Source: Escherichia coli
Lineage (GTDB): Bacteria; Pseudomonadota; Gammaproteobacteria; Enterobacterales; Enterobacteriaceae
Assembly: GCF_003334815.1 (NCBI RefSeq)
Contig: NZ_QOWO01000064.1
Direction: 5' to 3' (one strand)
DNA: 8,823 nt
Shown here: one piece after another, positions 1 to 8,823 of the stretch
How positions within the stretch are numbered: position 1 is the first letter of the stretch
Layout of the letters: every line of letters starts with the position of its first letter
Program-made: the position numbers and the translations under genes
The notes under the pieces: model-generated
Told to the model about the DNA's origin: nothing
Database searches by the model: none
What the model saw: the letters and a program-made list of their open reading frames with translations, nothing else

Positions 1-46
1 AACGGTGAACAATATCACCCTGGGTAAGTATCCGGAGGCGAAATGA
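1..46 (+). CDS. 3' end of a CbtA/YeeV-family toxin gene (partial; 5' portion lies outside the window)
   Basis: The frame starting at nt 2 translates TVNNITLGKYPEAK followed by TGA at 44-46. This C-terminal tail matches what I recall for CbtA/YeeV/YkfI/YpjF-type toxins of E. coli CP4-type cryptic prophages. The stop overlaps the next start codon (ATGA at 43-46). Recognition is from memory of a 14-residue tail only. Confidence 0.5.
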   Translation, partial: TVNNITLGKYPEAK

Positions 47-534
47 TGAAACTGGCCCTGACACTGGAAGCCGACAGTGTTAACGTACAGGCACTGAATA
101 TGGGGCGAATTGTCGTTGACATTGATGGTGTTAATCTCGCTGAACTGATTAACATGGTCTGCGATAACGGCTACTCCCTTCGTGTTGTTGATGAATCTGA
201 CCGGACCTCAGCAGACTGCACGCCACCATTTGTTGCCCTTACCGGCATACGCTGCAGTACCGCACATATCACGGAAACGGACAACGCCTGGCTGTACTCG
301 CTGTCACACCAGACCAGTGACTTCGGTGAATCAGAATGGATTCATTTTACCGGTACCGGTTATCTGTTACGTACCGATGCGTGGTCATACCCGGTTCTGC
401 GGCTTAAGCGCCTGGGGCTGTCAAAAACGTTCCGTCGTCTGGTCGTCACACTCATCCGGCGTTATGGTGTCAGTCTCATTCATCTGGATGCCAGTGCCGG
501 ATATCTGCCGGGTTTACCCACTTTCGACTGGTAA
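43..534 (+). CDS. Hypothetical protein of the kind encoded immediately downstream of cbtA-family toxin genes (YeeW-like); family assignment uncertain
   Basis: 163-aa ORF in the six-frame track. Its ATG at 43 overlaps the toxin stop by 4 nt, which is typical of coupled prophage modules. The product looks like a normal mixed-composition protein and resembles proteins I recall downstream of cbtA paralogs. GC about 50-58% by hand count on two lines. Confidence 0.6.
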   Translation: MMKLALTLEADSVNVQALNMGRIVVDIDGVNLAELINMVCDNGYSLRVVDESDRTSADCTPPFVALTGIRCSTAHITETDNAWLYSLSHQTSDFGESEWIHFTGTGYLLRTDAWSYPVLRLKRLGLSKTFRRLVVTLIRRYGVSLIHLDASAGYLPGLPTFDW

Positions 535-550
535 TCCGGAAATTCACAAC

Positions 551-727
551 ATGAAATCATTAACCACGGAAACAGCGCTGGATATTCTGATTACGTGGCT
601 GCAGGACAATATCGACTGCGAATCGGGAATTATCTTCGACAACGATGAGGATAAAACAGGTTCGGCAGCACTGTTGCGCTGTATCGAACAGGCCAGGGAG
701 GGTATCCGTACCCTGCGCCAACAGTAA
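551..727 (+). CDS. Small DUF957-like protein (58 aa)
   Basis: ATG at 551, 16 nt after the preceding stop, translates MKSLTTETALDILITWLQDNIDCESGIIFDNDEDKTGSAALLRCIEQAREGIRTLRQQ and ends at TAA 725-727. It resembles the small DUF957 proteins I recall in CP4-type islands. The track ORF 182..727 is the same frame extended upstream into the 43..534 gene, and I treat that 5' part as spurious. No clear Shine-Dalgarno sequence. Confidence 0.55.
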   Translation: MKSLTTETALDILITWLQDNIDCESGIIFDNDEDKTGSAALLRCIEQAREGIRTLRQQ

Positions 728-778
728 CTTTTGCACCAGAACCAGTGAAGATCACTCACCCGATTTCACTTCCCTGAC

Positions 779-809
779 GTCAGCCTGAACACGGCTGGCG
801 TTTTCATTT
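779..809 (+). terminator. Candidate rho-independent terminator after the DUF957-like gene
   Basis: Stem 779-785 (GTCAGCC) pairs with 793-799 (GGCTGGC), giving 7 bp with one G-U pair, around a 7-nt loop. It is followed by the T-rich tail GTTTTCATTT at 800-809. Confidence 0.45.
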
Positions 810-826
810 ATAAACAGAAAGGAAAA

Positions 827-985
827 ATGATGATGTCAGATACCACACTCTCCCGCCCGGAGGTGGTCAGCGGGCATACGGACGTTATCTATTCCACCTC
901 AGTCTGCCACATTCTGGCTGTACGAAAGAGTACACTGTTGCCAATCGACACAATTATCCGGCATCAAGTAAGCGATATCAGTTAA
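827..985 (+). CDS. Candidate small ORF (52 aa), function unknown
   Basis: ATG at 827 is preceded by AAAGGA at 818-823, a reasonable Shine-Dalgarno spacing. It translates MMMSDTTLSRPEVVSGHTDVIYSTSVCHILAVRKSTLLPIDTIIRHQVSDIS and stops at TAA 983-985. It is absent from the supplied ORF track, presumably for being below the length cut-off, and I do not recognise the family. Confidence 0.25.
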   Translation: MMMSDTTLSRPEVVSGHTDVIYSTSVCHILAVRKSTLLPIDTIIRHQVSDIS

Positions 986-1151
986 CCGATATAGATGGGG
1001 AAGATGCTTTTATCCGGATTGGTTCTATCGCGATGGTGCGAGTACCACTTGATGCAATGGAGCCTGTCGAGGAAGATGACGAGTAACAGAGCTCGGTATC
1101 TCAATCAGGACCTGATTGTCCTGGTTCGATGCCGAAAACCAGTGATTTTTC

Positions 1152-1173
1152 GTGTTGGTATCTGTGTTGGTAT
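1152..1173. repeat. Tandem direct repeat of GTGTTGGTAT (two perfect copies, period 12), with a partial third copy GGTGTTG at 1179-1185
   Basis: Read directly from the sequence: GTGTTGGTAT at 1152-1161 and again at 1164-1173. It lies just upstream of the candidate promoter at 1193-1220. Confidence 0.6.
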
Positions 1174-1192
1174 AGGATGGTGTTGTTTATTA

Positions 1193-1220
1193 TTAACAAT
1201 TTTAAATCATGAGGTTAAAT
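1193..1220 (+). promoter_or_regulatory. Candidate sigma70-type promoter (-35 TTAACA, 16-nt spacer, -10 TTAAAT)
   Basis: TTAACA at 1193-1198 matches TTGACA at 5 of 6 positions and TTAAAT at 1215-1220 matches TATAAT at 4 of 6. Judged by eye only; the predicted start site is near 1227-1230. Confidence 0.2.
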
Positions 1221-1263
1221 CGCATGTTTGAGTCCGGTCTTCGCACCACATCGTATGCAAATC

Positions 1264-1288
1264 GAGTCGCTCAAGGGCGGCTTTTTTT
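1264..1288 (+). terminator. Candidate rho-independent terminator
   Basis: Stem GTCGC (1266-1270) pairs with GCGGC (1277-1281) around the loop TCAAGG, and is followed immediately by a run of seven T at 1282-1288. The stem is short at 5 bp, extendable by A-U and G-U pairs into the T-run. Confidence 0.4.
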
Positions 1289-1636
1289 GTACCTGTGTTT
1301 TCACTACTTTGTTTGCATGTAACGCTGATAATCTAAGAACTTCGGAAGCCCCATTTCCATCAATGATGTTCATTCATCATCCTGAAAATTAAGTAGATAT
1401 AAAACTTCATTGCCTTGGTCTAATGGCACAGAAATAGATTGCATTTGGCGAGTGGCATTCTTAGTGCGTCGTTGTTTAGTCATGAAACGATGCGTAAAAT
1501 TGCTGATTTTATGTGTCAAAGTCCCGCAACCGGAGATGGCCTTACTTCAATGATCAACCACTATTGACGTATCCTTTTAATATCTTGATTCAATTCAGCA
1601 GGTTATCGTCCAAAGTACAGCGAAGAGAGAGAAAAG

Positions 1637-4528
1637 ATGATTGGTACAACACCTTATCATGCGAAATATTTTGCGCATGAACTTTCCATTCTTCATTCAA
1701 ACAATGGGGTGGACCGTCTGTCTCAATCGCTGTTTGATGCAAGCGTAGATCTAAACCCTCATCAAATTGAGGCGGCTCTTTTTGCTATCGAAAATCCGCT
1801 AAGCAAAGGTGTTGTGCTTGCCGATGAAGTTGGTTTGGGTAAAACCATTGAAGCTGGACTAGTGCTTTGCCAGTTGTGGGCTGAAAGAAAACGTAAACTG
1901 TTGATCATTTGTCCTGCTTCACTGCGTCGCCAATGGGCGAGCGAGTTACAGGAAAAGTTCAATCTACCTTCTCAGGTGTTGGACGCGAAAATGTATAGCC
2001 AGCTTCAAAAAGAAGGGATCCATAATCCCTTAAATAATAAATCGATCACTATCATGTCATACCACTATGCTGCTCGGTTAGAAGAGAAATTGGTGGCTGA
2101 AATGTGGGATCTGGTTGTTATCGACGAAGCCCATAAACTGCGTAATGCTCATCGAGAAAGCAACAAAATGGGGCAAGCGTTAAAGCGTGCGCTTGATGGG
2201 CGGAAGAAATTACTACTGACCGCAACGCCTTTACAGAACTCGTTGATGGAACTGTATGGCATGTCGACGCTTATAGATGAACATACCTTCGGCGAAGTTA
2301 AAGCGTTCAGAAAGCAATATATGCAGGCAGATAGCGATATTGCGGAGTTGAAGGGGCGATTGTCGCGTTTTATCAAACGAACTCTACGCAAGAATGTGCT
2401 GGAGTATATCAAGTATACAGAACGTAAAGCGATCACTATTCCTTTCTATCCGAGCGAACAGGAGCAGGATCTTTATGAACGCGTACAAAAATTGCTTGAA
2501 CGTGAGGATAGCTATGCCTTACCAAAACGACACCGGCATCTGACGGGGCTTATACTCAGAAAACTACTTTCCTCAAGTACGAAAGCCGTATTGAATAACT
2601 TGCAGATCCTTAAGACTCGTTTAGAAAGGTTAAAGCTGGAAGGTATCGTTGAAGATGATATGGACATCATCCAACAGATCATAATGGATGATGATCTTGA
2701 AGATGACATCGTTGAAGATGCCGAATCAGTAGCGCCAGATACAGAGTGCAAATCTGTGGATTCAGATGCGCTTCAGGCAGAAATCAATGAGCTGGAATCA
2801 CTCATTGTTAAAGCAGAACAGATTGGCACTGATACCAAATCAAAAGAGTTGCTTTCTGGCCTGGAGCAAGGTTTTGCACAGCTTGCCGAAATGGGGGCTG
2901 CAAAAAAAGTCATCATCTTCACGGAGTCGATGCGAACTCAACAGTACCTTGCACATTTTCTGGAAAACAATGGCTACCAGGGAAAAGTAGTAACCTTTAG
3001 TGGCACAAACAATACACCGCAGGCAAACAAGATCTACCAGCAATGGCGCGAGGAATATCAGGGATCTTCTCGTATTACCGGGTCGGCGCAAATTGATAAA
3101 CGCTCGGCTTTGATCGACCACTTCAAAGATCATGCTGAAATCATGATAGCTACAGAAGCTGCAGCTGAAGGGGTGAACCTGCAATTTTGTTCGCTACTGA
3201 TCAATTACGATTTACCCTGGAACCCACAACGCATTGAGCAGCGTATTGGACGTTGTCACCGATACGGGCAAAAATTTGATGTGGTTGTTATTAACTTCCT
3301 CAATCAGCGAAACCAGGCCGATCAACGCGTTCTTGAACTCTTAACTGAAAAGTTCAGCCTGTTTGATGGCGTGTTTGGCGCATCGGATAGTGTGCTTGGC
3401 AGCATAGAAAATGGTGTGGATTTTGAAAAAAGGATCCAGTCAATTTATGAGTCATGCCGTACCCCCGAGGAGATAGAGCTGGCTTTTGAAAGGTTGCAGA
3501 AAGAGCTGGAAGATGAAATCAATCTCAAGATGCAGAAGACGCAAGAACAGTTGCTTGAGCATTTTGATGAAGATATTCACGATATCCTTAAAATAAGGCT
3601 TGATGAAGCTCGGGAGCGCCTGGATAAAGTCGGTCGTTGGTTTTGGGCCGTGACCTGTCAGCAGCTCAAACAATATGCTGATTTTGATCATGAGCATCAT
3701 CGTTTCACTTTACGTGAATCAGTCAATGAACTGCCTGTCGGGCAGTACCAGCTGTTGCGCAAAGATGGCAGGCAAAATAGTGCGTTACAAATGCAGGATC
3801 ACCACAGTTTTGCATATCGGATCAATCATCCACTGGGTGAGTACGTCATTGACGGAGCTAAAGCCCAGGAGACGAAAACAGCTGAAGTCATCTTCGATTA
3901 CAGTAACCACACAACGAAAGTTTCGGTGGCTGAGCAGCTGAAAGGGCAATCAGGATGGTTAACACTAAATTTGCTTACTGTTGATGCGTTTAACAGGCAG
4001 CAATTTTTAGTCTTTACCGCGAAAACTGACAACGGACGTGTGGTAGATGGTGAAGCTTGTAAACGTCTGTTCAACTTGTCTGCAATAACCAACGAAAAGC
4101 TGGATAATTCGGCAAGTTTAGATGCATTACCTGATGACTTGATCTTACTCAAGAACAGGCAAATTGACGCCAGGCTTGCAGAAGTTTTGGAGCAGAACAA
4201 TGTCCTTTTTGAAGCGGAAAGAGATAAGCTGGAAAAATGGGCTGAAGACATGATCTTTGCGGCGGAAGAAGCATTACGCGATACCAAAATGCAAATCAAG
4301 TCGTTGAAGCGAGAAGCCAGGCTGGCGCAATCGATCGAAGAACAAAAGCAAAACCAGGAAAAGCTTAAGCTCCTGGAACGGCAGCAGAAGCGCCAACGTA
4401 TGGAAATTTTTGACATTGAAGATGAGATCGCCGACAAGCGGGATGAACTCATCAGTGCCCTTGAAGAGCGGATGAAGCAAAAGACGGATATCACCGAGCT
4501 GTTTACCATCCGCTGGAAAGTTATTTAA
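1637..4528 (+). CDS. SNF2-family (DEAH-type superfamily 2) helicase/ATPase, 963 aa; candidate DrmD-like component
   Basis: Motifs are visible in the translation: Walker A GLGKT (nt 1832-1846), motif II DEAH (2123-2134), the SNF2-type motif III TATPLQN, and in the C-terminal lobe motif V IATEAAAEGVNLQ and motif VI QRIGRCHRYGQ (3239-3271). A purine-rich Shine-Dalgarno-like stretch (AGAGAGAGAAAAG) precedes the ATG. GC about 43-47% by hand count. Confidence 0.9.
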   Translation: MIGTTPYHAKYFAHELSILHSNNGVDRLSQSLFDASVDLNPHQIEAALFAIENPLSKGVVLADEVGLGKTIEAGLVLCQLWAERKRKLLIICPASLRRQWASELQEKFNLPSQVLDAKMYSQLQKEGIHNPLNNKSITIMSYHYAARLEEKLVAEMWDLVVIDEAHKLRNAHRESNKMGQALKRALDGRKKLLLTATPLQNSLMELYGMSTLIDEHTFGEVKAFRKQYMQADSDIAELKGRLSRFIKRTLRKNVLEYIKYTERKAITIPFYPSEQEQDLYERVQKLLEREDSYALPKRHRHLTGLILRKLLSSSTKAVLNNLQILKTRLERLKLEGIVEDDMDIIQQIIMDDDLEDDIVEDAESVAPDTECKSVDSDALQAEINELESLIVKAEQIGTDTKSKELLSGLEQGFAQLAEMGAAKKVIIFTESMRTQQYLAHFLENNGYQGKVVTFSGTNNTPQANKIYQQWREEYQGSSRITGSAQIDKRSALIDHFKDHAEIMIATEAAAEGVNLQFCSLLINYDLPWNPQRIEQRIGRCHRYGQKFDVVVINFLNQRNQADQRVLELLTEKFSLFDGVFGASDSVLGSIENGVDFEKRIQSIYESCRTPEEIELAFERLQKELEDEINLKMQKTQEQLLEHFDEDIHDILKIRLDEARERLDKVGRWFWAVTCQQLKQYADFDHEHHRFTLRESVNELPVGQYQLLRKDGRQNSALQMQDHHSFAYRINHPLGEYVIDGAKAQETKTAEVIFDYSNHTTKVSVAEQLKGQSGWLTLNLLTVDAFNRQQFLVFTAKTDNGRVVDGEACKRLFNLSAITNEKLDNSASLDALPDDLILLKNRQIDARLAEVLEQNNVLFEAERDKLEKWAEDMIFAAEEALRDTKMQIKSLKREARLAQSIEEQKQNQEKLKLLERQQKRQRMEIFDIEDEIADKRDELISALEERMKQKTDITELFTIRWKVI

Positions 4529-4548
4529 TTGATTTGAAAGAGAAAATA

Positions 4549-7500
4549 ATGAGTAAGTACAACGAATTAGTTAAGAAGCTAAAAGAAATTTTTCAGATTG
4601 ATCGACCAGAACTGGATTTCGGTATTTATCGTATTTTAAATGCGCGTGCTGATGAAATTAACGACTATCTGGATAATAAGCTGAAGGCCAAAATCCAGTC
4701 TGCGCTGGCGGATGCAGGAAATGCCAATAAATCAGAATTAGAACATCAGTTGCAACTGACAATAAAAGCGGCAACTGATGCGGGTGTAGACCCTGCTGAT
4801 AGCCCAAAAGTACAGGAGCTTAAAAAGCAACTGGCGGCTATGGCATCCGGAGCAAATGAGCATGAAAATGCAGTATTTTCCCATCTGCTCACTTTCTTTT
4901 CGCGTTATTATGACAACGGCGATTTTATCAGCAAACGCCGTTATAAAGGTAATACCTACGCCATCCCCTATTCTGGCGAAGAAGTGATGTTGCACTGGGC
5001 AAATAAGGACCAGTACTACATTAAAAGCGGTGAAAACTTCGCTAATTATTCGTTCAAATTAGAAGACGGTCGTAAAGTTAGCTTTAAATTGCTCGCAGCG
5101 GACACAGCAAAAGATAACCGTAAAGATAATGAATTAGATCGCTGCTTTGTACTTATTGAGCCACATGTTCGTACCAAAATTGATGAAGAAGGCGATGAGT
5201 ACGAACAAGAATATAAGCCAGTAGAAGTGGTGAAAAACTCATCTGTGGTGGACGGTAAACTCGTTGAAACAGAAGAGTTAGTTATTCACTTCGAATATAA
5301 GGCAATGAAAAAGGGCACTAAGCAGGATGCTTTAGTACAGTCCGCCATTTCAACAATTCTGGCAGATAAAACAGTTCAACAGCATTGGGTTGATCTTGCT
5401 AAACGTGCGCCAACAGAAAAGAATCCGTCACGTACAGAGTTGGAGCGTCACCTTACAACTTATACCCAGCGTAATACAGCAGACTACTTTATCCATAAAG
5501 ATCTCGGTGGTTTTTTAACGAACGAACTGGATTTTTATATTAAAAATGAAGTAATGAATCTCGATAATGTGCAAAATGCAGAAGTGTTTGCCAATGTTGA
5601 GAAACAATTGCGCATGATTCAATGTTTGCGTGCTGTTGCGCTGGAACTCATTACATTTTTGGCACAAATTGAGAATTTCCAGAAAAAACTTTGGACTAAG
5701 AAGAAGTTTGTTGTTGGGCATGAGTATCTTGTGTCACTTTCAAATCTATCAGATTCGCTTTACGATAAAATTCGAACTAATAAAGGGCAACATGATGAAT
5801 GGGTTGAGCTTTATGCTGTAAATAAAATTCCTGGATATTCATTTCCATTCACAAAAGATTTCTTGTATAAAAATAATGGTATGATATTGGATACAAAATA
5901 TTTTGATCCGTCATTTAAGGAGGTTTTTTTAACAGAGTTAACTAATGTTGACGATAATTTAGATGGTCTCTTAATTAATTCAGATAATTATCAGGCCATT
6001 AATTTTTTGGAGGGGCGGTATAAGGACTCAATAGACTGTCTTTATATTGATCCTCCGTATAATACTGCGGCTTCAGAAATTTTATATAAAAATGAATATA
6101 AGCACAGCAGCTGGAATTCATTAATGTATGAAAGGATATCTAAAAGCTATAATTTACTGAAAATTTCTGCAATTAATTTTACCGCGATAGATCATGCGGA
6201 ATTATATAATCTTGGTAAGATCAAGGATGAAATCTATGGAGAACAAAACAGGATAGCAGTTGTTACTGTTCAGCATAATCCTAAAGGGCGTAACCAGGCA
6301 AAGTTCTTTTCTGAAAATACTGAGTATATGTTAGTATATGCTAAAGATTTTAATGCTGCTAACTTTAACTCTGTAGCTATCGATGAGGATGTGCTTTTAA
6401 CATTCACAGAACAAGATAATATAGGCCGTTATCGTTGGGAAAACTTTATTCGTGCAAGAACAAGTTGGTCCAGAGCAAATAGACCAAATAACTGGTATCC
6501 TTTATACGTCTCTTCCGACTTAAAATCAATTTCTGTTGATTATGTAGATGGGTATATCGAAGTATATCCTACAACTAAACAGGGGGATTTTTCGTGGAAA
6601 AATATTAAAGAATCATTTGTTGAATTAAATAAAGATAATTATTTTAAAGCTGTAAATGAAAATGGAGAAATAAAAATCTATCATAAATATAGGGAGCAGC
6701 AAGTCTTTAAAAATCTTTGGATTGATAAGAAATATCAGTCTGAGTTTAATGGTACAAATTTACTGAAAAACATACTTGGACAATCACTATTTGATTATCC
6801 GAAATCATTATATGCAGTACAAGATGCAATCAAAATGTCGACACCACACAATGGTATTGTATTGGACTATTTTGCAGGTTCAGGGACAACTTCTCATGCA
6901 GTAATAAACCTTAATAATTCAGATAATCTCTGTATGAAATTTATCAATGTTGAAATGGGTACTCATTTCAATACAGTAGTTATTCCAAGATTGAAGAAAA
7001 TTGGATATTCAAACTTATGGAAACAATGTAAACCAATCGGTAAACCTCAAAAAATGACTATCAAGTATTTGAAACTTGAAAGTTATGAGGATGCTCTTAA
7101 TAATATACAATTACGAAGTTATTCATTGCATCAGGATATTTTCGACATTTTGGTGGAAGATGTAAAATCAGAGTTTGCTCTTAAATATATTTTTGAAAAT
7201 GAATTATTTTATTCACTATTAAATACTGATAATTTCAAAAAACCATTTAACTACGAAATGGATATTGCGACGGATTCCGCCGGTGCCACTGAGCGTAAAA
7301 ACATCGATTTAGTTGAAACTTTCAATTATCTCATTGGCTTACATGTGAAATCCATCGAATCTGATATCGCACGTGGCTATGTGCGTATTGAAGGAACGCT
7401 GCCAACAGGCGAGCGTACCCTTATTCTGTGGCGCGATTGCGACAAGATCGGTTATGAAGAATTGAATAAATATGCCAACCGATTTGATTTGTATGCAAAA

Positions 7501-7653
7501 GAAAACACGTTCGACGTTATCTACATCAATGGCGATCATAACTTACCTACCGCCTTTACCGTTGATGAAGAAGACGGCGAGATTGTTCGTAGCCTGAAAA
7601 TTCGCCAGATCGAACCTGAATTCTTGAACCTGATGTTTGCGGAGGAGGTTTAA
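4549..7653 (+). CDS. Beta-class DNA methyltransferase (N6-adenine/N4-cytosine type, Type III Mod-like catalytic core) with a ~420-aa N-terminal extension, 1034 aa; candidate DrmMI-like component
   Basis: Motif IV DPPY (CLYIDPPYN, nt 6049-6060) precedes motif I FxGxG (LDYFAGSGTT, nt 6865-6891) by about 270 residues, which is the beta-class order with room for a target-recognition domain between them. I place the start at ATG 4549, preceded by AAAGAG; the track starts at an in-frame TTG at 4534, which remains a possible alternative. Only 20 nt separate it from the upstream stop. Confidence 0.88.
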   Translation: MSKYNELVKKLKEIFQIDRPELDFGIYRILNARADEINDYLDNKLKAKIQSALADAGNANKSELEHQLQLTIKAATDAGVDPADSPKVQELKKQLAAMASGANEHENAVFSHLLTFFSRYYDNGDFISKRRYKGNTYAIPYSGEEVMLHWANKDQYYIKSGENFANYSFKLEDGRKVSFKLLAADTAKDNRKDNELDRCFVLIEPHVRTKIDEEGDEYEQEYKPVEVVKNSSVVDGKLVETEELVIHFEYKAMKKGTKQDALVQSAISTILADKTVQQHWVDLAKRAPTEKNPSRTELERHLTTYTQRNTADYFIHKDLGGFLTNELDFYIKNEVMNLDNVQNAEVFANVEKQLRMIQCLRAVALELITFLAQIENFQKKLWTKKKFVVGHEYLVSLSNLSDSLYDKIRTNKGQHDEWVELYAVNKIPGYSFPFTKDFLYKNNGMILDTKYFDPSFKEVFLTELTNVDDNLDGLLINSDNYQAINFLEGRYKDSIDCLYIDPPYNTAASEILYKNEYKHSSWNSLMYERISKSYNLLKISAINFTAIDHAELYNLGKIKDEIYGEQNRIAVVTVQHNPKGRNQAKFFSENTEYMLVYAKDFNAANFNSVAIDEDVLLTFTEQDNIGRYRWENFIRARTSWSRANRPNNWYPLYVSSDLKSISVDYVDGYIEVYPTTKQGDFSWKNIKESFVELNKDNYFKAVNENGEIKIYHKYREQQVFKNLWIDKKYQSEFNGTNLLKNILGQSLFDYPKSLYAVQDAIKMSTPHNGIVLDYFAGSGTTSHAVINLNNSDNLCMKFINVEMGTHFNTVVIPRLKKIGYSNLWKQCKPIGKPQKMTIKYLKLESYEDALNNIQLRSYSLHQDIFDILVEDVKSEFALKYIFENELFYSLLNTDNFKKPFNYEMDIATDSAGATERKNIDLVETFNYLIGLHVKSIESDIARGYVRIEGTLPTGERTLILWRDCDKIGYEELNKYANRFDLYAKENTFDVIYINGDHNLPTAFTVDEEDGEIVRSLKIRQIEPEFLNLMFAEEV
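7641..7648 (+). promoter_or_regulatory. Shine-Dalgarno sequence GGAGGAGG for the third gene, embedded in the last codons of the methyltransferase gene
   Basis: GGAGGAGG lies 7 nt upstream of ATG 7656. The methyltransferase stop (7651-7653) and the next start are 2 nt apart, which suggests translational coupling. Confidence 0.6.
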
Positions 7654-7655
7654 GA

Positions 7656-8669
7656 ATGGCTAAAAAACCGACCACCGGTAAAGCAGTTAAAAAAGAGACT
7701 AACAGCAAGCTGAGCTTTCATAAACAACTGGTTTTAAACCGCTTTATGTTCCATTTTTTCAAAGATGGCACATTGCAAGGTTTGAAGAATCGGTTAGGCG
7801 AGGATCGCTTTGAAGGCATCCATGAAGATGGCCAAAGCTTGTTCTTCCATGAGCTGAGTAACTATTTATTCGAGGTCGATCTAATCGATCTCGATGAACT
7901 GCGTCGTTACGATCTCAATATCGTGCAGCACTGGCAGCAGATAACCGAGCACCGTAATCGTAAAGAAGACACTGTGCTGAACATGAAATATTTTCAGTAC
8001 TTGTCGCTTCTGTTTACCGAGATCTACCTGGACTGGTACTTCAATCGTAAACAGCAATTACTCGATGGGCTAAATAACGAGCTGGCAGCATACAATGCTG
8101 AAAATGATAAAACAGCAAAAGACCGGGCTAATCAGTTCAAATCATATGTTCTGGATGATTTGAATAAATTGGCATACTGGAACGCTACTGGTTCTGGTAA
8201 GACACTGCTATTACATGTCAATATTTTGCAATATTTACATTATTTCCAGAACGGTAATAGCCATCATTATCCGGATAAAATCATCCTGCTTACGCCGGAT
8301 GAACGCCTGTCGAAGCAACATTTAGATGAACTGGAAAACTCAGGGTTTACCCAATACCAGTTGTTCGATAAGAGTAAATCAGCGCCCTTCAAAGGCACGA
8401 TTGAAGTCATTGATATCAATAAACTTGATGATAAAATGGGCGACAAAACTGTTGCCGTTGAGGCATTTGAAGGCAACAATCTGGTCCTGATTGATGAAGG
8501 GCATAAAGGCACAGGAAGTGCTGCTGGTGCCTGGATGCGCCGTCGTGACAAGTTAACTCGTGACGGATTTGCGTTTGAATATTCAGCAACTTTTGGCCAG
8601 GCAGTAGCCGGTGGCAATAATGTGGAGGCAGTTGAAACAGAAATTCAGAAGAAAAAAGCAAAGCTCTGA
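7656..8669 (+). CDS. Helicase-like ATPase containing only the first RecA-like lobe (Type III Res-like / DrmA-like N-terminal region), 337 aa; probably truncated or disrupted
   Basis: Walker A ATGSGKT (nt 8184-8204; GSGKT at 8190-8204), motif II LIDEGH (DEGH at 8493-8504) and a motif III-like SAT (8583-8591) are present. The ORF stops at 8667-8669 with no motifs IV-VI and no arginine-finger region. The following 8670-8732 has stops in all three forward frames. Confidence 0.75.
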   Translation: MAKKPTTGKAVKKETNSKLSFHKQLVLNRFMFHFFKDGTLQGLKNRLGEDRFEGIHEDGQSLFFHELSNYLFEVDLIDLDELRRYDLNIVQHWQQITEHRNRKEDTVLNMKYFQYLSLLFTEIYLDWYFNRKQQLLDGLNNELAAYNAENDKTAKDRANQFKSYVLDDLNKLAYWNATGSGKTLLLHVNILQYLHYFQNGNSHHYPDKIILLTPDERLSKQHLDELENSGFTQYQLFDKSKSAPFKGTIEVIDINKLDDKMGDKTVAVEAFEGNNLVLIDEGHKGTGSAAGAWMRRRDKLTRDGFAFEYSATFGQAVAGGNNVEAVETEIQKKKAKL

Positions 8670-8823
8670 GAGATCCCCTCATAATTTCCCCAAAGCGTAA
8701 CCATGTGTGAATAAATTTTGAGCTAGTAGGGTTGCAGCCACGAGTAAGTCTTCCCTTGTTATTGTGTAGCCAGAATGCCGCAAAACTTCCATGCCTAAGC
8801 GAACTGTTGAGAGTACGTTTCGA

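Follow-up and report, generated by a model that had tools for sequence, protein, structure and literature searches.

A CP4-44-like island end beside putative SNF2-Mod-Res defence genes in the leuX hotspot of Escherichia coli: very probably neighbours rather than element and cargo

Where defence genes stand directly beside the end of an integrase-bearing island, does the island carry them, or do the two only share an address? The question is raised by an 8,823-nucleotide stretch of Escherichia coli DNA (contig NZ_QOWO01000064.1; the whole stretch is called the window below), whose left kilobase resembles the far end of a CP4-type element and whose remainder holds a defence cluster. The locus is bounded by ahr and leuX on the left and by nanS-nanM-nanC-fim (fimB) on the right. 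It corresponds to hotspot #37, which is anchored at leuX and, among the defence hotspots of E. coli, has the highest occupancy (PMC10121019; PMC12707154). A recognisable mobile element is often absent around its defence genes, and Hochhauser, Millman and Sorek 2023 left the mode of mobilisation open (PMC10121019). We find that the window is very probably the right-hand junction of an ~22-kb CP4-44-like island in leuX, with the defence genes lying outside the island in hotspot #37. All features described below are on the plus strand, the terminal IS sequence being given without a strand.

The window opens with the last 14 codons and stop of a cbtA-family toxin gene (1-46), recognised from its translation and a RefSeq match. 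Positions 2-46 translate to TVNNITLGKYPEAK followed by the stop, to which the C-terminus of K-12 CbtA is identical, and 1-46 has a 100% identical counterpart in NZ_AP025205.2, where RefSeq calls the gene product a "TA system toxin CbtA family protein". The next gene (43-534) encodes a DUF5983 protein (Pfam DUF5983_N, 3e-31; DUF5983, 3e-21; DUF5983/Aec77 in the source annotation) and represents at full length the yeeW gene that is truncated in K-12; the 64 aa of K-12 YeeW align with the N-terminus of its product. It is followed by a 58-aa ORF (551-727) that RefSeq and NCBI records of identical sequences name a DUF957-domain protein (Aec78); the label is source annotation only, DUF957 not being recovered by a Pfam-A scan and PHROGs giving no match for this ORF. 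For the left-end ORFs as a group, PHROGs returned only weak matches, all of unknown function, and CbtA, DUF5983 and DUF957 are not represented among the NCBIfam models. The sequence-only reading had placed a cbtA 3' end, a YeeW-like and a DUF957-like ORF here, and these are what 1-727 contains, at about 50% GC, the last by source name only. Two fragments annotated by RefSeq as pseudogenes in the 100%-identical genome occupy 833-1086: a hypothetical/DUF4942-like N-terminal piece (833-982; DUF4942 genes of many genomes match 900-963) and an HTH-regulator C-terminal piece (973-1086). The tail ends in a non-coding distal arm (1087-1226), which is common, together with the repeat described below, to ~1000 genomes and would be the integrase arm region.

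The CP4-type comparison was made with CP4-44 of K-12 (flu-yeeR-yeeS-yeeT-cbeA-cbtA-yeeW), leaving out CP4-57 and CP4-6. The conserved distal module JAB-DUF987-CbeA/YeeU-CbtA-YeeW is present, as judged by gene order, K-12 comparison and Pfam DUF5983; the distal order Ag43 ... JAB, DUF987, YeeU/CbeA, CbtA, YeeW/DUF5983 is shared, and K-12 cbtA/yeeW has 81% DNA identity to window 1-194, in keeping with the CP4-type affiliation proposed earlier for these genes. Three differences from the K-12 element stand out. The island occupies leuX instead of the position that CP4-44 has in K-12; its DUF5983 protein is full length, 163 aa versus the 64-aa YeeW; and the "DUF957" ORF is present, K-12 having a deletion equivalent to window 195-665. 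The integrase, the intact leuX and attL lie beyond the window, and we infer them from genomes identical to it over 1-8665, from all of which the window's own strain differs by an IS10 insertion at 8666. In one of them, NZ_AP025205.2 (100% identical over 1-8665), a tyrosine recombinase gene follows leuX at a distance of ~190 nt and is ~21 kb to the left of window position 1. The order there runs ahr, leuX, tyrosine integrase, IS elements, Ag43, yeeR-like, DUF905, DUF932, antirestriction, JAB, DUF987, YeeU antitoxin, CbtA, DUF5983, DUF957, then SNF2-Mod-Res and then nanS-fim. In common with P4-integrase-type tRNA islands, this island has its tyrosine integrase beside a tRNA gene and, at the far end, a repeat of that gene's 3' terminus.

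That far-end repeat, attR, is at 1227-1249, as defined by alignment with A20, a strain whose leuX is intact. It reads GTTTGAGTCCGGTCTTC-GCACCA against GTTCGAGTCCGGCCTTCGGCACCA in leuX, a degenerate direct repeat of the 3' end of this tRNA-Leu gene with two mismatches and one deletion. An ungapped 24-mer search allowing up to 3 mismatches missed it because of the 1-nt deletion; a 17-mer search recovers it at 2 mismatches (chance expectation 0.11 in 48.7 kb), and it is the sole such plus-strand copy of the leuX 3' end in these 48.7 kb. ARAGORN and Rfam found no tRNA or RNA family in the window, the 23-nt repeat being too short for such models. With leuX and the integrase in NZ_AP025205.2 and the repeat at 1227-1249, the earlier proposal to look for an integrase, a tRNA attachment site and direct repeats has yielded all three. 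Directly to the right, 1250-1289 is the leuX-downstream flank with the tRNA terminator (a terminator-like site by scan, with a stem-loop at 1264-1283 and a T run at 1282-1288). A20 and E57 have the identical flank immediately downstream of intact leuX, and WI2 has it downstream of attR. The match to the window breaks off at 1289 in WI2 and at 1295 in E57. From 1290 to 1636 there follows a cluster-specific non-coding leader, delimited by the end of similarity to other strains and by low GC (39.5% in 1250-1636), which forms the left edge of the variable defence segment.

Strains without the island show the site in its empty state. In A20, intact leuX is directly joined to window 1226-8665 at 99.5% identity, so that island-free strains are collinear with the window from exactly 1226 onward; GF50 has the same layout, and with 32 others these strains join intact leuX to window 1250 onward. 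The empty-site comparison suggested by the sequence-only reading finds the island absent and the window sequence following leuX. K-12 is unusable as an empty-site reference, since, the nanS-side flank aside, its leuX region has nothing in common with the window.

We surveyed 5426 complete E. coli genomes for the island and the cluster. The defence cluster occurs in 152 and the island tail with attR and terminator in 1003, with both tail and cluster in 102 genomes. The same island end is followed by other cargo and lacks the cluster in ~900 genomes (e.g., type I RM plus McrBC), and the exact leuX-terminator-cluster junction occurs without the island in 34. Individual strains show the same turnover. 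WI2 has a 99.8%-identical island tail with attR, then hsdRSM, DUF4942 and McrBC, and also carries a PT-dependent nuclease at the leuX position, while E57 has no island and other defence genes at the site (HNH, AAA, REase, TIR, type I RM). All four presence/absence combinations exist, island and cluster being separate, independent tenants of the leuX hotspot. Their co-occurrence, 102 observed versus ~28 expected from the marginals, could mean linkage; shared clonal descent explains the excess equally well.

The arrangement is thus read as follows. Positions 1-1226 would be the distal end of the island, which probably arrived by integrase-mediated recombination at leuX; attR would be the displaced, decaying leuX 3' end left by this site-specific, tyrosine-integrase integration, and 1250-1289 the terminator flank that directly follows leuX wherever the island is absent. 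The defence genes start after nt 1290 and would therefore belong not to the island but to the variable interval from leuX to nanS/fim, whose defence segment has most likely been exchanged separately by homologous recombination through conserved flanks. In the simplest history, the cluster stood behind leuX before the island integrated there and was not a later addition to the island. An island end beside the described leuX defence hotspot is an ordinary, already known arrangement. As in hotspot #37, the interval runs from leuX to nanS/fim, and defence systems replace one another between strains (WI2, E57). Nothing essential differs, and what is new is the exact coordinates of attR and terminator. 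To the hotspot description our analysis adds that, for the SNF2-Mod-Res cargo, the defence segment can be separated from the integrase-bearing island.

The cluster itself comprises SNF2, Mod and Res genes plus a 100-aa ORF without matches. The first gene (1637-4528) encodes a 963-aa SNF2-family, DrmD-like helicase, assigned with PADLOC, NCBIfam and Pfam (PADLOC DrmD, 4e-199; Pfam SNF2-rel_dom and Helicase_C; NCBIfam DISARM_DrmD_b at 667 bits, under the cut-off of 950). The second (4549-7653; the mechanical ORF start is TTG 4534) encodes a 1034-aa type III-like Mod methyltransferase, which matches PADLOC MTase_III over its full length (1551 bits) and Pfam N6_N4_Mtase at aa 495-804; its motif order, DPPY at aa 501 before FxGxG at aa 775, is beta-class. 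Allele comparison delimits an AT-rich variable core of Mod with the catalytic motifs and target-recognition region (5715-7060). From ~5715 to 7060/7212 the DNA no longer resembles that of STN0717-20 and GF50, with flanks 93-99% identical; protein identity is 10-60% in the core and at least 94% elsewhere, save 80-82% in a transition block at aa 351-400. All three core alleles have 31-34% GC, and the AT-rich core is, to judge from the alleles, a presumptive swapped specificity cassette.

The third gene (7656-8665) is the 5' third of a type III-like Res helicase-nuclease gene, truncated to 337 of 1126 aa by comparison with the intact gene, whose full-length product matches PADLOC REase_III (2306 bits) and Pfam ResIII/DEAD. 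It is cut after codon 336 (8665/8666), with a stop at 8667-8669 inside the IS, and all genome matches to the window end at 8665. The remaining 158 nt (8666-8823) are the terminal part of an IS10/ISVsa5 (IS4-family) element inserted in res, identified from plasmid-record matches: ISVsa5 copy ends on 1165 plasmid records are 96-99% identical to 8666-8823, and we take CTGAGAGATCCCCTCAT at 8666 to be an IS10-type end. The restriction subunit is thus knocked out by IS10 in the window's strain while Mod and SNF2 are intact, which bears on any phenotype assigned to the cluster.

The gene content points to putative type III-like, restriction-type defence genes. As in type III RM systems such as EcoP15I, Mod is of the beta-class, N6-adenine type, in which DPPY precedes FxGxG and the middle part is variable, and Res is a large superfamily-2 helicase-type protein whose gene adjoins mod; both match the PADLOC type III models over their full length. 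Classical type III Mod and Res are smaller than the 1034-aa Mod and 1126-aa Res; here, Mod has a conserved N-terminal extension of ~390 aa, and a gene for a 963-aa SNF2 helicase lies directly upstream on the same strand. The cluster also recalls Class 1 DISARM (drmD, drmMI, drmA, drmB, drmC), in that a methyltransferase of the adenine type comes after a SNF2 helicase whose best matches are DrmD models, the NCBIfam one below its curated cut-off. However, the window's cluster has no DrmA, DrmB (DUF1998) or DrmC (PLD) genes, and its third protein, Res, matches the type III Res model only. A literature search for a described system of DrmD plus type III found nothing specific.

How the cluster came to stand at leuX can be read in more than one way. 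It may be the remnant of an older leuX island that lost its integrase and int-proximal arm, the CP4-44-like island having integrated later, in tandem upstream. This reading is compatible with the right-hand junction explanation and is about origin only; we regard it as possible, though doubtful. It draws on E57 and WI2, where the same terminator gives way to a homologue of the int-upstream arm that K-12 and 2017.04.03CC have at attL; E57 even keeps integrase residues 7-69 (tblastn E 6e-16), and the int-upstream arm of E57/WI2 matches 5' ends of integrase/DUF4102 genes elsewhere. On these arms and integrase stubs, at least some of the "MGE-less" hotspot cargo is decayed tandem islands. In the window and A20, however, similarity stops right after the terminator, at 1290-1296. 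The window has neither the arm nor an integrase or WYL-regulator remnant (searched in 1200-1700 at E up to 10), and an ungapped 17-mer search with up to 3 mismatches found no second copy of the leuX 3' end in ~27 kb to the cluster's right. For SNF2-Mod-Res, then, lacking arm, integrase remnant and detectable distal repeat, an island origin would be by analogy only.

Could the cluster instead be the later arrival of the two in this lineage, having displaced previous cargo downstream of the island by homologous recombination in the flanks? Besides the near-identical tail, WI2 and the window have the same attR oddities (T at position 4, missing G) in common, and they differ in downstream cargo, which suggests a single integration and a subsequent exchange of cargo, or the opposite order. 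The same block is also present on a plasmid, where it includes the truncated PT-dependent nuclease gene and is flanked by IS1 and IS5; the block therefore does move. But the 34 genomes have the leuX-terminator-cluster junction without any island, and were the island to integrate once in a genome of this kind, the layout of the window would result without further steps. We consider this order of events unlikely.

More broadly, we tentatively propose, as an idea that falls somewhat short of even odds, that "MGE-less" leuX cargo is the debris of serially integrated leuX islands. Some of it would keep the terminator, the int-proximal arm and integrase stubs (E57, WI2), and other cargo, such as SNF2-Mod-Res, would be scarless and would today be exchanged solely by homologous recombination in the flanks or by capture onto plasmids through IS elements, independently of the intact island that currently occupies leuX.

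Base composition also changes across the junction. The left kilobase had been put at about 50-58% GC; the lower figure is right (50.1% for 1-1000, with 51.8% in the DUF5983 gene and 49.2% in the "DUF957" ORF) and the upper one too high, the richest 300-nt segment reaching 53.7%. The 31.7% measured for 1381-1440 agrees with the earlier estimate of about 32%. The SNF2 gene has 44.5% GC, the 5' part of res 42.1% and Mod 35.7% overall, falling to 31.1% in 5700-7350, with single 60-nt lines down to 15-28%. A compositional break is real: the best change point in 1-1636, within the non-coding distal arm, falls after nt 1134 (LLR 8.9), and 0 of 1000 mononucleotide shuffles reach this value (5 of 1000 for 1-4528). 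It lies ~130 nt right of the "about nt 1000" given by the sequence-only reading and ~90 nt before the structural junction at 1227. E. coli DNA has about 51% GC, and the drop would reflect different origins, a host-like island tail versus an AT-richer defence segment.

It is very improbable that this break is an ordinary local fluctuation, such as intergenic AT-richness, with no historical signal. Such an account would fit a drop that starts in the non-coding 1087-1636, non-coding DNA being AT-rich in E. coli generally, as well as the modest LLR and the position of the window's strongest break, which is at 4516, the SNF2/Mod boundary, inside the cluster and not at the junction. Against it stand the shuffles, the continuation of lower GC over ~7 kb of coding sequence (36-45%), and the closeness of the break to an independently defined junction.

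One of the two placements offered earlier, in which the cluster travels as cargo in the CP4-type element's variable region, can practically be set aside: the two are physically adjacent in 102 genomes and co-occur above chance, but attR stands between the island genes and the cluster, the sequence is collinear with island-free leuX strains from 1226, the cluster directly follows intact leuX in 34 island-free genomes and is missing beside the same island end in ~900, and no further leuX repeat was found in ~27 kb on its right (17-mer without gaps, at most 3 mismatches). The other placement, insertion next to the element, is correct as to adjacency and gives way to independent occupation of the hotspot as to relationship. 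Horizontal acquisition as such is supported, the cluster being accessory, found in 152 of 5426 genomes at a place where other genomes hold other defence systems.

The result corrects the tempting reading of defence genes riding on the integrase-bearing element beside them. The neighbouring integrase cannot be the mover of these adjacent genes, which matters for predicting the spread of defence systems. Integrase stubs and int-proximal arms in other strains offer a cheap route to ask how hotspot #37 fills. Since attR is degenerate, the island itself may have lost the ability to excise. It also carries IS3, IS911 and IS1 insertions.

When we compared the window with 5426 complete E. coli genomes by megablast, nucleotides 1-8665 were 100% identical to several chromosomes. 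The gene order in NZ_AP025205.2 begins with ahr, the tRNA-Leu gene leuX, a tyrosine integrase gene and IS elements, followed by Ag43, a yeeR-like gene, IrmA, DUF905, DUF932, antirestriction, JAB and DUF987 genes, and then by those for the YeeU antitoxin, CbtA, DUF5983 and DUF957. After these come the genes for SNF2, the methyltransferase and a 1126-amino-acid DEAD/DEAH helicase, a 100-amino-acid ORF, a truncated phosphorothioate-dependent nuclease gene, and finally nanS, nanM, nanC and fim. The distal module of the island matches K-12 CP4-44 in gene order. In the locus of NZ_AP025205.2 (L001), an intact phosphorothioate-dependent restriction endonuclease gene lies inside the island near the integrase (2567-3403), and a truncated, diverged copy lies past the right end of the defence cluster (31695-32116).

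The window opens within the cbtA-family toxin gene, whose last 14 codons translate to TVNNITLGKYPEAK*, a sequence shared exactly with the K-12 CbtA C-terminus. Its stop codon is overlapped by a DUF5983/YeeW-like ORF of 163 amino acids (43-534), which matches Pfam DUF5983_N and DUF5983 and whose N-terminus aligns with the truncated, 64-amino-acid YeeW of K-12 CP4-44. Sequences identical to the next ORF (551-727; 58 amino acids) are named DUF957-domain protein/Aec78 at NCBI; it had no Pfam-A match even at E values up to 10 and none in PHROGs or NCBIfam, so the DUF957 label is that of the source annotation alone. Just 3' of it is a terminator-like hairpin of 10 pairs with a T-rich tail (776-802), at which the transcript of the toxin module probably ends. 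Positions 1-194 and 666-834 share 81 to 82% DNA identity with K-12 CP4-44, which carries a deletion between the two matching stretches. Two pseudogene scraps (833-1086) and a noncoding stretch follow.

The island-free strain A20 matches the window solely from 1226 rightwards, and the match begins within an intact tRNA-Leu gene. Window 1227-1249 (GTTTGAGTCCGGTCTTC-GCACCA) repeats the 3' end of leuX (GTTCGAGTCCGGCCTTCGGCACCA), from which it differs by two mismatches and one deletion, and from 1250 the window is identical to the A20 sequence after leuX; a terminator hairpin with a T run (1264-1288) opens this common flank. Searching 48.7 kb around the locus with a leuX 17-mer and allowing up to 3 mismatches gave a single plus-strand copy, with 0.11 expected by chance. 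The stretch 1227-1249 is the attR of a roughly 22-kb island, a length calculated from NZ_AP025205.2 coordinates. Because this attR separates the CP4 genes from the cluster, the defence genes lie on its chromosomal side, outside the element. The integrase, tRNA site and direct repeat that the sequence-only reading had proposed to look for were all located, the first two as the tyrosine integrase and leuX of NZ_AP025205.2 and the last at 1227-1249. What that reading had observed is confirmed, and its interpretation holds in part. It had regarded the defence genes as horizontally acquired cargo, either inside the variable region of a CP4-type element or inserted next to it; the horizontal acquisition holds, but the assignment to the element does not, since attR intervenes.

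Island and cluster are distributed separately. The cluster (window 1296-4528) was present in 152 of the 5426 genomes, the island tail joined to it (900-1700) in 102, and the island tail with attR and terminator (1090-1292) in 1003. An island-free junction of intact leuX, terminator and cluster leader, as in A20, was found in 34 genomes. Strain WI2 has an island tail and attR 99.8% identical to those of the window; similarity stops at window 1289, past which type I RM, DUF4942 and McrBC replace the cluster, and returns where the phosphorothioate-dependent nuclease gene has its stop codon. Strain E57 lacks both island and cluster, and different defence genes follow the same terminator there. Together with the counts, these two strains show that all four combinations of island and cluster exist. 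The variable defence segment spans about 10.4 kb in NZ_AP025205.2 (L001 21290-31689). In strain 64, an IS1 (L011 9051-9990) sits at the junction of a deletion from about window nt 1346 through fimH, which takes out the defence cluster and nan together with most of fim and leaves the island end, attR and terminator.

Hochhauser et al. (2023) described this leuX interval as hotspot #37, and the arrangement is an instance of the published one. Among E. coli defence hotspots, #37 was the one with the greatest diversity and occupancy, with no mobile element detected in 68% of cases and the mode of mobilization left open (PMC10121019); a 2025 review names leuX as its anchor (PMC12707154).

In E57 and WI2, the sequence after the terminator is homologous to the leuX-integrase-start region of K-12 and 2017.04.03CC. 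E57 has the int-proximal arm and an integrase stub covering residues 7-69 (L005 14062-14366), a stretch matching 5' ends of integrase/DUF4102 genes elsewhere, and WI2 keeps the arm after the leuX terminator (L004 14391-14560); no intact integrase precedes the defence genes there in either strain. Given the arm homology and the stub, their cargo blocks look like decayed tandem leuX islands. Similarity of the window to both strains stops at 1290-1296, searches of window 1200-1700 for integrase and WYL remnants found none at E values up to 10, and the leuX 17-mer (up to 3 mismatches, ungapped) gave no further repeat in about 27 kb to the right. For this cluster, we infer homologous recombination through the flanks as the simplest route of movement. 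IS-mediated capture also occurs, as the 123-kb plasmid NZ_CP195970.1 carries the whole block between IS1 and IS5 (L012 8723-19556), comprising SNF2-Mod-Res, the 100-amino-acid ORF and the truncated phosphorothioate-dependent nuclease gene, with a truncated WYL-domain gene in front. Compared with L001, its SNF2 is about 80% and its Res about 96.5% identical. The conserved 100-amino-acid ORF, convergent with res and to the right of the window (L001 31083-31385, minus strand), accompanies the cluster on chromosome and plasmid alike and had no match in PADLOC, NCBIfam or PHROGs.

The best models for the SNF2 protein were DrmD (PADLOC, 4e-199), but its NCBIfam score was under the curated cutoff. 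DrmA, DrmB and DrmC are absent from the cluster, and DISARM membership was therefore rejected. The methyltransferase and the 1126-amino-acid helicase gave full-length PADLOC matches to type III Mod and Res and contain Pfam N6_N4_Mtase and ResIII, respectively; on these matches, Mod and Res are a predicted type III-like RM pair, with SNF2 as their partner. Three Mod alleles share at least 94% identity at residues 1-350 and from about 950 to the C-terminus, 80 to 82% in a transition block (351-400), and 10 to 60% in the core (window 5715-7060; residues ~390-930), in which DPPY (residue 501) precedes FxGxG (residue 775). All three cores have 31 to 34% GC, and the AT-rich core is a swapped allelic cassette. 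Positions 8666-8823 are the terminal part of an IS10/ISVsa5 (IS4-family) element, which is inserted in res at 8665/8666 and cuts Res to 337 of 1126 residues, with a stop codon at 8667-8669. None of the 5426 complete genomes has this insertion, every match ending at 8665.

GC content is 50.1% over 1-1000, for which the upper bound of 58% in the sequence-only reading was too generous, 45.5% over 728-1226, 39.5% over 1250-1636 and 31.7% over 1381-1440. The compositional break proposed near the cluster is real, although its position is about 130 nt to the right of the one proposed: a single maximum-likelihood change point inside 1-1636 falls after nt 1134, with a likelihood ratio reached in 0 of 1000 shuffles. 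The SNF2 and Mod genes and the res part have 44.5%, 35.7% and 42.1% GC, and the Mod core has 31%, with single 60-nt lines as low as 15 to 28%. GC changes most strongly at 4516 (LLR 30.8 for the change point, the highest in the window), which is the SNF2/Mod boundary and not the island junction.

Follow-up and report, generated by a model that had tools for sequence, protein, structure and literature searches.

Does the short open reading frame at positions 827–985 represent a small gene in its own right, or is it what is left of a longer one? The window, meaning here the whole 8,823-nt stretch of the Escherichia coli contig NZ_QOWO01000064.1 that was analyzed, carries this frame on the plus strand, directly behind a terminator-like hairpin and a Shine–Dalgarno motif. 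An earlier note had described these three elements from the letters of the sequence, and ORF finding, direct reading and folding recovered all of them:

776–802, plus strand: terminator-like hairpin (10-bp stem, 7-nt loop, then UUCAUUUAU)
818–823, plus strand: Shine–Dalgarno motif AAAGGA, the native ribosome-binding site of a DUF4942 gene, 9 nt from ATG-833
827–985, plus strand: open reading frame of 52 codons with an ATG start (ORF finder and direct reading)

The frame opens with three ATGs in succession, at 827, 830 and 833, which lie 3, 6 and 9 nt from AAAGGA, respectively. The Shine–Dalgarno motif therefore fits ATG-830 and ATG-833 better than ATG-827, so that the suitable spacing claimed earlier holds for the second and third ATG but not for the one that opens the frame. 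ATG-833 is the sole start common to the other alleles (type-B alleles read ATTATG in the alignment) and is also the start chosen by PGAP; the product from this conserved start is 50 aa long. The motif AAAGGAA was found unchanged across nine aligned sequences, an intact DUF4942 gene included. ORF finder returned four more frames of at least 52 aa, in various frames, within the 900-nt stretch 728–1636, and thus a length of 52 aa is by itself at chance level; the frame at 827–985 stands above chance because it is homologous to the 5′ end of a real gene. The peptide matched nothing in Pfam even at E ≤ 10 and nothing in NCBIfam at E ≤ 0.01, and it fell into no known toxin, antitoxin or DNA-binding family. 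A promoter scan of positions 500–1700 revealed no sigma-70-like site on the plus strand, so that no promoter of its own can be proposed for the frame.

The genomic context was delineated from annotated loci and from the comparison with an island-free strain:

1–45, plus strand: 3′ end of cbtA (PGAP annotation of 100%-identical loci)
43–534, plus strand: DUF5983 gene (same source)
551–727, plus strand: DUF957 gene (same source)
1087–1225, no strand: non-coding island end between the HTH stop codon and attR, which accompanies the HTH tail in other E. coli genomes
1226–1249, plus strand: attR, a degenerate copy of the last 24 nt of tRNA-Leu (leuX) with three differences from the functional gene, marking the island end
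1264–1283, plus strand: terminator of the native leuX flank, downstream of the attR repeat

Window 1–727 corresponds to the right arm of a CbtA/CbeA-type “CP4-like” island. Positions 700–1300 are 100% identical to many finished E. coli chromosomes. The island-free strain has leuX directly preceding the SNF2 gene, the same gene that starts at window position 1637, and window 1226–1700 is 95.6% identical to that strain from the end of tRNA-Leu to the SNF2 gene. With attR at 1226–1249, the frame lies about 250–400 nt inside the right-hand end of a leuX-inserted island. ARAGORN detected no complete tRNA in the window, and an Rfam scan of positions 1–1700 gave no match at E ≤ 1. The DUF957 protein encoded here has 58 aa and ends in LRQQ, and its counterparts in the other islands examined have 65 aa and end in LRQLQLLHQNR, i.e., the C-terminus is shortened in this arm.

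The hairpin at 776–802 folds at −16.2 kcal/mol (z = −4.5 against shuffled sequences) and combines a stable GC-rich stem-loop with a U-tract, as a Rho-independent terminator does, the U-tract being interrupted (UUUUCAUUUAU). It is kept upstream of the intact DUF4942 gene in the island of strain JA0266 as well as in all alleles of the short frame, and is the element that ordinarily separates a DUF957 gene from a DUF4942 gene.

Sequence comparison divides the frame and the DNA behind it into two parts of different origin, which meet at a sharp breakpoint:

833–963, plus strand: 5′ remnant of a DUF4942-family gene (first 43 codons and 2 nt, all upstream of the Pfam domain)
963–964, no strand: deletion junction CGGCA/TCAA (the stroke marks the breakpoint), at which the parent sequences share at most 1 nt (A963)
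964–1086, plus strand: 3′ remnant of an XRE-type HTH regulator gene (last 40 codons and the stop), in a frame different from that of the ORF

In E. coli, the right arm of CP4-like islands with CbtA/CbeA usually ends with a DUF4942 gene for a protein of about 280 aa. The left part finds its intact counterpart in the JA0266 island (L003), where a gene for a 280-aa DUF4942 protein (WP_001280460.1; positions 3034–3876, 281 codons counting the stop) follows the same DUF957 gene, hairpin and Shine–Dalgarno motif, and shares with the window its start codon and the neighbors cbtA, DUF5983 and DUF957. Nucleotide homology between the window and this island (blastn) extends from position 1 to position 963 at 88.9% identity and ends there. 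Residues 3–45 of the ORF align with residues 1–43 of the intact protein; the frame is thus made up of M-M, DUF4942 codons 1–43, seven codons read out of frame (HQVSDIS) and a stop. By manual count, the 43 aa of the stump and the N-terminus of the 280-aa protein share 77% identity (BLASTP reports 72% over 50 positions, a spurious tail included). The Pfam domain PF13708 occupies residues 87–276 of the intact protein (190 model positions), and the stump holds none of it. In comparison with WP_001280460.1, the stump keeps 43 of the 280 codons and no Pfam domain, and it ends with seven foreign codons. It sits in the orthologous position of the DUF4942 gene, after DUF957, with the same Shine–Dalgarno motif and ATG and with a similar N-terminal sequence. 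Position and N-terminus together show descent from a DUF4942 member gene, and not membership of the product in the family. The intact DUF4942 protein matched none of the PADLOC families.

The direction of the change can be read from E. coli 2020N21-110 (L005), which carries an N-terminal allele 97% identical to the stump at the nucleotide level that continues beyond the breakpoint with ordinary DUF4942 sequence; it is thus the short form that is derived. The earlier note had named a remnant of a longer gene as the other possible origin of the frame, expecting it to match the interior of such a gene. The remnant reading was borne out by the 5′ DUF4942 homology up to 963 and the HTH tail beyond it, and a longer gene was indeed matched, albeit at its 5′ end and not in its interior. 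It is because the match is to the 5′ end that the native Shine–Dalgarno motif and start codon are still present. As a separate observation, window 833–968 shows about 72% DNA identity, in a few E. coli genomes, to DNA annotated as “EutP/PduV family microcompartment system protein”, which could be another fusion or remnant carrying the 5′ end of a DUF4942 gene.

The right part derives from a different gene. Window 963–1086 matches positions 2993–3116 of the corresponding sequence from strain JX21CE33 (L006; blastn), in which the intact gene of a 262-aa HTH regulator spans 2328–3116. The encoded tail is 85% identical in amino acid sequence to residues 223–262 of WP_032161357.1, with a common stop codon position at 1086. 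In leuX islands the 262-aa regulator (WP_032161357.1 or WP_001531269.1) is encoded downstream of a CopG–RelE/ParE pair; compared with it, the remnant in the window is without the first 222 codons, the HTH motif included, and without a start codon. The NCBIfam HTH matches of the regulator lie within about residues 2–65, and a search of the tail against NCBIfam gave no match.

The breakpoint between the two parts is exact. Where the truncated tail is matched to the intact HTH gene, the match always sets in at one base (query position 1344, which is L006 position 2993). Not one base of the junction varies among the eight scar-bearing sequences that were aligned, although these diverge by as much as 12% on the 5′ side and one allele (L012) is recognizably a mosaic. 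In the DNA that encodes HQVSDIS, 11 intervening nt agree with the HTH parent at 8–9 of 11 positions, as against 2 of 10 for DUF4942. A BLASTP alignment of HQVSDIS with the native QLTEIS was rejected as homology, since it reflects an ATATCAG heptamer that is present in both sequences but translated in different frames. A partial match to a gene that is intact elsewhere, a definable breakpoint and a far side from another gene together identify the frame as a gene remnant. The identical junction further indicates that all scar alleles trace to one deletion event, widely inherited, and that the junction can be taken as a single-origin marker.

The size of the deletion follows from islands that lack it. 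The order cbtA, DUF4942, CopG, RelE/ParE, HTH regulator is found at this chromosomal locus in two intact lineages that have diverged, and because intact leuX-locus islands have DUF4942–CopG–RelE/ParE–HTH regulator, about 2.1 kb must have been deleted here. In intact-lineage coordinates, the missing segment of about 2.1 kb takes in five-sixths of DUF4942 from its 3′ side, both genes of the CopG/RelE pair, and regulator codons 1–222. A close relative of this DUF4942 allele together with the intact HTH module was found in no genome; we therefore infer the exact gene content of the segment in this island's ancestor from more distant islands.

The open reading frame is thus very probably the by-product of one old deletion of about 2 kb that joined the 5′ end of a DUF4942 gene, out of frame, to the tail of an HTH gene. 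Directly shown are the homologies to both parent genes and the breakpoint between them, a junction that does not vary among alleles, the lack of the DUF4942 domain, and the pseudogene annotation described below. The ancestral right arm would have had the order cbeA–cbtA–DUF5983–DUF957–hairpin–DUF4942 (about 280 aa)–CopG/RelE toxin–antitoxin–XRE-HTH (262 aa)–attR. Illegitimate recombination, with a microhomology of at most 1 nt, would then have removed some 2.1 kb and fused DUF4942 codon 43/44 to regulator codon 223 in the wrong frame, leaving the native ribosome-binding site, the start codon, 43 DUF4942 codons, the seven nonsense-frame codons and a stop. Read-through from the cbtA operon may still provide a transcript of the stump, and its translation would yield a 50-aa peptide, presumably without function.

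The description of the frame as unannotated applies to the track seen by the earlier note, and not to the public databases. In RefSeq, PGAP marks 833–982 as a pseudogene (“hypothetical protein” or “DUF4942 domain-containing protein”, missing C-terminus) and 973–1086 (958–1086 in other alleles) as a second one (“helix-turn-helix transcriptional regulator”, missing N-terminus), and GenBank holds the peptides as “hypothetical protein”; the exact 52-aa peptide is deposited under this name in public collections on at least 1000 contigs and the 50-aa peptide on 385. What might have passed for a new small regulator is thus a false lead that can be removed: it is a deletion scar, already flagged by the NCBI pipeline as two pseudogene fragments. 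As the stump illustrates, a truncated gene can be mistaken for a small one when its ribosome-binding site and start codon have survived. Nothing on this locus came up in the literature, whether it was searched for DUF4942, the peptide string, or leuX together with cbtA or yeeV.

To describe the spread of the scar, we used a 301-nt stretch spanning the junction, which is found in 1370 of 5426 complete E. coli genomes when a match is defined as at least 80% coverage of the stretch, the junction bases themselves having been read in eight sequences. The intact CopG–RelE–HTH module occurs in 87 E. coli genomes. Genomes that match window 800–1100 do so at a median of two places each. The junction CGGCA/TCAA thereby offers a precise tracer for one lineage of leuX-inserted CbtA/CbeA islands; roughly one in four finished E. 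coli genomes carries it. Strains with the locus include E. coli 042, E24377A, Nissle 1917, ATCC 25922 and NCTC86. Outside E. coli, with one genome per species searched, the junction gave two matches, both on gut MAG contigs of 1.9–2.8 kb. These MAGs are labeled Collinsella sp. (JAIJJM010000633.1) and Lachnospiraceae (CAKRJY010000038.1), and the contigs are 99.9% and 88.6% identical to the window, respectively; they are almost certainly mis-binned E. coli DNA and not a sign of spread to other phyla.

The same type of decay is seen in the CP4-44 island of E. coli K-12. The K-12 gene yeeW (b2006) is, like the stump in the window, an N-terminal stump, here of 64 aa from a 163-aa DUF5983 gene (71% identity over 55 aa), and the homology of CP4-44 to this arm (L009, 2679–2848) ends exactly at the DUF4942 start codon. 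In E. coli 2020N21-110, the DUF4942 gene (L005, 2534–2764) is interrupted by a stop codon following codon 77 and directly adjoins a capsule gene. The breakpoints in CP4-44 and in 2020N21-110 differ from that of the window and represent independent events; yeeW, the end of the CP4-44 homology and the lesion in 2020N21-110 thus show that decay of this arm by truncation is recurrent. Another K-12 gene, yoeF, was tested as a counterpart of DUF4942 and rejected as unrelated.

Several other readings of the frame were weighed against the deletion scar. An artifact of sequencing or assembly, i.e., a frameshift error in an intact gene, is virtually negligible as an explanation and can be taken as refuted: we found no evidence in its support, some 2.1 kb is missing and not one base, and the junction-spanning stretch recurs in 1370 independently finished genomes, with an identical junction in the eight sequences read. 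An independent missed gene, unrelated to any longer one and coding for a small regulator or a toxin–antitoxin accessory factor as the earlier note had proposed, might be suggested by the good Shine–Dalgarno motif, the ATG start and the site after a hairpin in a toxin–antitoxin-rich module. Such a gene is nevertheless exceedingly improbable, and the comparisons with the intact DUF4942 gene refute it. The motif and the hairpin belong to the longer DUF4942 gene, the DNA homology runs upstream through the whole arm, and the peptide, which matches no Pfam or NCBIfam family, consists of the N-terminus of the 280-aa protein and the seven out-of-frame codons. Equally hard to credit is a programmed frameshift (recoding) that would join the stump and the HTH tail into a fusion protein of about 85 aa. 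The two frames do overlap, as do the PGAP pseudogene pieces (833–982 and 973–1086), but the overlap is merely those seven codons, and no obvious slippery run, such as a homopolymer, was seen on reading positions 955–985 by eye. The product would moreover unite the 43 N-terminal residues of DUF4942 with the 40 C-terminal residues of an unrelated regulator, and would contain no DUF4942 domain and no HTH motif.

A function of the stump itself has somewhat more in its favor. It could be a 50-aa micro-protein retained for some activity, such as mimicry of, or interference with, the N-terminus of intact DUF4942 paralogues that other CP4-like islands encode in the same cell. The frame is open in all eight alleles, the sole indel being an in-frame 6-nt deletion in one of them, and the Shine–Dalgarno motif and ATG-833 are kept; the scar form is commoner than the intact one (1370 against 87 genomes); and the median of two places per genome matching 800–1100 suggests that a putative paralogue might be at hand as a partner. 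Against this stand the loss of every conserved domain, the accidental frame of the last seven residues and the lack of a promoter-like site on the plus strand in 500–1700, while the abundance of the scar can be explained by hitch-hiking with a successful island. Between the window and L004, which represent the two main alleles, 11 of the 43 stump residues differ, and dN/dS is near 1, unlike in the neighboring genes: it ranges from 0.47 to 2.5 between alleles for the 43 stump codons and from 0.13 to 0.46 for DUF5983 and DUF957 in the same pairs, although the stump values are weak evidence, being based on 43 codons with recombination with intact paralogues, and are similar to those against the intact JA0266 allele (0.47–0.87). 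The open frame and the kept translation signals are compatible with a retained small protein and are equally expected of a young or neutral stump, the 5′ part of which would have been repeatedly overwritten by recombination with intact paralogous islands. We therefore regard a functional micro-protein of the kind described as very unlikely and give any real function of the stump peptide only a slim chance. The more specific proposal of a working 50-aa N-terminal decoy that modulates intact DUF4942 paralogues or the neighboring CbtA/CbeA module is most doubtful; if the micro-protein reading were true, it would help to account for the roughly 15-fold excess of the scarred over the intact arm in E. 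coli. Under the preferred reading, a deletion scar, the stump is a neutral remnant, perhaps translated when the hairpin is read through.

Just outside attR, window 1637–8665 holds three genes, which encode a DrmD-like SNF2 helicase, a Type III-like methyltransferase (1039 aa) and a Type III-like Res helicase. The SNF2 helicase (963 aa) scores 667 bits against the NCBIfam DISARM model DrmD_b, below its cut-off of 950, and matches the PADLOC DrmD family at 4e-199. No genes named DrmA, DrmB or DrmC follow the module in E. coli 042, where all three genes are intact. The module looks like a Type III restriction–modification system with a DISARM-type SNF2 partner. The last 158 nt of the window (8666–8823) are the end of an IS10-type element (IS4-like ISVsa5 family according to PGAP), inserted in the Type III restriction (res) gene. 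The orthologue in E. coli 042 is 1126 aa long; here the res frame (7656–8669) breaks off after 337 aa, and the DNA is homologous to 042 only up to 8665. In this strain the restriction half of the system has thus probably been inactivated, whereas the ORF of the methylase gene is intact. Within the methyltransferase gene, an internal segment of 1.5 kb (5715–7212) has no megablast match to the 042 orthologue and is flanked by sequence 97–99% identical to it; this segment could be a swapped target-recognition domain conferring a different methylation specificity.

Follow-up and report, generated by a model that had tools for sequence, protein, structure and literature searches.

Tandem repeats at the leuX end of a CP4-like island in Escherichia coli as probable arm-type sites of a P4-family integrase

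Genes at the locus and the repeat pair

The window described here, meaning the whole 8,823-nt stretch of E. coli DNA that was analysed (assembly GCF_003334815.1, contig NZ_QOWO01000064.1), contains the remains of a regulatory gene, a tandem repeat and a defence operon, and it matches E. coli chromosomes. In E. coli 042, the genes annotated to the left of the repeats form the standard right-hand module of a CP4-like island, with Ag43, DUF932, an antirestriction protein, JAB/RadC, DUF987, the YeeU/CbtA toxin-antitoxin, DUF5983, DUF957 and HTH pseudogene fragments; a search of a phage collection returned just a distant partial match to the CP4-like genes. At 833-1086 the window retains pseudogene remnants of an Xre-type HTH regulator; in EC291 an intact gene (265 aa) occupies the corresponding position (L131, 1638-2435). 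This HTH protein was considered as a dedicated binder of the repeats and rejected, because the gene is missing from a second arm subfamily that nonetheless carries the repeats.

To the right of the repeats, the 042 annotation lists an SNF2 protein, a DNA methyltransferase and a DEAD-box helicase, followed by nanS/nanM. The corresponding operon of the window (1637-8665) was assigned by PADLOC to DrmD-like, Type III Mod and Type III Res components. It encodes a DrmD-like SNF2 helicase of 963 aa (PADLOC DrmD, E = 4e-199), a Type III methyltransferase of 1039 aa and a Type III restriction helicase, which places a helicase of the DISARM type beside a Type III restriction-modification pair. The last 158 nt of the window (8666-8823) match the end of IS10/ISVsa5 at 100% identity. 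This element of the IS4 family is found on R100-type plasmids and cuts the Type III Res-like helicase after codon 337; the gene is intact (1126 aa) in 042 and 2017.04.03CC.

The repeats themselves are two perfect copies of the 10-mer GTGTTGGTAT on the plus strand, at 1152-1161 and 1164-1173, the second beginning 12 nt after the first, just as the initial annotation had reported. That annotation also counted a partial third copy (GGTGTTG, 1179-1185), which does not hold up: it starts 16 nt after copy 2 and is conserved in no orthologous arm, and it is taken as chance because it lies outside the 12-nt register and lacks this conservation. No further exact copy of GTGTTGGTAT occurs in the window, and copies with at most two mismatches are at chance level (7 against 6.96 expected). 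Tandem Repeats Finder did not report the pair in the window, the score of two copies of this length being too low. Of windows simulated with a first-order Markov model, 6.2% hold some exact direct repeat that is 10 nt or longer with an offset of 10-15, so that the pair on its own is only marginally unusual. As the pair alone is only suggestive, the case presented below is built on genomic context and comparison.

The leuX-derived core and the arm beside it

When a 211-nt query spanning the repeats was searched, positions 1226-1295 of the window aligned with annotated tRNA-Leu 3′ ends together with their downstream flank, and about 2470 E. coli genomes proved to have 1090-1247 conserved as one block. 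In strain A15, leuX ends with GAGTCCGGCCTTCGGCACCA and continues with CATCGTATGCAAATCGAGTCGCTCAAGGGCGGCTTTTTTT, matching the window. Positions 1249-1292 are the same, letter for letter, as the stretch after the intact leuX of A15, with divergence from 1293 onward; a terminator scan places an intrinsic terminator, like the one of this A15 flank, in the right flank (1249-1290, plus strand), with a stem-loop at 1264-1283 and a T run. Alignment to tRNA-Leu genes and the reading of A15 leuX together identify 1230-1248 (plus strand, GAGTCCGGTCTTCG-CACCA) as a degenerate copy of the leuX 3′ end, which differs from the GAGTCCGGCCTTCGGCACCA of leuX by a C-to-T change at 1238 and one missing G. On the strength of this likeness, 1230-1248 is assigned as the direct-repeat core of attR, the right end of a CP4-like island integrated at leuX. 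The repeats sit inside the island arm, 56 nt to the left of this core; counted from the G of core GAGTCC, the TGTTGGTA core of copy 1 lies at -77 and that of copy 2 at -65. ARAGORN detected no intact tRNA in the window, and Rfam at permissive thresholds found nothing in it, indicating that the window holds no known small RNA or tRNA-like family.

The core copies show a peculiarity of their own. A single G (CTTCG-CACCA), as against the two of leuX (CTTCGGCACCA), is present in 15 of 16 arm-core junctions that were read, the exception being L145; the junctions read include those of the window, L005, L079, L103, L125, L130, L131, L124, L007, L008, L060, L133, L134, L139 and L141. The single-G core spans genera and arm families, including a P4-like prophage directly at leuX, and the core of the reference P4 attP has GG. 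In some core copies (L131, L124 and L007), CTTCGCAC is repeated three to four times. Loss of one G in the junction cores may mark the crossover position or may reflect recurrent damage at the cleavage site. Flanks of tRNA genes were also compared (L004 38524-38722, L006 3025-3225, L129 2701-3000 and L138 491-697). In each leuX or selC integrase family, the CCA end of the tRNA is followed at once by a terminator particular to that family, then by a shared block (gtgcctgaaatccag...) and then by family-specific 12-nt-phased repeats. Sequences to the right of the attR cores in L005, L133 and L134 resemble this shared block, which suggests that stacked, decayed islands lie at leuX.

Between the repeats and the core lies an AT-rich spacer (1174-1229, plus strand), which is exactly 56 nt long in nine of nine arms compared, from E. 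coli, Entomohabitans, Lelliottia, Kluyvera and others. Across these nine arms mean identity is 98% in the core and 94% in the repeats, 65% in the spacer and 43% in the outer flank. The 94% of the repeats is partly so by construction, as the retrieval pattern demanded the repeats; the constant 56-nt spacing was no requirement of that pattern. Copy 2 in the orthologous arms reads G[T/C]GTTGGTA[T/C]. Inside the spacer, an IHF-consensus-like site (AATCATGAGGTTA, 1205-1217, plus strand) was noted, and a match to WATCAANNNNTTR with at most one mismatch occurs at the same spacer offset (31) in all nine arms, and IHF may bind there. It is this spacer that the initial annotation read as a promoter. Directly to the left of the repeats, the comparison of arms delimits a conserved 32-nt box (CCTGGTTCGATGCCGAAAACCAGTGATTTTTC, 1120-1151, plus strand) in which mean identity is 80% between two arm subfamilies with unrelated outer flanks (43%). 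The functional arm could have its outer boundary at this box, or the box could be bound by an excisionase. TTCG-N4/5-CGAA occurs within it, and it is similar to the T-arm sequence of leuX, GGTTCGAGTCC; a conserved hairpin was considered for it and dropped, as RNAalifold gave no consensus structure.

The integrase end and related integrases

If the repeats are arm-type integrase sites, the same motif is predicted at the integrase end of the same island, and strain 2017.04.03CC was examined for it. This strain is 100% identical to positions 1-8665 of the window and its island is short; the region between leuX and int was located by position, without a motif search. The spacer there reads TACCAACA-ga-TGTTGGTA-caga-TGATGGTA-(21 nt)-TACCAACA and ends 22 nt before the int ATG. 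Four motif copies, two of which are inverted, thus stand in this int-proximal arm immediately before an IntB-type integrase, and five of the six exact TGTTGGTA 8-mers in 49.9 kb fall at the two ends of the island, with about 1.5 expected in total. The general idea of the initial annotation, that phased repeats of this kind form the site of a multimeric DNA-binding protein, is well supported; the protein with which they can be matched is the tyrosine integrase of the island, at whose end the motif recurs. The same leuX-int spacer lies upstream of intB in R13, BL21 and K-12 MG1655, and R13 also has the attR arm. Of 5426 E. coli genomes, 2382 have a similar spacer with the start of int (at least about 80% identical), and in four of these the repeats themselves were read.

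The integrase of 2017.04.03CC has an Arm-DNA-bind_3 domain (residues 3-87, E = 8.9e-28), followed by Phage_int_M and Phage_integrase (Pfam). Its gene is cut at the 3′ end by IS3, with the catalytic tyrosine region kept. E. coli 042, the first genome in which the prediction was put to the test, carries the repeats at attR but not at its integrase end, where GAGTATA repeats of the same arrangement precede the leuX integrase. Nor is there a TGTTGGTA cluster at any other place in its 120-kb island, and 042 lacks the cognate integrase. As the matching integrase is absent (042) or truncated in some of the strains that carry the repeats, the sites cannot act there with an integrase of the same island. 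In the present strain the site is probably a relic: its core carries two changes, and the int gene of the identical reference genome is the one cut by IS3.

Related arrangements were sought in other genera. A pattern scan of species-representative genomes gave at least 125 matches; among those listed, 7 have a leuX-type core nearby, the rest being mostly unrelated GT-rich sequence; the leuX-core loci include Entomohabitans, Lelliottia, Kluyvera and an Enterobacteriaceae isolate. Two further arms were found through similarity of spacer and core alone, one in a P4-like prophage with GGGGGCA at -75/-63 and one in another island with TGATGGTA at -78/-66. At a tRNA-Arg locus of Pantoea, which came from the pattern scan, GTGTTGGTAT lies at +123, GTGTTGGTAC at +135 and an inverted copy at +166, upstream of a P4-family int whose ATG is at +195, and the motif offsets are identical to those of E. 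coli. The integrases of Pantoea and E. coli, which have the same motif, are 80% identical in residues 1-64, the arm-binding domain, and 36% identical in the remainder; the leuX integrase of E. coli 042, with its different GAGTATA arms, is 70% identical in the arm domain and 81% elsewhere. A search of E. coli with the Pantoea P′ arm returned solely attR-type or hybrid junctions. Among E. coli DNA, the Pantoea int is matched best by the selC integrase of Nissle, whose repeats read GGGGGTGC; it was rejected as cognate.

From IMG/VR, 80 P4-family integrase loci were collected (L139-L218), 51 of them with enough upstream sequence. When each locus was scored for its best combination of two direct 9-mers and one inverted copy, the period was 12 nt in 50 of these 51 loci; the score reaches at least 15/18 in 48 of the 51 as compared with 0.5% of shuffles, in which periods spread over 11-13. 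At least ten arm motif families could be told apart (TGTTGGTA, TGATGGTAT, TGCGGGTA, GTGAGTATA, TGCTGGTAA, TAGGGGTAC, TTGGGGGCA, TTGGTATAC, AAAYGGGTA and TTRAGGATA), and the layout of a 12-nt pair with an inverted copy is kept in all of them. Covariation was assessed among 33 non-identical integrases, which gave 465 usable pairs; the pairs are phylogenetically non-independent and the values descriptive. Similarity of motif correlated with identity of the N-terminal domain (Spearman 0.55, and still 0.55 with the effect of the rest of the protein removed) and less with the rest of the protein (Spearman 0.22, falling to -0.21 with the N-terminal domain removed). Judged by these sequence comparisons, motif specificity follows the arm-binding domain, and the set of arm motifs could be mined for a recognition code of Arm-DNA-bind_3.

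Interpretation and comparison with known systems

The repeats are very probably arm-type sites for a heterobivalent P4-family (IntB-type) tyrosine integrase, in the int-distal P arm of the attR of a CP4-like island at leuX. By analogy with lambda and P4, the N-terminal Arm-DNA-bind_3 domain of the integrase would bind the GTGTTGGTAT repeats and the matching repeats next to int, while its C-terminal domains would bind the core at the leuX 3′ end. With a host bending protein, probably IHF, acting at the AT-rich spacer, a single integrase would be able to bridge arm and core, and the bridged complex would excise or integrate the island. Physical binding, the role of IHF and the need for these sites in recombination are all expectations from this analogy.

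The main rival reading is that a different recombination protein uses the same DNA, the repeats being sites for a directionality factor (an AlpA/Vis/Xis-type excisionase) and not for the integrase. Directionality factors usually bind direct repeats spaced by roughly one turn of the helix (PMC7498355), and the 12-nt phasing is compatible with this; CP4-like islands encode small HTH proteins, and a 68-aa protein of the 042 island has a weak, below-cutoff match to an excisionase family. We nevertheless regard an excisionase as unlikely, because the motif stands on both arms, when excisionase sites usually sit on one, and in both orientations, reaching up to the int start codon as the attP arm repeats of P4 do, and because it tracks the N-terminal domain of the integrase; 50 of 51 loci have the arrangement ahead of int. 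A chance or slippage duplication without function would fit with the frequency of comparable repeats in simulated windows and with there being two copies only, yet the distance to the core stays at 56 nt across genera despite a diverged spacer, and the same motif recurs at the other end of the island and at the Pantoea integrase. A replication iteron, one of the possibilities raised in the initial annotation, would call for three or more phased copies beside an initiator gene or origin; the locus has only two copies, no initiator gene in the window or its annotated neighbourhood and no origin features nearby. Chance duplication and iteron together are thus given very little credence.

Position alone could also suggest a regulatory site, with the repeats as operator of a promoter near 1186-1220 from which a small transcript or the DrmD/Type III operon would be expressed, since they lie upstream of an AT-rich stretch and the operon is on the same strand. 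Several elements of this proposal, made in the initial annotation, did not stand up to inspection. A consensus scan gave no sigma-70-like site on the plus strand between 1174 and 1640, with overall counts at shuffle level, so the candidate promoter was not recovered; what had been taken for a downstream transcript (1226-1290) corresponds to the displaced leuX 3′ end and a terminator like that after the intact leuX in A15; and the terminator (1264-1290) plus about 450 nt separate the repeats from the operon start at 1637. Gene content beyond the arm varies from strain to strain. Apart from the DrmD/Type III operon, which lies just outside attR, the same arm is followed by a membrane-protein gene (L005), by remnants of a phosphorothioate-dependent restriction gene with an HNH gene (L007 and L131), by IS21 and a type II methyltransferase (L008), or by another integrase with its own GCGGGTA repeats (L130). 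Because the repeats adjoin at least five different downstream gene sets, they are not read as an operator of the defence operon, and regulation of either the small transcript or the operon seems highly improbable.

Read as arm-type sites, the repeats show where a mobile island ends and do not regulate the defence operon beside it, which corrects a tempting misreading. The right end of the island is fixed to within a few bases, and the DrmD/Type III operon falls outside it, in a variable region beside attR. For P4-family integrases a simple rule emerges, namely two direct copies 12 nt apart and one inverted copy just upstream of int, which could help to annotate island ends and to pair integrases with attachment sites; the understanding of site-specific recombination is unchanged. 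A bolder extension, which we hold to be doubtful, is that the attR arm with its single-G pseudo-core would still be a recombination substrate, usable by IntB/P4-family integrases acting in trans, and would make a cassette-exchange hotspot of the region to the right of the core. If this were true, defence modules such as the DrmD/Type III operon would be swapped just right of the core, and the near-universal 1-nt deletion in the core would mark strand exchange and not decay.

The closest known system is the satellite phage P4, whose record (NC_001609) is annotated with a 20-bp attP core and 12-bp "attP arm sequence repeats". P4 and the island of the window share the leuX target, a core starting with GAGTCCGG and the integrase family. 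The int-distal tandem pair of P4 also has a 12-nt period and lies 53 nt from GAGTCC, at -75/-63, as compared with 56 nt and -77/-65 in the window, and the AT-rich spacers are alike when compared by eye. On the int side, P4 has a second tandem pair and an inverted copy overlapping the int start, where islands of the window type have four copies, two of them inverted. The two also differ in motif, GGGGGCA(C/T)A in P4 and GTGTTGGTAT or TGATGGTA in the island, and in size, P4 being an 11.6-kb satellite and the present element a large CP4-like island. The P4 sites are said to have been defined by Pierson and Kahn in 1987 and by Cali in 2004. P4 Int is reported to repress its own promoter through DNA binding there (PMC2951348, PMC7286903), with which the inverted copy just before the int ATG would fit.

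Among pathogenicity islands, PAI II-536 has a P4-like integrase specific for leuX (PMC3202238). It and other leuX islands resemble the island of the window in this integrase type and in flanking direct repeats derived from the leuX 3′ end; the literature searched yielded no description of arm-type sites for PAI II-536 or these other islands, nor of the present motif or of IntB arm sites. Lambda Int has arm-type sites P1, P2 and P′1-P′3, with IHF sites. As in lambda, the arm sequence at the present locus differs from the core, a bending-protein site would lie between the two and arm sites stand on both sides of the core. The differences from lambda are the family of the arm-binding domain, here Arm-DNA-bind_3, the number and spacing of sites, and the target, here the end of a tRNA gene. 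The general scheme of heterobivalent integrases, in which arm and core are bound together with a bending protein between them, is described for this class (PMC2951348). The same source reports that the P′ sites of KplE1 IntS overlap the intS promoter and act as an operator for autoregulation of the integrase (PMC2951348). KplE1 is similar in that arm sites lie between the tRNA gene and int, which agrees with the position of the inverted copy, 22 nt ahead of the intB-type ATG; it differs in that the copies in the window are at the opposite end of the island, away from any int promoter. Set beside these systems, the feature is a textbook kind of element.

Follow-up and report, generated by a model that had tools for sequence, protein, structure and literature searches.

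[quoted passage not shown]

The three genes of the analysed window (the whole stretch of E. coli DNA under study, 8,823 nucleotides) very probably constitute a Type III restriction-modification (R-M) system of the Eco86II group, composed of a SNF2-family ATPase gene, mod and res, in which res has been cut by IS10 and the core of mod has been exchanged. Judged by its sequence, the trio is an allele of the Type III R-M locus Eco86II of E. coli NCTC86, and the arrangement, which a first-pass annotation had considered as possibly undescribed, was already known: Murray et al. 2021 had it, and Eco86II has been biochemically characterised (PMC8259958). The Type III-derived part of that earlier reading held well, gene 2 coding for a Type III Mod and gene 3 representing the 5' portion of a Type III Res.

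Results

The features of the window on which the analysis relies are the following.

1-46, + strand: cbtA toxin gene, 3' end (as annotated for the identical sequence of E. coli SCU-172; ORFs)
43-534, + strand: DUF5983 gene (annotation of the identical SCU-172 stretch; ORFs)
551-727, + strand: DUF957 gene (annotation of the identical SCU-172 stretch; ORFs)
1264-1283, + strand: predicted terminator-like hairpin followed by a T-run (consensus scan alone)
1637-4528, + strand: gene 1, SNF2-family ATPase, ORF of 963 aa, first gene of the operon
4549-7653, + strand: gene 2, mod, ORF of 1034 aa counted from the ATG
5720-7040, + strand: mod central cassette, residues ~391-830, of low GC and low identity to other E. 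coli alleles
6049-6060, + strand: motif IV DPPY, within the mod central cassette
6871-6891, + strand: motif I FAGSGTT, within the mod central cassette
7656-8669, + strand: gene 3, res 5' fragment, ORF of 337 aa, of which 7656-8665 is derived from res
8190-8204, + strand: GSGKT of Res, in gene 3
8493-8504, + strand: DEGH of Res, in gene 3
8583-8591, + strand: SAT of Res, in gene 3
8666-8823, no strand assigned: terminal end of IS10/ISVsa5 (IS4-family), by 100% identity to IS ends and the junction relative to the intact locus

The ORFs bear out the tight co-directional layout described earlier. The TAA of gene 1 (4526-4528) is followed after 20 nt by the ATG of gene 2 (4549), the TAA of gene 2 (7651-7653) after 2 nt by the ATG of gene 3 (7656), and the Shine-Dalgarno site of gene 3 (GGAGGAGG, 7641-7648) lies within the final codons of gene 2; all the motifs that had been named for the three genes are found in the translated ORFs. 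The toxin-antitoxin neighbourhood is also real, with the cbtA 3' end and the DUF5983 and DUF957 genes standing upstream of the operon, and this neighbourhood (1-727) is typical of CP4-like integrative islands. The hairpin at 1264-1283 probably ends the upstream transcription unit before the three-gene operon.

NCTC86 has these three genes too, likewise ordered helicase-mod-res and located at the same chromosomal position, with the CbtA/DUF957 genes on one side and a phosphorothioate-dependent endonuclease gene on the other, and its proteins are 99.0% (SNF2), 98.8% (Res 1-337) and 98% (Mod residues 1-390) identical to those of the window. We identify the NCTC86 locus as Eco86II because that genome has a single Type III system. 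As in Type III systems generally, mod stands directly upstream of res on the same strand, and this order is also kept in related loci; as in the Eco86II/BspHIV group, an SF2 ATPase gene, whose product has helicase domains alone in Pfam, adjoins mod-res on the 5' side of mod. Eco86II and BspHIV make up a 'third group' among Type III R-M systems, m4C-forming and equipped with a further gene for an SF2 ATPase; Murray et al. reported an extra SF2 helicase gene of this kind, 5' of mod, from >500 genomes (PMC8259958).

By sequence, gene 2 is a beta-class Type III DNA methyltransferase. Its DPPY (residues 501-504) precedes FAGSGTT (775-781), in the order seen in the Mod proteins of the Eco86II group, and D501-P-P-Y504 and F775xGSG779 are invariant in homologues. 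The Pfam search that had been proposed gives N6_N4_Mtase (PF01555) as the sole match, the PADLOC model MTase_III PDLC03646 matches the full length with 1551 bits, and EcoP15I Mod is homologous (3e-25). A TTG at 4534 is likewise open as a start; the N-terminus MSKYNELV is conserved among homologues, which supports the ATG at 4549. The long N-terminal extension noticed before is present (residues 1-390) and is accompanied by a C-terminal one (831-1034), both constant among E. coli alleles and both without a match to any Pfam family or solved structure. The cassette between them has a GC content of 0.29-0.34, against 0.40-0.46 elsewhere, and is 20-46% identical to other E. coli alleles (20-44% to Eco86II over residues ~391-830), while its residues 501-760 are 82-89% identical to Yersinia and Proteus homologues; the cassette diverges out of step with the remaining system (rho 0.06-0.33). 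To judge from these patterns, mod is a mosaic of constant ends and a horizontally exchanged methylase/target-recognition core, and the cassette holds the predicted target-recognition region that sets sequence specificity. Since this core has been swapped, the target would be expected to differ from the GAGCC of Eco86II.

Gene 3 had been described as a helicase-lobe gene, but its end at 8669 is no natural gene end. Its GSGKT, DEGH and SAT are indeed present, and what carries them is the initial stretch of 337 codons from a res of 1126 aa cut by IS10: similarity to intact loci ends at 8665, and the 158 nt that follow (8666-8823) match with 100% identity the IS ends of 1,174 plasmids, where the annotation is ISVsa5-family transposase. 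The window thus holds codons 1-336 of res and two bases of codon 337, the IS supplying the last base of this codon and a TGA stop (8667-8669). Residues 1-337 are 100% identical to the intact SCU-172 protein, and the PADLOC Type III Res model REase_III is matched at its positions 7-341 of 1154. The fragment retains the N-terminal domain together with the RecA1 lobe, and with them Walker A, Walker B and motif III, but neither the RecA2 lobe nor the nuclease. Intact Res has QxxGRGxR at 634-641 and the nuclease motif PD1024...D1043-P-K1045, which, like GSGKT, DEGH and SAT, are invariant in 38-62 Res homologues, so that intact alleles have the SF2 motifs and the C-terminal PD-(D/E)xK nuclease of a Type III Res, while the window Res lacks the latter. 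In Pfam the full-length protein has ResIII/DEAD matches alone and no DUF1998. No sequence similarity to solved structures, EcoP15I Res included, is detectable with Res or with its family profile, and the Type III assignment of Res therefore rests on how its motifs are arranged, on the PADLOC model derived from REBASE and on the biochemistry of Eco86II. The locus is accordingly a disrupted member of Type III R-M, since the IS10 insertion removed the Res nuclease that intact alleles possess. Restriction is almost certainly dead in the window copy, as may be concluded from the loss of the RecA2 lobe and of the PD...DxK nuclease.

The product of gene 1 contains GLGKT, DEAH, TATPLQN and QRIGRCHRYGQ, and the same Pfam search finds in it SNF2-rel_dom and Helicase_C, with PF00176 among the families found. 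The helicase core spans residues ~30-640, with ATPase motifs invariant in 59 homologues. It is followed by a family-specific C-terminal module (residues ~640-963), an alpha/beta domain with an antiparallel coiled-coil hairpin of ~110 residues, which an AF2 model of residues 640-963 renders with a pLDDT of 86. The best-scoring PADLOC model is DrmD (PDLC02619, 4e-199), with the match confined to residues 31-684; BrxHII (6.7e-74) and HmaA (5.5e-58, 195 bits over the helicase core) match as well.

Conservation was analysed in 80 related loci from many phyla, 6 of which could not be assessed for SNF2, leaving 74. The order SNF2-Mod-Res is found in 62 and Mod-Res-SNF2 in 4, so that SNF2 stands beside Mod-Res in 66 of the 74, in Proteobacteria, Bacteroidota, Chlorobi, Planctomycetota, Firmicutes, Verrucomicrobia and others; in the remaining 8 (~11% of those assessable) it is absent and the neighbours are housekeeping genes. 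Around the 80 loci no further gene family is conserved. Other defence genes are frequently embedded between the core genes of related loci, the homologues found there being HEC-01, HEC-03B, HEC-06, PDC-S02, AbiD, SoFic and NsnB.

Discussion

By what has been worked out for the orthologous Eco86II, an intact form of the window allele would operate as follows: a Mod dimer would recognise a short asymmetric site and methylate one strand; with Mod2Res on unmethylated sites, the SF2 ATPase of Res would drive communication along DNA, and its C-terminal PD...DxK nuclease would cut ~25 bp 3' of the site. Eco86II itself methylates GAGCC to m4C on one strand and, in an ATP-dependent reaction, cuts ~25 bp 3' of unmethylated head-to-head sites, and the characterised members of its group yield N4-methylcytosine (PMC8259958). 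With the classical Type III systems (EcoP15I, EcoP1I) the locus shares the position of mod upstream of res, a beta-class Mod homologous to that of EcoP15I and, when intact, a Res combining an SF2 ATPase and, at the C-terminus, a PD-(D/E)xK nuclease. It differs from them in the third gene, in a Mod that is ~400 aa longer N-terminally and ~200 aa longer C-terminally, and in the m4C, not m6A, made by the characterised Eco86II-group members.

The contribution of the SNF2 protein is less evident. None of its peptides were detected in active Eco86II enzyme after partial purification, and the protein was not required for methylation (PMC8259958), so it would be dispensable for methylation and for cutting in vitro, and may act in trans as an accessory dsDNA translocase outside the core enzyme. 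Our best guess, by analogy with the related SNF2 proteins ArmA and AsaH, which are needed for defence in vivo, is that such an accessory motor strips DNA-bound proteins or anti-restriction factors off incoming DNA, or aids long-range communication in vivo. We offer only tentatively the stronger suggestion that SNF2 is an obligatory third component in vivo, a remodeller-type motor that clears these proteins and factors or drives inter-site communication, with the Mod extensions and the SNF2 coiled-coil arm as docking modules, which would make Eco86II-type systems the simplest bridge between classical Type III and DISARM, ARMADA and BREX-type-3. One could also regard the gene as a neighbour that is functionally separate from the Type III system, whether as a defence gene in its own right or as a housekeeping factor like RapA. 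Its dispensability for methylation, the failure to detect its product in the active preparation, its absence from the 8 loci mentioned above, and a co-divergence with Res (rho of pairwise identities 0.58-0.69) less tight than the one between the Mod extensions and Res (0.83-0.85) would agree with this, and RapA is its closest relative of solved structure. We nevertheless hold independence to be unlikely: the gene is adjacent and co-oriented in 66 loci across many phyla, stays adjacent in Pasteurellaceae despite the permuted order, and is separated from mod by 20 nt alone; the NCBIfam RapA score (166) is well under the cut-off of 576, and the C-terminal module is almost always found at the C-terminus of SNF2 proteins of similar size.

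The first-pass annotation had proposed, as one of two readings, a decayed or interrupted DISARM-like system. As class 1 DISARM, such a locus would have kept drmD and drmMI, with drmA truncated and drmB and drmC lost. The resemblance has a real basis, because the SNF2 protein scores best on DrmD models and because the layout SNF2, methylase, SF2 helicase imitates drmD-drmMI-drmA; moreover, class 1 DISARM and the Type III-SNF2 system both defend through methylation of self DNA. Class 1 DISARM comprises drmD, drmMI, drmA, drmB and drmC, with DrmMI an adenine methylase of PF13659, and membership of the window locus in it is refuted, with DrmMI, DrmB and DrmC missing and the methylase belonging to another class: it is PF01555, beta class as in Type III Mod, and no DrmMI model is among the 24 PADLOC matches. 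The NCBIfam model DISARM_DrmD_b gives 667 bits against a curated cut-off of 950 and covers the helicase core alone, leaving the C-terminal module outside the coverage of DrmD models. The set of DrmA, DrmB (DUF1998, PF09369) and DrmC (PLD, PF13091) is not found, the third gene being a Type III Res which, when full-length, has no DUF1998 and bears its own PD-DxK nuclease. The composition of the intact locus was established on three annotated E. coli genomes and 46 further loci, with genes identified by similarity: the annotated intact E. coli loci have neither a DUF1998 nor a PLD gene within 9-12 kb, and there is no conserved drmB or drmC near the 46 loci of many phyla, which consist of SNF2-Mod-Res. 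The actual interruption is the IS10 insertion in res and not a loss of DISARM genes, and a decayed DISARM is consequently most improbable.

Hardly more credible is membership in another family that combines SNF2, methylase and helicase, namely ARMADA (ArmA/B/C) or Hma (HmaA/B/C). Both have a similar three-part layout, and BrxHII and HmaA are among the matches of the SNF2 protein. ARMADA types I and II (Bell et al. 2025; EHEC OI-172) share with the window a DrmD/BrxHII-like SNF2 protein (ArmA, which defence needs), a methylase, a helicase-nuclease and a place in E. coli genomic islands. They are defined, however, by a YprA-family DUF1998 helicase and a PglX-like methylase; Pfam and PADLOC searches found neither a PglX-like methylase nor a YprA-family DUF1998 helicase-nuclease in the window, and the GajB-like helicase of type II is absent too. 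Hma (Payne et al. 2021, 2024), with a HmaA SNF2 helicase, a HmaB m5C methylase and a HmaC ATPase, is likewise a three-gene operon of many phyla, and the HEC families embedded in related loci are those embedded in Hma systems. Its protein families are different, however, the m5C methylase and ATPase that define it having no counterpart: neither Mod nor Res matches HmaB or HmaC at E <= 0.001, the partial HmaA match being the only Hma match in the PADLOC search, with a score far under that of DrmD.

As a discovery the locus is of small weight, having been published in 2021, with the E. coli orthologue biochemically characterised and the window copy knocked out. Its value is rather that of a model, in which a SNF2 motor is joined to Type III, of all ATP-dependent restriction mechanisms the one understood best, in a host amenable to genetics and with natural variants that have or lack the SNF2 gene. 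The modular Mod, with constant ends and an exchangeable methylase/recognition core, can serve as a scaffold for specificity-swap studies. SNF2-family ATPases recur in methylation-based defence (DrmD, ArmA, BrxHII, HmaA, ZorD), and if SNF2 proves obligatory here, Eco86II-type systems would link classical Type III R-M to the SNF2-containing DISARM, ARMADA and BREX-type-3.

The window retains undamaged copies of SNF2 and mod, with 100% identity to their counterparts in intact loci, and methylation most likely continues in the strain. It might be suggested that with res dead this pair has become an epigenetic or regulatory module, like orphaned or phase-variable Type III Mods (phasevarions), and Type III Mods do act as regulators in other bacteria (PMC8259958). 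We find this improbable, as a search for a phase-variation tract found no simple-sequence repeat in mod, there is no sign of selection for the truncated state, and the best-matching complete E. coli genomes among the matches listed all lack the IS10 insertion, which suggests a recent, possibly neutral knock-out of a Type III system. Since one IS end alone lies inside the window, the junction may also mark a larger rearrangement. The 9 bp immediately before the IS, AGCAAAGCT (8657-8665), resemble the IS10 target hot-spot, the consensus of which is NGCTNAGCN.

Identity of the locus

The operon consists of three co-directional genes, with gaps of 20 nt between gene 1 and gene 2 and of 2 nt between gene 2 and gene 3, and the Shine-Dalgarno sequence of gene 3, GGAGGAGG, is placed inside the final codons of gene 2.

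Genes of the operon in the window
1637-4528, plus strand: gene 1 (SNF2 ATPase), ORF of 963 aa with SNF2-rel_dom and Helicase_C domains
4549-7653, plus strand: gene 2 (mod), ORF of 1034 aa counted from its ATG, identical to the RefSeq start
7656-8669, plus strand: gene 3 (5' fragment of res), ORF of 337 aa

The first-pass annotation had sensed a defence operon here correctly, and the feature is real and well delimited: the ORFs and profile searches bear out the three genes, their direction and gaps and every motif it named, and its domain calls agree with the profiles (SNF2-rel_dom and Helicase_C, N6_N4_Mtase and the Res model). The Pfam and PADLOC searches it had proposed returned a Type III Mod and Res and a DrmD-like SNF2 core. 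PADLOC assigns gene 2 to MTase_III over its full length (1551 bits) and gene 3 to REase_III, aligned to positions 7-341 of the 1154 in this Type III Res model; Pfam finds in gene 2 one N6_N4_Mtase domain, at about residues 500-809, with long flanks that match no Pfam family.

Among the m4C Type III systems described by Murray et al. 2021 (PMC8259958), a "third group" is formed by Eco86II of E. coli NCTC86 and BspHIV, and an extra gene, whose role is given there as unknown, stands alongside Mod-Res in more than 500 genomes. According to the same work, Eco86II Mod alone methylates GAGCC, a 5-bp site, on one strand to m4C, and cleavage occurs about 25 bp 3' of head-to-head sites. NCTC86 has only one Type III system, and in its genome this site is occupied by the same trio, with protein identities to the window of 99.0% for SNF2 and 98.8% for Res (residues 1-337); judged from sequence and position, the window therefore contains an Eco86II allele, a Type III restriction-modification system of the Eco86II group. 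Thus, of the origins offered at first, "Type III-derived" was right, and the "undescribed arrangement" turned out to be a kind already published, here in a copy inactivated by IS10. We found no later literature on the system: the name Eco86II is confined to one paper, the RefSeq protein accessions appear in none, and neither of two 2025 preprints on modularity and BREX describes an Eco86II-type system.

Other defence systems that combine an SNF2 protein, a methylase and a helicase or ATPase were weighed using PADLOC, NCBIfam and Pfam searches and the papers that define each system. DISARM draws its appeal from gene 1, whose top PADLOC match is DrmD (4e-199), within the helicase core only; against NCBIfam DISARM_DrmD_b the same protein scores 667 bits with a cut-off of 950, and against RapA 166 bits with a cut-off of 576. 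Class 1 DISARM is defined as drmD, drmMI (PF13659), drmA, drmB (DUF1998) and drmC (PLD), whereas the methylase of the window belongs to PF01555; the full-length third protein has only ResIII/DEAD domains in Pfam, and no DUF1998 or PLD genes were found near the intact E. coli loci. On these grounds, together with the sub-cut-off DrmD_b score, we reject DISARM, and the suggestion of a decayed or interrupted form of it fails too, since intact E. coli loci lack drmB/drmC-type genes and the methylase is of another family. ARMADA requires a YprA/DUF1998 helicase with a PglX-like methylase, and Hma an m5C methylase with an ATPase; both are rejected on the PADLOC results, supplemented for ARMADA by Pfam, which reveal neither combination.

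Truncation of res by IS10

At least 80% of the window is present in 93 complete E. coli genomes, and in every best match the similarity ends at base 8665. The third gene of the best-matching genomes encodes 1126 aa, as against 337 aa in the window, so what had been taken for a helicase-lobe gene is a res truncated by IS10. Bases 8666-8823 are 100% identical to the IS10/ISVsa5 end in 1,174 plasmids; the junction follows ...AAAGCT, and the insertion sequence contributes the third base of codon 337 and then the TGA stop. The 9 bp before it, AGCAAAGCT (from 8657), match five of the six specified positions of the IS10 target preference, NGCTNAGCN. The insertion is missing from the complete E. coli genomes listed as best matches, which points to a recent event particular to this strain.

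In the full-length Res family GSGKT, DEGH, SAT and QxxGRGxR are invariant, as is a C-terminal FYPD1024F...D1043-P-K1045, a classical PD-(D/E)xK nuclease motif. What remains of res in the window encodes the N-terminal domain and RecA lobe 1 only, and on its predicted product this copy cannot be an active restriction subunit.

Mosaic structure of mod

Residues 1-390 of Mod are 98-99% identical to NCTC86 and other E. coli alleles, and residues 831-1034 are about 79% identical to the same alleles (92-100% over the last ~130 residues). The centre, which holds catalytic motifs IV and I together with the recognition region, shares only 20-46% with the NCTC86 and other E. coli alleles; over residues 501-760 it matches Yersinia enterocolitica and Proteus mirabilis homologues at 82-89% identity, and the GC content falls here to 0.29-0.34 from 0.40-0.46 elsewhere. 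The P. mirabilis homologue (P0003) matches residues 501-760 of this core at 82-87%, and Pmi29II (GAACT) comes from the same species, a likeness at species level that does not equate P0003 with M.Pmi29II. In 47 complete trios (the query plus 46 related loci), divergence of the Mod extensions follows that of Res (rho 0.83-0.85), and divergence of the centre is uncorrelated with all other parts (rho 0.06-0.33). From this we infer that the extensions would be constant parts fitting the partner proteins and the centre an exchangeable specificity cassette.

The low-GC cassette exchanged between genera (window ~5720-7040) comprises the whole methylase core, including motifs IV and I beyond the recognition domain. 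E. coli and E. albertii alleles carry four or more different cassettes, between constant N- and C-terminal extensions. Of 5,426 complete E. coli genomes, 17 contain the mod allele of the window, 152 contain the SNF2 gene and 190 contain res, which is near full length in 165 of them. Strains SCU-172, FDAARGOS_536 and A20 have an identical mod. No simple-sequence repeats were found in mod, so nothing suggests its phase variation.

Conservation of the trio and its neighbourhood

Searching a single genome of each species with conserved N-terminal Mod peptides confirmed at least 494 relatives, and the loci of the best 80 were fetched.

Arrangement among the best 80 related loci
SNF2-Mod-Res: 62 loci
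Mod-Res-SNF2: 4 loci, all Pasteurellaceae or Cardiobacterium
SNF2 absent, with 8.7 kb or more of sequence upstream: 8 loci
Sequence too short for assessment: 6 loci

Hosts among these 80 include Proteobacteria, Chlorobi, Bacteroidota, Planctomycetota, Firmicutes, Verrucomicrobia, Acidobacteria, Spirochaetes and candidate phyla. In the permuted loci (L040, L041, L043, L045) SNF2 still directly adjoins the other two genes. The eight SNF2-less loci have housekeeping neighbours, for instance mfd, PKS/fatty-acid genes and a c-di-GMP phosphodiesterase, and no substitute helicase was found in them.

In many related loci, matches to HEC-01A/B, HEC-03B, HEC-06 (GmrSD-like), PDC-S02, AbiD, SoFic and NsnB separate the core genes; L002, L005, L018, L020, L021, L055, L061 and L063 are the loci with such known or candidate defence genes inside the operon. 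Hma, BREX, DISARM and Type I systems are reported to show the same kind of embedding, and it supports a defence role of the trio. The SNF2-Mod-Res family is absent from the "host" systems that the guilt-by-embedding study covered, and may offer further candidate defence genes.

On the opposite strand, directly downstream of res and outside the window, lies a conserved ORF of about 100 aa (23083-23385, minus strand, in L001, the intact locus of E. coli SCU-172), present also in L002, L038, L039 and L078, so that E. coli and the closest gammaproteobacterial loci share it; it has no PHROGs or PADLOC match. Directly downstream of the system in NCTC86 (L083, 19080-19952) is a gene for a phosphorothioated-DNA-binding restriction endonuclease, intact in that strain and degraded in others (L001 and L082 have remnants of it), a neighbour that strengthens the impression of a defence island at this site.

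Possible role of the SNF2 partner

The interest of the locus is in the role of its SNF2 partner, whose ATPase motifs are strictly conserved among homologues and whose gene is passed on together with Mod-Res in many phyla. It may be suggested, tentatively and as the less probable side of the matter, that SNF2 is an accessory dsDNA translocase acting in trans in vivo, which would clear DNA-bound proteins or anti-restriction factors or aid communication between sites. This reading is drawn by analogy, because SNF2 enzymes generally displace proteins and because ArmA and AsaH, which are related to the SNF2 protein, are required in vivo. It is also possible that SNF2 acts independently of the Type III system or in a regulatory capacity beside it. 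A minority of loci do without the gene, its divergence is only moderately linked to that of Res (rho 0.58-0.69), and in the window SNF2 and mod are intact with res destroyed. Mass spectrometry of an active Eco86II preparation did not detect the extra protein (PMC8259958).

Sequence-profile searches of the PDB with Res, the Mod N- and C-extensions and the SNF2 C-terminal module returned nothing significant. This module occurs in 568 clusters at 50% identity (E <= 1e-30), nearly always at the C-terminus of proteins of ~920-1000 aa, and no SNF2-Mod fusions, sought as evidence of interaction, were found among the proteins that bear it. Long SNF2 variants carry other add-ons: a nuclease-like module, a GHKL-like module and domains of no known family. 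Rare SNF2 variants, all sharing this C-terminal module, are P0152, with an N-terminal PD-(D/E)xK-like region, P0187, with an HTH and a GHKL-like ATPase, P0198 (extra 530-aa N-terminus) and P0139 (extra 500-aa C-terminal add-on); the additions of the last two have no known domain.

Other features of the window

Searches of the window for Rfam families and tRNAs returned nothing, and no family is matched by the ORFs at 827-1231. Two short pseudogene remnants, of a hypothetical protein and of a helix-turn-helix regulator fragment, named after the RefSeq annotation of identical sequence, lie at 833-1086 between a DUF957 gene and the operon. A near-palindromic 19-mer, ACAATCWGGWCCTGATTGA, occurs twice with 18 of 19 bases matching, a pair that may be due to chance: one copy (1101-1119) is on the upstream side of the operon, directly past the regulator remnant, and the other (8476-8494) within res, in the Walker B codons.

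Follow-up and report, generated by a model that had tools for sequence, protein, structure and literature searches.

How SNF2-type motors of bacterial defence islands (DrmD, HmaA and a Type III-associated family) stay inactive on host DNA, and then switch on, is the question that this locus raises. The DNA analysed here, an 8,823-nucleotide stretch from Escherichia coli that we call the window, carries a gene for a DrmD-like SNF2-family ATPase of 963 aa (positions 1637..4528, + strand; RefSeq WP_000580532.1, "SNF2-related protein"). A first-pass annotation of the window had drawn attention to a strongly acidic segment in this protein, between its two helicase lobes. We find that the segment is a real, family-typical, fast-evolving and partly helical inter-lobe insert, and that it is probably a regulatory or spacer element. 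Should it turn out to serve as a gate or for docking, it would provide a simple handle for dissecting motor control. Literature searches found nothing specific on an acidic insert in DrmD, and nothing specific on a trio of SNF2 protein, Type III Mod and Res.

Results

By its sequence features the protein belongs to the Snf2-family SF2 ATPases: it has helicase motifs I, II, III, IV, V and VI, a long span between motifs III and IV (about 225 aa) and Pfam matches to SNF2-rel_dom (residues 42-289, E = 1.3e-36) and Helicase_C (437-544, E = 2.7e-19). The translation contains GLGKT (66-70), DEAH (163-166), TATP (195-198, the start of motif III, TATPLQN, 195-201), IIFTES (426-431) and QRIGRCHRYGQ (535-545), and these sequences are invariant or almost so across the family. 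The AlphaFold2 model has a mean pLDDT of 90.7 and a pTM of 0.90. The PADLOC DrmD profile PDLC02619 matches with E = 4e-199. Scores against two NCBIfam models, NF038318 (DISARM_DrmD_b; 667 bits, curated equivalog cutoff 950) and NF038317 (292 bits, cutoff 610), fall below threshold. As judged by these profiles, the protein is DrmD-like, yet no DISARM DrmD.

The SNF2 gene is followed on the same strand by a gene for a Type III-like DNA methyltransferase (Mod; 4549..7653, 1034 aa from the RefSeq start, with the reading frame open from a TTG at 4534) and by the first 337 codons of a gene for a Res-like DEAD/DEAH helicase (7656..8669). Mod matches PADLOC MTase_III PDLC03646 over its full length (E = 0) and Pfam N6_N4_Mtase at residues 495-804, and the Res fragment matches Pfam ResIII and positions 7-341 of the 1154 in PADLOC REase_III PDLC03654 (E = 4e-205). 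The Res gene is interrupted by the end of an IS10/ISVsa5 (IS4-family) element at 8666..8823: similarity to other E. coli genomes ends at 8665, and the last 158 bases of the window are 100% identical to ISVsa5-family transposase elements. An intact Res gene, encoding 1126 aa, is present in NZ_CP054353. At the intact locus the neighbours of the SNF2 gene are Mod, Res and gene remnants, and no DrmA, DrmB (DUF1998) or DrmC (PLD) genes were found within 9 kb on either side. Classical Type III restriction-modification pairs Mod, a beta-class N6/N4 methylase, with Res, an SF2 helicase fused to a nuclease, and to our knowledge has no SNF2 partner. Of six family neighbourhoods that could be read, five have methylase genes directly after the SNF2 gene (this window and those of P0001, P0030, P0108 and P0130), and in three of these five loci a Res-type helicase gene adjoins the methylase.

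The acidic segment comprises residues 339-370 (2651..2746, + strand; translation EDDMDIIQQIIMDDDLEDDIVEDAESVAPDTE). The first-pass annotation had its start right and closed it at 2745, one base short of the last codon. With 15 D/E and no K/R in 32 aa (the whole protein has 16% D/E and 13% K/R), the segment is the most negative 32-aa stretch of the protein, and its net charge of -15 was attained in only 2 of 5000 residue shuffles. It lies C-terminal of motif III and N-terminal of Helicase_C, outside the SNF2 core motifs, just where it had been placed from the letters alone. It is contained in a longer variable acidic insert, residues 333-380 (2633..2776, + strand), between two conserved helices. 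Nothing unusual was seen in the base composition at the segment. The sole other open reading frame across it, antisense at 2512-2751 (79 aa), is Ser-rich because the reverse complement of GAT/GAA codons yields Ser; we dismissed it as a gene, since it merely mirrors the Asp/Glu codons of the other strand, and found no support for it.

The 13-nt sequence ATCGTTGAAGATG is repeated exactly and in direct orientation (2645-2657 and 2708-2720, + strand); the copies lie 63 nt apart and each codes for IVED, a pattern that is consistent with a small in-frame duplication within the acidic segment. Low-complexity acidic runs are common in proteins, and with short direct repeats in the DNA one might take the patch for a low-complexity by-product of GAT/GAA codon slippage that is under no selection. 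We consider this very improbable. So negative a charge is rare among shuffles, a core motif within the segment is conserved (see below), and among 109 divergent homologues about 95% keep the acidity, as do HmaA-like helicases with unrelated codon sequences. This conservation across families weighs strongly against slippage.

The family set consists of 109 sequences, down to 35% identity, aligned over query residues 331-381. Among them the inter-lobe insert spans 18-106 aa (median 52) and has a median D/E content of 31%, against 15% elsewhere, with K/R reduced to about 8% and a median net charge of -12. Net charge is -5 or lower in 103 of the 109 members and -8 or lower in 91, and it is zero or above in one, P0108, which has a non-acidic linker (net +4). 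Since 103 members are acidic at the same site, the segment is not peculiar to E. coli. Four HmaA-like helicases, at about 28% identity, also carry an acidic insert at this hairpin tip (80-92 aa, net charge -7 to -10). Judged by composition across the family, the acidity of the insert is shown to be kept by selection.

Three more distant SNF2 relatives have no insert; their flanking helices are joined directly (28-32 aa, net charge 0 to +2). To the question, raised by the first-pass annotation, of whether the insert is lineage-specific, the answer is therefore twofold: it is neither confined to E. coli nor universal among SNF2 proteins. The annotation's own counter-proposal, that every SNF2 homologue has the segment as an ordinary linker, fails because these three relatives lack the insert. 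The insert is shown to be an add-on to the SNF2 fold, and some relatives do without it. The gene for one of the three, a Monoglobus relative, also adjoins Mod and Res genes, and P0108, with its non-acidic linker, keeps Mod and Res neighbours as well; the partnership therefore does not depend on the insert.

In its letters the insert changes quickly. The alignment is poor across the whole family, residues 333-380 gather 2.5-6 times the expected substitutions among close relatives, and in these relatives the region is the second most variable 40-aa span of the protein. Such variability would suit a passive acidic spacer, that is, a flexible, solvent-exposed linker at an insertion-tolerant site with no docking or regulatory role, which we regard as possible though rather unlikely. 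The accompanying idea, that negative charge merely keeps the linker soluble and unstuck from DNA and from the protein's own basic surfaces, seems to us equally doubtful. The wide range of insert lengths, the three relatives without an insert and the one non-acidic member all fit a spacer, and the 13-nt repeat suggests growth through small duplications.

The conserved core of the segment tells against a spacer. Closer relatives show an acidic core with a fast-evolving, K/R-poor acidic flank on each side of it, three parts in all. The core, 20 aa long (residues 343-362; 2663..2722, + strand), follows the pattern D-h-h-x-x-h-h-x-D-D-D-L-E-x-D-[YFI]-h-[DE]-[DE], where h is hydrophobic, and this amphipathic pattern is fixed from enterobacteria to Legionella and Desulfurispira. 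Among 119 sequences of 61-99% identity, residue-class conservation of the core is 0.84, the same as the average over the whole protein (0.84), and the flanks score 0.43 and 0.48; at this level of comparison the core is shown to be under ordinary purifying selection. The columns of D351, E360 and E363 are 87-94% acidic even at 35-64% identity, which a plain spacer would not need. The spacing of the core hydrophobics at i, i+1, i+4 and i+5 suggests a packed amphipathic helix.

AlphaFold2 places two short helices of moderate confidence in the insert, at residues 342-352 (pLDDT about 78) and 355-362 (about 63). With such helices in a model that averages 90.7, the insert is not predicted to be wholly disordered. 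Confidence drops to about 61 over residues 351-370, a value that also suits a spacer. The two helices cap a confident helical hairpin between the lobes. Its first arm, residues 315-335 (2579..2641, + strand; pLDDT 82-94), comes directly after a conserved LRKLLSSS block (307-314) in which S313 and S314 are invariant in the family; its second arm, residues 376-395 (2762..2821, + strand; pLDDT 87-98), contains E382, conserved at 95%.

The order of conserved elements indicates where in the Snf2 architecture the insert belongs. It follows RTLRK (R248 and R251 invariant) and LRKLLSSS, and it precedes motif IV (VIIFTES) and, just ahead of that motif, a block at residues 399-411 (2831..2869, + strand) in which K401 is 98% and L405 99% conserved; from its position and pattern we infer that this is Snf2 "block K". 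In a study of the remodeller DDM1, the Snf2 major insertion region is defined as the polypeptide between conserved blocks C and K (bioRxiv 10.1101/2023.08.09.551721). By motif position, with blocks C and K read from the motif pattern, the site of the insert corresponds to this region. A search of PDB sequences with the inter-lobe residues 296-456 alone gave chance matches only (E of at least 0.21), so this piece has no solved relative.

Discussion

The inter-lobe acidic insert is typical of the family, and by analogy with Chd1 and ISWI its most likely role is that of a tethered electrostatic gate, an interpretation that we prefer but hold tentatively, at somewhat below even confidence. In the predicted structure the insert sits at the tip of the two-helix hairpin between lobe 2 of the DrmD-like motor and lobe 1, which bears a helical protrusion. 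While the motor is at rest, the acidic helix and tail would lie on one of its basic DNA-binding surfaces, or repel DNA from there, and so keep DNA-stimulated ATPase activity low. Correct DNA, or the Mod and Res partners, would displace it.

There are precedents for such a gate. In Chd1, an acidic helix attaches to lobe 2 at a basic surface (PMC6118821). The AcidicN helix of ISWI binds the same place, and its mutation results in a hyperactive, undiscriminating ATPase (PMC5305211). In DDM1, acidic residues of the major insertion region bind H4 R19 (bioRxiv 10.1101/2023.08.09.551721). In DrmA, a trigger loop occludes the DNA-binding site (PMC9142583). These are analogies, drawn from elements in other positions or in other proteins. 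The roles that the first-pass annotation had suggested, an autoinhibitory or DNA-mimicking element or a docking surface for a basic partner, likewise have as their basis analogies with eukaryotic SNF2 enzymes and with DrmA.

The evidence bearing on the gate is mixed. In its favour, composition of the insert is conserved while its sequence is not, and the conserved core, the helices predicted in it and the acidic inserts of the HmaA-like helicases count on the same side. P0108, with a non-acidic linker, and the Monoglobus relative, with no insert, both keep Mod and Res neighbours and count against it. The variability in length and sequence (18-106 aa), as read from the alignment, also fits a passive spacer, and with a pLDDT of only 61-78 in the insert any docking is uncertain. 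When the charge of the insert was compared with that of successive 25-aa blocks of the SNF2 protein, the strongest covariation was with residues 176-200, the most basic block of lobe 1 (rho = -0.37, ignoring phylogeny); we take this weak negative correlation as a hint only. DNA mimics of the Ocr/ArdA type hold their carboxylates rigidly at the spacing of DNA phosphates and compete with DNA for a binding site, and the low-confidence, variable flanks in the predicted structure argue against a mimic of this kind.

The insert might instead be a docking surface for a basic segment of Mod, of Res, or of a DNA-bound or phage protein, in parallel with the cavity that receives the basic patch of histone H4. 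We think this unlikely. In DDM1, the major insertion region (blocks C-K) contributes to the H4-binding acidic cavity of lobe 2 (bioRxiv 10.1101/2023.08.09.551721). The position of the SNF2 gene directly upstream of methylase genes in most of the readable neighbourhoods, in some of them with a Res-type helicase, counts on the same side, as does a Lys-rich tail at the N-terminus of E. coli Res, MAKKPTTGKAVKKETNSK. However, the Res proteins beside P0030 and P0108 have no basic N-terminal tail; it is therefore not a conserved partner, and we rejected it as a candidate. Partner types also vary among family members (long Mod, short Mod, or an MmeI/Type ISP-like enzyme), and one member that has neither a methylase nor a Res neighbour still has an acidic insert; both observations speak against docking.

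Long fused homologues (P0005, P0007, P0023, P0029, P0047 and P0065) were considered as "Rosetta stone" clues and set aside as uninformative, PADLOC finding in them only the DrmD-like module and weak UvrD-like parts.

A broader proposal, again made by analogy and in our estimate rather improbable, is that the conserved amphipathic acidic module on the inter-lobe stalk is a dedicated regulatory switch of methylase-coupled bacterial SNF2 defence motors, both DrmD-like and HmaA-like. Acting as a pseudo-substrate in cis or as a docking site for partners, it would permit translocation only when the DNA or the complex is the correct one. Bacteria would then possess, at a position of its own, a counterpart to the logic of AcidicN, the Chd1 acidic helix and the H4 cavity. 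A gate or a docking element, if either is correct, would mean that the regulatory logic known from eukaryotic remodellers, in which an acidic element opposes a DNA-binding surface that is basic, is present in their bacterial relatives. If the insert is only a spacer, it marks an insertion-tolerant site and provides a signature separating this family from SNF2 proteins that have no insert.

Comparison with known systems

The best-scoring family is DrmD of DISARM class 1, with which the SNF2 protein is collinear over residues 31-684 (to 671 for the NCBIfam model). The matched spans, 654 query residues and 650 profile positions, are nearly equal, and the DrmD profile therefore covers the inter-lobe region without a large gap. 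The two differ in that the C-terminal 290 aa of the SNF2 protein are unmatched and its score lies under the cutoff. They differ also in company: the DISARM operon has the helicase DrmA, DrmB and usually DrmC, whereas the locus described here has a Type III-like Mod and Res.

The HmaA-like "helicase-related protein" of Hma (helicase, DUF1156 methylase and ATPase) is likewise an SNF2-type motor beside a DNA methylase. These helicases are 27-31% identical to the SNF2 protein over the motor, are larger (1111-1173 aa) and have other partners; their insert has a weaker acidic character and matches the core motif only inexactly.

E. coli RapA is the closest solved structure: it ranks first in the PDB in sequence comparison (E = 3e-36) and also in fold comparison (Foldseek E = 6e-26, TM 0.54 to 8t0l_F). 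It too is a bacterial member of the SNF2 proteins and is about as large. The alignment spans only residues 37-227 and 487-558 of the SNF2 protein and leaves the acidic inter-lobe region unaligned, and RapA acts on RNA polymerase, not beside a methylase.

In eukaryotic remodellers, insertions occur at the same topological site, after the block C/LRK-type block and ahead of the block K Lys that comes before motif IV (examples are the D501/D508 loop of DDM1 and the large inserts of INO80 and SWR1), a correspondence that rests on motif order and not on residue-level structural alignment. In remodellers the region frequently has an acidic character and serves to bind the H4 tail, which is basic, whereas we know of no histones in bacteria, and the insert described here is about 50 aa longer and has helices of its own.

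The acidic helix of the Chd1 chromodomain, the DrmA trigger loop and ISWI AcidicN are acidic or flexible cis elements that lie over the DNA-binding surface of an SF2 motor and set its substrate discrimination. The Chd1 and ISWI elements are N-terminal to the motor, DrmA belongs to another helicase family, and none of the three is homologous to the insert; what the insert shares with the gates of Chd1 and ISWI is an acidic alpha-helix, here a predicted one, in the same polypeptide as the motor.

Position and composition of the acidic segment

Nucleotides 2651-2746 translate exactly to the peptide quoted in the first-pass annotation, residues 339-370 of the SNF2 protein. These 32 residues include 15 Asp/Glu and no Lys/Arg, no other 32-residue stretch of the protein is more negative, and the charge was matched in just 2 of 5,000 shuffles of the protein's residues. 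The segment follows motif III (TATPLQN, residues 195-201) and precedes the Helicase_C lobe. The original observation, of an acidic patch between motif III and the C-terminal lobe, is correct and statistically sound. No credible alternative coding was found at the site, where base composition is flat; an overlapping antisense ORF was rejected as a gene, being a Ser-rich mirror of GAT/GAA codons. An exact 13-nt direct repeat, ATCGTTGAAGATG, is present in two copies (2645-2657 and 2708-2720) at a spacing of 63 nt. Both copies encode IVED within the acidic segment, suggesting that a short piece was duplicated in frame.

Conservation of the insert

Among 1.84 billion representative proteins, a full HMMER search identified 150 family members with 35-64% identity, and 108 full-length members were aligned with the query. 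The helices flanking the insert are conserved across these 109 sequences (S313/S314 invariant, E382 95%, K401 98%, L405 99%); the stretch between them is not reliably alignable and varies in length from 18 to 106 aa, with a median of 52. The median Asp/Glu content of the insert is 31%, versus 15% in the remainder of each protein, Lys/Arg is lowered to about 8%, and the median net charge is -12. Net charge is -8 or lower in 91 of the 109 inserts and -5 or lower in 103, and a single homologue, P0108, has a non-negative insert. Columns corresponding to D351 (94%), E360 (93%) and E363 (87%) are acidic throughout the family. The acidity of the insert is under selection. An origin as an unselected product of slippage is contradicted by this cross-family conservation and is highly improbable.

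Closer relatives make up a second set of 119 distinct sequences (the query and 118 homologues, 61-99% identity), which covers Enterobacteriaceae, Vibrio, Aeromonas, Legionella, Pseudoalteromonas and Desulfurispira and divides the segment into three parts. Residue-class conservation in the core, residues 343-362, matches the average over the protein (both 0.84); the parts on either side, residues 333-342 (0.43) and 363-377 (0.48), are variable. The core reads D-h-h-x-x-h-h-x-D-D-D-L-E-x-D-[Y/F/I]-h-[D/E]-[D/E], with h a hydrophobic residue. Substitutions in the whole segment are 2.5-6 times expectation; of the 13 positions at which a 99%-identical E. coli allele differs, 4 fall within it. Thus the core of the insert is constrained and its flanks evolve freely.

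Plasmid-borne SNF2 relatives at a greater distance (27-31% identity) fall into two groups. In three of them, two short cyanobacterial SNF2 proteins and one Monoglobus helicase, the flanking helices are joined directly (28-32 aa, net charge 0 to +2); the Monoglobus helicase itself adjoins methylase and Res genes. At the same site, acidic inserts 80-92 aa long (net charge -7 to -10), for example ...DDMAPEDYEEFEEE..., are present in four HmaA-like "helicase-related proteins" that adjoin DUF1156 methylases. Because distant relatives are divided into those with and those without it, the insert is an addition to the SNF2 fold, dispensable for that fold and, in some lineages at least, for living beside Mod and Res. 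The direct joining in three relatives argues against an ordinary linker present in all SNF2 homologues, and the first-pass annotation was right that the patch is not a SNF2 core motif; nor is it universal. The insert is found across the family and is no peculiarity of a single lineage: it is absent from the three distant relatives and is not private to E. coli, 103 of the 109 sequences having a charge of -5 or lower. Besides the E. coli protein's family, one other methylase-linked family typically has it. The first-pass interpretation is thus supported in part. A passive acidic spacer is possible if somewhat unlikely; in its favor are the very wide range of lengths and sequences and the two exceptions, P0108 and Monoglobus.

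Predicted structure

The AlphaFold2 model of the SNF2 protein, built with the 109-sequence alignment, is confident (mean pLDDT 90.7, pTM 0.90). Predicted helices at residues 315-335 (pLDDT 82-94) and 376-395 (87-98) enclose two short helices, 342-352 (about 78) and 355-362 (about 63), and a coil, 363-375 (about 61); a further helix, 400-419 (96-98), runs into lobe 2. In relatives lacking the insert a short turn connects the counterparts of helices 315-335 and 376-395; these two helices therefore form a hairpin with the acidic module at its tip. The two short helices are predicted to be amphipathic, with a hydrophobic face of I344/I345/I348/I349 and L354/I358/V359 and acidic residues elsewhere. 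Among solved structures E. coli RapA comes closest, ahead of the ISWI, SMARCAD1, CHD and Snf2 motors; a PDB sequence search with the inter-lobe region alone gave no significant match.

The C-terminal third of the protein (residues about 672-963, 3650-4525) lies outside the DrmD profiles and has no Pfam match. It is predicted with high confidence to form a beta-rich domain (about 680-830) and then a hairpin of two very long antiparallel helices (833-895 and 900-946), after which the last strand rejoins the sheet.

Genomic context

The window comes from a genomic island of E. coli, and 93 of 5,426 complete E. coli genomes carry at least 80% of the window, with an identity of about 99-100%. The copy in strain SCU-172 is bounded by CP4-type prophage genes (yeeU/cbtA, DUF5983, DUF957) and the nanC/fimB region. 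Three genes share one direction: the SNF2-family ATPase (963 aa, 1637-4528), a Type III-like methyltransferase, Mod (1034 aa, 4549-7653), and a Res-like DEAD/DEAH helicase (7656-8669), of which only the first 337 codons are present. Intact copies of Res have 1126 aa; here the end of an IS4-family element (IS10/ISVsa5, 8666-8823) breaks the gene after codon 337, at position 8665, and other E. coli genomes match only to 8665. The restriction arm is therefore probably inactive in this strain, with SNF2 and Mod intact.

The three genes form a recurring unit (1637-8669; 10637-20036 in L001, a further copy), found in 93 of the 5,426 complete E. coli genomes; PADLOC would label its Mod and Res a Type III R-M system. 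The N-terminal 460 or so residues of Mod have no Pfam match. In the gap of about 900 bp 5' of the SNF2 gene (728-1636; L001 9833-10086) there are only fragments of pseudogenes, among them what is left of a helix-turn-helix regulator. In a metagenomic homologue (L002), in Monoglobus (L011) and in the Klebsiella, Citrobacter and Salmonella plasmid copies, the SNF2 gene is immediately preceded by an intact helix-turn-helix gene, so a regulator may have been lost from the E. coli island. G+C across the SNF2 gene (1600-4600) is about 43-46%, well under the E. coli average, which fits horizontal acquisition of the island; the nearest relatives outside E. coli are in Enterobacter, Salmonella, Vibrio and Aeromonas.

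The best family matches of the SNF2 protein are DISARM DrmD models, at 667 bits versus a curated cutoff of 950, and no DrmA, DrmB or DrmC was found near the gene. We therefore rejected a DISARM component and regard the protein as DrmD-like. DNA methylase genes usually lie 3' of family members: the long Mod type follows the E. coli gene and its homologue P0001, a short N6_N4 methylase and ResIII helicase follow P0030 and P0108, and a MmeI/Type ISP-like enzyme follows P0130; P0100 has no methylase or Res neighbor. The short Mod proteins beside P0030 (L003 3154-4890) and P0108 (L005 3131-4810) have acidic C-terminal tails (for example ...EDEEDELTEEEDELTEESS and ...PESEDFDDE), and acidic low-complexity tails thus recur in more than one component of these systems. 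A literature search found no description of the SNF2, Mod and Res trio or its acidic insert.

Comparison with Snf2 motors

The insert comes after two blocks, RTLRK (with invariant R248 and R251) and LRKLLSSS, and ahead of the conserved K401...L405 block and motif IV; judging from this motif pattern, the flanking blocks may correspond to Snf2 blocks C and K. [quoted passage not shown] This region is modest in size in most remodellers and helps form an acidic lobe-2 cavity that binds the histone H4 tail, with D501 and D508 of DDM1 touching H4 R19 (bioRxiv 10.1101/2023.08.09.551721). By analogy with that cavity, the insert might serve to dock a basic peptide from a partner, as first proposed, and the Lys-rich N-terminus of E. 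coli Res (MAKKPTTGKAVKKETNSK, 7656-7709) is a possible counterpart. However, the Lys-rich tail is missing from the Res proteins beside P0030 and P0108, and we consider docking unlikely.

The insert is best classed as a family-typical acidic insertion at a known insertion-tolerant site of the SNF2 motor. A regulatory role is plausible because the amphipathic core is conserved. A conserved cis regulatory switch common to methylase-coupled defence SNF2 motors is possible if somewhat unlikely. The reading we tentatively prefer, by analogy, is a tethered acidic gate, which in the resting state would occupy or electrostatically shield a basic DNA-binding surface of the motor. Insert charge and the charge of the most basic lobe 1 block (residues 176-200) show a weak negative correlation (rho -0.37, uncorrected for phylogeny), in weak agreement with the direction expected of such a gate. 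Among known systems, the Chd1 acidic helix rests on a basic surface of lobe 2 (PMC6118821), the AcidicN helix of ISWI binds the same place, and its mutation yields a hyperactive, undiscriminating ATPase (PMC5305211); in DrmA, a trigger loop blocks the DNA site (PMC9142583).

What the first reader, a model, noticed from the sequence alone, without database searches (positions are those of the whole stretch)
4184..4528. Highly charged, coiled-coil-like C-terminal tail on the SNF2 protein
The last 110 or so residues (…EAERDKLEKWAEDMIFAAEEALRDTKMQIKSLKREARLAQSIEEQKQNQEKLKLLERQQKRQRMEIFDIEDEIADKRDELISALEERMKQK…) are dominated by E, K, R and Q with a heptad-like pattern and lie well beyond helicase motif VI. 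This suggests an oligomerisation or partner-binding module rather than part of the ATPase core.
Basis: seen in the sequence. Interest (0 to 1): 0.3.

Follow-up and report, generated by a model that had tools for sequence, protein, structure and literature searches.

The report
Coiled-coil arm on a restriction-linked SNF2 motor
The charged end of this E. coli SNF2 helicase is a conserved, fixed-length two-helix coiled-coil hairpin projecting from a small C-terminal domain; it marks a widespread family of SNF2 motors encoded just upstream of Type III-like restriction-modification genes, and it probably couples the motor to those enzymes.

Summary
Residues 850-963 of the 963-aa SNF2 protein are the most charged stretch of the protein and lie in its longest Pro/Gly-free run (aa 833-963). 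AlphaFold2 predicts two long helices (833-895 and 900-946) joined by a 4-residue turn. A terminal beta-strand (949-962) then returns to a beta-rich domain (686-832). [quoted passage not shown]

The module occurs only at the C-terminus of about 950-aa bacterial SNF2 helicases. These are almost always followed by a Type III-like Mod methyltransferase and a Res-like helicase.

The topology matches the C-terminal domain described for RapA and BrxHII, but no sequence similarity is detectable. Function is inferred: most likely a docking or coupling arm to Mod-Res, with an intramolecular role or dimerisation as rivals. The tail alone is of modest interest. The unnamed SNF2-Mod-Res system is the more interesting finding.

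The parts
1637..4528 (+). SNF2-family helicase gene (963 aa). RefSeq WP_000580532.1, 'SNF2-related protein'.
   Evidence: ORF list. 100% identical to E. coli FDAARGOS_536 and present in 152 of 5426 complete E. coli genomes. Pfam SNF2-rel_dom aa 42-289 and Helicase_C aa 437-544.
1727..3316 (+). SNF2 ATPase core (aa 31-560).
   Evidence: Pfam. PADLOC and NCBIfam DrmD-like matches cover aa 31 to 671-684 only. Mean top-residue frequency is 0.76-0.79 in the RecA lobes.
3464..3664 (+). Second pair of long helices (aa 610-641 and 645-676), charged, between the core and the C-terminal module.
   Evidence: Full-length AF2 secondary structure. Charged fraction 0.52 for windows 601-680. This region still aligns to DrmD profiles.
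3692..4132 (+). Beta-rich part of the C-terminal alpha+beta module (aa 686-832). It is the base from which the hairpin emerges.
   Evidence: AF2 with 72 sequences gives pLDDT 88.3, with strands at aa 689-692, 702-706, 725-727, 749-754, 772-783, 787-797 and 815-819. It is the least conserved part of the protein (0.52) and rich in indels.
4133..4321 (+). Hairpin helix A (aa 833-895).
   Evidence: AF2 in two independent runs, block pLDDT 90-97 (isolated module) and 79-91 (full length). Alignment-averaged hydrophobic period 3.6, p = 0.009.
4229..4249 (+). L-E-K-W-A-E-D motif (aa 865-871). W868 and D871 are the only hairpin residues (with L913) that stay invariant down to 20% identity.
   Evidence: W868 99% and D871 98% conserved in 268 non-redundant homologues. 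Both are invariant in the distant plasmid homologues (A4).
4322..4333 (+). Four-residue turn at the hairpin tip (aa 896-899, LAQS).
   Evidence: AF2. Pro/Gly appear in homologues mainly at aa 898 and 905. The heptad phase breaks here.
4334..4474 (+). Hairpin helix B (aa 900-946), with an unbroken 3-4 hydrophobic spacing: 906, 910, 913, 917, 920, 924, 927, 931, 934/5, 938, 942, 946.
   Evidence: AF2 block pLDDT 95-97 (isolated module), 81-91 (full length). Periodicity p = 0.003. Covarying pairs with helix A have i+j of about 1800, for example Q886-K909, I873-E928, E877-R921 and T883-Q920.
4481..4522 (+). Terminal beta-strand (aa 949-962; motif L955, F956, W960) that returns to the beta-rich domain.
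   Evidence: AF2. L955, F956 and W960 are invariant even in distant homologues. Covariation with the beta domain: L779-T953, E750-K961, D798-R959.
4549..7653 (+). Type III-like Mod methyltransferase (1034 aa), starting 20 nt after the SNF2 stop codon.
   Evidence: RefSeq annotation. Pfam N6_N4_Mtase. PADLOC MTase_III PDLC03646, full length. Related to EcoP15I Mod, PDB 4zcf, E = 3e-25.
7656..8823 (+). Start of the Res-like DEAD/DEAH helicase (1126 aa in full; cut by the end of the window).
   Evidence: RefSeq annotation of the full gene in L001. PADLOC REase_III PDLC03654. Pfam ResIII.

Best explanation
Structure (well supported): the last 131 residues of the SNF2 protein form an intramolecular antiparallel two-helix coiled coil. 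Helix A is aa 833-895, a 4-residue turn follows, and helix B is aa 900-946. The paired part is about 47 residues, roughly 70 Å. The arm projects from a beta-rich C-terminal domain (aa 686-832) and is closed by a terminal beta-strand (aa 949-962) that rejoins that domain. It is a rigid, fixed-length arm outside the ATPase core.

Function (inferred): the arm, through its conserved mid-arm patch (L865, W868, A869, D871 on helix A, facing I924, F925, D929, I931 on helix B), docks the SNF2 double-stranded-DNA translocase onto the Type III-like Mod-Res complex encoded immediately downstream, or transmits a signal to it. ATP-driven translocation would thereby be coupled to site recognition, methylation and cleavage. 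Shown: sequence, predicted fold, conservation, fixed length, distribution and synteny. Inferred: the binding partner and the coupling role.

For: Functional constraint: the hairpin's conservation (0.69) is close to that of the ATPase lobes (0.76-0.79) and well above the adjacent beta domain (0.52). Only 3 of 268 sequences have deletions and 4 of 346 have insertions in aa 850-946, against 248 of 346 with insertions in the beta domain. W868 and D871 are invariant down to 20% identity. Net charge is -0.7 ± 2.8, so it is not a basic DNA-binding arm.

Link to Mod-Res: 518 species-level genomes encode the module. Of the 80 loci kept, 77 have a Mod homologue immediately downstream of the SNF2 gene (L015 has only a partial Mod-like hit about 3 kb away; L022 and L065 end at the contig edge), and a Res homologue follows wherever the contig extends far enough. 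The SNF2-Mod gap is under 200 bp or an overlap in 62 of 78 loci. Homologues with only 24-37% identity in the module still sit in HTH-SNF2-(inserts)-Mod-Res cassettes on plasmids of Salmonella, Deinococcus, Paracoccus, Aeromonas and Cupriavidus. Among SNF2 segments, the hairpin shows the highest distance correlation with Mod and Res, although it is weak (rho 0.26-0.30; partial r given the core 0.21-0.30). The DrmD profiles of DISARM stop matching at aa 671-684, so the C-terminal module is what distinguishes this family from its closest named relative, which works with other partners. In the full-length model the linkers between core and module (aa 572-596, 638-644) have low confidence.
Against: No complex was predicted or measured; the structure tool returns neither coordinates nor PAE. 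The SNF2 phylogeny is largely uncoupled from that of Mod-Res: rho is 0.12-0.31, against 0.87 between the Mod N-terminus and Res. The Mod partner varies from about 560 to 1046 aa, so no single conserved receptor surface was identified. The topologically similar C-terminal domain of RapA is not reported as the main RNA-polymerase contact; it lines an intramolecular cleft with the NTD and domain 1A (PMC8501970). W868 falls on a core-type heptad position, so it may be partly structural. The long Mod-Res pair also occurs without this SNF2, in Priestia and haloarchaea.
Confidence: 0.45

Rival explanations
1. Intramolecular regulatory or DNA-guiding element. The arm packs against the protein's own ATPase lobes or lines a DNA-binding cleft, gating or bracing the motor. 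This would resemble the auxiliary domains of other Swi2/Snf2 enzymes and the C-terminal domain of RapA.
For: The same topology is reported in RapA and BrxHII (PMC12839542). RapA's CTD forms a cleft with the NTD and domain 1A rather than the main partner contact (PMC8501970). The full-length AF2 pTM of 0.68 for 963 aa suggests a partly defined overall arrangement. The SNF2 gene evolves largely independently of Mod-Res. A fixed length would suit a brace that spans a defined intramolecular distance.
Against: Net charge is about zero, so the arm is not suited to bind DNA by itself. The linkers between core and module have low confidence. The module evolves much faster than the core in distant homologues (24-37% against 46-67% identity), which is unexpected for a surface that must fit a highly conserved core. 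This protein has no RapA-like N-terminal domain; only about 30 residues precede the core.
Confidence: 0.25
2. Homo-oligomerisation. Two hairpins from two SNF2 molecules pack into a four-helix bundle, giving a dimeric motor, for example one motor per Res or per DNA direction.
Against: There is no direct test. The strongest covariation signals are explained by intramolecular pairing. AF2 folds the monomer confidently without a partner. The charged fraction of 0.42 leaves little exposed apolar surface.
Confidence: 0.15
3. No specific function: a low-complexity charged spacer or chance feature.
For: Charged helical segments are common, and automatic JGI names for fragments (Zn-ribbon protein, exonuclease VII large subunit, OmpH) show that the region attracts generic coiled-coil annotations.
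Against: Invariant residues, near-absolute length conservation across phyla and retention in 2563 representative clusters argue against this.
Confidence: 0.03

Closest known systems
[quoted passage not shown] 2008)
   Same: The position is the same: the extreme C-terminus of a bacterial Swi2/Snf2 helicase of about 940-970 aa. [quoted passage not shown] RapA is also the closest solved relative of the ATPase core. Read by eye, the E. coli RapA C-terminus has the same order of long helix, turn, helix and terminal hydrophobic strand (inference).
   Different: No sequence similarity is detectable: hhalign of the family profile against RapA gives probability 0.6%, and the BrxHII and DrmD profiles stop at aa 629-684. 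Foldseek gives only a non-significant match to RapA (4s20_K, E = 0.73, TM 0.25). There is no N-terminal Tudor domain here. The hairpin is longer (63+47 residues), fixed in length, and carries the W-x-x-D motif. The partners are Type III-like Mod and Res, not RNA polymerase or BREX proteins.
DISARM class 1 DrmD (NCBIfam NF038318 DrmD_b; PADLOC PDLC02619)
   Same: It gives the best profile match for the ATPase core and the first post-core helices (aa 31 to 671-684; E = 4e-199 to 4e-200). Both are SNF2 motors encoded next to a large adenine methyltransferase in defence islands.
   Different: The score of 667 bits is below the curated cut-off of 950, and the last 200 or so profile positions do not align. 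There are no DrmA, DrmB (DUF1998) or DrmC neighbours. The partners are a PF01555 Mod and a ResIII helicase. The related ARMADA system uses a PglX-like methyltransferase and a YprA helicase.
Type III restriction-modification enzymes (EcoP15I Mod2Res)
   Same: The downstream genes are a Mod related to EcoP15I Mod and a ResIII-type helicase, in Mod-Res order.
   Different: Classical Type III systems have two genes. Here a third gene, an SNF2 motor with the coiled-coil arm, and often a small HTH gene precede Mod-Res. In this E. coli subtype Mod and Res are much larger (1034 and 1126 aa) than in EcoP15I.
Coiled-coil arms that couple subunits in other ATP-dependent or multi-subunit enzymes (Type I HsdS/HsdM helices, PI3K p85 iSH2, SMC/Rad50 arms, CT398/HP0958)

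Membership tests
Swi2/Snf2 helicases | SNF2-related N-terminal lobe plus Helicase_C lobe with motifs I-VI | tested here: met
   Pfam SNF2-rel_dom E = 1.3e-36 (aa 42-289) and Helicase_C E = 2.7e-19 (aa 437-544). PDB relatives are RapA, ISWI, Chd1 and others.
Coiled coil (antiparallel two-helix hairpin) | Two long helices with heptad (3.5-3.6 residue) hydrophobic periodicity | tested here: met
   AF2 helices 833-895 and 900-946. Alignment-averaged periodicity p = 0.009 and p = 0.003. A dedicated predictor such as Marcoil or DeepCoil was not available.
Coiled coil (antiparallel two-helix hairpin) | The two helices pack against each other in antiparallel register | tested here: met
Coiled coil as oligomerisation or partner-binding module | Intermolecular contact made by the helices | not testable with these tools
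   The structure tool predicts single chains and returns no PAE or coordinates. Only indirect evidence is available.
RapA/BrxHII-type C-terminal alpha+beta domain | [quoted passage not shown] | tested here: met
   The order of secondary-structure elements in both AF2 models is strands at aa 772-783, 787-797 and 815-819, then the hairpin, then strand 949-962. This was compared with the published description. It is a topology match only.
RapA/BrxHII-type C-terminal alpha+beta domain | Detectable sequence or significant structural similarity to the RapA C-terminal domain | tested here: not met
   hhalign of A3 against E. coli RapA gives probability 0.6%. A PDB profile search finds nothing. Foldseek to 4s20_K gives E = 0.73 and TM 0.25. 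PADLOC BrxHII matches end at aa 629-654.
DISARM DrmD | Full-length match above the curated NCBIfam cut-off | tested here: not met
   NF038318 scores 667 bits against a cut-off of 950 and aligns only aa 31-671. NF038317 scores 292 against a cut-off of 610.
DISARM DrmD | Operon partners DrmA, DrmB (DUF1998) and DrmC | tested here: not met
   The neighbours are MTase_III and REase_III (PADLOC). Pfam finds only ResIII/DEAD in the third protein. Synteny across 80 loci shows SNF2-Mod-Res.
Type III restriction-modification system (system level) | Mod of the N6_N4 (beta-class) methyltransferase type plus a Res with an SF2 ResIII helicase | tested here: met
   The nuclease domain of Res, the recognition site and cleavage were not tested.

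The most novel reading that the evidence does not exclude
The fixed-length coiled-coil arm with its invariant W-x-x-D patch is the dedicated adaptor that plugs an SNF2 DNA translocase into Type III(-like) Mod-Res enzymes. This would define a widespread, so far unnamed four-gene defence cassette (small HTH, SNF2, Mod, Res). The module is present in at least 518 species-level genomes, on conjugative plasmids and in 152 complete E. coli genomes. In such a system, restriction would be driven or licensed by a chromatin-remodeller-type motor rather than by Res alone.
Probability: 0.35. Interest if true: 0.55.

Novelty: new variant of a known kind. Interest (0 to 1): 0.3.

Why it matters
The tail on its own is a modest structural feature. 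Its value is as a diagnostic signature. The C-terminal module (beta domain plus 110-residue hairpin plus closing strand) separates a large family of bacterial SNF2 helicases from DISARM DrmD, BREX BrxHII and RapA, and it tracks almost perfectly with Type III-like Mod-Res genes.

If the arm is the physical link between the SNF2 motor and Mod-Res, there would be a class of restriction systems with two different SF2 motors. That raises a testable question: what does a remodeller-type translocase add to a Type III enzyme? Possibilities include clearing proteins from DNA, long-range communication, or discriminating replicating phage DNA.

The analysis also provides precise point mutants (W868A, D871A) and a clean deletion (aa 850-946) for such tests.

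Tried and rejected
- Sequence searches of the C-terminal module against PDB (profile) and Pfam (whole protein) found nothing beyond the helicase core.
- hhalign of the family profile against E. coli RapA and against the Priestia helicase found upstream of a related Mod-Res showed no similarity.
- I prepared 61 paired SNF2 C-terminus + linker + Mod N-terminus fusion sequences to test docking with AF2, then dropped the idea. The tool returns no PAE or coordinates. Distant family members also pair with short Mods that lack the 440-aa N-terminal extension, so that region cannot be the universal receptor.
- The mirror-tree analysis gave only a weak hairpin-Mod/Res signal, and I do not treat it as proof.
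- Mean-field DCA with Meff 212 is noisy. Nine of the top 20 helix A-helix B pairs lie within ±8 of the expected antiparallel diagonal. By my own rough estimate (not computed) about a quarter would do so by chance, so this is supportive only.
- P0138 (1480 aa) was checked as a possible SNF2-Mod fusion, but its extra 500 aa match neither Mod nor Res.
- Literature searches for the three RefSeq accessions and for an SNF2 plus Type III R-M association found no description of this cassette. The library is incomplete, so absence is not proof.
- DNA binding by the arm was considered and judged unlikely because its net charge is about zero.
Full report
**Observation.** The protein is a Swi2/Snf2 helicase: Pfam SNF2-rel_dom covers aa 42-289 and Helicase_C covers aa 437-544. 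The tail therefore lies about 300 residues past motif VI.
- E, K, R, Q and D make up 53% of the last 114 residues, against 36% for the whole protein.
- The most charged 114-residue window of the protein starts at aa 836-838, and only 1% of shuffles of the protein reach the tail's value anywhere.
- Residues 833-963 are the longest Pro/Gly-free run in the protein, at 131 residues against 55 for the next longest.
- A heptad signal is marginal in the single sequence. It is clear in the hydrophobicity averaged over 72 homologues: p = 0.009 for aa 852-898 and p = 0.003 for aa 900-948. The two halves are out of phase with each other.

It should be extended to start at aa 833 (window 4133).

**Anatomy.** AlphaFold2 on aa 686-963 with a 72-sequence alignment gave pLDDT 88.3 and pTM 0.71. 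The model has four parts:
- a beta-rich domain (aa 686-832);
- helix A (aa 833-895), then a 4-residue turn (aa 896-899);
- helix B (aa 900-946), with block pLDDT 95-97 over most of the paired helices;
- a terminal strand (aa 949-962).

The full-length model (pLDDT 77.8, pTM 0.68) reproduces the same elements. It also shows a second pair of long helices (aa 610-641 and 645-676), and low-confidence linkers at aa 572-596 and 638-644.

Mean-field DCA on 268 non-redundant homologues (Meff 212) is noisy but agrees with the model. The strongest helix A-helix B pairs lie on the antiparallel diagonal (Q886-K909, I873-E928, E877-R921, T883-Q920). The terminal strand and the end of helix B covary with the beta domain (L779-T953, E750-K961, D798-R959, F785-M946).

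[quoted passage not shown] It is not a free end.

**Conservation and distribution.** The C-terminal 323 residues have hundreds of full-coverage homologues at 42-75% identity. A profile of aa 686-963 finds 2563 representative clusters at E ≤ 1e-3, of which 417 are at E ≤ 1e-30. In complete proteins the module is nearly always at the C-terminus of a helicase of about 950 aa. AFDB50 Foldseek finds the same module only in bacterial SNF2 helicases, down to 23-30% identity, including Porphyromonas, Clostridium, Moraxella and Campylobacterales.

Within the family:
- The hairpin's mean top-residue frequency is 0.69. That is nearly as high as the RecA lobes (0.76-0.79) and far above the neighbouring beta domain (0.52).
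- Its length is almost invariant. Only 3 of 268 sequences have deletions and 4 of 346 have insertions in aa 850-946, against 248 of 346 with insertions in the beta domain.
- Its net charge is about zero (-0.7 ± 2.8), with 42% charged residues.
- In plasmid homologues sharing only 20-37% identity, the surviving invariants are W868 and D871 (motif L-[ED]-x-W-x-[ED]-D), L913, and the terminal L955, F956 and W960.

**Context.** The window is part of a CP4-like island of E. coli. It is 100% identical to strain FDAARGOS_536, and the SNF2 gene is present in 152 of 5426 complete genomes. The SNF2 gene is followed 20 nt later by a 1034-aa methyltransferase. This has a Pfam N6_N4_Mtase domain, a full-length PADLOC MTase_III match, and similarity to EcoP15I Mod at E = 3e-25. 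A 1126-aa ResIII/DEAD helicase follows (PADLOC REase_III).

A scan of one genome per species found 518 loci encoding the module. Of the 80 kept, 77 have a Mod homologue immediately downstream of the SNF2 gene: L015 has only a partial Mod-like hit about 3 kb away, and L022 and L065 end at the contig edge. A Res homologue follows wherever the contig extends far enough. The SNF2-Mod gap is under 200 bp or an overlap in 62 of 78 loci. In 16 loci, 0.4-2.2 kb is inserted.

Distant members on plasmids of Salmonella, Deinococcus, Paracoccus, Aeromonas, Cupriavidus and Klebsiella/E. coli show the same cassette. It is usually preceded by a small HTH gene, sometimes carries Abi, AIPR, VapC or AAA+DUF4276 genes inserted, and has Mods of 560-1046 aa and Res proteins of 910-1126 aa. 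The related long Mod-Res pair can also occur with a different upstream ATPase, in Priestia and haloarchaea.

**Mechanism.** The structural statement is well supported. The functional one is inference.

My preferred reading, at roughly 0.4-0.45, is that the arm docks or couples the SNF2 translocase to Mod-Res. The reasons are:
- The C-terminal module is what distinguishes this family from DISARM DrmD, whose profiles stop matching at aa 671-684.
- The module co-occurs with Mod-Res across phyla.
- It has a fixed length and an invariant mid-arm patch.
- It is not basic.
- It is joined to the core by low-confidence linkers.
- Among SNF2 segments it shows the highest correlation of evolutionary distances with Mod and Res, although the signal is weak (rho 0.26-0.30; partial r 0.21-0.30).

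Several points count against it:
- The SNF2 phylogeny is largely uncoupled from Mod-Res, whereas the Mod N-terminus and Res correlate at rho 0.87.
- The partner Mod varies greatly in size.
- No complex could be modelled.
- RapA's topologically similar C-terminal domain lines an intramolecular cleft rather than forming the main partner contact (PMC8501970).

The rivals are an intramolecular brace or regulator (about 0.25), homodimerisation through a four-helix bundle (about 0.15), and no specific function (about 0.03, contradicted by conservation).

[quoted passage not shown] The topology here matches. However, sequence similarity to RapA is undetectable and the Foldseek match to RapA is not significant. 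I therefore claim likeness of architecture, not proven homology.

The protein is not DrmD. It scores below the curated cut-off, its C-terminus does not align, and the DrmA/B/C partners are absent. It is not ARMADA ArmA either, because ARMADA pairs its SNF2 with a PglX-like methyltransferase and a YprA helicase.

At system level it is a Type III-like R-M pair with an added SNF2 motor. I found no paper describing this cassette in the searchable library.

**Verdict.** The finding is real and conserved, but structurally ordinary: a coiled-coil hairpin arm on an SF2 motor, with a published topological precedent. I rate it a new variant of a known kind, with interest about 0.3. The more interesting lead is the unnamed and widespread HTH-SNF2-Mod-Res cassette, for which this arm is the signature and the likely coupling element.

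Noticed in passing
window 973-1086 and 1087-1636: RefSeq annotates only a remnant of a helix-turn-helix regulator here (L001 11337-11450). About 550 bp of unannotated sequence follow before the SNF2 start. In distant homologous cassettes an intact small HTH gene (66-81 aa) directly precedes or overlaps the SNF2 start, like a controller (C) protein of R-M systems.
   Followed up: partly
window 3464-3664 (SNF2 aa 610-676): There is a second pair of long, highly charged helices (aa 610-641 and 645-676) between the ATPase core and the C-terminal module. Unlike the terminal hairpin, this region is still covered by DrmD profiles.
   Followed up: partly
window 4549-5868 (Mod aa 1-440) and Res gene from 7656: The N-terminal 440 aa of Mod, upstream of the catalytic domain, include its best conserved stretches (aa 121-210 and 301-420). 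Their evolutionary distances track those of Res very closely (rho 0.87), while the SNF2 gene is nearly uncoupled. This suggests that the Mod N-terminus is the Res-binding platform and that SNF2 is an exchangeable module. Res falls into two deep types: 59-84% and 32-41% identity to the E. coli protein.
   Followed up: partly
loci L004, L011, L038, L052, L054, L058, L075, L077, L078 and others; plasmid loci L082, L083, L085: In 16 of 78 loci, 0.4-2.2 kb is inserted between SNF2 and Mod. On plasmids the inserted genes are other defence or toxin genes: an Abi family protein, AIPR, a VapC toxin-antitoxin pair, and an AAA ATPase plus DUF4276.
   Followed up: partly
L089 (Priestia megaterium plasmid) and L090 (Haloprofundus plasmid): Homologues of the long Mod-Res pair occur behind a different upstream ATPase. 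In Priestia this is a 981-aa 'ATP-dependent DNA helicase' whose C-terminus is unrelated to the module. In haloarchaea it is a 568-aa AAA ATPase. The motor in front of Mod-Res therefore appears to be swappable.
   Followed up: partly
Res aa 654-754 (beyond the window; L001 19979-20281): A piece of Res about 100 aa long (72% identity) is found on well over 100 enterobacterial plasmids, where it is annotated as a 'DUF1158 domain-containing protein' or left unannotated. It looks like a widespread gene remnant.
   Followed up: no
proteins P0146, P0253, P0138: Some SNF2 homologues with the same C-terminal module carry extra domains. P0146 has an N-terminal extension of about 390 aa with a D...DLK motif that looks PD-(D/E)xK-like by eye. 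P0253 has an N-terminal HTH plus a region resembling a histidine-kinase-type ATPase. P0138 has about 500 residues after the module that match neither Mod nor Res.
   Followed up: partly
window 43-727 and L001 flanks: The operon sits in a CP4-like island. Upstream are YeeU/CbtA toxin-antitoxin, DUF5983 (window 43-534) and DUF957 genes, an antirestriction protein and Ag43. Downstream are fragments of a phosphorothioate-dependent restriction enzyme and an HNH nuclease, next to nanM/nanC. This is a typical defence-island setting.
   Followed up: no

Follow-up and report, generated by a model that had tools for sequence, protein, structure and literature searches.

A variable AT-rich methyltransferase cassette within conserved ends of a Type III mod gene in the Escherichia coli leuX island

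The operon and its methyltransferase

We analysed a window of 8,823 nucleotides from Escherichia coli (RefSeq assembly GCF_003334815.1, contig NZ_QOWO01000064.1). The mod gene in this window is the middle one of three genes (SNF2-like ATPase, Mod and Res) that form a Type III restriction-modification operon in the E. coli leuX island. The features are listed below in window coordinates, with the basis of each assignment in brackets.

1637..4528, + strand: SNF2-like (DrmD-like) helicase/ATPase gene, third component 5' of mod (PADLOC DrmD, 4e-199)
4549..7653, + strand: mod, Type III beta-class amino-methyltransferase, 1034 aa (PADLOC MTase_III, Pfam, EcoP15I Mod match)
4549..5715, + strand: conserved N-terminal segment of Mod, 389 aa, kept in all alleles (allele alignment; no known domain)
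5716..7227, + strand: variable AT-rich cassette, complete Mod body, 1512 nt / 504 aa (GC, allele comparison)
6049..6060, + strand: catalytic motif IV, DPPY, residues 501-504 (common to all six cassettes)
6109..6828, + strand: presumed target-recognition domain, residues ~521-760 (most variable stretch; between motifs IV and I)
6871..6891, + strand: AdoMet-binding motif I, FAGSGTT, residues 775-781 (sequence)
7228..7653, + strand: conserved C-terminal segment, 141 aa plus stop, kept in all alleles (allele alignment)
7656..8665, + strand: res, 5' third, SF2 helicase-nuclease subunit (PADLOC REase_III, 4e-205, profile positions 7-341 of 1154)
8666..8823, no strand assigned: IS10/ISVsa5 (IS4-family) end, inserted in res (100% match to ISVsa5 ends)

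The SNF2-like gene, for which DrmD was the best PADLOC match, stops 20 nt 5' of mod. In chromosomal loci carrying different mod cassettes this gene was 97.7-99.7% identical to the window at the nucleotide level, and the 5' end of res was 95.5-97.2% identical. Across the wider family, an SNF2-like homologue was located upstream on the same strand at 40 of 54 loci, and res was located downstream of mod at 55 of 56. Intact res in relatives is 3381 nt long and encodes a product of 1126 aa with a ResIII domain. In the window, the match to intact res stops at 8665, where the gene is cut by an insertion sequence. The terminal sequence CTGAGAGATCCCC begins at 8666, and bases 8667-8823 match, at 100%, the ends of the IS4-like element ISVsa5 carried by R100 and by over 1100 further plasmids. 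Since res is interrupted by IS10, the copy in the window strain may work solely as a methyltransferase, as predicted from the broken gene.

The start of mod was taken as the ATG at 4549 annotated in RefSeq; a mechanical list of open reading frames gives a TTG at 4534. Mod matched the PADLOC profile MTase_III (PDLC03646) over its full length with 1551 bits, and Pfam N6_N4_Mtase (PF01555) covered residues 500-809 (1.9e-23). Matching solved Type III Mods were EcoP15I (4zcf, 3e-25), the H. pylori enzyme (6k0w, 2e-24) and Mbo45V (7dsu, 5e-23). Inside the N6_N4_Mtase domain the motifs run in the order IV (DPPY), recognition domain, I (FxGxG), the same order as in EcoP15I Mod. This order, the homology to solved Mods and a res gene directly downstream identify the protein as a Type III Mod. 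A sequence-only reading of the window had placed DPPY correctly at 6049-6060; the FAGSGTT motif it had given at 6865-6891 is also present, but spans 6871-6891, two codons fewer than claimed.

The window cassette aligned with residues 91-470 of EcoP15I Mod (E = 3e-25), and the presumed target-recognition domain within it had a family-wide mean pairwise identity of 0.14-0.35. The N-terminal segment was 92-100% identical in nucleotides and ~99% identical in amino acids across the E. coli alleles, and 45-87% identical in amino acids across phyla, with 2216 proteins found at E<=1e-20. It had no match in Pfam, and its AlphaFold2 model (pLDDT 70.5, pTM 0.48) had no Foldseek match in the PDB at E<=0.001. 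The C-terminal segment was 96-100% identical in amino acids across the E. coli alleles.

Other identities were considered for the operon. DISARM class 1 is recognised by a DrmA helicase, DrmB (DUF1998), DrmC (PLD) and a DrmD that scores above the curated cut-off. The SNF2-like protein scored 667 bits against NCBIfam DISARM_DrmD_b, below the cut-off of 950; its partners are a PF01555 Mod and a ResIII-type Res, and a Pfam search of Res found no DUF1998 or PLD domain. DISARM class 1 was rejected on these grounds. ARMADA type II, which consists of a PglX-like ArmB, a YprA-family DUF1998 helicase ArmC and a UvrD-like ArmD (bioRxiv 10.1101/2025.09.15.676423, 10.1101/2025.09.22.677730), was weighed in view of the leuX/OI-172 island site and the variable methyltransferase. 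It was set aside since the locus encodes a beta-class PF01555 Mod and a ResIII-type helicase. Partner genes and domain content likewise spoke against Hma, and EcoMI of the ST131 leuX island, considered as a sister allele, is an unrelated Eco31I-type Type IIS system.

Composition and alleles of the mod gene

The computed GC content was 39.8% in the N-terminal part of mod (4549-5715) and 42.3% in the C-terminal part (7228-7653), compared with 30.6% in the block between them (5716-7227; chi-square 32.5, p = 1e-8 for the block versus the rest of the gene). GC3 fell from 0.37-0.46 in the flanks to 0.24 in the block and GC1 fell from 0.53 to 0.40, while GC2 was the same in cassette (0.28) and flanks (0.29-0.30). 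A two-breakpoint scan using third codon positions only returned 5734-7248 as the best segment (GC3 0.24 inside and 0.40 outside), with a log-likelihood ratio of 16.0 against a maximum of 10.9 over 200 shuffles. These compositional edges lie within ~20 nt of the homology breakpoints at 5715/5716 and 7227/7228, which were found independently by comparing alleles. The cassette protein contains more N, Y, S and I and less A, E and R than the flanks. For 15 of 18 amino acids, codons ending in G or C were rarer in the block; the dip is therefore synonymous for the most part and goes beyond what an N/K/Y/I-rich protein entails. Within the window the dip was flat over the whole block of residues 390-893, including stretches whose conservation across the family equals that of the flanks.

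The sequence-only reading had described a low-GC block at 5820-7260. The computed GC, GC3 and codon-usage profiles contain the discontinuity, and the block is real and not due to chance. The two 60-nt lines quoted for its right boundary are also exact (20% GC at 7201 and 47% at 7261). The size of the contrast was overstated: the block is lower in GC, but by about half of the difference claimed. Where 15-27% had been given for 5821-7260, the 60-nt lines range from 15 to 43% with a mean of 30%, and 9 of 24 fall in the claimed range; from 7261 on, where 47-57% had been given, they range from 32 to 57% with a mean of 44%. The left edge lies ~100 nt further upstream than proposed.

By Megablast, 167 of the 5426 complete E. 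coli genomes contained the mod flanks, and their mod ends were 92-100% identical. Among these 167 genomes, block 5716-7227 occurred as six discrete alleles and one 78% variant. The whole window gene was present in 17 genomes and the other five cassettes in 34, 91, 18, 2 and 5, which together account for all 167. Cassettes were 1512-1581 nt long in the E. coli alleles, at least 99% uniform within an allele (few outliers aside) and 30-41% identical in amino acids between alleles, with no intermediates. The breakpoints were the same in all alleles: the left one follows ...AAGTTTGTTGT(T/A) and the right one precedes GATAATTTCAAAAAACC. At the protein level the junctions fall after KKFVV and before DNFKKPF (residues 389/390 and 893/894), with motifs IV and I both lying between them. 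In certain pairs elsewhere in the family, the recognition domain alone had been exchanged, at approximately residues 506-771.

The mod flanks were themselves mosaic between alleles. Between the window and strain D8, which carry the same cassette, the cassette had diverged by 0.53% and the flanks by 3.0-3.3% (Fisher p = 5e-8), so that the window cassette is found on flanks six times more diverged than the cassette. NCTC86 and A3024 gave a similar picture, with 0.65% divergence in the cassette and 2.1-2.7% in the flanks.

We compared the three segments of the protein separately. Against the sister alleles, the window protein was 99% identical in the N segment, 96-100% in the C segment and 32-37% in the cassette; against foreign family members, the values were 40-53%, 28-55% and 48-64%, respectively. 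Classical PF12564-type Mods, which are without homologous flanks, had a cassette 53-55% identical to that of the window. For every E. coli cassette, similarity to some relative from a distant lineage exceeded that to its sister alleles. Foreign Mods, classical ones of different architecture among them, were 53-64% identical to the window type, and for another E. coli cassette (L004 type) identity was 67% with Arsukibacterium and 50% with Chloracidobacterium. Across 70 genes, similarity in the N segment correlated with similarity in the C segment (Spearman rho 0.84) and far less with that in the cassette (rho 0.27); the C segment followed the N segment, not the cassette. The phylogeny is thus not co-linear across the three segments. 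Since the cassette is nearer to foreign Mods than to its sisters, and since the same cassette is found on diverged flanks, the alignments provide good support for cassette exchange by recombination. This agrees with the earlier proposal that a block with the catalytic motifs and recognition region had been exchanged and the N- and C-terminal parts kept: the six alleles and the variant have shared breakpoints and near-identical flanks.

The mod gene contained no tandem repeat, homopolymer or tetranucleotide tract, its sole tandem repeat being a 9-nt unit in 2.1 copies. No repeats or inverted repeats flanked the cassette, and there was no sign of phase variation. Searches of the complete E. coli genomes with all cassettes found one copy per genome and no silent extra cassettes. 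Intragenomic cassette switching was therefore rejected.

Specificity and origin of the cassettes

The operon in the window belongs to the Eco86II family (Murray et al. 2021, PMC8259958), Type III systems of three genes in which a further helicase-like ATPase is encoded 5' of mod. Eco86II produces m4C at GAGCC; Mod alone methylates, and Mod with Res cleaves ~25 bp 3' of the site (PMC8259958). The enzyme is reported to hemimethylate an asymmetric site, and its ATP-dependent cleavage to require Mod together with Res (PMC8259958). The locus of E. coli NCTC86 has the same SNF2-mod-res order as the window, the mod flanks of the window are 97-98% identical to it in nucleotides, and its cassette is of the L002 type. 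Strains F9792 and B4103-1, whose m4C GAGCC methylomes are reported in PMC8259958, carry the same type. The L002-type sister cassette is thus very probably the characterised M.Eco86II (m4C, GAGCC), where the NCTC86 locus was equated with Eco86II through the order of its genes and through methylomes that match in three strains rather than through an accession number.

The window cassette shared 30% amino acid identity globally with the Eco86II type, and the best local BLASTP stretch was 37% over 159 residues. With 30% identity, the recognition sequence of the window enzyme, and possibly its target base, should differ from that of Eco86II. The recognition region could not be aligned with that of the apparent M.Eco86II cassette, which makes the changed methylation specificity suggested by the earlier reading plausible. 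A cassette swap would probably alter the DNA sequence that is marked and protected by the system. No sequence feature was found that discriminates m4C from m6A; DPPY occurs in all cassettes, and no discriminator is given in PMC8259958. Since motif IV is DPPY in both the window and the Eco86II-type cassettes, the two modifications are not distinguishable by this motif. Somewhat doubtful, though worth stating, is the suggestion that the N and C segments form a universal socket for any complete Type III Mod body. If that were the case, then a swap would change the chemistry of the mark together with the recognition sequence, the Eco86II cassette writing m4C and the window cassette m6A, with the same Res and SNF2 ATPase reading both. 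The m6A assignment would follow from the closest architecturally distinct relatives of the window cassette, which are classical Type III Mods characterised as m6A enzymes.

All six E. coli cassettes were AT-rich, at 30.6-34.1% GC. In 64 of 64 family members, whose hosts range from 28 to 62% GC, GC3 was lower in the cassette than in the flanks, and in low-GC hosts (25-38% GC) the mean difference between cassette and flanks was still -0.105. The deficit was largest in the recognition domain (-0.24, again lower in 64 of 64), and cassette GC tracked the GC of the surrounding locus (r = 0.93). The fact that we observed the same GC3 deficit in all 64 members means that AT-richness is a family-wide trait of the exchangeable segment and not the signature of one donor. 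It probably represents the AT bias commonly found in DNA that circulates horizontally, evolves fast and is unable to recombine with its divergent counterparts. Among 5.8 billion proteins there was no relative of the window cassette above 60% amino acid identity outside E. coli, a fragment of 299 aa (64%) being the exception. Over most of the cassette the highest identity outside E. coli was 60%, the best plasmid match by tblastn was 53.6% (a Conchiformibius steedae plasmid), and those members of the 90% cluster containing the window protein that were read were all named E. coli. A Salmonella protein combined an Eco86II-type cassette at 82% identity with a C flank at 94-96%, so that this allele is older than the separation of the two species or extends across it, and change is faster in the cassette than in the flanks.

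The sequence-only reading had attributed the block to a lower-GC donor, which in its simplest form would make it a one-off, fairly recent import whose composition is a donor fingerprint. The block lies 10 GC points below the mod flanks and 14 below the adjoining SNF2 gene, Mods named from Pasteurellaceae, Neisseriaceae and Flavobacteriia are among its nearest relatives, and for Neisseria modA12 the lower GC of the variable region was taken to indicate horizontal transfer (PMC3311624). If cassettes were imported from a shared pool, however, then the sign of the GC3 difference should reverse in hosts of 25-38% GC, where it remained negative. The equal AT-richness of the six E. coli cassettes also speaks against a single import, the correlation with locus GC indicates that cassettes are largely adapted to their current hosts, and with nothing above 60% identity outside E. 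coli nothing recent is traceable. The lower-GC donor is therefore unsupported, and we consider such an import improbable. We give similarly little weight to an ancient balanced polymorphism without foreign input, in which cassettes diverged in place and gene conversion homogenised the flanks. Alleles that are discrete, old and without intermediates, flanks that are mosaic between alleles, and the Salmonella protein are all consistent with it, and old in-situ variation with homogenised flanks can yield much the same picture. What it does not account for is that, for each E. coli cassette, the sisters are less similar than some relative from a distant lineage, so that transfer between lineages is needed at some point.

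Amino acid constraint, by which N/K/Y/I-rich domains would lower GC without any exchange, fits the altered residue content of the cassette and the fall in GC1. It is contradicted by the drop in GC3, by the scarcity of G/C-ending codons for 15 of 18 amino acids, by the unchanged GC2, by a dip that stays flat through conserved stretches and by segment phylogenies that disagree; we regard it as very unlikely. An assembly chimera or sequencing artefact might be suspected because many database entries for the window protein are partial and end at contig edges. This is scarcely credible, since the whole gene is present with its reading frame intact in 17 independent complete genomes, and among the matches listed three were 100% identical and 13 at least 99% identical.

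These comparisons make it highly likely that the middle of mod is one of at least six interchangeable whole-Mod-body cassettes, moved between strains within conserved ends and probably re-targeting one restriction machinery. Horizontal transfer from other Mod lineages would first have supplied the cassette pool, and homologous recombination within the conserved flanks would then carry whole cassettes from strain to strain. It may be the N and C segments that cooperate with Res, and perhaps also with the ATPase, such that replacing the cassette would re-target one and the same restriction machinery. Phage-driven, frequency-dependent selection could keep the cassettes diverse.

If this interpretation is correct, one E. 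coli restriction machinery is re-targeted through the whole methyltransferase body, not the recognition domain alone, between fixed points, and at least six methylation specificities are predicted at a single chromosomal locus in natural E. coli. Multiple specificities bear on phage host range, on barriers to plasmid transfer and on the interpretation of methylomes. The fixed KKFVV and DNFKKPF junctions would provide a ready design for chimeric Type III enzymes, and they suggest that it is probably through the N and C segments that Mod contacts Res or the third ATPase. A low-GC patch within a defence gene calls for caution, as it is not readable as the fingerprint of a particular donor.

Comparison with known systems

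In Type I systems, the specificity modules of hsdS are swapped by recombination in conserved repeats or flanks and the restriction machinery is unchanged. HsdS is a separate specificity subunit without catalytic motifs, and its shuffling is often intragenomic, drawing on silent copies. Here, in contrast, each genome has a single copy, and the recognition domain is moved together with the catalytic domain. The window shares its locus, gene order and Res protein family with Eco86II, and differs in holding a different cassette and a res gene interrupted by IS10; PMC8259958 describes neither allelic cassettes nor a compositional mosaic. The EcoP1I and EcoP15I Mods differ mainly in their central recognition region, and their Res subunits are almost identical (PMC8259958). 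The window Mod has the beta-class motif order IV, TRD, I in common with EcoP15I Mod, but the latter has 644 aa, is without the 389-aa N and 141-aa C segments and belongs to a two-gene system.

The closest parallel is found in the allelic recognition-domain (DRD/TRD) cassettes of modA from Haemophilus influenzae and from pathogenic Neisseria (Bayliss et al. 2006, PMC1557822; Gawthorne et al. 2012, PMC3311624). As here, the 5' and 3' parts and res are conserved and the centre of the gene is hypervariable; the alleles form discrete groups, with >95% identity within and ~30-38% amino acid identity between them; the variable regions are akin to mod genes of unrelated species and lower in GC; and transfer occurs en bloc, leaving the same variable region on diverged flanks. 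The systems differ in that modA has a phase-variable repeat tract, absent from this gene, in that E. coli is not naturally transformable like Neisseria and Haemophilus, and in the third, SNF2-like gene of the present operon. The modA variable region is 594-750 nt long, and activity is assigned to the conserved parts. Here the variable region is 1512-1581 nt and holds both catalytic motifs, so that the cassette is the whole Mod body and the conserved parts are extra N and C segments. Diversification of mod alleles in the manner of modA is already known; the present case is a version of it on a larger scale, in which the whole methyltransferase body is swapped.

Allelic structure of the methyltransferase gene

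We analysed mod, the Type III methyltransferase gene of a set of three co-directional genes. Segment boundaries within mod are those from allele comparison.

Features of the window
1637-4528: SNF2/DrmD-like ATPase gene
4549-7653: methyltransferase gene (mod), 1034 aa; PADLOC Type III MTase, full length, 1551 bits
4549-5715: N part of mod, GC 39.8%, GC3 0.37
5716-7227: central block (cassette) of mod, GC 30.6%, GC3 0.24
7228-7653: C part of mod, GC 42.3%, GC3 0.46
from 7656: Res-like helicase gene, 5' portion; PADLOC Type III REase

The mechanical reading frame of mod opens at TTG 4534 and the RefSeq start is ATG 4549 (MSKYNELV...), from which all allele and family alignments begin. By megablast, mod was found in 167 of 5426 complete E. 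coli genomes, with an end-to-end match in only 17; in most others it matched as two pieces (query 1-1181 and 2680-3120). An alignment of six alleles showed flanks that were 92-100% identical in nucleotides, enclosing a centre that was essentially unalignable as DNA and 30-41% identical as protein. This alignment of related alleles, which the sequence-only reading had proposed, mapped both breakpoints to the same place in every allele: 5715/5716, after KKFVV, and 7227/7228, before DNFKKPF. Judged from these alignments, the compositional mosaic of mod is allelic. Cassettes of one type were at least 99% uniform, a few outliers excepted, and the genes on either side of mod at chromosomal loci, SNF2 (97.7-99.7%) and the res 5' end (95.5-97.2%), were conserved whichever cassette was present.

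Cassette types in complete E. coli genomes (L002 to L006 denote five sister cassettes)
Window type: 17
L002 type: 34
L003 type: 91
L004 type: 18
L005 type: 2, one a 78% variant
L006 type: 5
All types: 167

In E. coli SCU-172 an identical stretch of DNA is found in the leuX island, with CP4-type island genes on one side and nanC/nanM on the other. The system occupies the end of a CP4-type integrated element adjoining tRNA-Leu (leuX), and the same locus is present in the NCTC86 chromosome. The window also carries a DUF5983 gene (43-534 region). YeeU/CbtA toxin-antitoxin and antirestriction genes lie upstream in the compared locus L001, and in relatives a gene for a phosphorothioate-DNA-dependent restriction endonuclease, truncated in many cases, lies downstream. 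A copy of the three genes with a cassette type of its own (L005) lies between IS1, IS3, IS30 and IS5 elements on plasmid p1 of E. coli I3 (NZ_CP195970.1, 123 kb). Identity of this copy to the chromosomal ones is only 73% in SNF2 but about 95-99% in the mod flanks and res. The SNF2-like gene is not upstream of mod in a metagenome contig (L090, where it follows res), Cardiobacterium, Pasteurellaceae and Moraxella (L057, L060-L064, L078), so the order of the three-gene module is not fixed.

Probable exchange of the cassette and the origin of its AT-richness

Three findings indicate exchange, beyond old divergence, as the source of the mosaic, in keeping with the earlier proposal that the catalytic and specificity core was exchanged while both ends were kept. 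When the three segments were compared separately, their similarities disagreed in reciprocal fashion.

Identity to the window by segment
Sister E. coli alleles: N 99%, C 96-100%, cassette 32-37%
Foreign family members: N 40-53%, C 28-55%, cassette 48-64%
Classical two-gene Mods (PF12564 N terminus): N none, C none, cassette 53-55%

The best match of each E. coli cassette was in a non-E. coli lineage. In a set of 70 genes of the family, similarity in N was correlated with that in C (Spearman rho 0.84), and only at 0.27 with that in the cassette. Finally, the window and strain D8 differed by 0.53% in the cassette, as against 3.0-3.3% in the flanks and 2.9% in SNF2 (Fisher p = 5e-8); for NCTC86 and A3024 the values were 0.65% in the cassette and 2.1-2.7% in the flanks. 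The same cassette on diverged flanks is the pattern predicted for en-bloc modA transfer (Gawthorne et al., PMC3311624). DNA would pass between strains, and ordinary homologous recombination in the conserved flanks would then swap the cassette; mod carries neither a repeat tract nor repeats flanking its cassette, and each genome has a single copy.

The sliding GC profile of the window fell to 24-36% at about 5700-7300, compared with 40-47% elsewhere, and the block differed from the remainder of mod (chi-square p = 1e-8); this discontinuity is beyond chance. A two-breakpoint likelihood scan of third codon positions alone placed the best segment at 5734-7248, with a log-likelihood ratio of 16.0 against a maximum of 10.9 in 200 shuffles. 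G/C-ending codons were rarer inside the block for 15 of 18 amino acids. Since GC2 was the same inside and outside, the dip is largely synonymous. The discontinuity described from sequence alone thus reappears in GC, GC3 and codon usage, with its size overstated: only 9 of 24 sixty-base lines across 5821-7260 lay within the quoted 15-27% (mean 30%), and the C-terminal lines averaged 44%, not 47-57%. The right-edge lines (20% at 7201, 47% at 7261) and DPPY (6049-6060) were exact; FAGSGTT does lie inside the block, at 6871-6891 rather than 6865-6891.

The lower-GC donor proposed for this core did not survive comparison. All six E. coli cassettes are AT-rich (GC 30.6-34.1%, GC3 0.20-0.25), and in a search of 5.8 billion proteins, hits to the window cassette at 99% came from E. 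coli alone, followed by matches of 48-64%. We retrieved 80 loci of the family, drawn from many phyla, and analysed the 64 that were intact. Relative to its own flanks the cassette was lower in GC in 63 and in GC3 in all 64 (mean GC3 difference -0.16). The GC3 deficit grew as surrounding-locus GC rose, without reversal, and was still -0.105 in hosts of 25-38% GC; cassette GC itself tracked surrounding-locus GC (r = 0.93). Taken over the whole family, the dip is deepest in the recognition domain (-0.24, 64/64), intermediate at the motif regions and gone at the cassette edges; in the window it is flat across residues 390-893, in agreement with the unit exchanged in E. coli. Other lineages have breakpoints that enclose anything from the recognition domain only (about residues 506-771) up to the whole domain (about 389-900). 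AT-richness thus goes with the exchangeable segment, whatever its extent, and cannot identify a donor. Candidate causes are an AT bias common to horizontally circulating DNA, more rapid evolution where mutation is AT-biased, and divergent cassettes going without homologous recombination and hence without biased gene conversion.

Predicted specificity and damaged copies

Pfam N6_N4_Mtase spans Mod residues 500-809, and matches to the solved Type III Mods EcoP15I (4zcf), 6k0w and Mbo45V are confined to the block. The window cassette is the counterpart of EcoP15I Mod residues 91-470 and beyond; by these matches it equals a whole Mod body. The conserved N and C segments may form an interface with Res or the ATPase, as their co-variation suggests; the predicted N-segment model (pLDDT 70.5) matched no known fold. 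The window's operon is of the three-gene Type III kind described by Murray et al. 2021, with an extra helicase-like ATPase 5' of mod, which Eco86II of NCTC86 exemplifies; M.Eco86II by itself methylates GAGCC, and the enzyme cleaves about 25 bp 3' of the site (PMC8259958). The NCTC86 (L002-type) cassette also occurs in F9792 and B4103-1, both listed with the Eco86II m4C GAGCC methylome (Murray et al., PMC8259958). The recognition region of the window cannot be aligned with this allele, so its specificity is expected to differ. DPPY is motif IV in all alleles and hence no guide to the target base.

The window's res (7656-8665) is broken after codon 337 by an IS10/ISVsa5 (IS4-family) end (8666-8823); in relatives res is intact (3381 nt). 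With res cut at 8666, this copy may serve as a methyltransferase only, and the strain may have kept methylation and lost restriction. Inactivating changes at this locus are common in other strains (L002 6016-9138; loci L007 and L008; hits H49-H51): A3024 has a stop codon inside mod, IS1 elements have removed the mod 5' part in 300033 and WP4-S18-ESBL-09, and IS1B lies within the L003-type cassette in several genomes. In the Mod homologue P0141 of Salmonella enterica (586 aa), just 56 residues separate the N segment (1-389) from the C segment (446-586); a deletion from one junction to the other has apparently removed the whole cassette. Among database entries for this E. coli Mod, a very large proportion are partial and stop at a contig edge, in many cases close to the junction of N segment and cassette. 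It seems that draft assemblies break within mod, possibly through IS insertions or weak coverage of the AT-rich block.

Comparison with known mod alleles

The Eco86II paper (PMC8259958) does not describe alleles, and no other Eco86II paper was found in the literature searched. Allelic mod exchange is already known from modA of Haemophilus and Neisseria (PMC1557822, PMC3311624). There too, the ends are conserved and the centre is hypervariable, alleles are discrete and have foreign relatives, transfer is en bloc and GC is lower. The E. coli form, with catalytic motifs inside the cassette, is a variant. Unlike modA, it exchanges a unit twice as long that includes both catalytic motifs, has no phase-variation tract, belongs to a system with a third ATPase and is hosted by E. 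coli; its conserved parts are additional domains absent from classical Mods.

What the first reader, a model, noticed from the sequence alone, without database searches (positions are those of the whole stretch)
4549..5820. About 420-aa N-terminal extension on the methyltransferase with no recognisable catalytic motif
Classical Type III Mod proteins reach DPPY within roughly the first 100-150 residues, as far as I recall, whereas here DPPY is near residue 500. The preceding region (MSKYNELVKKLKEIFQIDRPELDFGIYRILNARADEINDYLDNKLKAK...) is a separate domain of unknown role. It could act as a sensor, a partner-docking domain for the SNF2 helicase, or a DNA reader.
Basis: partly seen in the sequence, partly recalled or inferred. 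Interest (0 to 1): 0.45.

Follow-up and report, generated by a model that had tools for sequence, protein, structure and literature searches.

The report
Constant N-terminal module of long Mod
The first ~385 residues of this E. coli DNA methyltransferase form a real, highly conserved, non-catalytic module of unknown fold. It stays constant while the enzyme's specificity core is swapped between strains, so it most likely anchors the methylase to its helicase-nuclease partner.

Summary
The 1034-aa ORF (4549-7653) has DPPY at residue 501 and FAGSG at 775. Pfam sees only N6_N4_Mtase at 495-804. Homology to solved Type III Mods starts near residue 468, where those proteins are at about residue 90.

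It is not an orphan. A full-length PADLOC "MTase_III" model covers it, and 2353 clusters across bacteria and archaea carry it.

New result: the protein is built as constant, variable, constant. Residues 1-385 and about 886-1034 are ~99-100% identical between E. coli alleles, as are SNF2 and Res. Residues 386-885 (MTase plus TRD) drop to 10-50%. About 150 E. coli genomes share the N-module; 17 share this cassette.

A sister family keeps the module, pairs with a homologous long Res, and showed no SNF2 gene in five loci. The module is therefore not an SNF2-specific adaptor. Polar invariants are not shared between families, which argues against catalysis.

Best reading (inferred): it is an assembly and communication chassis for Res, possibly also SNF2, or for Mod dimerisation. 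In this window res is truncated by IS10.

The parts
4549..5703 (+). N-module (residues 1-385): the constant, non-catalytic N-terminal module, which is the finding itself
4549..4647 (+). Residues 1-33: N-terminal helix plus the DLDFGIYRI(L/M)N motif
   Evidence: L22, F24 and G25 are invariant; D23, Y27, R28 and I29 are >=90% conserved. Helices 2-15 and 25-32.
4648..4908 (+). Residues 34-120: long antiparallel helical hairpin (helices 34-77 and 86-120)
   Evidence: AF2 secondary structure. The tip is variable (27-39% identity). The hairpin is 85-86 aa in most relatives and ~40 aa in Pasteurellaceae, Neisseria and Akkermansia; the sister family lacks residues ~54-103.
4909..5028 (+). Residues 121-160: GDFISxRRYK...YAIPYxGEEVxLHWANxDQYYIKS, the most conserved stretch of the protein but not modelled by AF2 as a monomer
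   Evidence: 71-82% identity to the query across 89 homologues. pLDDT below 50 for 135-148 and 136-150. The sister family has a different, equally fixed sequence here.
5029..5313 (+). Residues 161-255: beta-rich subdomain with a lineage-specific insertion (residues ~205-238)
   Evidence: Strands 166-254. Gap fraction 0.25 and 6-15% identity in 201-240.
5314..5703 (+). Residues 256-385: helical subdomain with DYFIHKDLGGFL..ELDFYIKNE and the basic end of a long helix, FLAQLExFQKKLWxKKKF
   Evidence: About 70% identity in 301-340. D312, F314 and E375 are invariant and K317, K384 and K386 >=90% conserved in both families. pI 9.65 for 346-400.
5704..7203 (+). Variable cassette (residues ~386-885): helices equivalent to the canonical Mod NTD, MTase motifs IV (DPPY, nt 6049) and I (FAGSG, nt 6871), and the TRD
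   Evidence: 45-60% nt identity to another E. coli allele whose flanks are 99-100% identical. The same pattern is seen against Shewanella and Arsukibacterium. Low GC of 0.29-0.34. Pfam PF01555 at 495-804. Homology to 4ZCF, 6K0W and 7DSU.
7204..7653 (+). Constant C-terminal domain (residues ~886-1034)
   Evidence: 90-100% identical between E. coli alleles and 85-89% to Shewanella and Arsukibacterium over 941-1034.
1637..4528 (+). SNF2-family helicase (963 aa; DrmD-, BrxHII- and RapA-like), the upstream partner gene
   Evidence: PADLOC DrmD 4e-199 and BrxHI|BrxHII 7e-74. NCBIfam DISARM_DrmD_b scores 667 bits, below its cutoff of 950. RapA is the best PDB relative. Adjacent in 65 of 69 evaluable loci.
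7656..8665 (+). Res-like SF2 helicase-nuclease gene, truncated here (intact form is 1126 aa)
   Evidence: PADLOC REase_III PDLC03654, 4e-205, model positions 7-341 of 1154. The intact gene is in L001 at 16656-20036. A conserved C-terminal PD...DPK motif (P1023, D1024, D1043, P1044, K1045) is present in 67 sequences.
8666..8823 (.). End of an IS10 / ISVsa5 (IS4-family) element that interrupts res
   Evidence: 100% identical to IS4-like ISVsa5 copies on R100 and other plasmids. Identity to intact E. coli loci stops at 8665.

Best explanation
Residues 1-385 form a non-catalytic 'constant' module. It consists of a helical hairpin, an ultra-conserved loop, a beta subdomain and a helical subdomain. 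Together with the last ~150 residues it forms the invariant chassis of a modular, Type III-like Mod subunit. The central cassette (residues ~386-885) carries everything a canonical Mod has: NTD-like helices, beta-class N6-adenine MTase motifs and the TRD. That cassette is exchanged by recombination to change specificity. The chassis most likely mediates assembly and communication with the conserved partners and/or Mod-Mod dimerisation. The long Res helicase-nuclease is present in all but one evaluable locus, and the SNF2 motor is an added partner in this family. Shown: the boundaries, the conservation, the lack of any catalytic signature or fold relative, the co-inheritance with SNF2 and Res, and the persistence of the module without SNF2. 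Inferred: that the constraint is protein-protein docking or dimerisation, and that the unmodelled loop 121-160 orders only in the complex.
For: 1) Mosaic structure. Against E. coli STN0717-20, SNF2, Mod residues 1-~380, Mod residues ~900-1034 and Res are mostly 96-100% identical at nucleotide level, while window ~5700-7230 drops to 31-67% nt and 10-50% aa. Against Shewanella and Arsukibacterium, the N-module is 79-89%, SNF2 67-82% and Res 82-83% identical, but residues 386-830 are only 17-49%.
2) Population data. 150-158 complete E. coli genomes carry the N-module DNA at >=95% identity, but only 17 carry this cassette.
3) Residues 121-160 and 301-340 are the most conserved stretches of the protein, at 71-82% against 63% for the DPPY block. 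Yet 135-150 has pLDDT below 50 in two otherwise confident monomer models. That is typical of segments that fold on a partner.
4) Residues conserved in both the main and sister families are mainly hydrophobic or aromatic. The acidic invariants D125, E144, E145, D154, E326, D328 and E334 are replaced in the sister family by other, equally fixed residues. This pattern fits family-specific interfaces, not a shared active site.
5) Res accompanies the module in 70 of 71 evaluable loci. Res of both families is homologous over 168-1051 and carries its own nuclease motif.
6) In EcoP15I the Mod NTD forms the Mod2 dimer interface and the CTD contacts Res (PMC4490356). The constant termini here are expanded versions of those positions.
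7) The full-length model has pTM 0.84, so the module is packed against the rest of the protein and not tethered loosely.
Against: No direct evidence of any contact exists: no multimer model, no covariation analysis (about 70 paired operons is too few) and no experiment. Recombination breakpoints naturally fall in whatever is conserved, so the mosaic shows constraint and co-inheritance, not the nature of the constraint. Conserved basic residues (R119, K159, K192, K317, K384, K386; the QKKLWxKKKF stretch; pI 9.65 for 346-400) could equally contact DNA. The co-inheritance cannot separate Res docking, SNF2 docking and Mod dimerisation.
Confidence: 0.5

Rival explanations
1. The module is a non-specific DNA-binding clamp or DNA reader. 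It holds flanking DNA, senses methylation state or loads DNA onto the motors, and is not primarily a protein-docking platform.
For: The conserved basic positions shared by both families are R119, K159, K192, K317, K384 and K386, and there is a basic stretch at 346-400 with pI 9.65. The module contains a beta-rich subdomain of the general kind often used for nucleic-acid binding. It is constant while the specificity cassette varies, as expected for sequence-independent DNA contacts.
Confidence: 0.2
2. One reading: the module is specifically the docking site for the SNF2 helicase.
For: In the main family SNF2 is adjacent in 65 of 69 evaluable loci, 58 upstream and 7 downstream of res. SNF2 and the N-module are co-inherited across cassette swaps. 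The main family has extra elements absent from the sister family, namely the hairpin tip 54-103 and its own invariants. SNF2 has an uncharacterised C-terminal ~280 aa, beyond the stretch matched by the best DrmD model (residues 31-684), that could be the counterpart.
Against: The sister family keeps the module from ~105 to 470 (hhalign probability 100) and showed no SNF2 in 5 of 5 loci examined, two of them degraded. Four SNF2-less main-family loci retain the whole module and 50-51 of 52 invariants. Hairpin length (86 against 40 aa) does not track SNF2 presence. No SNF2-Mod fusion appears among the 150 best relatives.
Confidence: 0.12
3. The module is a regulatory or sensor domain. It would gate methylation against restriction, for example by autoinhibition relieved by Res or ATP, or it would detect phage anti-restriction proteins.
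For: It is a large conserved non-catalytic module in a defence enzyme. An unmodelled conserved loop could act as a switch. By general analogy with N-terminal domains of Type I HsdM (my recollection, not tested).
Confidence: 0.1
4. The module is a cryptic enzyme, for example a divergent nuclease as in Type IIG or Type ISP enzymes, or another DNA-modifying activity.
For: Many invariant charged residues occur within the main family: D125, E144, E145, D154, K159, D312, H316, E326, D328, K332 and E334.
Confidence: 0.03

Closest known systems
Canonical Type III R-M Mod subunits (EcoP15I 4ZCF, H. pylori Mod 6K0W, Mbo45V 7DSU)
   Same: A beta-class N6-adenine MTase with motif IV (DPPY) before motif I (FxGxG), and the TRD inserted between them. 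The order is mod then res with a 2-nt gap. Res has an SF2 motor plus a C-terminal PD-(D/E)xK motif. In EcoP15I the termini of Mod serve dimerisation (NTD) and Res contact (CTD).
   Different: Canonical Mods have about 90 residues before the point where homology begins; this one has about 467. It also has a larger C-terminal domain. Res here is 1126 aa with about 165 extra N-terminal residues and gives no detectable phmmer hit to EcoP15I Res or any other PDB chain. A SNF2 gene is usually attached.
Allelic Type III mod genes with conserved ends and a variable central region (phasevarion modA/modH-type alleles; my recollection, not tested here)
   Same: A constant, variable, constant layout with recombinational exchange of the central specificity region.
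   Different: Here the exchanged cassette is about 500 aa and includes the catalytic motifs and the NTD-like helices, not only the TRD. The constant 5' part is a 385-aa extra module rather than the MTase N-lobe.
Sister family of long Mods (PADLOC PDLC03638; e.g. Rhodothermus marinus pRHOM17201 WP_014072507.1, 899 aa)
   Same: A homologous N-module from about residue 105 to 470 and a homologous MTase (hhalign probability 100 over 109-926). The partner is a homologous long Res. The module is likewise highly conserved across bacteria and archaea.
   Different: It lacks the hairpin tip (residues ~54-103) and has different fixed residues in the loops. No SNF2 gene was seen in the 5 loci examined.
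SNF2-plus-methyltransferase defence systems: DISARM class 1 (DrmD + DrmMI) and BREX type 3 / BR systems (BrxHII + PglXI / DUF1156 MTase; PMC12839542)
   Same: A RapA/DrmD/BrxHII-like SNF2 helicase is encoded next to an adenine MTase that has an uncharacterised N-terminal region. In BREX-3 and BR systems the MTase is also PF01555 with a nested TRD.
   Different: No DrmA, DrmB or DrmC and no BrxC, PglZ or DUF499 genes are present. The MTase hits no DrmMI or PglXI model in PADLOC and no DUF1156 in Pfam. The SNF2 scores below the NCBIfam DrmD cutoffs. The effector is a Type III-like Res.
Type IIG / Type ISP enzymes (MmeI, LlaGI, LlaBIII) with an N-terminal nuclease ahead of the MTase
   Same: A large N-terminal region precedes the methyltransferase in one polypeptide.
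   Different: Those N-terminal regions are PD-(D/E)xK or Mrr nucleases attached to gamma-class MTases. Here no nuclease fold or shared catalytic residues are present, and the nuclease motif is in Res.

Membership tests
Type III R-M, Mod subunit | Beta-class amino-MTase: motif IV (DPPY) N-terminal to motif I (FxGxG), with the TRD between them | tested here: met
   DPPY at 501 and FAGSG at 775. PF01555 at 495-804. EcoP15I, 6K0W and 7DSU Mods hit at E 1e-59 to 1e-61 with the profile and 1e-18 to 1e-22 by Foldseek. The region 546-745 is hypervariable.
Type III R-M, Mod subunit | A cognate res gene immediately downstream, encoding an SF2 helicase with a C-terminal PD-(D/E)xK nuclease | tested here: met
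   res starts 2 nt after the mod stop. ResIII and DEAD Pfam hits. PADLOC REase_III. Conserved P1023-D1024...D1043-P-K1045. Caveat: there is no sequence hit to EcoP15I Res, and in this window res is cut by IS10.
Type III R-M, Mod subunit | Canonical size and layout: short helical NTD (~90 aa), then MTase/TRD, then CTD, about 550-650 aa in total | tested here: not met
   The protein is 1034 aa, with about 467 aa before the start of homology. This is why I file it as a variant and not a typical member.
Type III R-M, Mod subunit | Biochemistry: hemimethylation of an asymmetric site, with ATP-dependent cleavage needing two inversely oriented unmethylated sites | not testable with these tools
   No methylome or cleavage data are available.
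PADLOC/REBASE cluster MTase_III PDLC03646 | Full-length match to the family model | tested here: met
   E = 0, 1551 bits, residues 1-1034 against model positions 1-1057 of 1057.
DISARM class 1 (DrmMI) | The MTase matches DrmMI models and the locus also has drmA, drmB (DUF1998) and drmC | tested here: not met
   No DrmMI hit in PADLOC or NCBIfam. The intact locus has only three genes: SNF2, MTase and Res. The SNF2 scores 667 bits against a cutoff of 950 for DrmD_b.
BREX type 3 / BR-system MTase (PglXI, DUF1156) | A DUF1156 or PglXI-type N-terminus plus BrxC/DUF499 and PglZ or helicase-nuclease neighbours | tested here: not met
   No DUF1156 in Pfam, no PglXI model hit, and no such neighbours.
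Type IIG / ISP-style N-terminal nuclease | A PD-(D/E)xK or Mrr fold with conserved catalytic D...(D/E)xK in the N-terminal region | tested here: not met

The most novel reading that the evidence does not exclude
The 385-aa module is a new fold. It would act as the physical hub through which one Type III-like Mod dimer recruits two different SF2 motors: a Res helicase-nuclease and a RapA/DrmD-like SNF2 translocase. That would make this three-gene operon a minimal, tractable relative of DISARM and BREX-3, in which SNF2-methylase cooperation could be dissected. The ultra-conserved, unmodelled loop 121-160 would be the switch that couples site recognition by the swappable cassette to motor activation.
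Probability: 0.2. Interest if true: 0.7.

Novelty: new variant of a known kind. Interest (0 to 1): 0.5.

Why it matters
How SNF2-family helicases cooperate with methyltransferases in DISARM, BREX type 3 and related systems is unresolved. This operon is a three-gene version of that pairing, built on a recognisable Type III chassis. It is widespread: at least 584 of about 100,000 species genomes and 2353 50%-identity clusters, spanning bacteria and archaea. Natural E. coli alleles differ only in the central cassette. The N-module carries the two most conserved stretches of Mod, has no fold relative, and defines the constant frame. It is therefore the obvious place to look for the subunit-coupling mechanism. 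Practically, the breakpoints at residues ~385 and ~885 give ready-made junctions for engineering methylases of new specificity on a fixed chassis. The module also deserves its own domain family in Pfam or InterPro.

Tried and rejected
1) Recognising the module by sequence. Pfam on the protein, on 30 homologues and on a sister-family member found nothing. NCBIfam, PHROGs, and PDB searches by phmmer and with two profiles (A2, A4) also found nothing.
3) Nuclease hypothesis (a Type IIG-like N-terminus). Rejected: residues are not shared with the sister family, the motif context is wrong, and the nuclease motif is in Res.
4) 'The hairpin tip is the SNF2-specific element.' Rejected. Short-hairpin variants (~40 aa) still have SNF2, and SNF2-less loci keep the 86-aa hairpin.
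5) 'N-module plus DUF559 endonuclease is an alternative architecture.' Rejected. In P0104 the MTase sequence resumes after the DUF559 segment, so it is an in-frame mobile insertion in the 428-436 linker. In P0298 and P0301 the same kind of insertion truncates the gene, and no MTase remainder lies downstream.
6) Relaxed conservation in SNF2-less loci. Not seen and not discriminating.
7) Literature. Six full-text searches and five papers read gave no description of this triad or module.
8) Inter-protein covariation was not attempted, because about 70 paired operons are too few.
Full report
WHAT IS THERE. The window is part of an E. coli leuX-type island. It is 100% identical to several complete genomes up to position 8665. 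[quoted passage not shown] The methyltransferase ORF is 4549-7653. It has an ATG behind an AAAGAG Shine-Dalgarno-like site, 20 nt after the SNF2 stop and 2 nt before the res start. DPPY lies at residue 501 and FAGSG at 775.

Pfam recognises only N6_N4_Mtase at 495-804. A profile of 90 homologues aligns with the solved Type III Mods 6K0W, 7DSU and 4ZCF only from about residue 468. Those proteins are at residues 89-91 at that point, so their DPPY is near 120-130.

The module has five parts:
- an N-terminal helix with the DLDFGIYRI motif;
- a long helical hairpin (34-120);
- a loop (121-160) that AF2 cannot place;
- a beta-rich subdomain (161-255) with a lineage-specific insertion;
- a helical subdomain (256-385) ending in the basic helix FLAQLExFQKKLWxKKKF.

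The family itself is catalogued. PADLOC's REBASE-derived model MTase_III PDLC03646 matches residues 1-1034 end to end. It is not met in the sense of 'well characterised'. Six literature searches found no paper on it.

HOW WIDESPREAD AND HOW CONSERVED. The N-terminal 473 aa have 2353 relatives among 50%-identity cluster representatives. Among the 150 best these lie at, or within about 110 residues of, the N-terminus, and the complete ones are proteins of about 1000-1166 aa. A scan of one genome per species found at least 584 carriers across all major bacterial phyla. Plasmid hits add haloarchaea and Thermotogae. Residues 121-160 (71-82% identity across 89 homologues of 34-64% overall identity) and 301-340 (about 70%) are the most conserved stretches of the whole protein. 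They exceed the DPPY block at 63%.

THE KEY NEW RESULT: CONSTANT, VARIABLE, CONSTANT. I compared the operon with the allele of E. coli STN0717-20. SNF2, Mod residues 1-~380, Mod residues ~900-1034 and Res are mostly 96-100% identical at nucleotide level. Window ~5700-7230 falls to 31-67% nucleotide and 10-50% amino-acid identity. The same breakpoints appear against Shewanella and Arsukibacterium. There the N-module is 79-89%, SNF2 67-82%, Res 82-83% and the C-terminal tail 85-89% identical, but residues 386-830 are only 17-49%. The variable segment coincides with a GC trough of 0.29-0.34, against 0.40-0.45 in the flanks.

Among 5426 complete E. coli genomes, 150-158 carry the N-module DNA at >=95% identity, but only 17 carry this cassette. 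The cassette (residues ~386-885) therefore holds everything a canonical Mod has: NTD-like helices, catalytic motifs and the TRD. It is the exchangeable specificity unit. The N-module and the C-terminal ~150 aa are the fixed frame that travels with SNF2 and Res. An independent marker of the boundary region is the variable linker at 428-436, just inside the cassette. In a Methylovulum homologue a DUF559/Vsr-like endonuclease is inserted there in frame, and the MTase sequence resumes after it.

PARTNERS. Among the 82 related loci examined, Res is present in 70 of 71 evaluable cases. SNF2 is present in 65 of 69: 58 upstream, and 7 downstream of res in Pasteurellaceae and Neisseria. Res carries a conserved C-terminal P-D...D-P-K motif (1023-1045) in 67 sequences. 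The nuclease therefore sits where Type III enzymes have it, and Mod does not need to supply one.

A sister family (PADLOC PDLC03638; Rhodothermus, Athalassotoga, Defluviitoga and others) shares the module from about residue 105 to 470 (hhalign probability 100). It pairs with a homologous long Res (hhalign 168-1051 against 121-923). It has no SNF2 gene in five of five loci, two of which are degraded. Four evaluable main-family loci without SNF2 keep the whole module and 50-51 of 52 family invariants. Hairpin length does not follow SNF2 presence. The module is therefore older than, and independent of, the SNF2 association. It cannot be simply 'the SNF2 docking domain', although main-family-specific surfaces may still bind SNF2.

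CATALYSIS IS UNLIKELY. Positions conserved in both families are mostly hydrophobic or aromatic, plus R119, K159, N190, K192, D312, K317, Q373, E375, K384 and K386. The acidic invariants of the main family (D125, E144, E145, D154, E326, D328, E334) are replaced in the sister family by other residues that are just as fixed. That is the signature of structural cores and co-evolving interfaces, not of a shared active site.

MOST LIKELY MECHANISM (inferred). In EcoP15I the helical NTDs of two Mods intertwine to form the Mod2 interface, and the CTD of one Mod holds Res (PMC4490356). Here the two termini are greatly enlarged and are the constant parts. I therefore propose that residues 1-385, with the C-terminal domain, form the assembly and communication chassis. 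This chassis would dimerise Mod and/or dock the long Res, and in this family probably also the SNF2. It would transmit the 'unmethylated site found' signal from the swappable cassette to the motors. The loop 121-160 is extremely conserved but unmodelled in the monomer, which makes it the prime candidate for an inter-subunit element. My confidence is about 0.5. The main rival is a non-specific DNA clamp or reader (0.2), supported by the conserved basic patch. Exclusive SNF2 docking (0.12), a regulatory sensor (0.1) and a cryptic enzyme (0.03) follow.

CLASSIFICATION AND NOVELTY. The protein works like, and by its core is, a Type III Mod: a beta-class MTase with a nested TRD, mod-res order and a Res with motor plus C-terminal nuclease motif. 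It fails the canonical layout in three ways. It has about 467 aa, not ~90, before the point where homology to canonical Mods begins. Its Res has no detectable similarity to EcoP15I Res. It has an attached SNF2. It is not DISARM, because there is no DrmA, DrmB or DrmC and no DrmMI hit, and the SNF2 scores below the DrmD cutoffs. It is not BREX-3 or a BR system, because there is no DUF1156, PglXI, BrxC or PglZ. It does share their SNF2-plus-PF01555-MTase theme. I rate it a new variant of a known kind: a catalogued but uncharacterised family whose N-module lacks a domain definition, a fold relative and a known function.

STATE OF THIS COPY. In the window, res is cut after codon 337 by the end of an IS10/ISVsa5 element (8666-8823). 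This strain most likely retains SNF2 and the methylase but has lost restriction.

Noticed in passing
window 8666-8823 (junction at 8665/8666): The res gene is truncated after codon ~337 by the terminal 158 bp of an IS10 / IS4-like ISVsa5 element, identical to the copies on R100. Intact alleles encode 1126 aa. The strain probably keeps SNF2 and Mod as a restriction-dead remnant.
   Followed up: yes
window ~5700-7230: A low-GC (0.29-0.34) central cassette of mod is exchanged between alleles. About 150 E. coli genomes share the flanks but only 17 share this cassette. The number and specificities of the alternative cassettes were not catalogued.
   Followed up: partly
P0104 (L088 2750-4761); P0298/P0301 (L087 9001-10959): A DUF559/MTES_1575 (Vsr-like) endonuclease segment, flanked by Pro/Gly-rich repeat-like sequence, is inserted in frame in the 428-436 linker of a Methylovulum homologue. 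Similar insertions truncate sister-family genes in several clusters. This looks like a recurrent mobile insertion at the domain boundary.
   Followed up: partly
L008 13120-14217, L024 6972-8006, L016 10393-12239 and about 20 other loci (between mod and res): Many relatives carry unrelated genes wedged between mod and res. They include a YhcG/DUF1016 PDDEXK nuclease (Pfam 4e-57), a RhuM-family protein (2e-110), and an AAA ATPase (weak MAD3-like hit) followed by a ~220-aa ORF. This resembles the cargo often seen inside Type I R-M operons (that comparison is from memory).
   Followed up: partly
L042, L044, L046-L048, L050, L055: In Pasteurellaceae, Neisseria and Cardiobacterium the gene order is mod-res-SNF2 instead of SNF2-mod-res. 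Where it could be measured (L044, L046, L048, L050, L055), these Mods have a short (~40 aa) helical hairpin.
   Followed up: partly
L001 16656-20036 (window 7656-): The Res-like protein has about 165 conserved residues ahead of helicase motif I (GSGKT at 179-183). It has no phmmer hit to any PDB chain, including EcoP15I Res. Sister-family Res proteins carry a Pfam 'YagJ' domain in precomputed annotations.
   Followed up: partly
window 1637-4528 (residues ~685-963 of SNF2): The SNF2 protein extends about 280 aa beyond the stretch matched by the best PADLOC DrmD model (residues 31-684). The tail (residues ~830-945) is very rich in charged residues and looks coiled-coil-like by eye. Its function is unknown, and it is a candidate partner surface.
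   Followed up: no
window 1-1636: Upstream lie CP4-type island genes (DUF5983 at 43-534, DUF957 at 551-727) and two short pseudogene remnants, including an HTH regulator fragment (~833-1086). About 550 nt of non-coding DNA then precedes SNF2. A distant homologous operon (L003) has an intact HTH_17 gene immediately upstream of SNF2.
   Followed up: no
L092 6282-11408: A Defluviitoga sister-family locus has two long Mod genes in tandem (one 867 aa, one split into 526 + 268 aa) ahead of a single Res.
   Followed up: no

What the first reader, a model, noticed from the sequence alone, without database searches (positions are those of the whole stretch)
7656..8823. Third gene encodes only half a helicase and ends abruptly
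The 337-aa ORF carries helicase motifs I (GSGKT), II (DEGH) and III (SAT), which make up the first RecA-like lobe, and then terminates. There are no motifs IV-VI, and all three forward frames hit stops within about 40 nt after 8669. In Type III Res and DISARM DrmA-type proteins the ATPase needs both lobes. This implies a 3' truncation by insertion, deletion or rearrangement, with the junction near 8650-8705, or a split gene whose second half lies elsewhere. If it is truncated, the operon retains an intact methyltransferase and SNF2 helicase but an incomplete third component, which is a common state for decaying restriction-type systems and may alter the system's activity.
Basis: partly seen in the sequence, partly recalled or inferred. 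Interest (0 to 1): 0.6.

Follow-up and report, generated by a model that had tools for sequence, protein, structure and literature searches.

The report
IS10 insertion truncates restriction helicase gene
The "half helicase" is the first 336 codons of a 1126-codon Type III-like restriction-subunit gene of E. coli that has been cut by an IS10 insertion sequence, which is an ordinary way for bacteria to lose a restriction enzyme.

Summary
The ORF at 7656-8669 encodes 337 aa with GSGKT, DEGH and SAT, then stops. The cause is now precise. Window 1-8665 is 99.98% identical, without gaps, to an E. coli locus where the gene runs on to 1126 aa. Window 8666-8823 is 158/158 identical to the transposase-distal end of the 1329-bp insertion sequence IS10 (annotated ISVsa5, IS4 family). 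The stop codon TGA (8667-8669) lies inside the IS terminus. The flanking 9-mer AGCAAAGCT fits the IS10 target consensus. The same junction occurs in at least five independent public contigs, so it is a real circulating allele. Every close homologue is 1125-1126 aa, and distant relatives are about 1020-1130 aa. The lost 789 aa carry the second RecA lobe (motifs V and VI) and a C-terminal PD-(D/E)xK nuclease. The gene pairs with an upstream PF01555 methyltransferase and matches PADLOC Type III Mod and Res models. The upstream DrmD-like SNF2 gene is an accessory. Both upstream genes are intact. The predicted state is restriction-minus, modification-plus. The far IS junction lies outside the window and was not found, so a simple insertion cannot be distinguished from an IS-mediated rearrangement. 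This is an ordinary finding of low novelty.

The parts
1637..4528 (+). Gene 1: a 963-aa SNF2-family helicase, DrmD-like, intact.
   Evidence: Best NCBIfam hit is DISARM_DrmD_b at 667 bits, below the 950 cutoff. PADLOC DrmD PDLC02619 gives 662 bits. Pfam domains are SNF2-rel_dom and Helicase_C. It differs from WP_000580532.1 of strain SCU-172 only by two synonymous SNPs, at 2053 and 3859.
4549..7653 (+). Gene 2: a 1034-aa PF01555 (N6_N4_Mtase) Type III-like Mod methyltransferase, intact. The annotated ATG start is at 4549. The mechanical ORF starts at TTG 4534.
   Evidence: PADLOC MTase_III PDLC03646 matches end to end at 1551 bits. Pfam domain is PF01555. The DNA is identical to the SCU-172 gene WP_001570878.1.
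7656..8665 (+). The native 5' part of the res gene (codons 1-336 plus two bases of codon 337). It encodes the N-terminal helical domain and RecA lobe 1 (motifs I, II, III).
   Evidence: It is 100% identical to nt 1-1010 of the 3381-nt gene for WP_001085530.1, which is 1126 aa. The full-length protein matches PADLOC REase_III PDLC03654 at 2306 bits.
8657..8665 (.). The putative IS10 target 9-mer, AGCAAAGCT. It would be duplicated at the far junction if this is a simple insertion.
   Evidence: It lies directly next to the IS end. It matches NGCTNAGCN at 5 of 6 specified positions and fits NPuCNNNGPyN fully (consensus sequences from PMC4574204). The reference IS10 copy in K-12 J53 has the 9-bp duplication CGCTAAGCT.
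8666..8823 (-). The transposase-distal ('inside') end of IS10/ISVsa5, which runs off the window. The terminal CTGAGAGATCCCC supplies the last base of codon 337 and the TGA stop (8667-8669) of the truncated ORF.
   Evidence: It is 158/158 identical to the first 158 nt of the 1329-bp element at L009 1806-3134. The element there is annotated as an IS4-like element ISVsa5 family transposase.
8679..8823 (-). The 3' end of the IS10 transposase gene (last 47 codons plus stop). It reads towards the res fragment.
   Evidence: Its translation equals the C-terminus of the 402-aa transposase WP_001339197.1 of K-12 J53.

Best explanation
An IS10 (ISVsa5, IS4 family) element transposed into codon 337 of the res gene of a three-gene SNF2 - Mod - Res locus. 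This locus is a Type III-like restriction-modification system. It sits on the E. coli chromosomal island next to nanC-fim. The insertion lies between window 8665 and 8666, at a target (AGCAAAGCT) that fits the IS10 consensus. The IS terminus provides an immediate TGA. The product is therefore residues 1-336 plus one Leu, comprising an N-terminal helical domain and RecA lobe 1 only. It lacks RecA lobe 2, including the motif VI arginines that complete the ATP site. It also lacks the linker domains and the C-terminal PD-(D/E)xK nuclease. It can neither hydrolyse ATP productively nor cut DNA, so restriction is lost. The SNF2 and methyltransferase genes lie upstream of the insertion and are unchanged, so methylation should persist (R- M+). 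Shown: the identity of both sequences at the junction, the full length and domain content of the orthologue, the integrity of the upstream genes, and the recurrence of the allele. Inferred: loss of function, continued methylation, and that the event was a simple insertion.
Against: The far end of the IS and the 3' part of res are outside the window. Four predicted right-junction products and a metagenome DNA scan found nothing. The left junction is equally absent from that metagenome collection, so the scan is uninformative. No complete RefSeq E. coli genome holds the junction. A target duplication, and therefore a simple insertion, is not demonstrated. Loss of restriction and persistence of methylation are inferred, not measured. 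The restriction activity of this family has not, to my knowledge, been shown experimentally.
Confidence: 0.85

Rival explanations
1. The IS10 marks an IS-mediated deletion, inversion or recombination between two IS10 copies, not a simple insertion. In that case the 3' 2.4 kb of res is missing or lies elsewhere in the source genome.
For: None of the four predicted right-junction gene products is on record. Other lineages carry IS-flanked 5' deletions of the same locus, with breakpoints at res nt 1148 and 1181. About 25 complete genomes hold only fragments of the gene.
Against: The look-ups need an exact product and an exact contig start, so they miss easily. The left flank fits the IS10 target consensus, as expected for a primary transposition. 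Simple insertion is the commonest outcome of IS10 movement (general knowledge). The functional result for res would be the same either way.
Confidence: 0.12
2. The junction is an artefact: either an assembly mis-join at a repeat, or an IS10 hop during cloning in a laboratory E. coli host.
For: IS10 is a known contaminant of clones propagated in Tn10-derived laboratory strains (PMC2758499 and PMC4574204). The window ends inside the repeat.
Against: The identical junction occurs in at least five contigs from different projects and assemblers (NCBI, Logan and ENA). It joins the exact IS terminus to a consensus-like target, which a random mis-join would not do.
Confidence: 0.02
3. The 337-aa protein is a genuine single-lobe ATPase, or the first half of a naturally split gene.
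For: RefSeq lists it as an ordinary protein, WP_250113340.1.
Against: All close homologues are 1125-1126 aa and distant ones are about 1020-1130 aa. Intact loci have one continuous gene. The stop codon lies inside IS10 sequence.
Confidence: 0.01

Closest known systems
Insertional inactivation of a gene by IS10 (the IS of Tn10; IS4 family; annotated ISVsa5 by NCBI)
   Same: The terminal sequence is identical. The reference element is 1329 bp with a 9-bp duplication. The target fits NGCTNAGCN / NPuCNNNGPyN. The transposase gene reads from the outside end towards the end seen here.
   Different: Only 158 nt of the element are in the window. Completeness of the element and the target duplication were not seen.
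Type III restriction-modification systems (EcoP15I, EcoP1I, StyLTI): a Mod plus Res pair
   Different: There is no detectable sequence similarity to EcoP15I Res or any other solved structure, and no NCBIfam model. Both subunits are larger (1034 and 1126 aa). The N-terminal 165-aa helical domain and the long region between motor and nuclease are family-specific. In Enterobacterales there is an extra SNF2 gene. Activity and recognition site have not been characterised.
DISARM class 1 and ARMADA (a DrmD/ArmA SNF2 helicase, an adenine methyltransferase and a helicase-nuclease)
   Same: A three-part layout of SNF2-like helicase, methyltransferase and large helicase with a nuclease, on a mobile island. 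Gene 1 is most similar to DrmD models. ARMADA II lies on E. coli tRNA-associated islands (10.1101/2025.09.22.677730; PMC12458937).
   Different: The third protein is not YprA/DrmA-like: it has no DUF1998 and there is no DrmB or DrmC. The methyltransferase is PF01555 Type III-like, not PglX/YeeA-like. There is no ArmD. The DrmD hit is below the NCBIfam cutoff (667 versus 950). SNF2 is absent from two of the three distant loci examined.

Membership tests
IS10 / ISVsa5 (IS4 family) insertion | The terminal sequence is identical to that of bona fide copies. | tested here: met
   158/158 nt are identical to the annotated copy in K-12 J53. There are more than 4800 matching places across 1027 genomes.
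IS10 / ISVsa5 (IS4 family) insertion | A complete 1329-bp element with both imperfect terminal repeats and a DDE transposase gene. | not testable with these tools
   Only the first 158 nt, including the last 47 transposase codons, lie in the window. The reference copy has all these features.
IS10 / ISVsa5 (IS4 family) insertion | A 9-bp target-site duplication at a consensus-like target. | tested here: inconclusive
   The left-flank 9-mer AGCAAAGCT fits the consensus. The right junction was not found.
Type III R-M Res subunit | An SF2 helicase core with two RecA-like lobes and motifs I-VI. | tested here: met
   Met for the full-length orthologue. The window copy retains lobe 1 only.
Type III R-M Res subunit | A C-terminal PD-(D/E)xK endonuclease domain. 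| tested here: met
Type III R-M Res subunit | Encoded directly downstream of a beta-class (PF01555) Mod methyltransferase. | tested here: met
   There is a 2-nt gap between mod and res in the window. The same arrangement holds in L014, L015 and L016.
Type III R-M Res subunit | Sequence homology to prototype Res proteins (EcoP15I, EcoP1I). | tested here: not met
   No PDB hit with either the single sequence or the profile. Only Pfam ResIII over lobe 1. The match to the REBASE-derived PADLOC model is to its own subfamily.
Type III R-M Res subunit | ATP-dependent cleavage that needs Mod and two inversely oriented unmethylated sites. | not testable with these tools
   This needs biochemistry.
DISARM | A core DrmA helicase plus a DrmB (DUF1998) protein, usually with a DrmC PLD nuclease. 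| tested here: not met
   No DrmA or DrmB hit for gene 3, and no DUF1998. The intact locus has no further system genes downstream.
ARMADA | A YprA-family helicase with OB-CON-DUF1998 and a Vsr nuclease, a PglX-like methyltransferase, and (in type II) a GajB-like ArmD. | tested here: not met
   Definitions are from PMC12458937. Gene 3 lacks DUF1998, the methyltransferase is PF01555, and there is no fourth gene.

The most novel reading that the evidence does not exclude
The short res segment around codons 337-344 may be a real multi-element insertion hotspot. IS10, IS1 and ISKpn26 are each found there within 20 bp in different samples, at a perfect 8-bp palindrome flanked by A and T runs. Alternatively, or in addition, loss of Res may be positively selected in this SNF2-associated Type III-like system. 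The system belongs to a large family (about 2500 cluster representatives) with no solved structure, no curated model and no published characterisation.
Probability: 0.2. Interest if true: 0.35.

Novelty: already known. Interest (0 to 1): 0.12.

Why it matters
The main value is for annotation and phenotype prediction. The 337-aa ORF is a pseudogene fragment, although RefSeq lists it as a normal protein (WP_250113340.1). Strains carrying it should be scored as restriction-deficient but still methylating for this system. That affects predictions of phage and plasmid susceptibility and the interpretation of methylomes. It is also a clean example showing that an ORF which ends abruptly beside a contig end in a draft assembly is often an IS junction. 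The underlying SNF2-Mod-Res system is poorly characterised and may deserve study in its own right, but the truncation itself is routine.

Tried and rejected
1. I searched for the far IS10 junction. Four exact-product look-ups found nothing: the ATG fusion ORFs of 804 and 811 aa, and edge-truncated products for 21- and 30-nt overlaps. An exact DNA scan of metagenome contigs also found nothing. Control scans for the left junction in metagenome contigs and genome contigs were empty too, so these negatives say nothing.

2. The look-up of the 780-aa remnant found other alleles (IS1, ISKpn26), not the IS10 allele.

3. The junction is absent from 5426 complete E. coli genomes.

4. The apparent split methyltransferase in L007 is caused by two N bases, not a mutation.

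5. DISARM and ARMADA membership were considered and rejected.

6. PDB sequence searches with the single protein and with the profile gave no relatives. NCBIfam has no model for the full-length protein.

7. A literature search by protein accessions gave nothing.

8. A promoter and terminator scan of 700-1700 gave counts no better than shuffled sequence.

Full report
**Observation.** The ORF at 7656-8669 on the + strand encodes 337 aa. It has GSGKT at residue 179, DEGH at 280 and SAT at 310. Downstream of 8669 the three forward frames meet stops at 8682, 8698 and 8708. These three motifs fall on invariant columns of a 47-member family alignment.

**Where similarity ends.** The ORF matches a gene annotated 'DEAD/DEAH box helicase family protein' in 170 complete E. 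coli genomes. Every alignment stops at window 8665. In strain SCU-172 (NZ_CP054353.1) that gene is 3381 nt and encodes 1126 aa (WP_001085530.1). It follows an SNF2 gene and a DNA methyltransferase gene, in the same order and spacing as in the window. Window 1-8665 aligns to that locus with two mismatches and no gaps. Both mismatches are synonymous changes in the SNF2 gene. The two upstream proteins are therefore unchanged.

**What follows the break.**
- From 8666 to the window end, the sequence is 158/158 identical to one end of a 1329-bp element in E. coli K-12 J53. That element carries an 'IS4-like element ISVsa5 family transposase' and is flanked by a 9-bp duplication, CGCTAAGCT.
- Its ends read CTGAGAGATCCCC... 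and CTGATGAATCCCC.... With its length and 9-bp duplication, this identifies it as IS10 (my own knowledge of IS10; the 9-bp duplication and target consensus are cited in PMC4574204).
- The same 158 nt occur at more than 4800 places in 1027 of 5426 complete E. coli genomes.
- The end present in the window is the one nearest the transposase stop codon. Window 8679-8823 on the minus strand encodes the last 47 residues of the transposase.
- Codon 337 (CTC, Leu) is made of two native bases plus the first IS base. The TGA stop at 8667-8669 lies within the IS terminus cTGAgag.
- The 9 bases next to the IS, AGCAAAGCT (8657-8665), match the classical IS10 target NGCTNAGCN at five of six specified positions. 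They match the relaxed consensus NPuCNNNGPyN completely. By my own estimate, such matches have chance probabilities of about 0.005 and 0.016.

**Is it real?**
- No complete RefSeq E. coli genome has the junction. The exact 337-aa product is nevertheless on record as WP_250113340.1 / OWD67848.1 / CAM9430888.1.
- The identical res-IS10 junction is present in five contigs from different sources: L002 (GCA_002190155.1), L003 (seen in four runs), L004, L007 and L008.
- All of these contigs end 16-121 nt into the IS. That is what short-read assemblies do at repeats, and it probably explains why the window itself stops there.
- Two metagenome contigs (L005, L006) instead end 2-3 nt past the site and carry the bases of the intact allele. 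They are not evidence for the insertion.
- An assembly or cloning artefact is therefore very unlikely.

**What was lost.**
- The 120 closest homologues, from Shigella, Salmonella, Yersinia, Serratia, Enterobacter and others, are all 1125-1126 aa and cover the whole query.
- An exhaustive search found 2489 cluster representatives, typically 1020-1130 aa.
- The region missing from the window contains several invariant residues. G603, K606, F607, G610, W611 and R615 lie in LIGSRKFTEGWSSWRV, a motif V-like block. Q634, F636, G637, R638, G639, V640 and R641 form QLFGRGVR, which is motif VI. Near the C-terminus are E975, R1004-N1005, P1023-D1024-F1025 and D1043-P1044-(K)-G1046.
- The window product thus keeps an N-terminal helical domain and RecA lobe 1. 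It loses lobe 2, the connecting domains and the nuclease.
- In SF2 enzymes the ATP site is completed by motif VI arginines from lobe 2 (established knowledge). The fragment should therefore be inactive both as a motor and as a nuclease. This is an inference.

**What system it belongs to.**
- PADLOC models built from REBASE classes match the methyltransferase (MTase_III PDLC03646, 1551 bits) and the full-length third protein (REase_III PDLC03654, 2306 bits) from end to end. Several sources name homologues 'type III restriction endonuclease subunit R'.
- A PF01555 methyltransferase gene lies directly upstream of the helicase-nuclease gene in three distant loci (L014-L016). An SNF2 gene is present in only one of them, and there it lies downstream. 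The core is a Mod-Res pair, and the DrmD-like SNF2 (667 bits against a 950 cutoff) is an accessory in some lineages.
- The family has no detectable sequence relative among solved structures, no NCBIfam model and no paper citing its accessions. I therefore call it Type III-like and do not claim it is a proven Type III enzyme.
- DISARM and ARMADA share the layout of SNF2, methyltransferase and helicase-nuclease. Their defining YprA/DUF1998 helicase and PglX-like methylase are absent here.

**What remains open.** The other IS end and the 3' part of res are beyond the window. I reconstructed the expected simple-insertion allele. I then searched for four predicted right-junction products and for the junction DNA itself, without success. 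The left junction is absent from the same DNA collections, so these negatives are uninformative. A simple insertion is most likely. An IS10-mediated deletion or inversion cannot be excluded. Either way the consequence for res is the same.

**Context: this gene is often broken.**
- Of 190 complete genomes with any part of the gene, 165 have at least 80% of it in one place. About 25 have only fragments.
- Independent lesions seen here are listed below.
  - IS1 at res nt 3115 in strain E1654.
  - IS1 at native position 8675/8676 in L011, and ISKpn26 at 8684/8685 in L010.
  - A nonsense point mutation in L017 and two frameshifts in L022.
  - IS-flanked 5' deletions with breakpoints at res nt 1148 and 1181.
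- Three different IS elements within 20 nt is striking. The intact allele has a perfect 8-bp inverted repeat at that spot. However, my look-up could only detect lesions between codons 323 and 347, so a hotspot is not established.

**Verdict.** The explanation is an ordinary IS10 insertion that pseudogenises the restriction subunit of a Type III-like R-M locus and leaves the methyltransferase and SNF2 genes intact. Novelty is low.

Noticed in passing
L010:1-60, L011:1-40 and window 8657-8690: In other samples the same gene is interrupted by an IS1 end at native position 8675/8676 (L011) and by an ISKpn26 (IS5-family) end at 8684/8685, next to TTAG (L010). Three different IS elements therefore lie within 20 nt of each other. 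The look-up could only see lesions between codons 323 and 347, so a hotspot is not proven.
   Followed up: partly
L001:14998-15017 (equivalent to window 8653-8672 in the intact allele): There is a perfect 8-bp inverted repeat, AAAAAGCA / TGCTTTTT, with a 4-nt spacer, flanked by A and T runs, exactly at the IS10 insertion point. Bent or palindromic DNA may favour insertion there.
   Followed up: partly
L012, L017, L018-L023: The res gene carries other independent lesions in E. coli: IS1 at res nt 3115 (strain E1654), a single-base nonsense mutation (L017), two frameshifts (L022), and IS-flanked deletions of SNF2, mod and the 5' part of res, with breakpoints at res nt 1148 and 1181. The 707-aa remnant is listed in 155 index blocks.
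   Followed up: partly
window 7656-8669: The truncated product is in RefSeq as WP_250113340.1, named 'DEAD/DEAH box helicase family protein', and is not flagged as a pseudogene. This is an annotation pitfall.
   Followed up: no
L005 and L006 (last 3 nt): Two metagenome contigs end 2-3 nt past the insertion site and carry the bases of the intact allele. This suggests an assembly-graph branch there, with both alleles present in those samples.
   Followed up: no
beyond window 8823 (reconstruction): If this is a simple insertion, the IS10 outside end would place in-frame ATG codons ahead of res codon 335, giving 804- or 811-aa fusion ORFs that contain lobe 2 and the nuclease. These would lie downstream of IS10's outward-facing promoter. 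No such product is on record.
   Followed up: partly
L014, L015, L016: The SNF2 gene is not a constant partner of the Mod-Res pair. It is absent within about 9 kb in two distant loci. In a third it lies downstream, split into two ORFs. L015 also carries McrBC fragments nearby.
   Followed up: partly
window 1-1636: Upstream of the operon are the ends of CP4-type island genes (DUF5983, DUF957) and about 900 nt without a convincing ORF. In SCU-172 this stretch is annotated as two pseudogene fragments, one of them an HTH regulator. The whole locus sits between that island and nanC-fimB. Promoter-like matches there do not exceed the number in shuffled sequence.
   Followed up: partly
window 4534-4549: The mechanical ORF for the methyltransferase starts at TTG 4534 (1039 aa). 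RefSeq and the public gene calls start at ATG 4549 (1034 aa).
   Followed up: no
full-length orthologue (L001:14001-17381): This is a large family (2489 representatives at 50% clustering) with no sequence relative in the PDB and no NCBIfam model. Pfam coverage extends only over RecA lobe 1. In some members the C-terminal catalytic block reads (D/E)-P-H rather than D-P-K.
   Followed up: partly

Follow-up and report, generated by a model that had tools for sequence, protein, structure and literature searches.

The inside end of an IS10 element at the truncation point of a type III-like restriction gene in Escherichia coli

The window, by which is meant the whole 8,823-nt stretch of Escherichia coli DNA analysed in the present work, opens inside a cbtA-type toxin gene, of which it has the 3' end; the region 1-1636 further contains DUF5983 (43-534) and DUF957 (551-727) genes and two pseudogene fragments. 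E. coli genomes have several copies each of the genes of this region, which are typical of CP4-44-like prophage remnants. Positions 1637-8665 are occupied by a three-gene cassette consisting of an SNF2 helicase, a type III-like methyltransferase of 1034 or 1039 amino acids, and a putative restriction subunit, Res, which has 1126 amino acids when intact. Some 170-190 of the 5426 complete E. coli genomes compared carry the cassette, in an island that adjoins nanS/nanM/nanC-fimB. The longer methyltransferase is that of a mechanically called open reading frame starting at the TTG at 4534 (1039 aa), while RefSeq and public contigs place the start 15 nt downstream (1034 aa). Beyond the cassette lies the sequence with which this report is chiefly concerned. 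The features at and around the boundary are the following.

7656-8665, plus strand: the first 1010 nt of Res (codons 1-336 and 2 nt of the next), the gene for a type III-like restriction subunit, cut off by the insertion
8657-8665, no strand: target 9-mer AGCAAAGCT beside the IS10 end, the expected duplicate of which would lie at the far junction, outside the window
8666-8823, minus strand: terminal 158 nt of IS10 (ISVsa5/IS10R-type), inside end; the element runs on past the end of the window
8666-8688, no strand: inside-end terminal inverted repeat (CTGAGAGATCCCCTCATAATTTC), 17 of whose first 23 positions match the opposite end of the full reference copy in reverse complement
8667-8669, plus strand: TGA closing the truncated Res reading frame, formed by IS10 nucleotides 2-4 (frame check)
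8672-8675, no strand: GATC (Dam) site within the inside-end repeat, read from the sequence
8679-8823, minus strand: final 47 codons of the IS10 transposase gene and, at 8679-8681, its stop codon

The assignment of the host genes is based on comparison with profile models. The intact Res protein, annotated as a 'DEAD/DEAH box helicase family protein', matches the PADLOC model REase_III (PDLC03654) over its full length with 2306 bits and carries a Pfam ResIII/DEAD domain at residues 167-313; no NCBIfam model covers it. The gene immediately upstream (4534-7653) matches the PADLOC model MTase_III (PDLC03646) from end to end with 1552 bits. A Res gene beside a Mod methyltransferase gene is the arrangement that points to a restriction-modification system of type III-like character, and judged by these models the host gene would belong to such a system. 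The SNF2 helicase gene (1637-4528) resembles DISARM DrmD, with a score of 667 bits that is below the NCBIfam cut-off of 950.

A sequence-only reading of the window had described the helicase gene as truncated, and in this it was right: the open reading frame at 7656-8669 has 337 codons, as against 1126 in the intact gene. The 1010 nt from 7656 to 8665 show 100% identity to the start of the 3381-nt gene for WP_001085530.1, which is carried by SCU-172, 2017.04.03CC and others. Window positions 1-8665 as a whole are identical to E. coli 2017.04.03CC at 8665 of 8665 positions, and the gene is whole there; the comparison with E. coli SCU-172 gives two mismatches, and the gene continues without interruption to 3381 nt (1126 aa). 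Any match at all to the Res gene occurs in 190 complete genomes, and in 165 of these a single place contains 80% or more of it; the gene is therefore intact as a rule and decayed in occasional cases. A natural gene end followed by intergenic DNA was rejected as an account of the boundary, since the intact gene runs 2371 nt further.

The position of the boundary can be stated to the nucleotide. In all comparisons the last position homologous to the host gene is 8665, and IS10 starts at 8666. In a three-way alignment the intact gene reads …AAAGCT|GCTTTTTGAAAC… and the window reads …AAAGCT|CTGAGAGATCC…; at this place the intact gene has the codons CTG CTT TTT..., and it goes on with unrelated sequence. 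The truncated reading frame consists of 336 native codons, a junction codon CTC (Leu, as is the native CTG) and the TGA supplied by IS10. The foreign sequence had previously been taken to begin at 8670, directly after the stop codon, a placement that has to be moved to 8666 because the stop codon is itself part of IS10. The earlier observation that no terminator hairpin follows this stop was borne out by a promoter and terminator scan, which placed none on the plus strand; its explanation is that the stop codon belongs to IS10.

The 158 nt from 8666 to 8823 are identical at 158 of 158 positions to copies of IS10/ISVsa5 (megablast against 5426 complete E. coli genomes). IS10 is an element of the IS4 family and a module of Tn10. 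Matches to the end occur at 4896 places in 1028 genomes, on chromosomes as well as plasmids, with a median of 2 places per positive genome, and copies with 100% identity are counted in 1017 of the 5426 genomes. The matching copies all carry the RefSeq annotation 'IS4-like element ISVsa5 family transposase', ISVsa5 being the database name for IS10R (PMC11064736). The sequence which had been left unassigned is thus the inside end of IS10, an already known and ordinary element that explains it precisely. It had been suspected of being either the edge of an inserted element running past the window or a structured RNA, and the first of these guesses has proved correct.

The exact limits of the element were taken from a reference copy that is fully bounded, namely positions 2501-3829 of L001, from strain 203740, where IS10 is inserted in a phage tail gene. 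This copy runs from CTGAGAGATCCCC… to …GGGGATTCATCAG over 1329 bp and is flanked by a 9-bp direct duplication, AGCTTGGCC. Its tips are imperfect inverted repeats of about 23 bp, with 17 of the first 23 positions matching. It carries a single gene of 402 amino acids (CDS 2514-3722), on the strand opposite to the plus strand of the window, and the product scores 401 bits against the NCBIfam model NF033591, 'IS4 family transposase' (cut-off 152). The Rfam family RNA-OUT (RF00240), the antisense RNA of the pIN-pOUT control region, is found at the other end, the outside end, of the reference copy (3715-3784, 98.8 bits), a position which projects to about 1050 nt past the end of the window.

Measured against this reference, the window sequence from 8660 to 8823 reads …aaagct|CTGAGAGATCCCCTCATAATTTCCCCAAAGCGTAACCATGTGTGAATAAATTTTGAGC…, and the IS10 match begins at 8666 with the first base of the element as set by the duplication-bounded copy. 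Window and reference agree at all 158 positions, which make up 12% of the element, and the terminal sequence characteristic of IS10 (CTGAGAGATCCCC… at the inside end) is present and identical to that of the annotated copies. Translation of the minus strand from 8822 to 8666 gives RNVLSTVRLGMEVLRHSGYTITREDLLVAATLLAQNLFTHGYALGKL, a stop and then four further codons, the protein ending in …FTHGYALGKL. The 47 C-terminal codons in the window are identical to those of the reference CDS at L001 2514-3722, and the catalytic part lies beyond 8823. The region had been labelled non-coding, a label which does not hold for the minus strand, since 8679-8823 is open there and encodes the C-terminus of the transposase. 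A search for a transposase reading frame and for terminal repeats had been recommended, and both were found, belonging to IS10.

Which of the two ends of the element is present follows from the position of the transposase gene. In the nomenclature of Tn10/IS10, the end which adjoins the stop codon of the transposase is the inside end, or IE (PMC5006887). The IS10 tip in the window is 13 nt beyond the transposase stop codon; since it adjoins that codon, it is the inside end. The GATC site contained in the inside-end repeat is of a kind to which a regulatory role is ascribed, methylation of GATC reportedly having been found by Roberts et al. in 1985, as cited in PMC5006887, to block use of the inside end.

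The sequence-only reading had raised a different possibility, namely that a group II intron or another structured RNA starts at the GTGTG at 8705, and the only evidence for this is the pentamer itself, which does lie at 8705-8709 and is compatible in form with the GTGYG consensus. The whole stretch including the pentamer is 100% IS10, however, and it lies inside the transposase coding sequence of the opposite strand. GTGYG occurs 10 times on the plus strand of the window, compared with about 12 occurrences expected from base composition, and is thus no more frequent than chance. The fold energy of 8666-8823 is no better than that of shuffled sequences (z = +1.14), and the structured-RNA part of the earlier guess fails on this count as well as on the outcome of the Rfam search. 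That search, which had also been recommended, returned no relevant family: no family reached its gathering score anywhere in the window, and at E<=10 the interval 8500-8823 gave two matches alone, both at chance level and to unrelated eukaryotic and archaeal small-RNA families. The plus strand of this stretch contains no reading frame for a reverse transcriptase or maturase. All three forward frames are closed within 8667-8732, as had been reported earlier, with stops at 8667, 8682, 8712, 8724 and 8727 in one, at 8708 in the second and at 8698 and 8719 in the third, and the sole open frame is that of the minus-strand transposase. On the grounds of the IS10 identity, the lack of an Rfam match, the shuffle-like fold and the chance-level GTGYG count, an intron or structured RNA was rejected, and the probability left to it is vanishingly small.

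The reading that accounts for the junction is that the inside end belongs to a copy of IS10 which transposed into codon 337 of the 1126-codon type III-like Res gene, in a chromosomal island, and it is almost certainly correct. In IS10/Tn10 transposition, which is of the cut-and-paste type, the DDE transposase binds both imperfect terminal repeats and excises the element; the target, a site resembling NGCTNAGCN, is cut with a 9-bp stagger and joined to the element, and the 9 bp become duplicated when the stagger is repaired. The 9-mer next to the IS10 end in the window, AGCAAAGCT, agrees with the classical target consensus at 5 of the 6 specified positions, and its fit to the relaxed consensus NRCNNNGYN (N-Pu-C-N-N-N-G-Py-N) is complete, both forms of the consensus being as quoted in PMC4574204. 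A set of megablast matches to IS10 on unrelated plasmids (H66-H74) extends 8-23 nt upstream of the element into the A-rich flank, within 8643-8665, at lower identity; this extension into the host flank probably results from chance combined with a shared target-site preference.

Under this model, a copy of IS10 would have entered Res codon 337 by cut-and-paste transposition, with duplication of 9 bp. As read from the sequence, the Res frame runs two bases into IS10 and halts at the TGA which the element supplies, and an N-terminal stub of 337 amino acids is left. The stub left by the insertion contains the first helicase lobe only, and the other 790 residues are separated from it; the SNF2-like and methyltransferase genes upstream of the insertion are intact. 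The predicted outcome for the locus is a restriction-minus and probably modification-plus state.

Since the far junction was not recovered, simple insertion and duplication of the 9 bp are inferred. The junction was reconstructed by joining the IS10 outside end, AGCAAAGCT and the rest of Res (L002 10011-12381). In the reconstruction, a reading frame which starts at an ATG 56 nt inside the outside end passes out of IS10 and continues in phase through the 790 Res codons that are left, for a total of 811 aa. The outside end of IS10 carries an outward promoter, pOUT. Exact look-up in the public gene catalogue found none of the predicted downstream products of 811, 804, 802 and 799 aa on record; look-ups of this kind demand exact identity over the full length, and their negative results are consequently weak evidence. 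The 780-aa downstream reading frame is on record only in contigs where it lies beside IS1 and IS5 ends.

These observations bear on a competing account in which the IS10 end is real and the event is not a simple one, the end being either an arm of a Tn10-derived structure produced in an inside-out event or else a scar left by an IS10-promoted deletion or inversion next to it, so that the rest of Res would not lie directly past the element. It is established knowledge that inside ends are used in the inside-out events and rearrangements of Tn10, and host DNA abuts the inside end in the window; that every predicted far-junction product is off record, and that the 780-aa frame has been seen only beside the two other elements, are also in keeping with this account. 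A solitary IS10, however, transposes each time by means of one inside and one outside end, and solitary copies are common, as indicated by the median of two places per positive genome. The reference copy is an example of simple insertion with a 9-bp duplication, the flanking 9-mer in the window fits the target consensus, and the absence of the predicted products counts for little when exact full-length identity is needed to find them. A rearrangement or Tn10-derived arm is accordingly considered unlikely, and simple insertion is the preferred reading.

The junction between Res and IS10 is present in at least five public contigs from different samples, located by exact look-up of the 337-aa product.

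NCBI GCA_002190155.1, contig LYBH01000008.1 (L003): corresponds to window 57-8686
Logan SRR3823859 (L004): Res/IS10 junction
Logan SRR1060510 (L005): Res/IS10 junction
NCBI GCA_965212685.1 (L008): Res/IS10 junction
Logan ERR14335422 (L009): Res/IS10 junction

The five contigs are 99.9-100% identical to the window, and each of them breaks 16-121 nt into IS10, so that none reaches further into the element than the window does. A megablast search with 8200-8823 located the junction in none of the complete E. coli genomes or PLSDB plasmids, and the exact 35-nt junction gave 0 matches in GTDB representative genomes and 0 in JGI metagenome contigs. If the window were a chimera, in which the Res gene had been misjoined at the read or graph level to an IS10 copy from elsewhere, it would be natural for it to end in a multi-copy repeat, where misjoins are commonest, and for the junction to appear in no complete genome. 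Yet the identical junction is shared by five contigs from different samples and assemblers, and it coincides precisely with the terminus of IS10 and with a target site that resembles the consensus. Independent assemblies share the junction, and a chimera is therefore ruled out for practical purposes, its probability being extremely low.

The most likely reason why the window ends inside IS10 is breakage of a short-read assembly at a repeat, a break which would arise because short-read assemblers fail to cross multi-copy insertion sequences. At the other extremity, the LYBH01000008.1 contig also begins within the repeated region, at window position 57, which suggests that the window is a whole short-read contig with repeats on both sides. 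Two uninterrupted contigs from metagenome and SRA data (L006 3229-3231 and L007 3043-3044) end 2-3 nt past the exact insertion point. The ends suggest a branch in the assembly graph of samples containing both intact and interrupted alleles, or they could be a coincidence.

Other insertion sequences have independently entered the same gene in other public samples. The end of an IS1 element joins Res 11 nt downstream of the IS10 site (L011, 1-40), the end of an IS5-family element joins it at TTAG, 20 nt downstream of the IS10 site (L010, 1-60), and strain E1654 has an IS1 near the 3' end of Res (L015 3371-4068). Three different insertion sequences within 23 bp of Res may mark a hot spot of insertion or of selection; the clustering of IS1 and IS5 is biased, because both were found only by way of the same 780-aa downstream reading frame. 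A stronger claim would be that the insertion does more than knock out the gene, in that a split or N-terminally replaced Res fragment is expressed, or that the cluster of insertion sequences represents a selected truncation point and not an effect of ascertainment. This is judged very unlikely.

For annotation, the value of the result is that it explains both a truncated helicase-type gene without a terminator and a contig that ends at a multi-copy repeat. For the lineage, it would mean that the restriction arm of the SNF2/methyltransferase/Res defence cassette has probably been lost and the methyltransferase kept. The case is a routine one of an insertion sequence inactivating a restriction gene, and it is possibly relevant to the uptake of foreign DNA by the strain.

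Compared with the 5' end of a group II intron, for which the consensus is GUGYG, the sequence has one GTGTG pentamer in common and differs in having no intron domains, Rfam match or reverse-transcriptase reading frame. Compared with a classical type III system, the cassette differs by its SNF2 partner, which is not a member of such systems. The IS1 and IS5 insertions in Res resemble the present case, as instances of the inactivation of restriction and defence genes by insertion sequences, in that the same gene is interrupted; they differ in that the elements are different and the events independent. The closest comparison is with IS10/IS10R itself, the module of Tn10: the visible 158 nt are alike, including the inside-end repeat, the GATC site and the last 47 transposase codons, and the target 9-mer in the window is of the preferred type. 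The visible part does not differ from IS10/IS10R in any respect, and it is the insertion site in the Res gene that is specific to this lineage.
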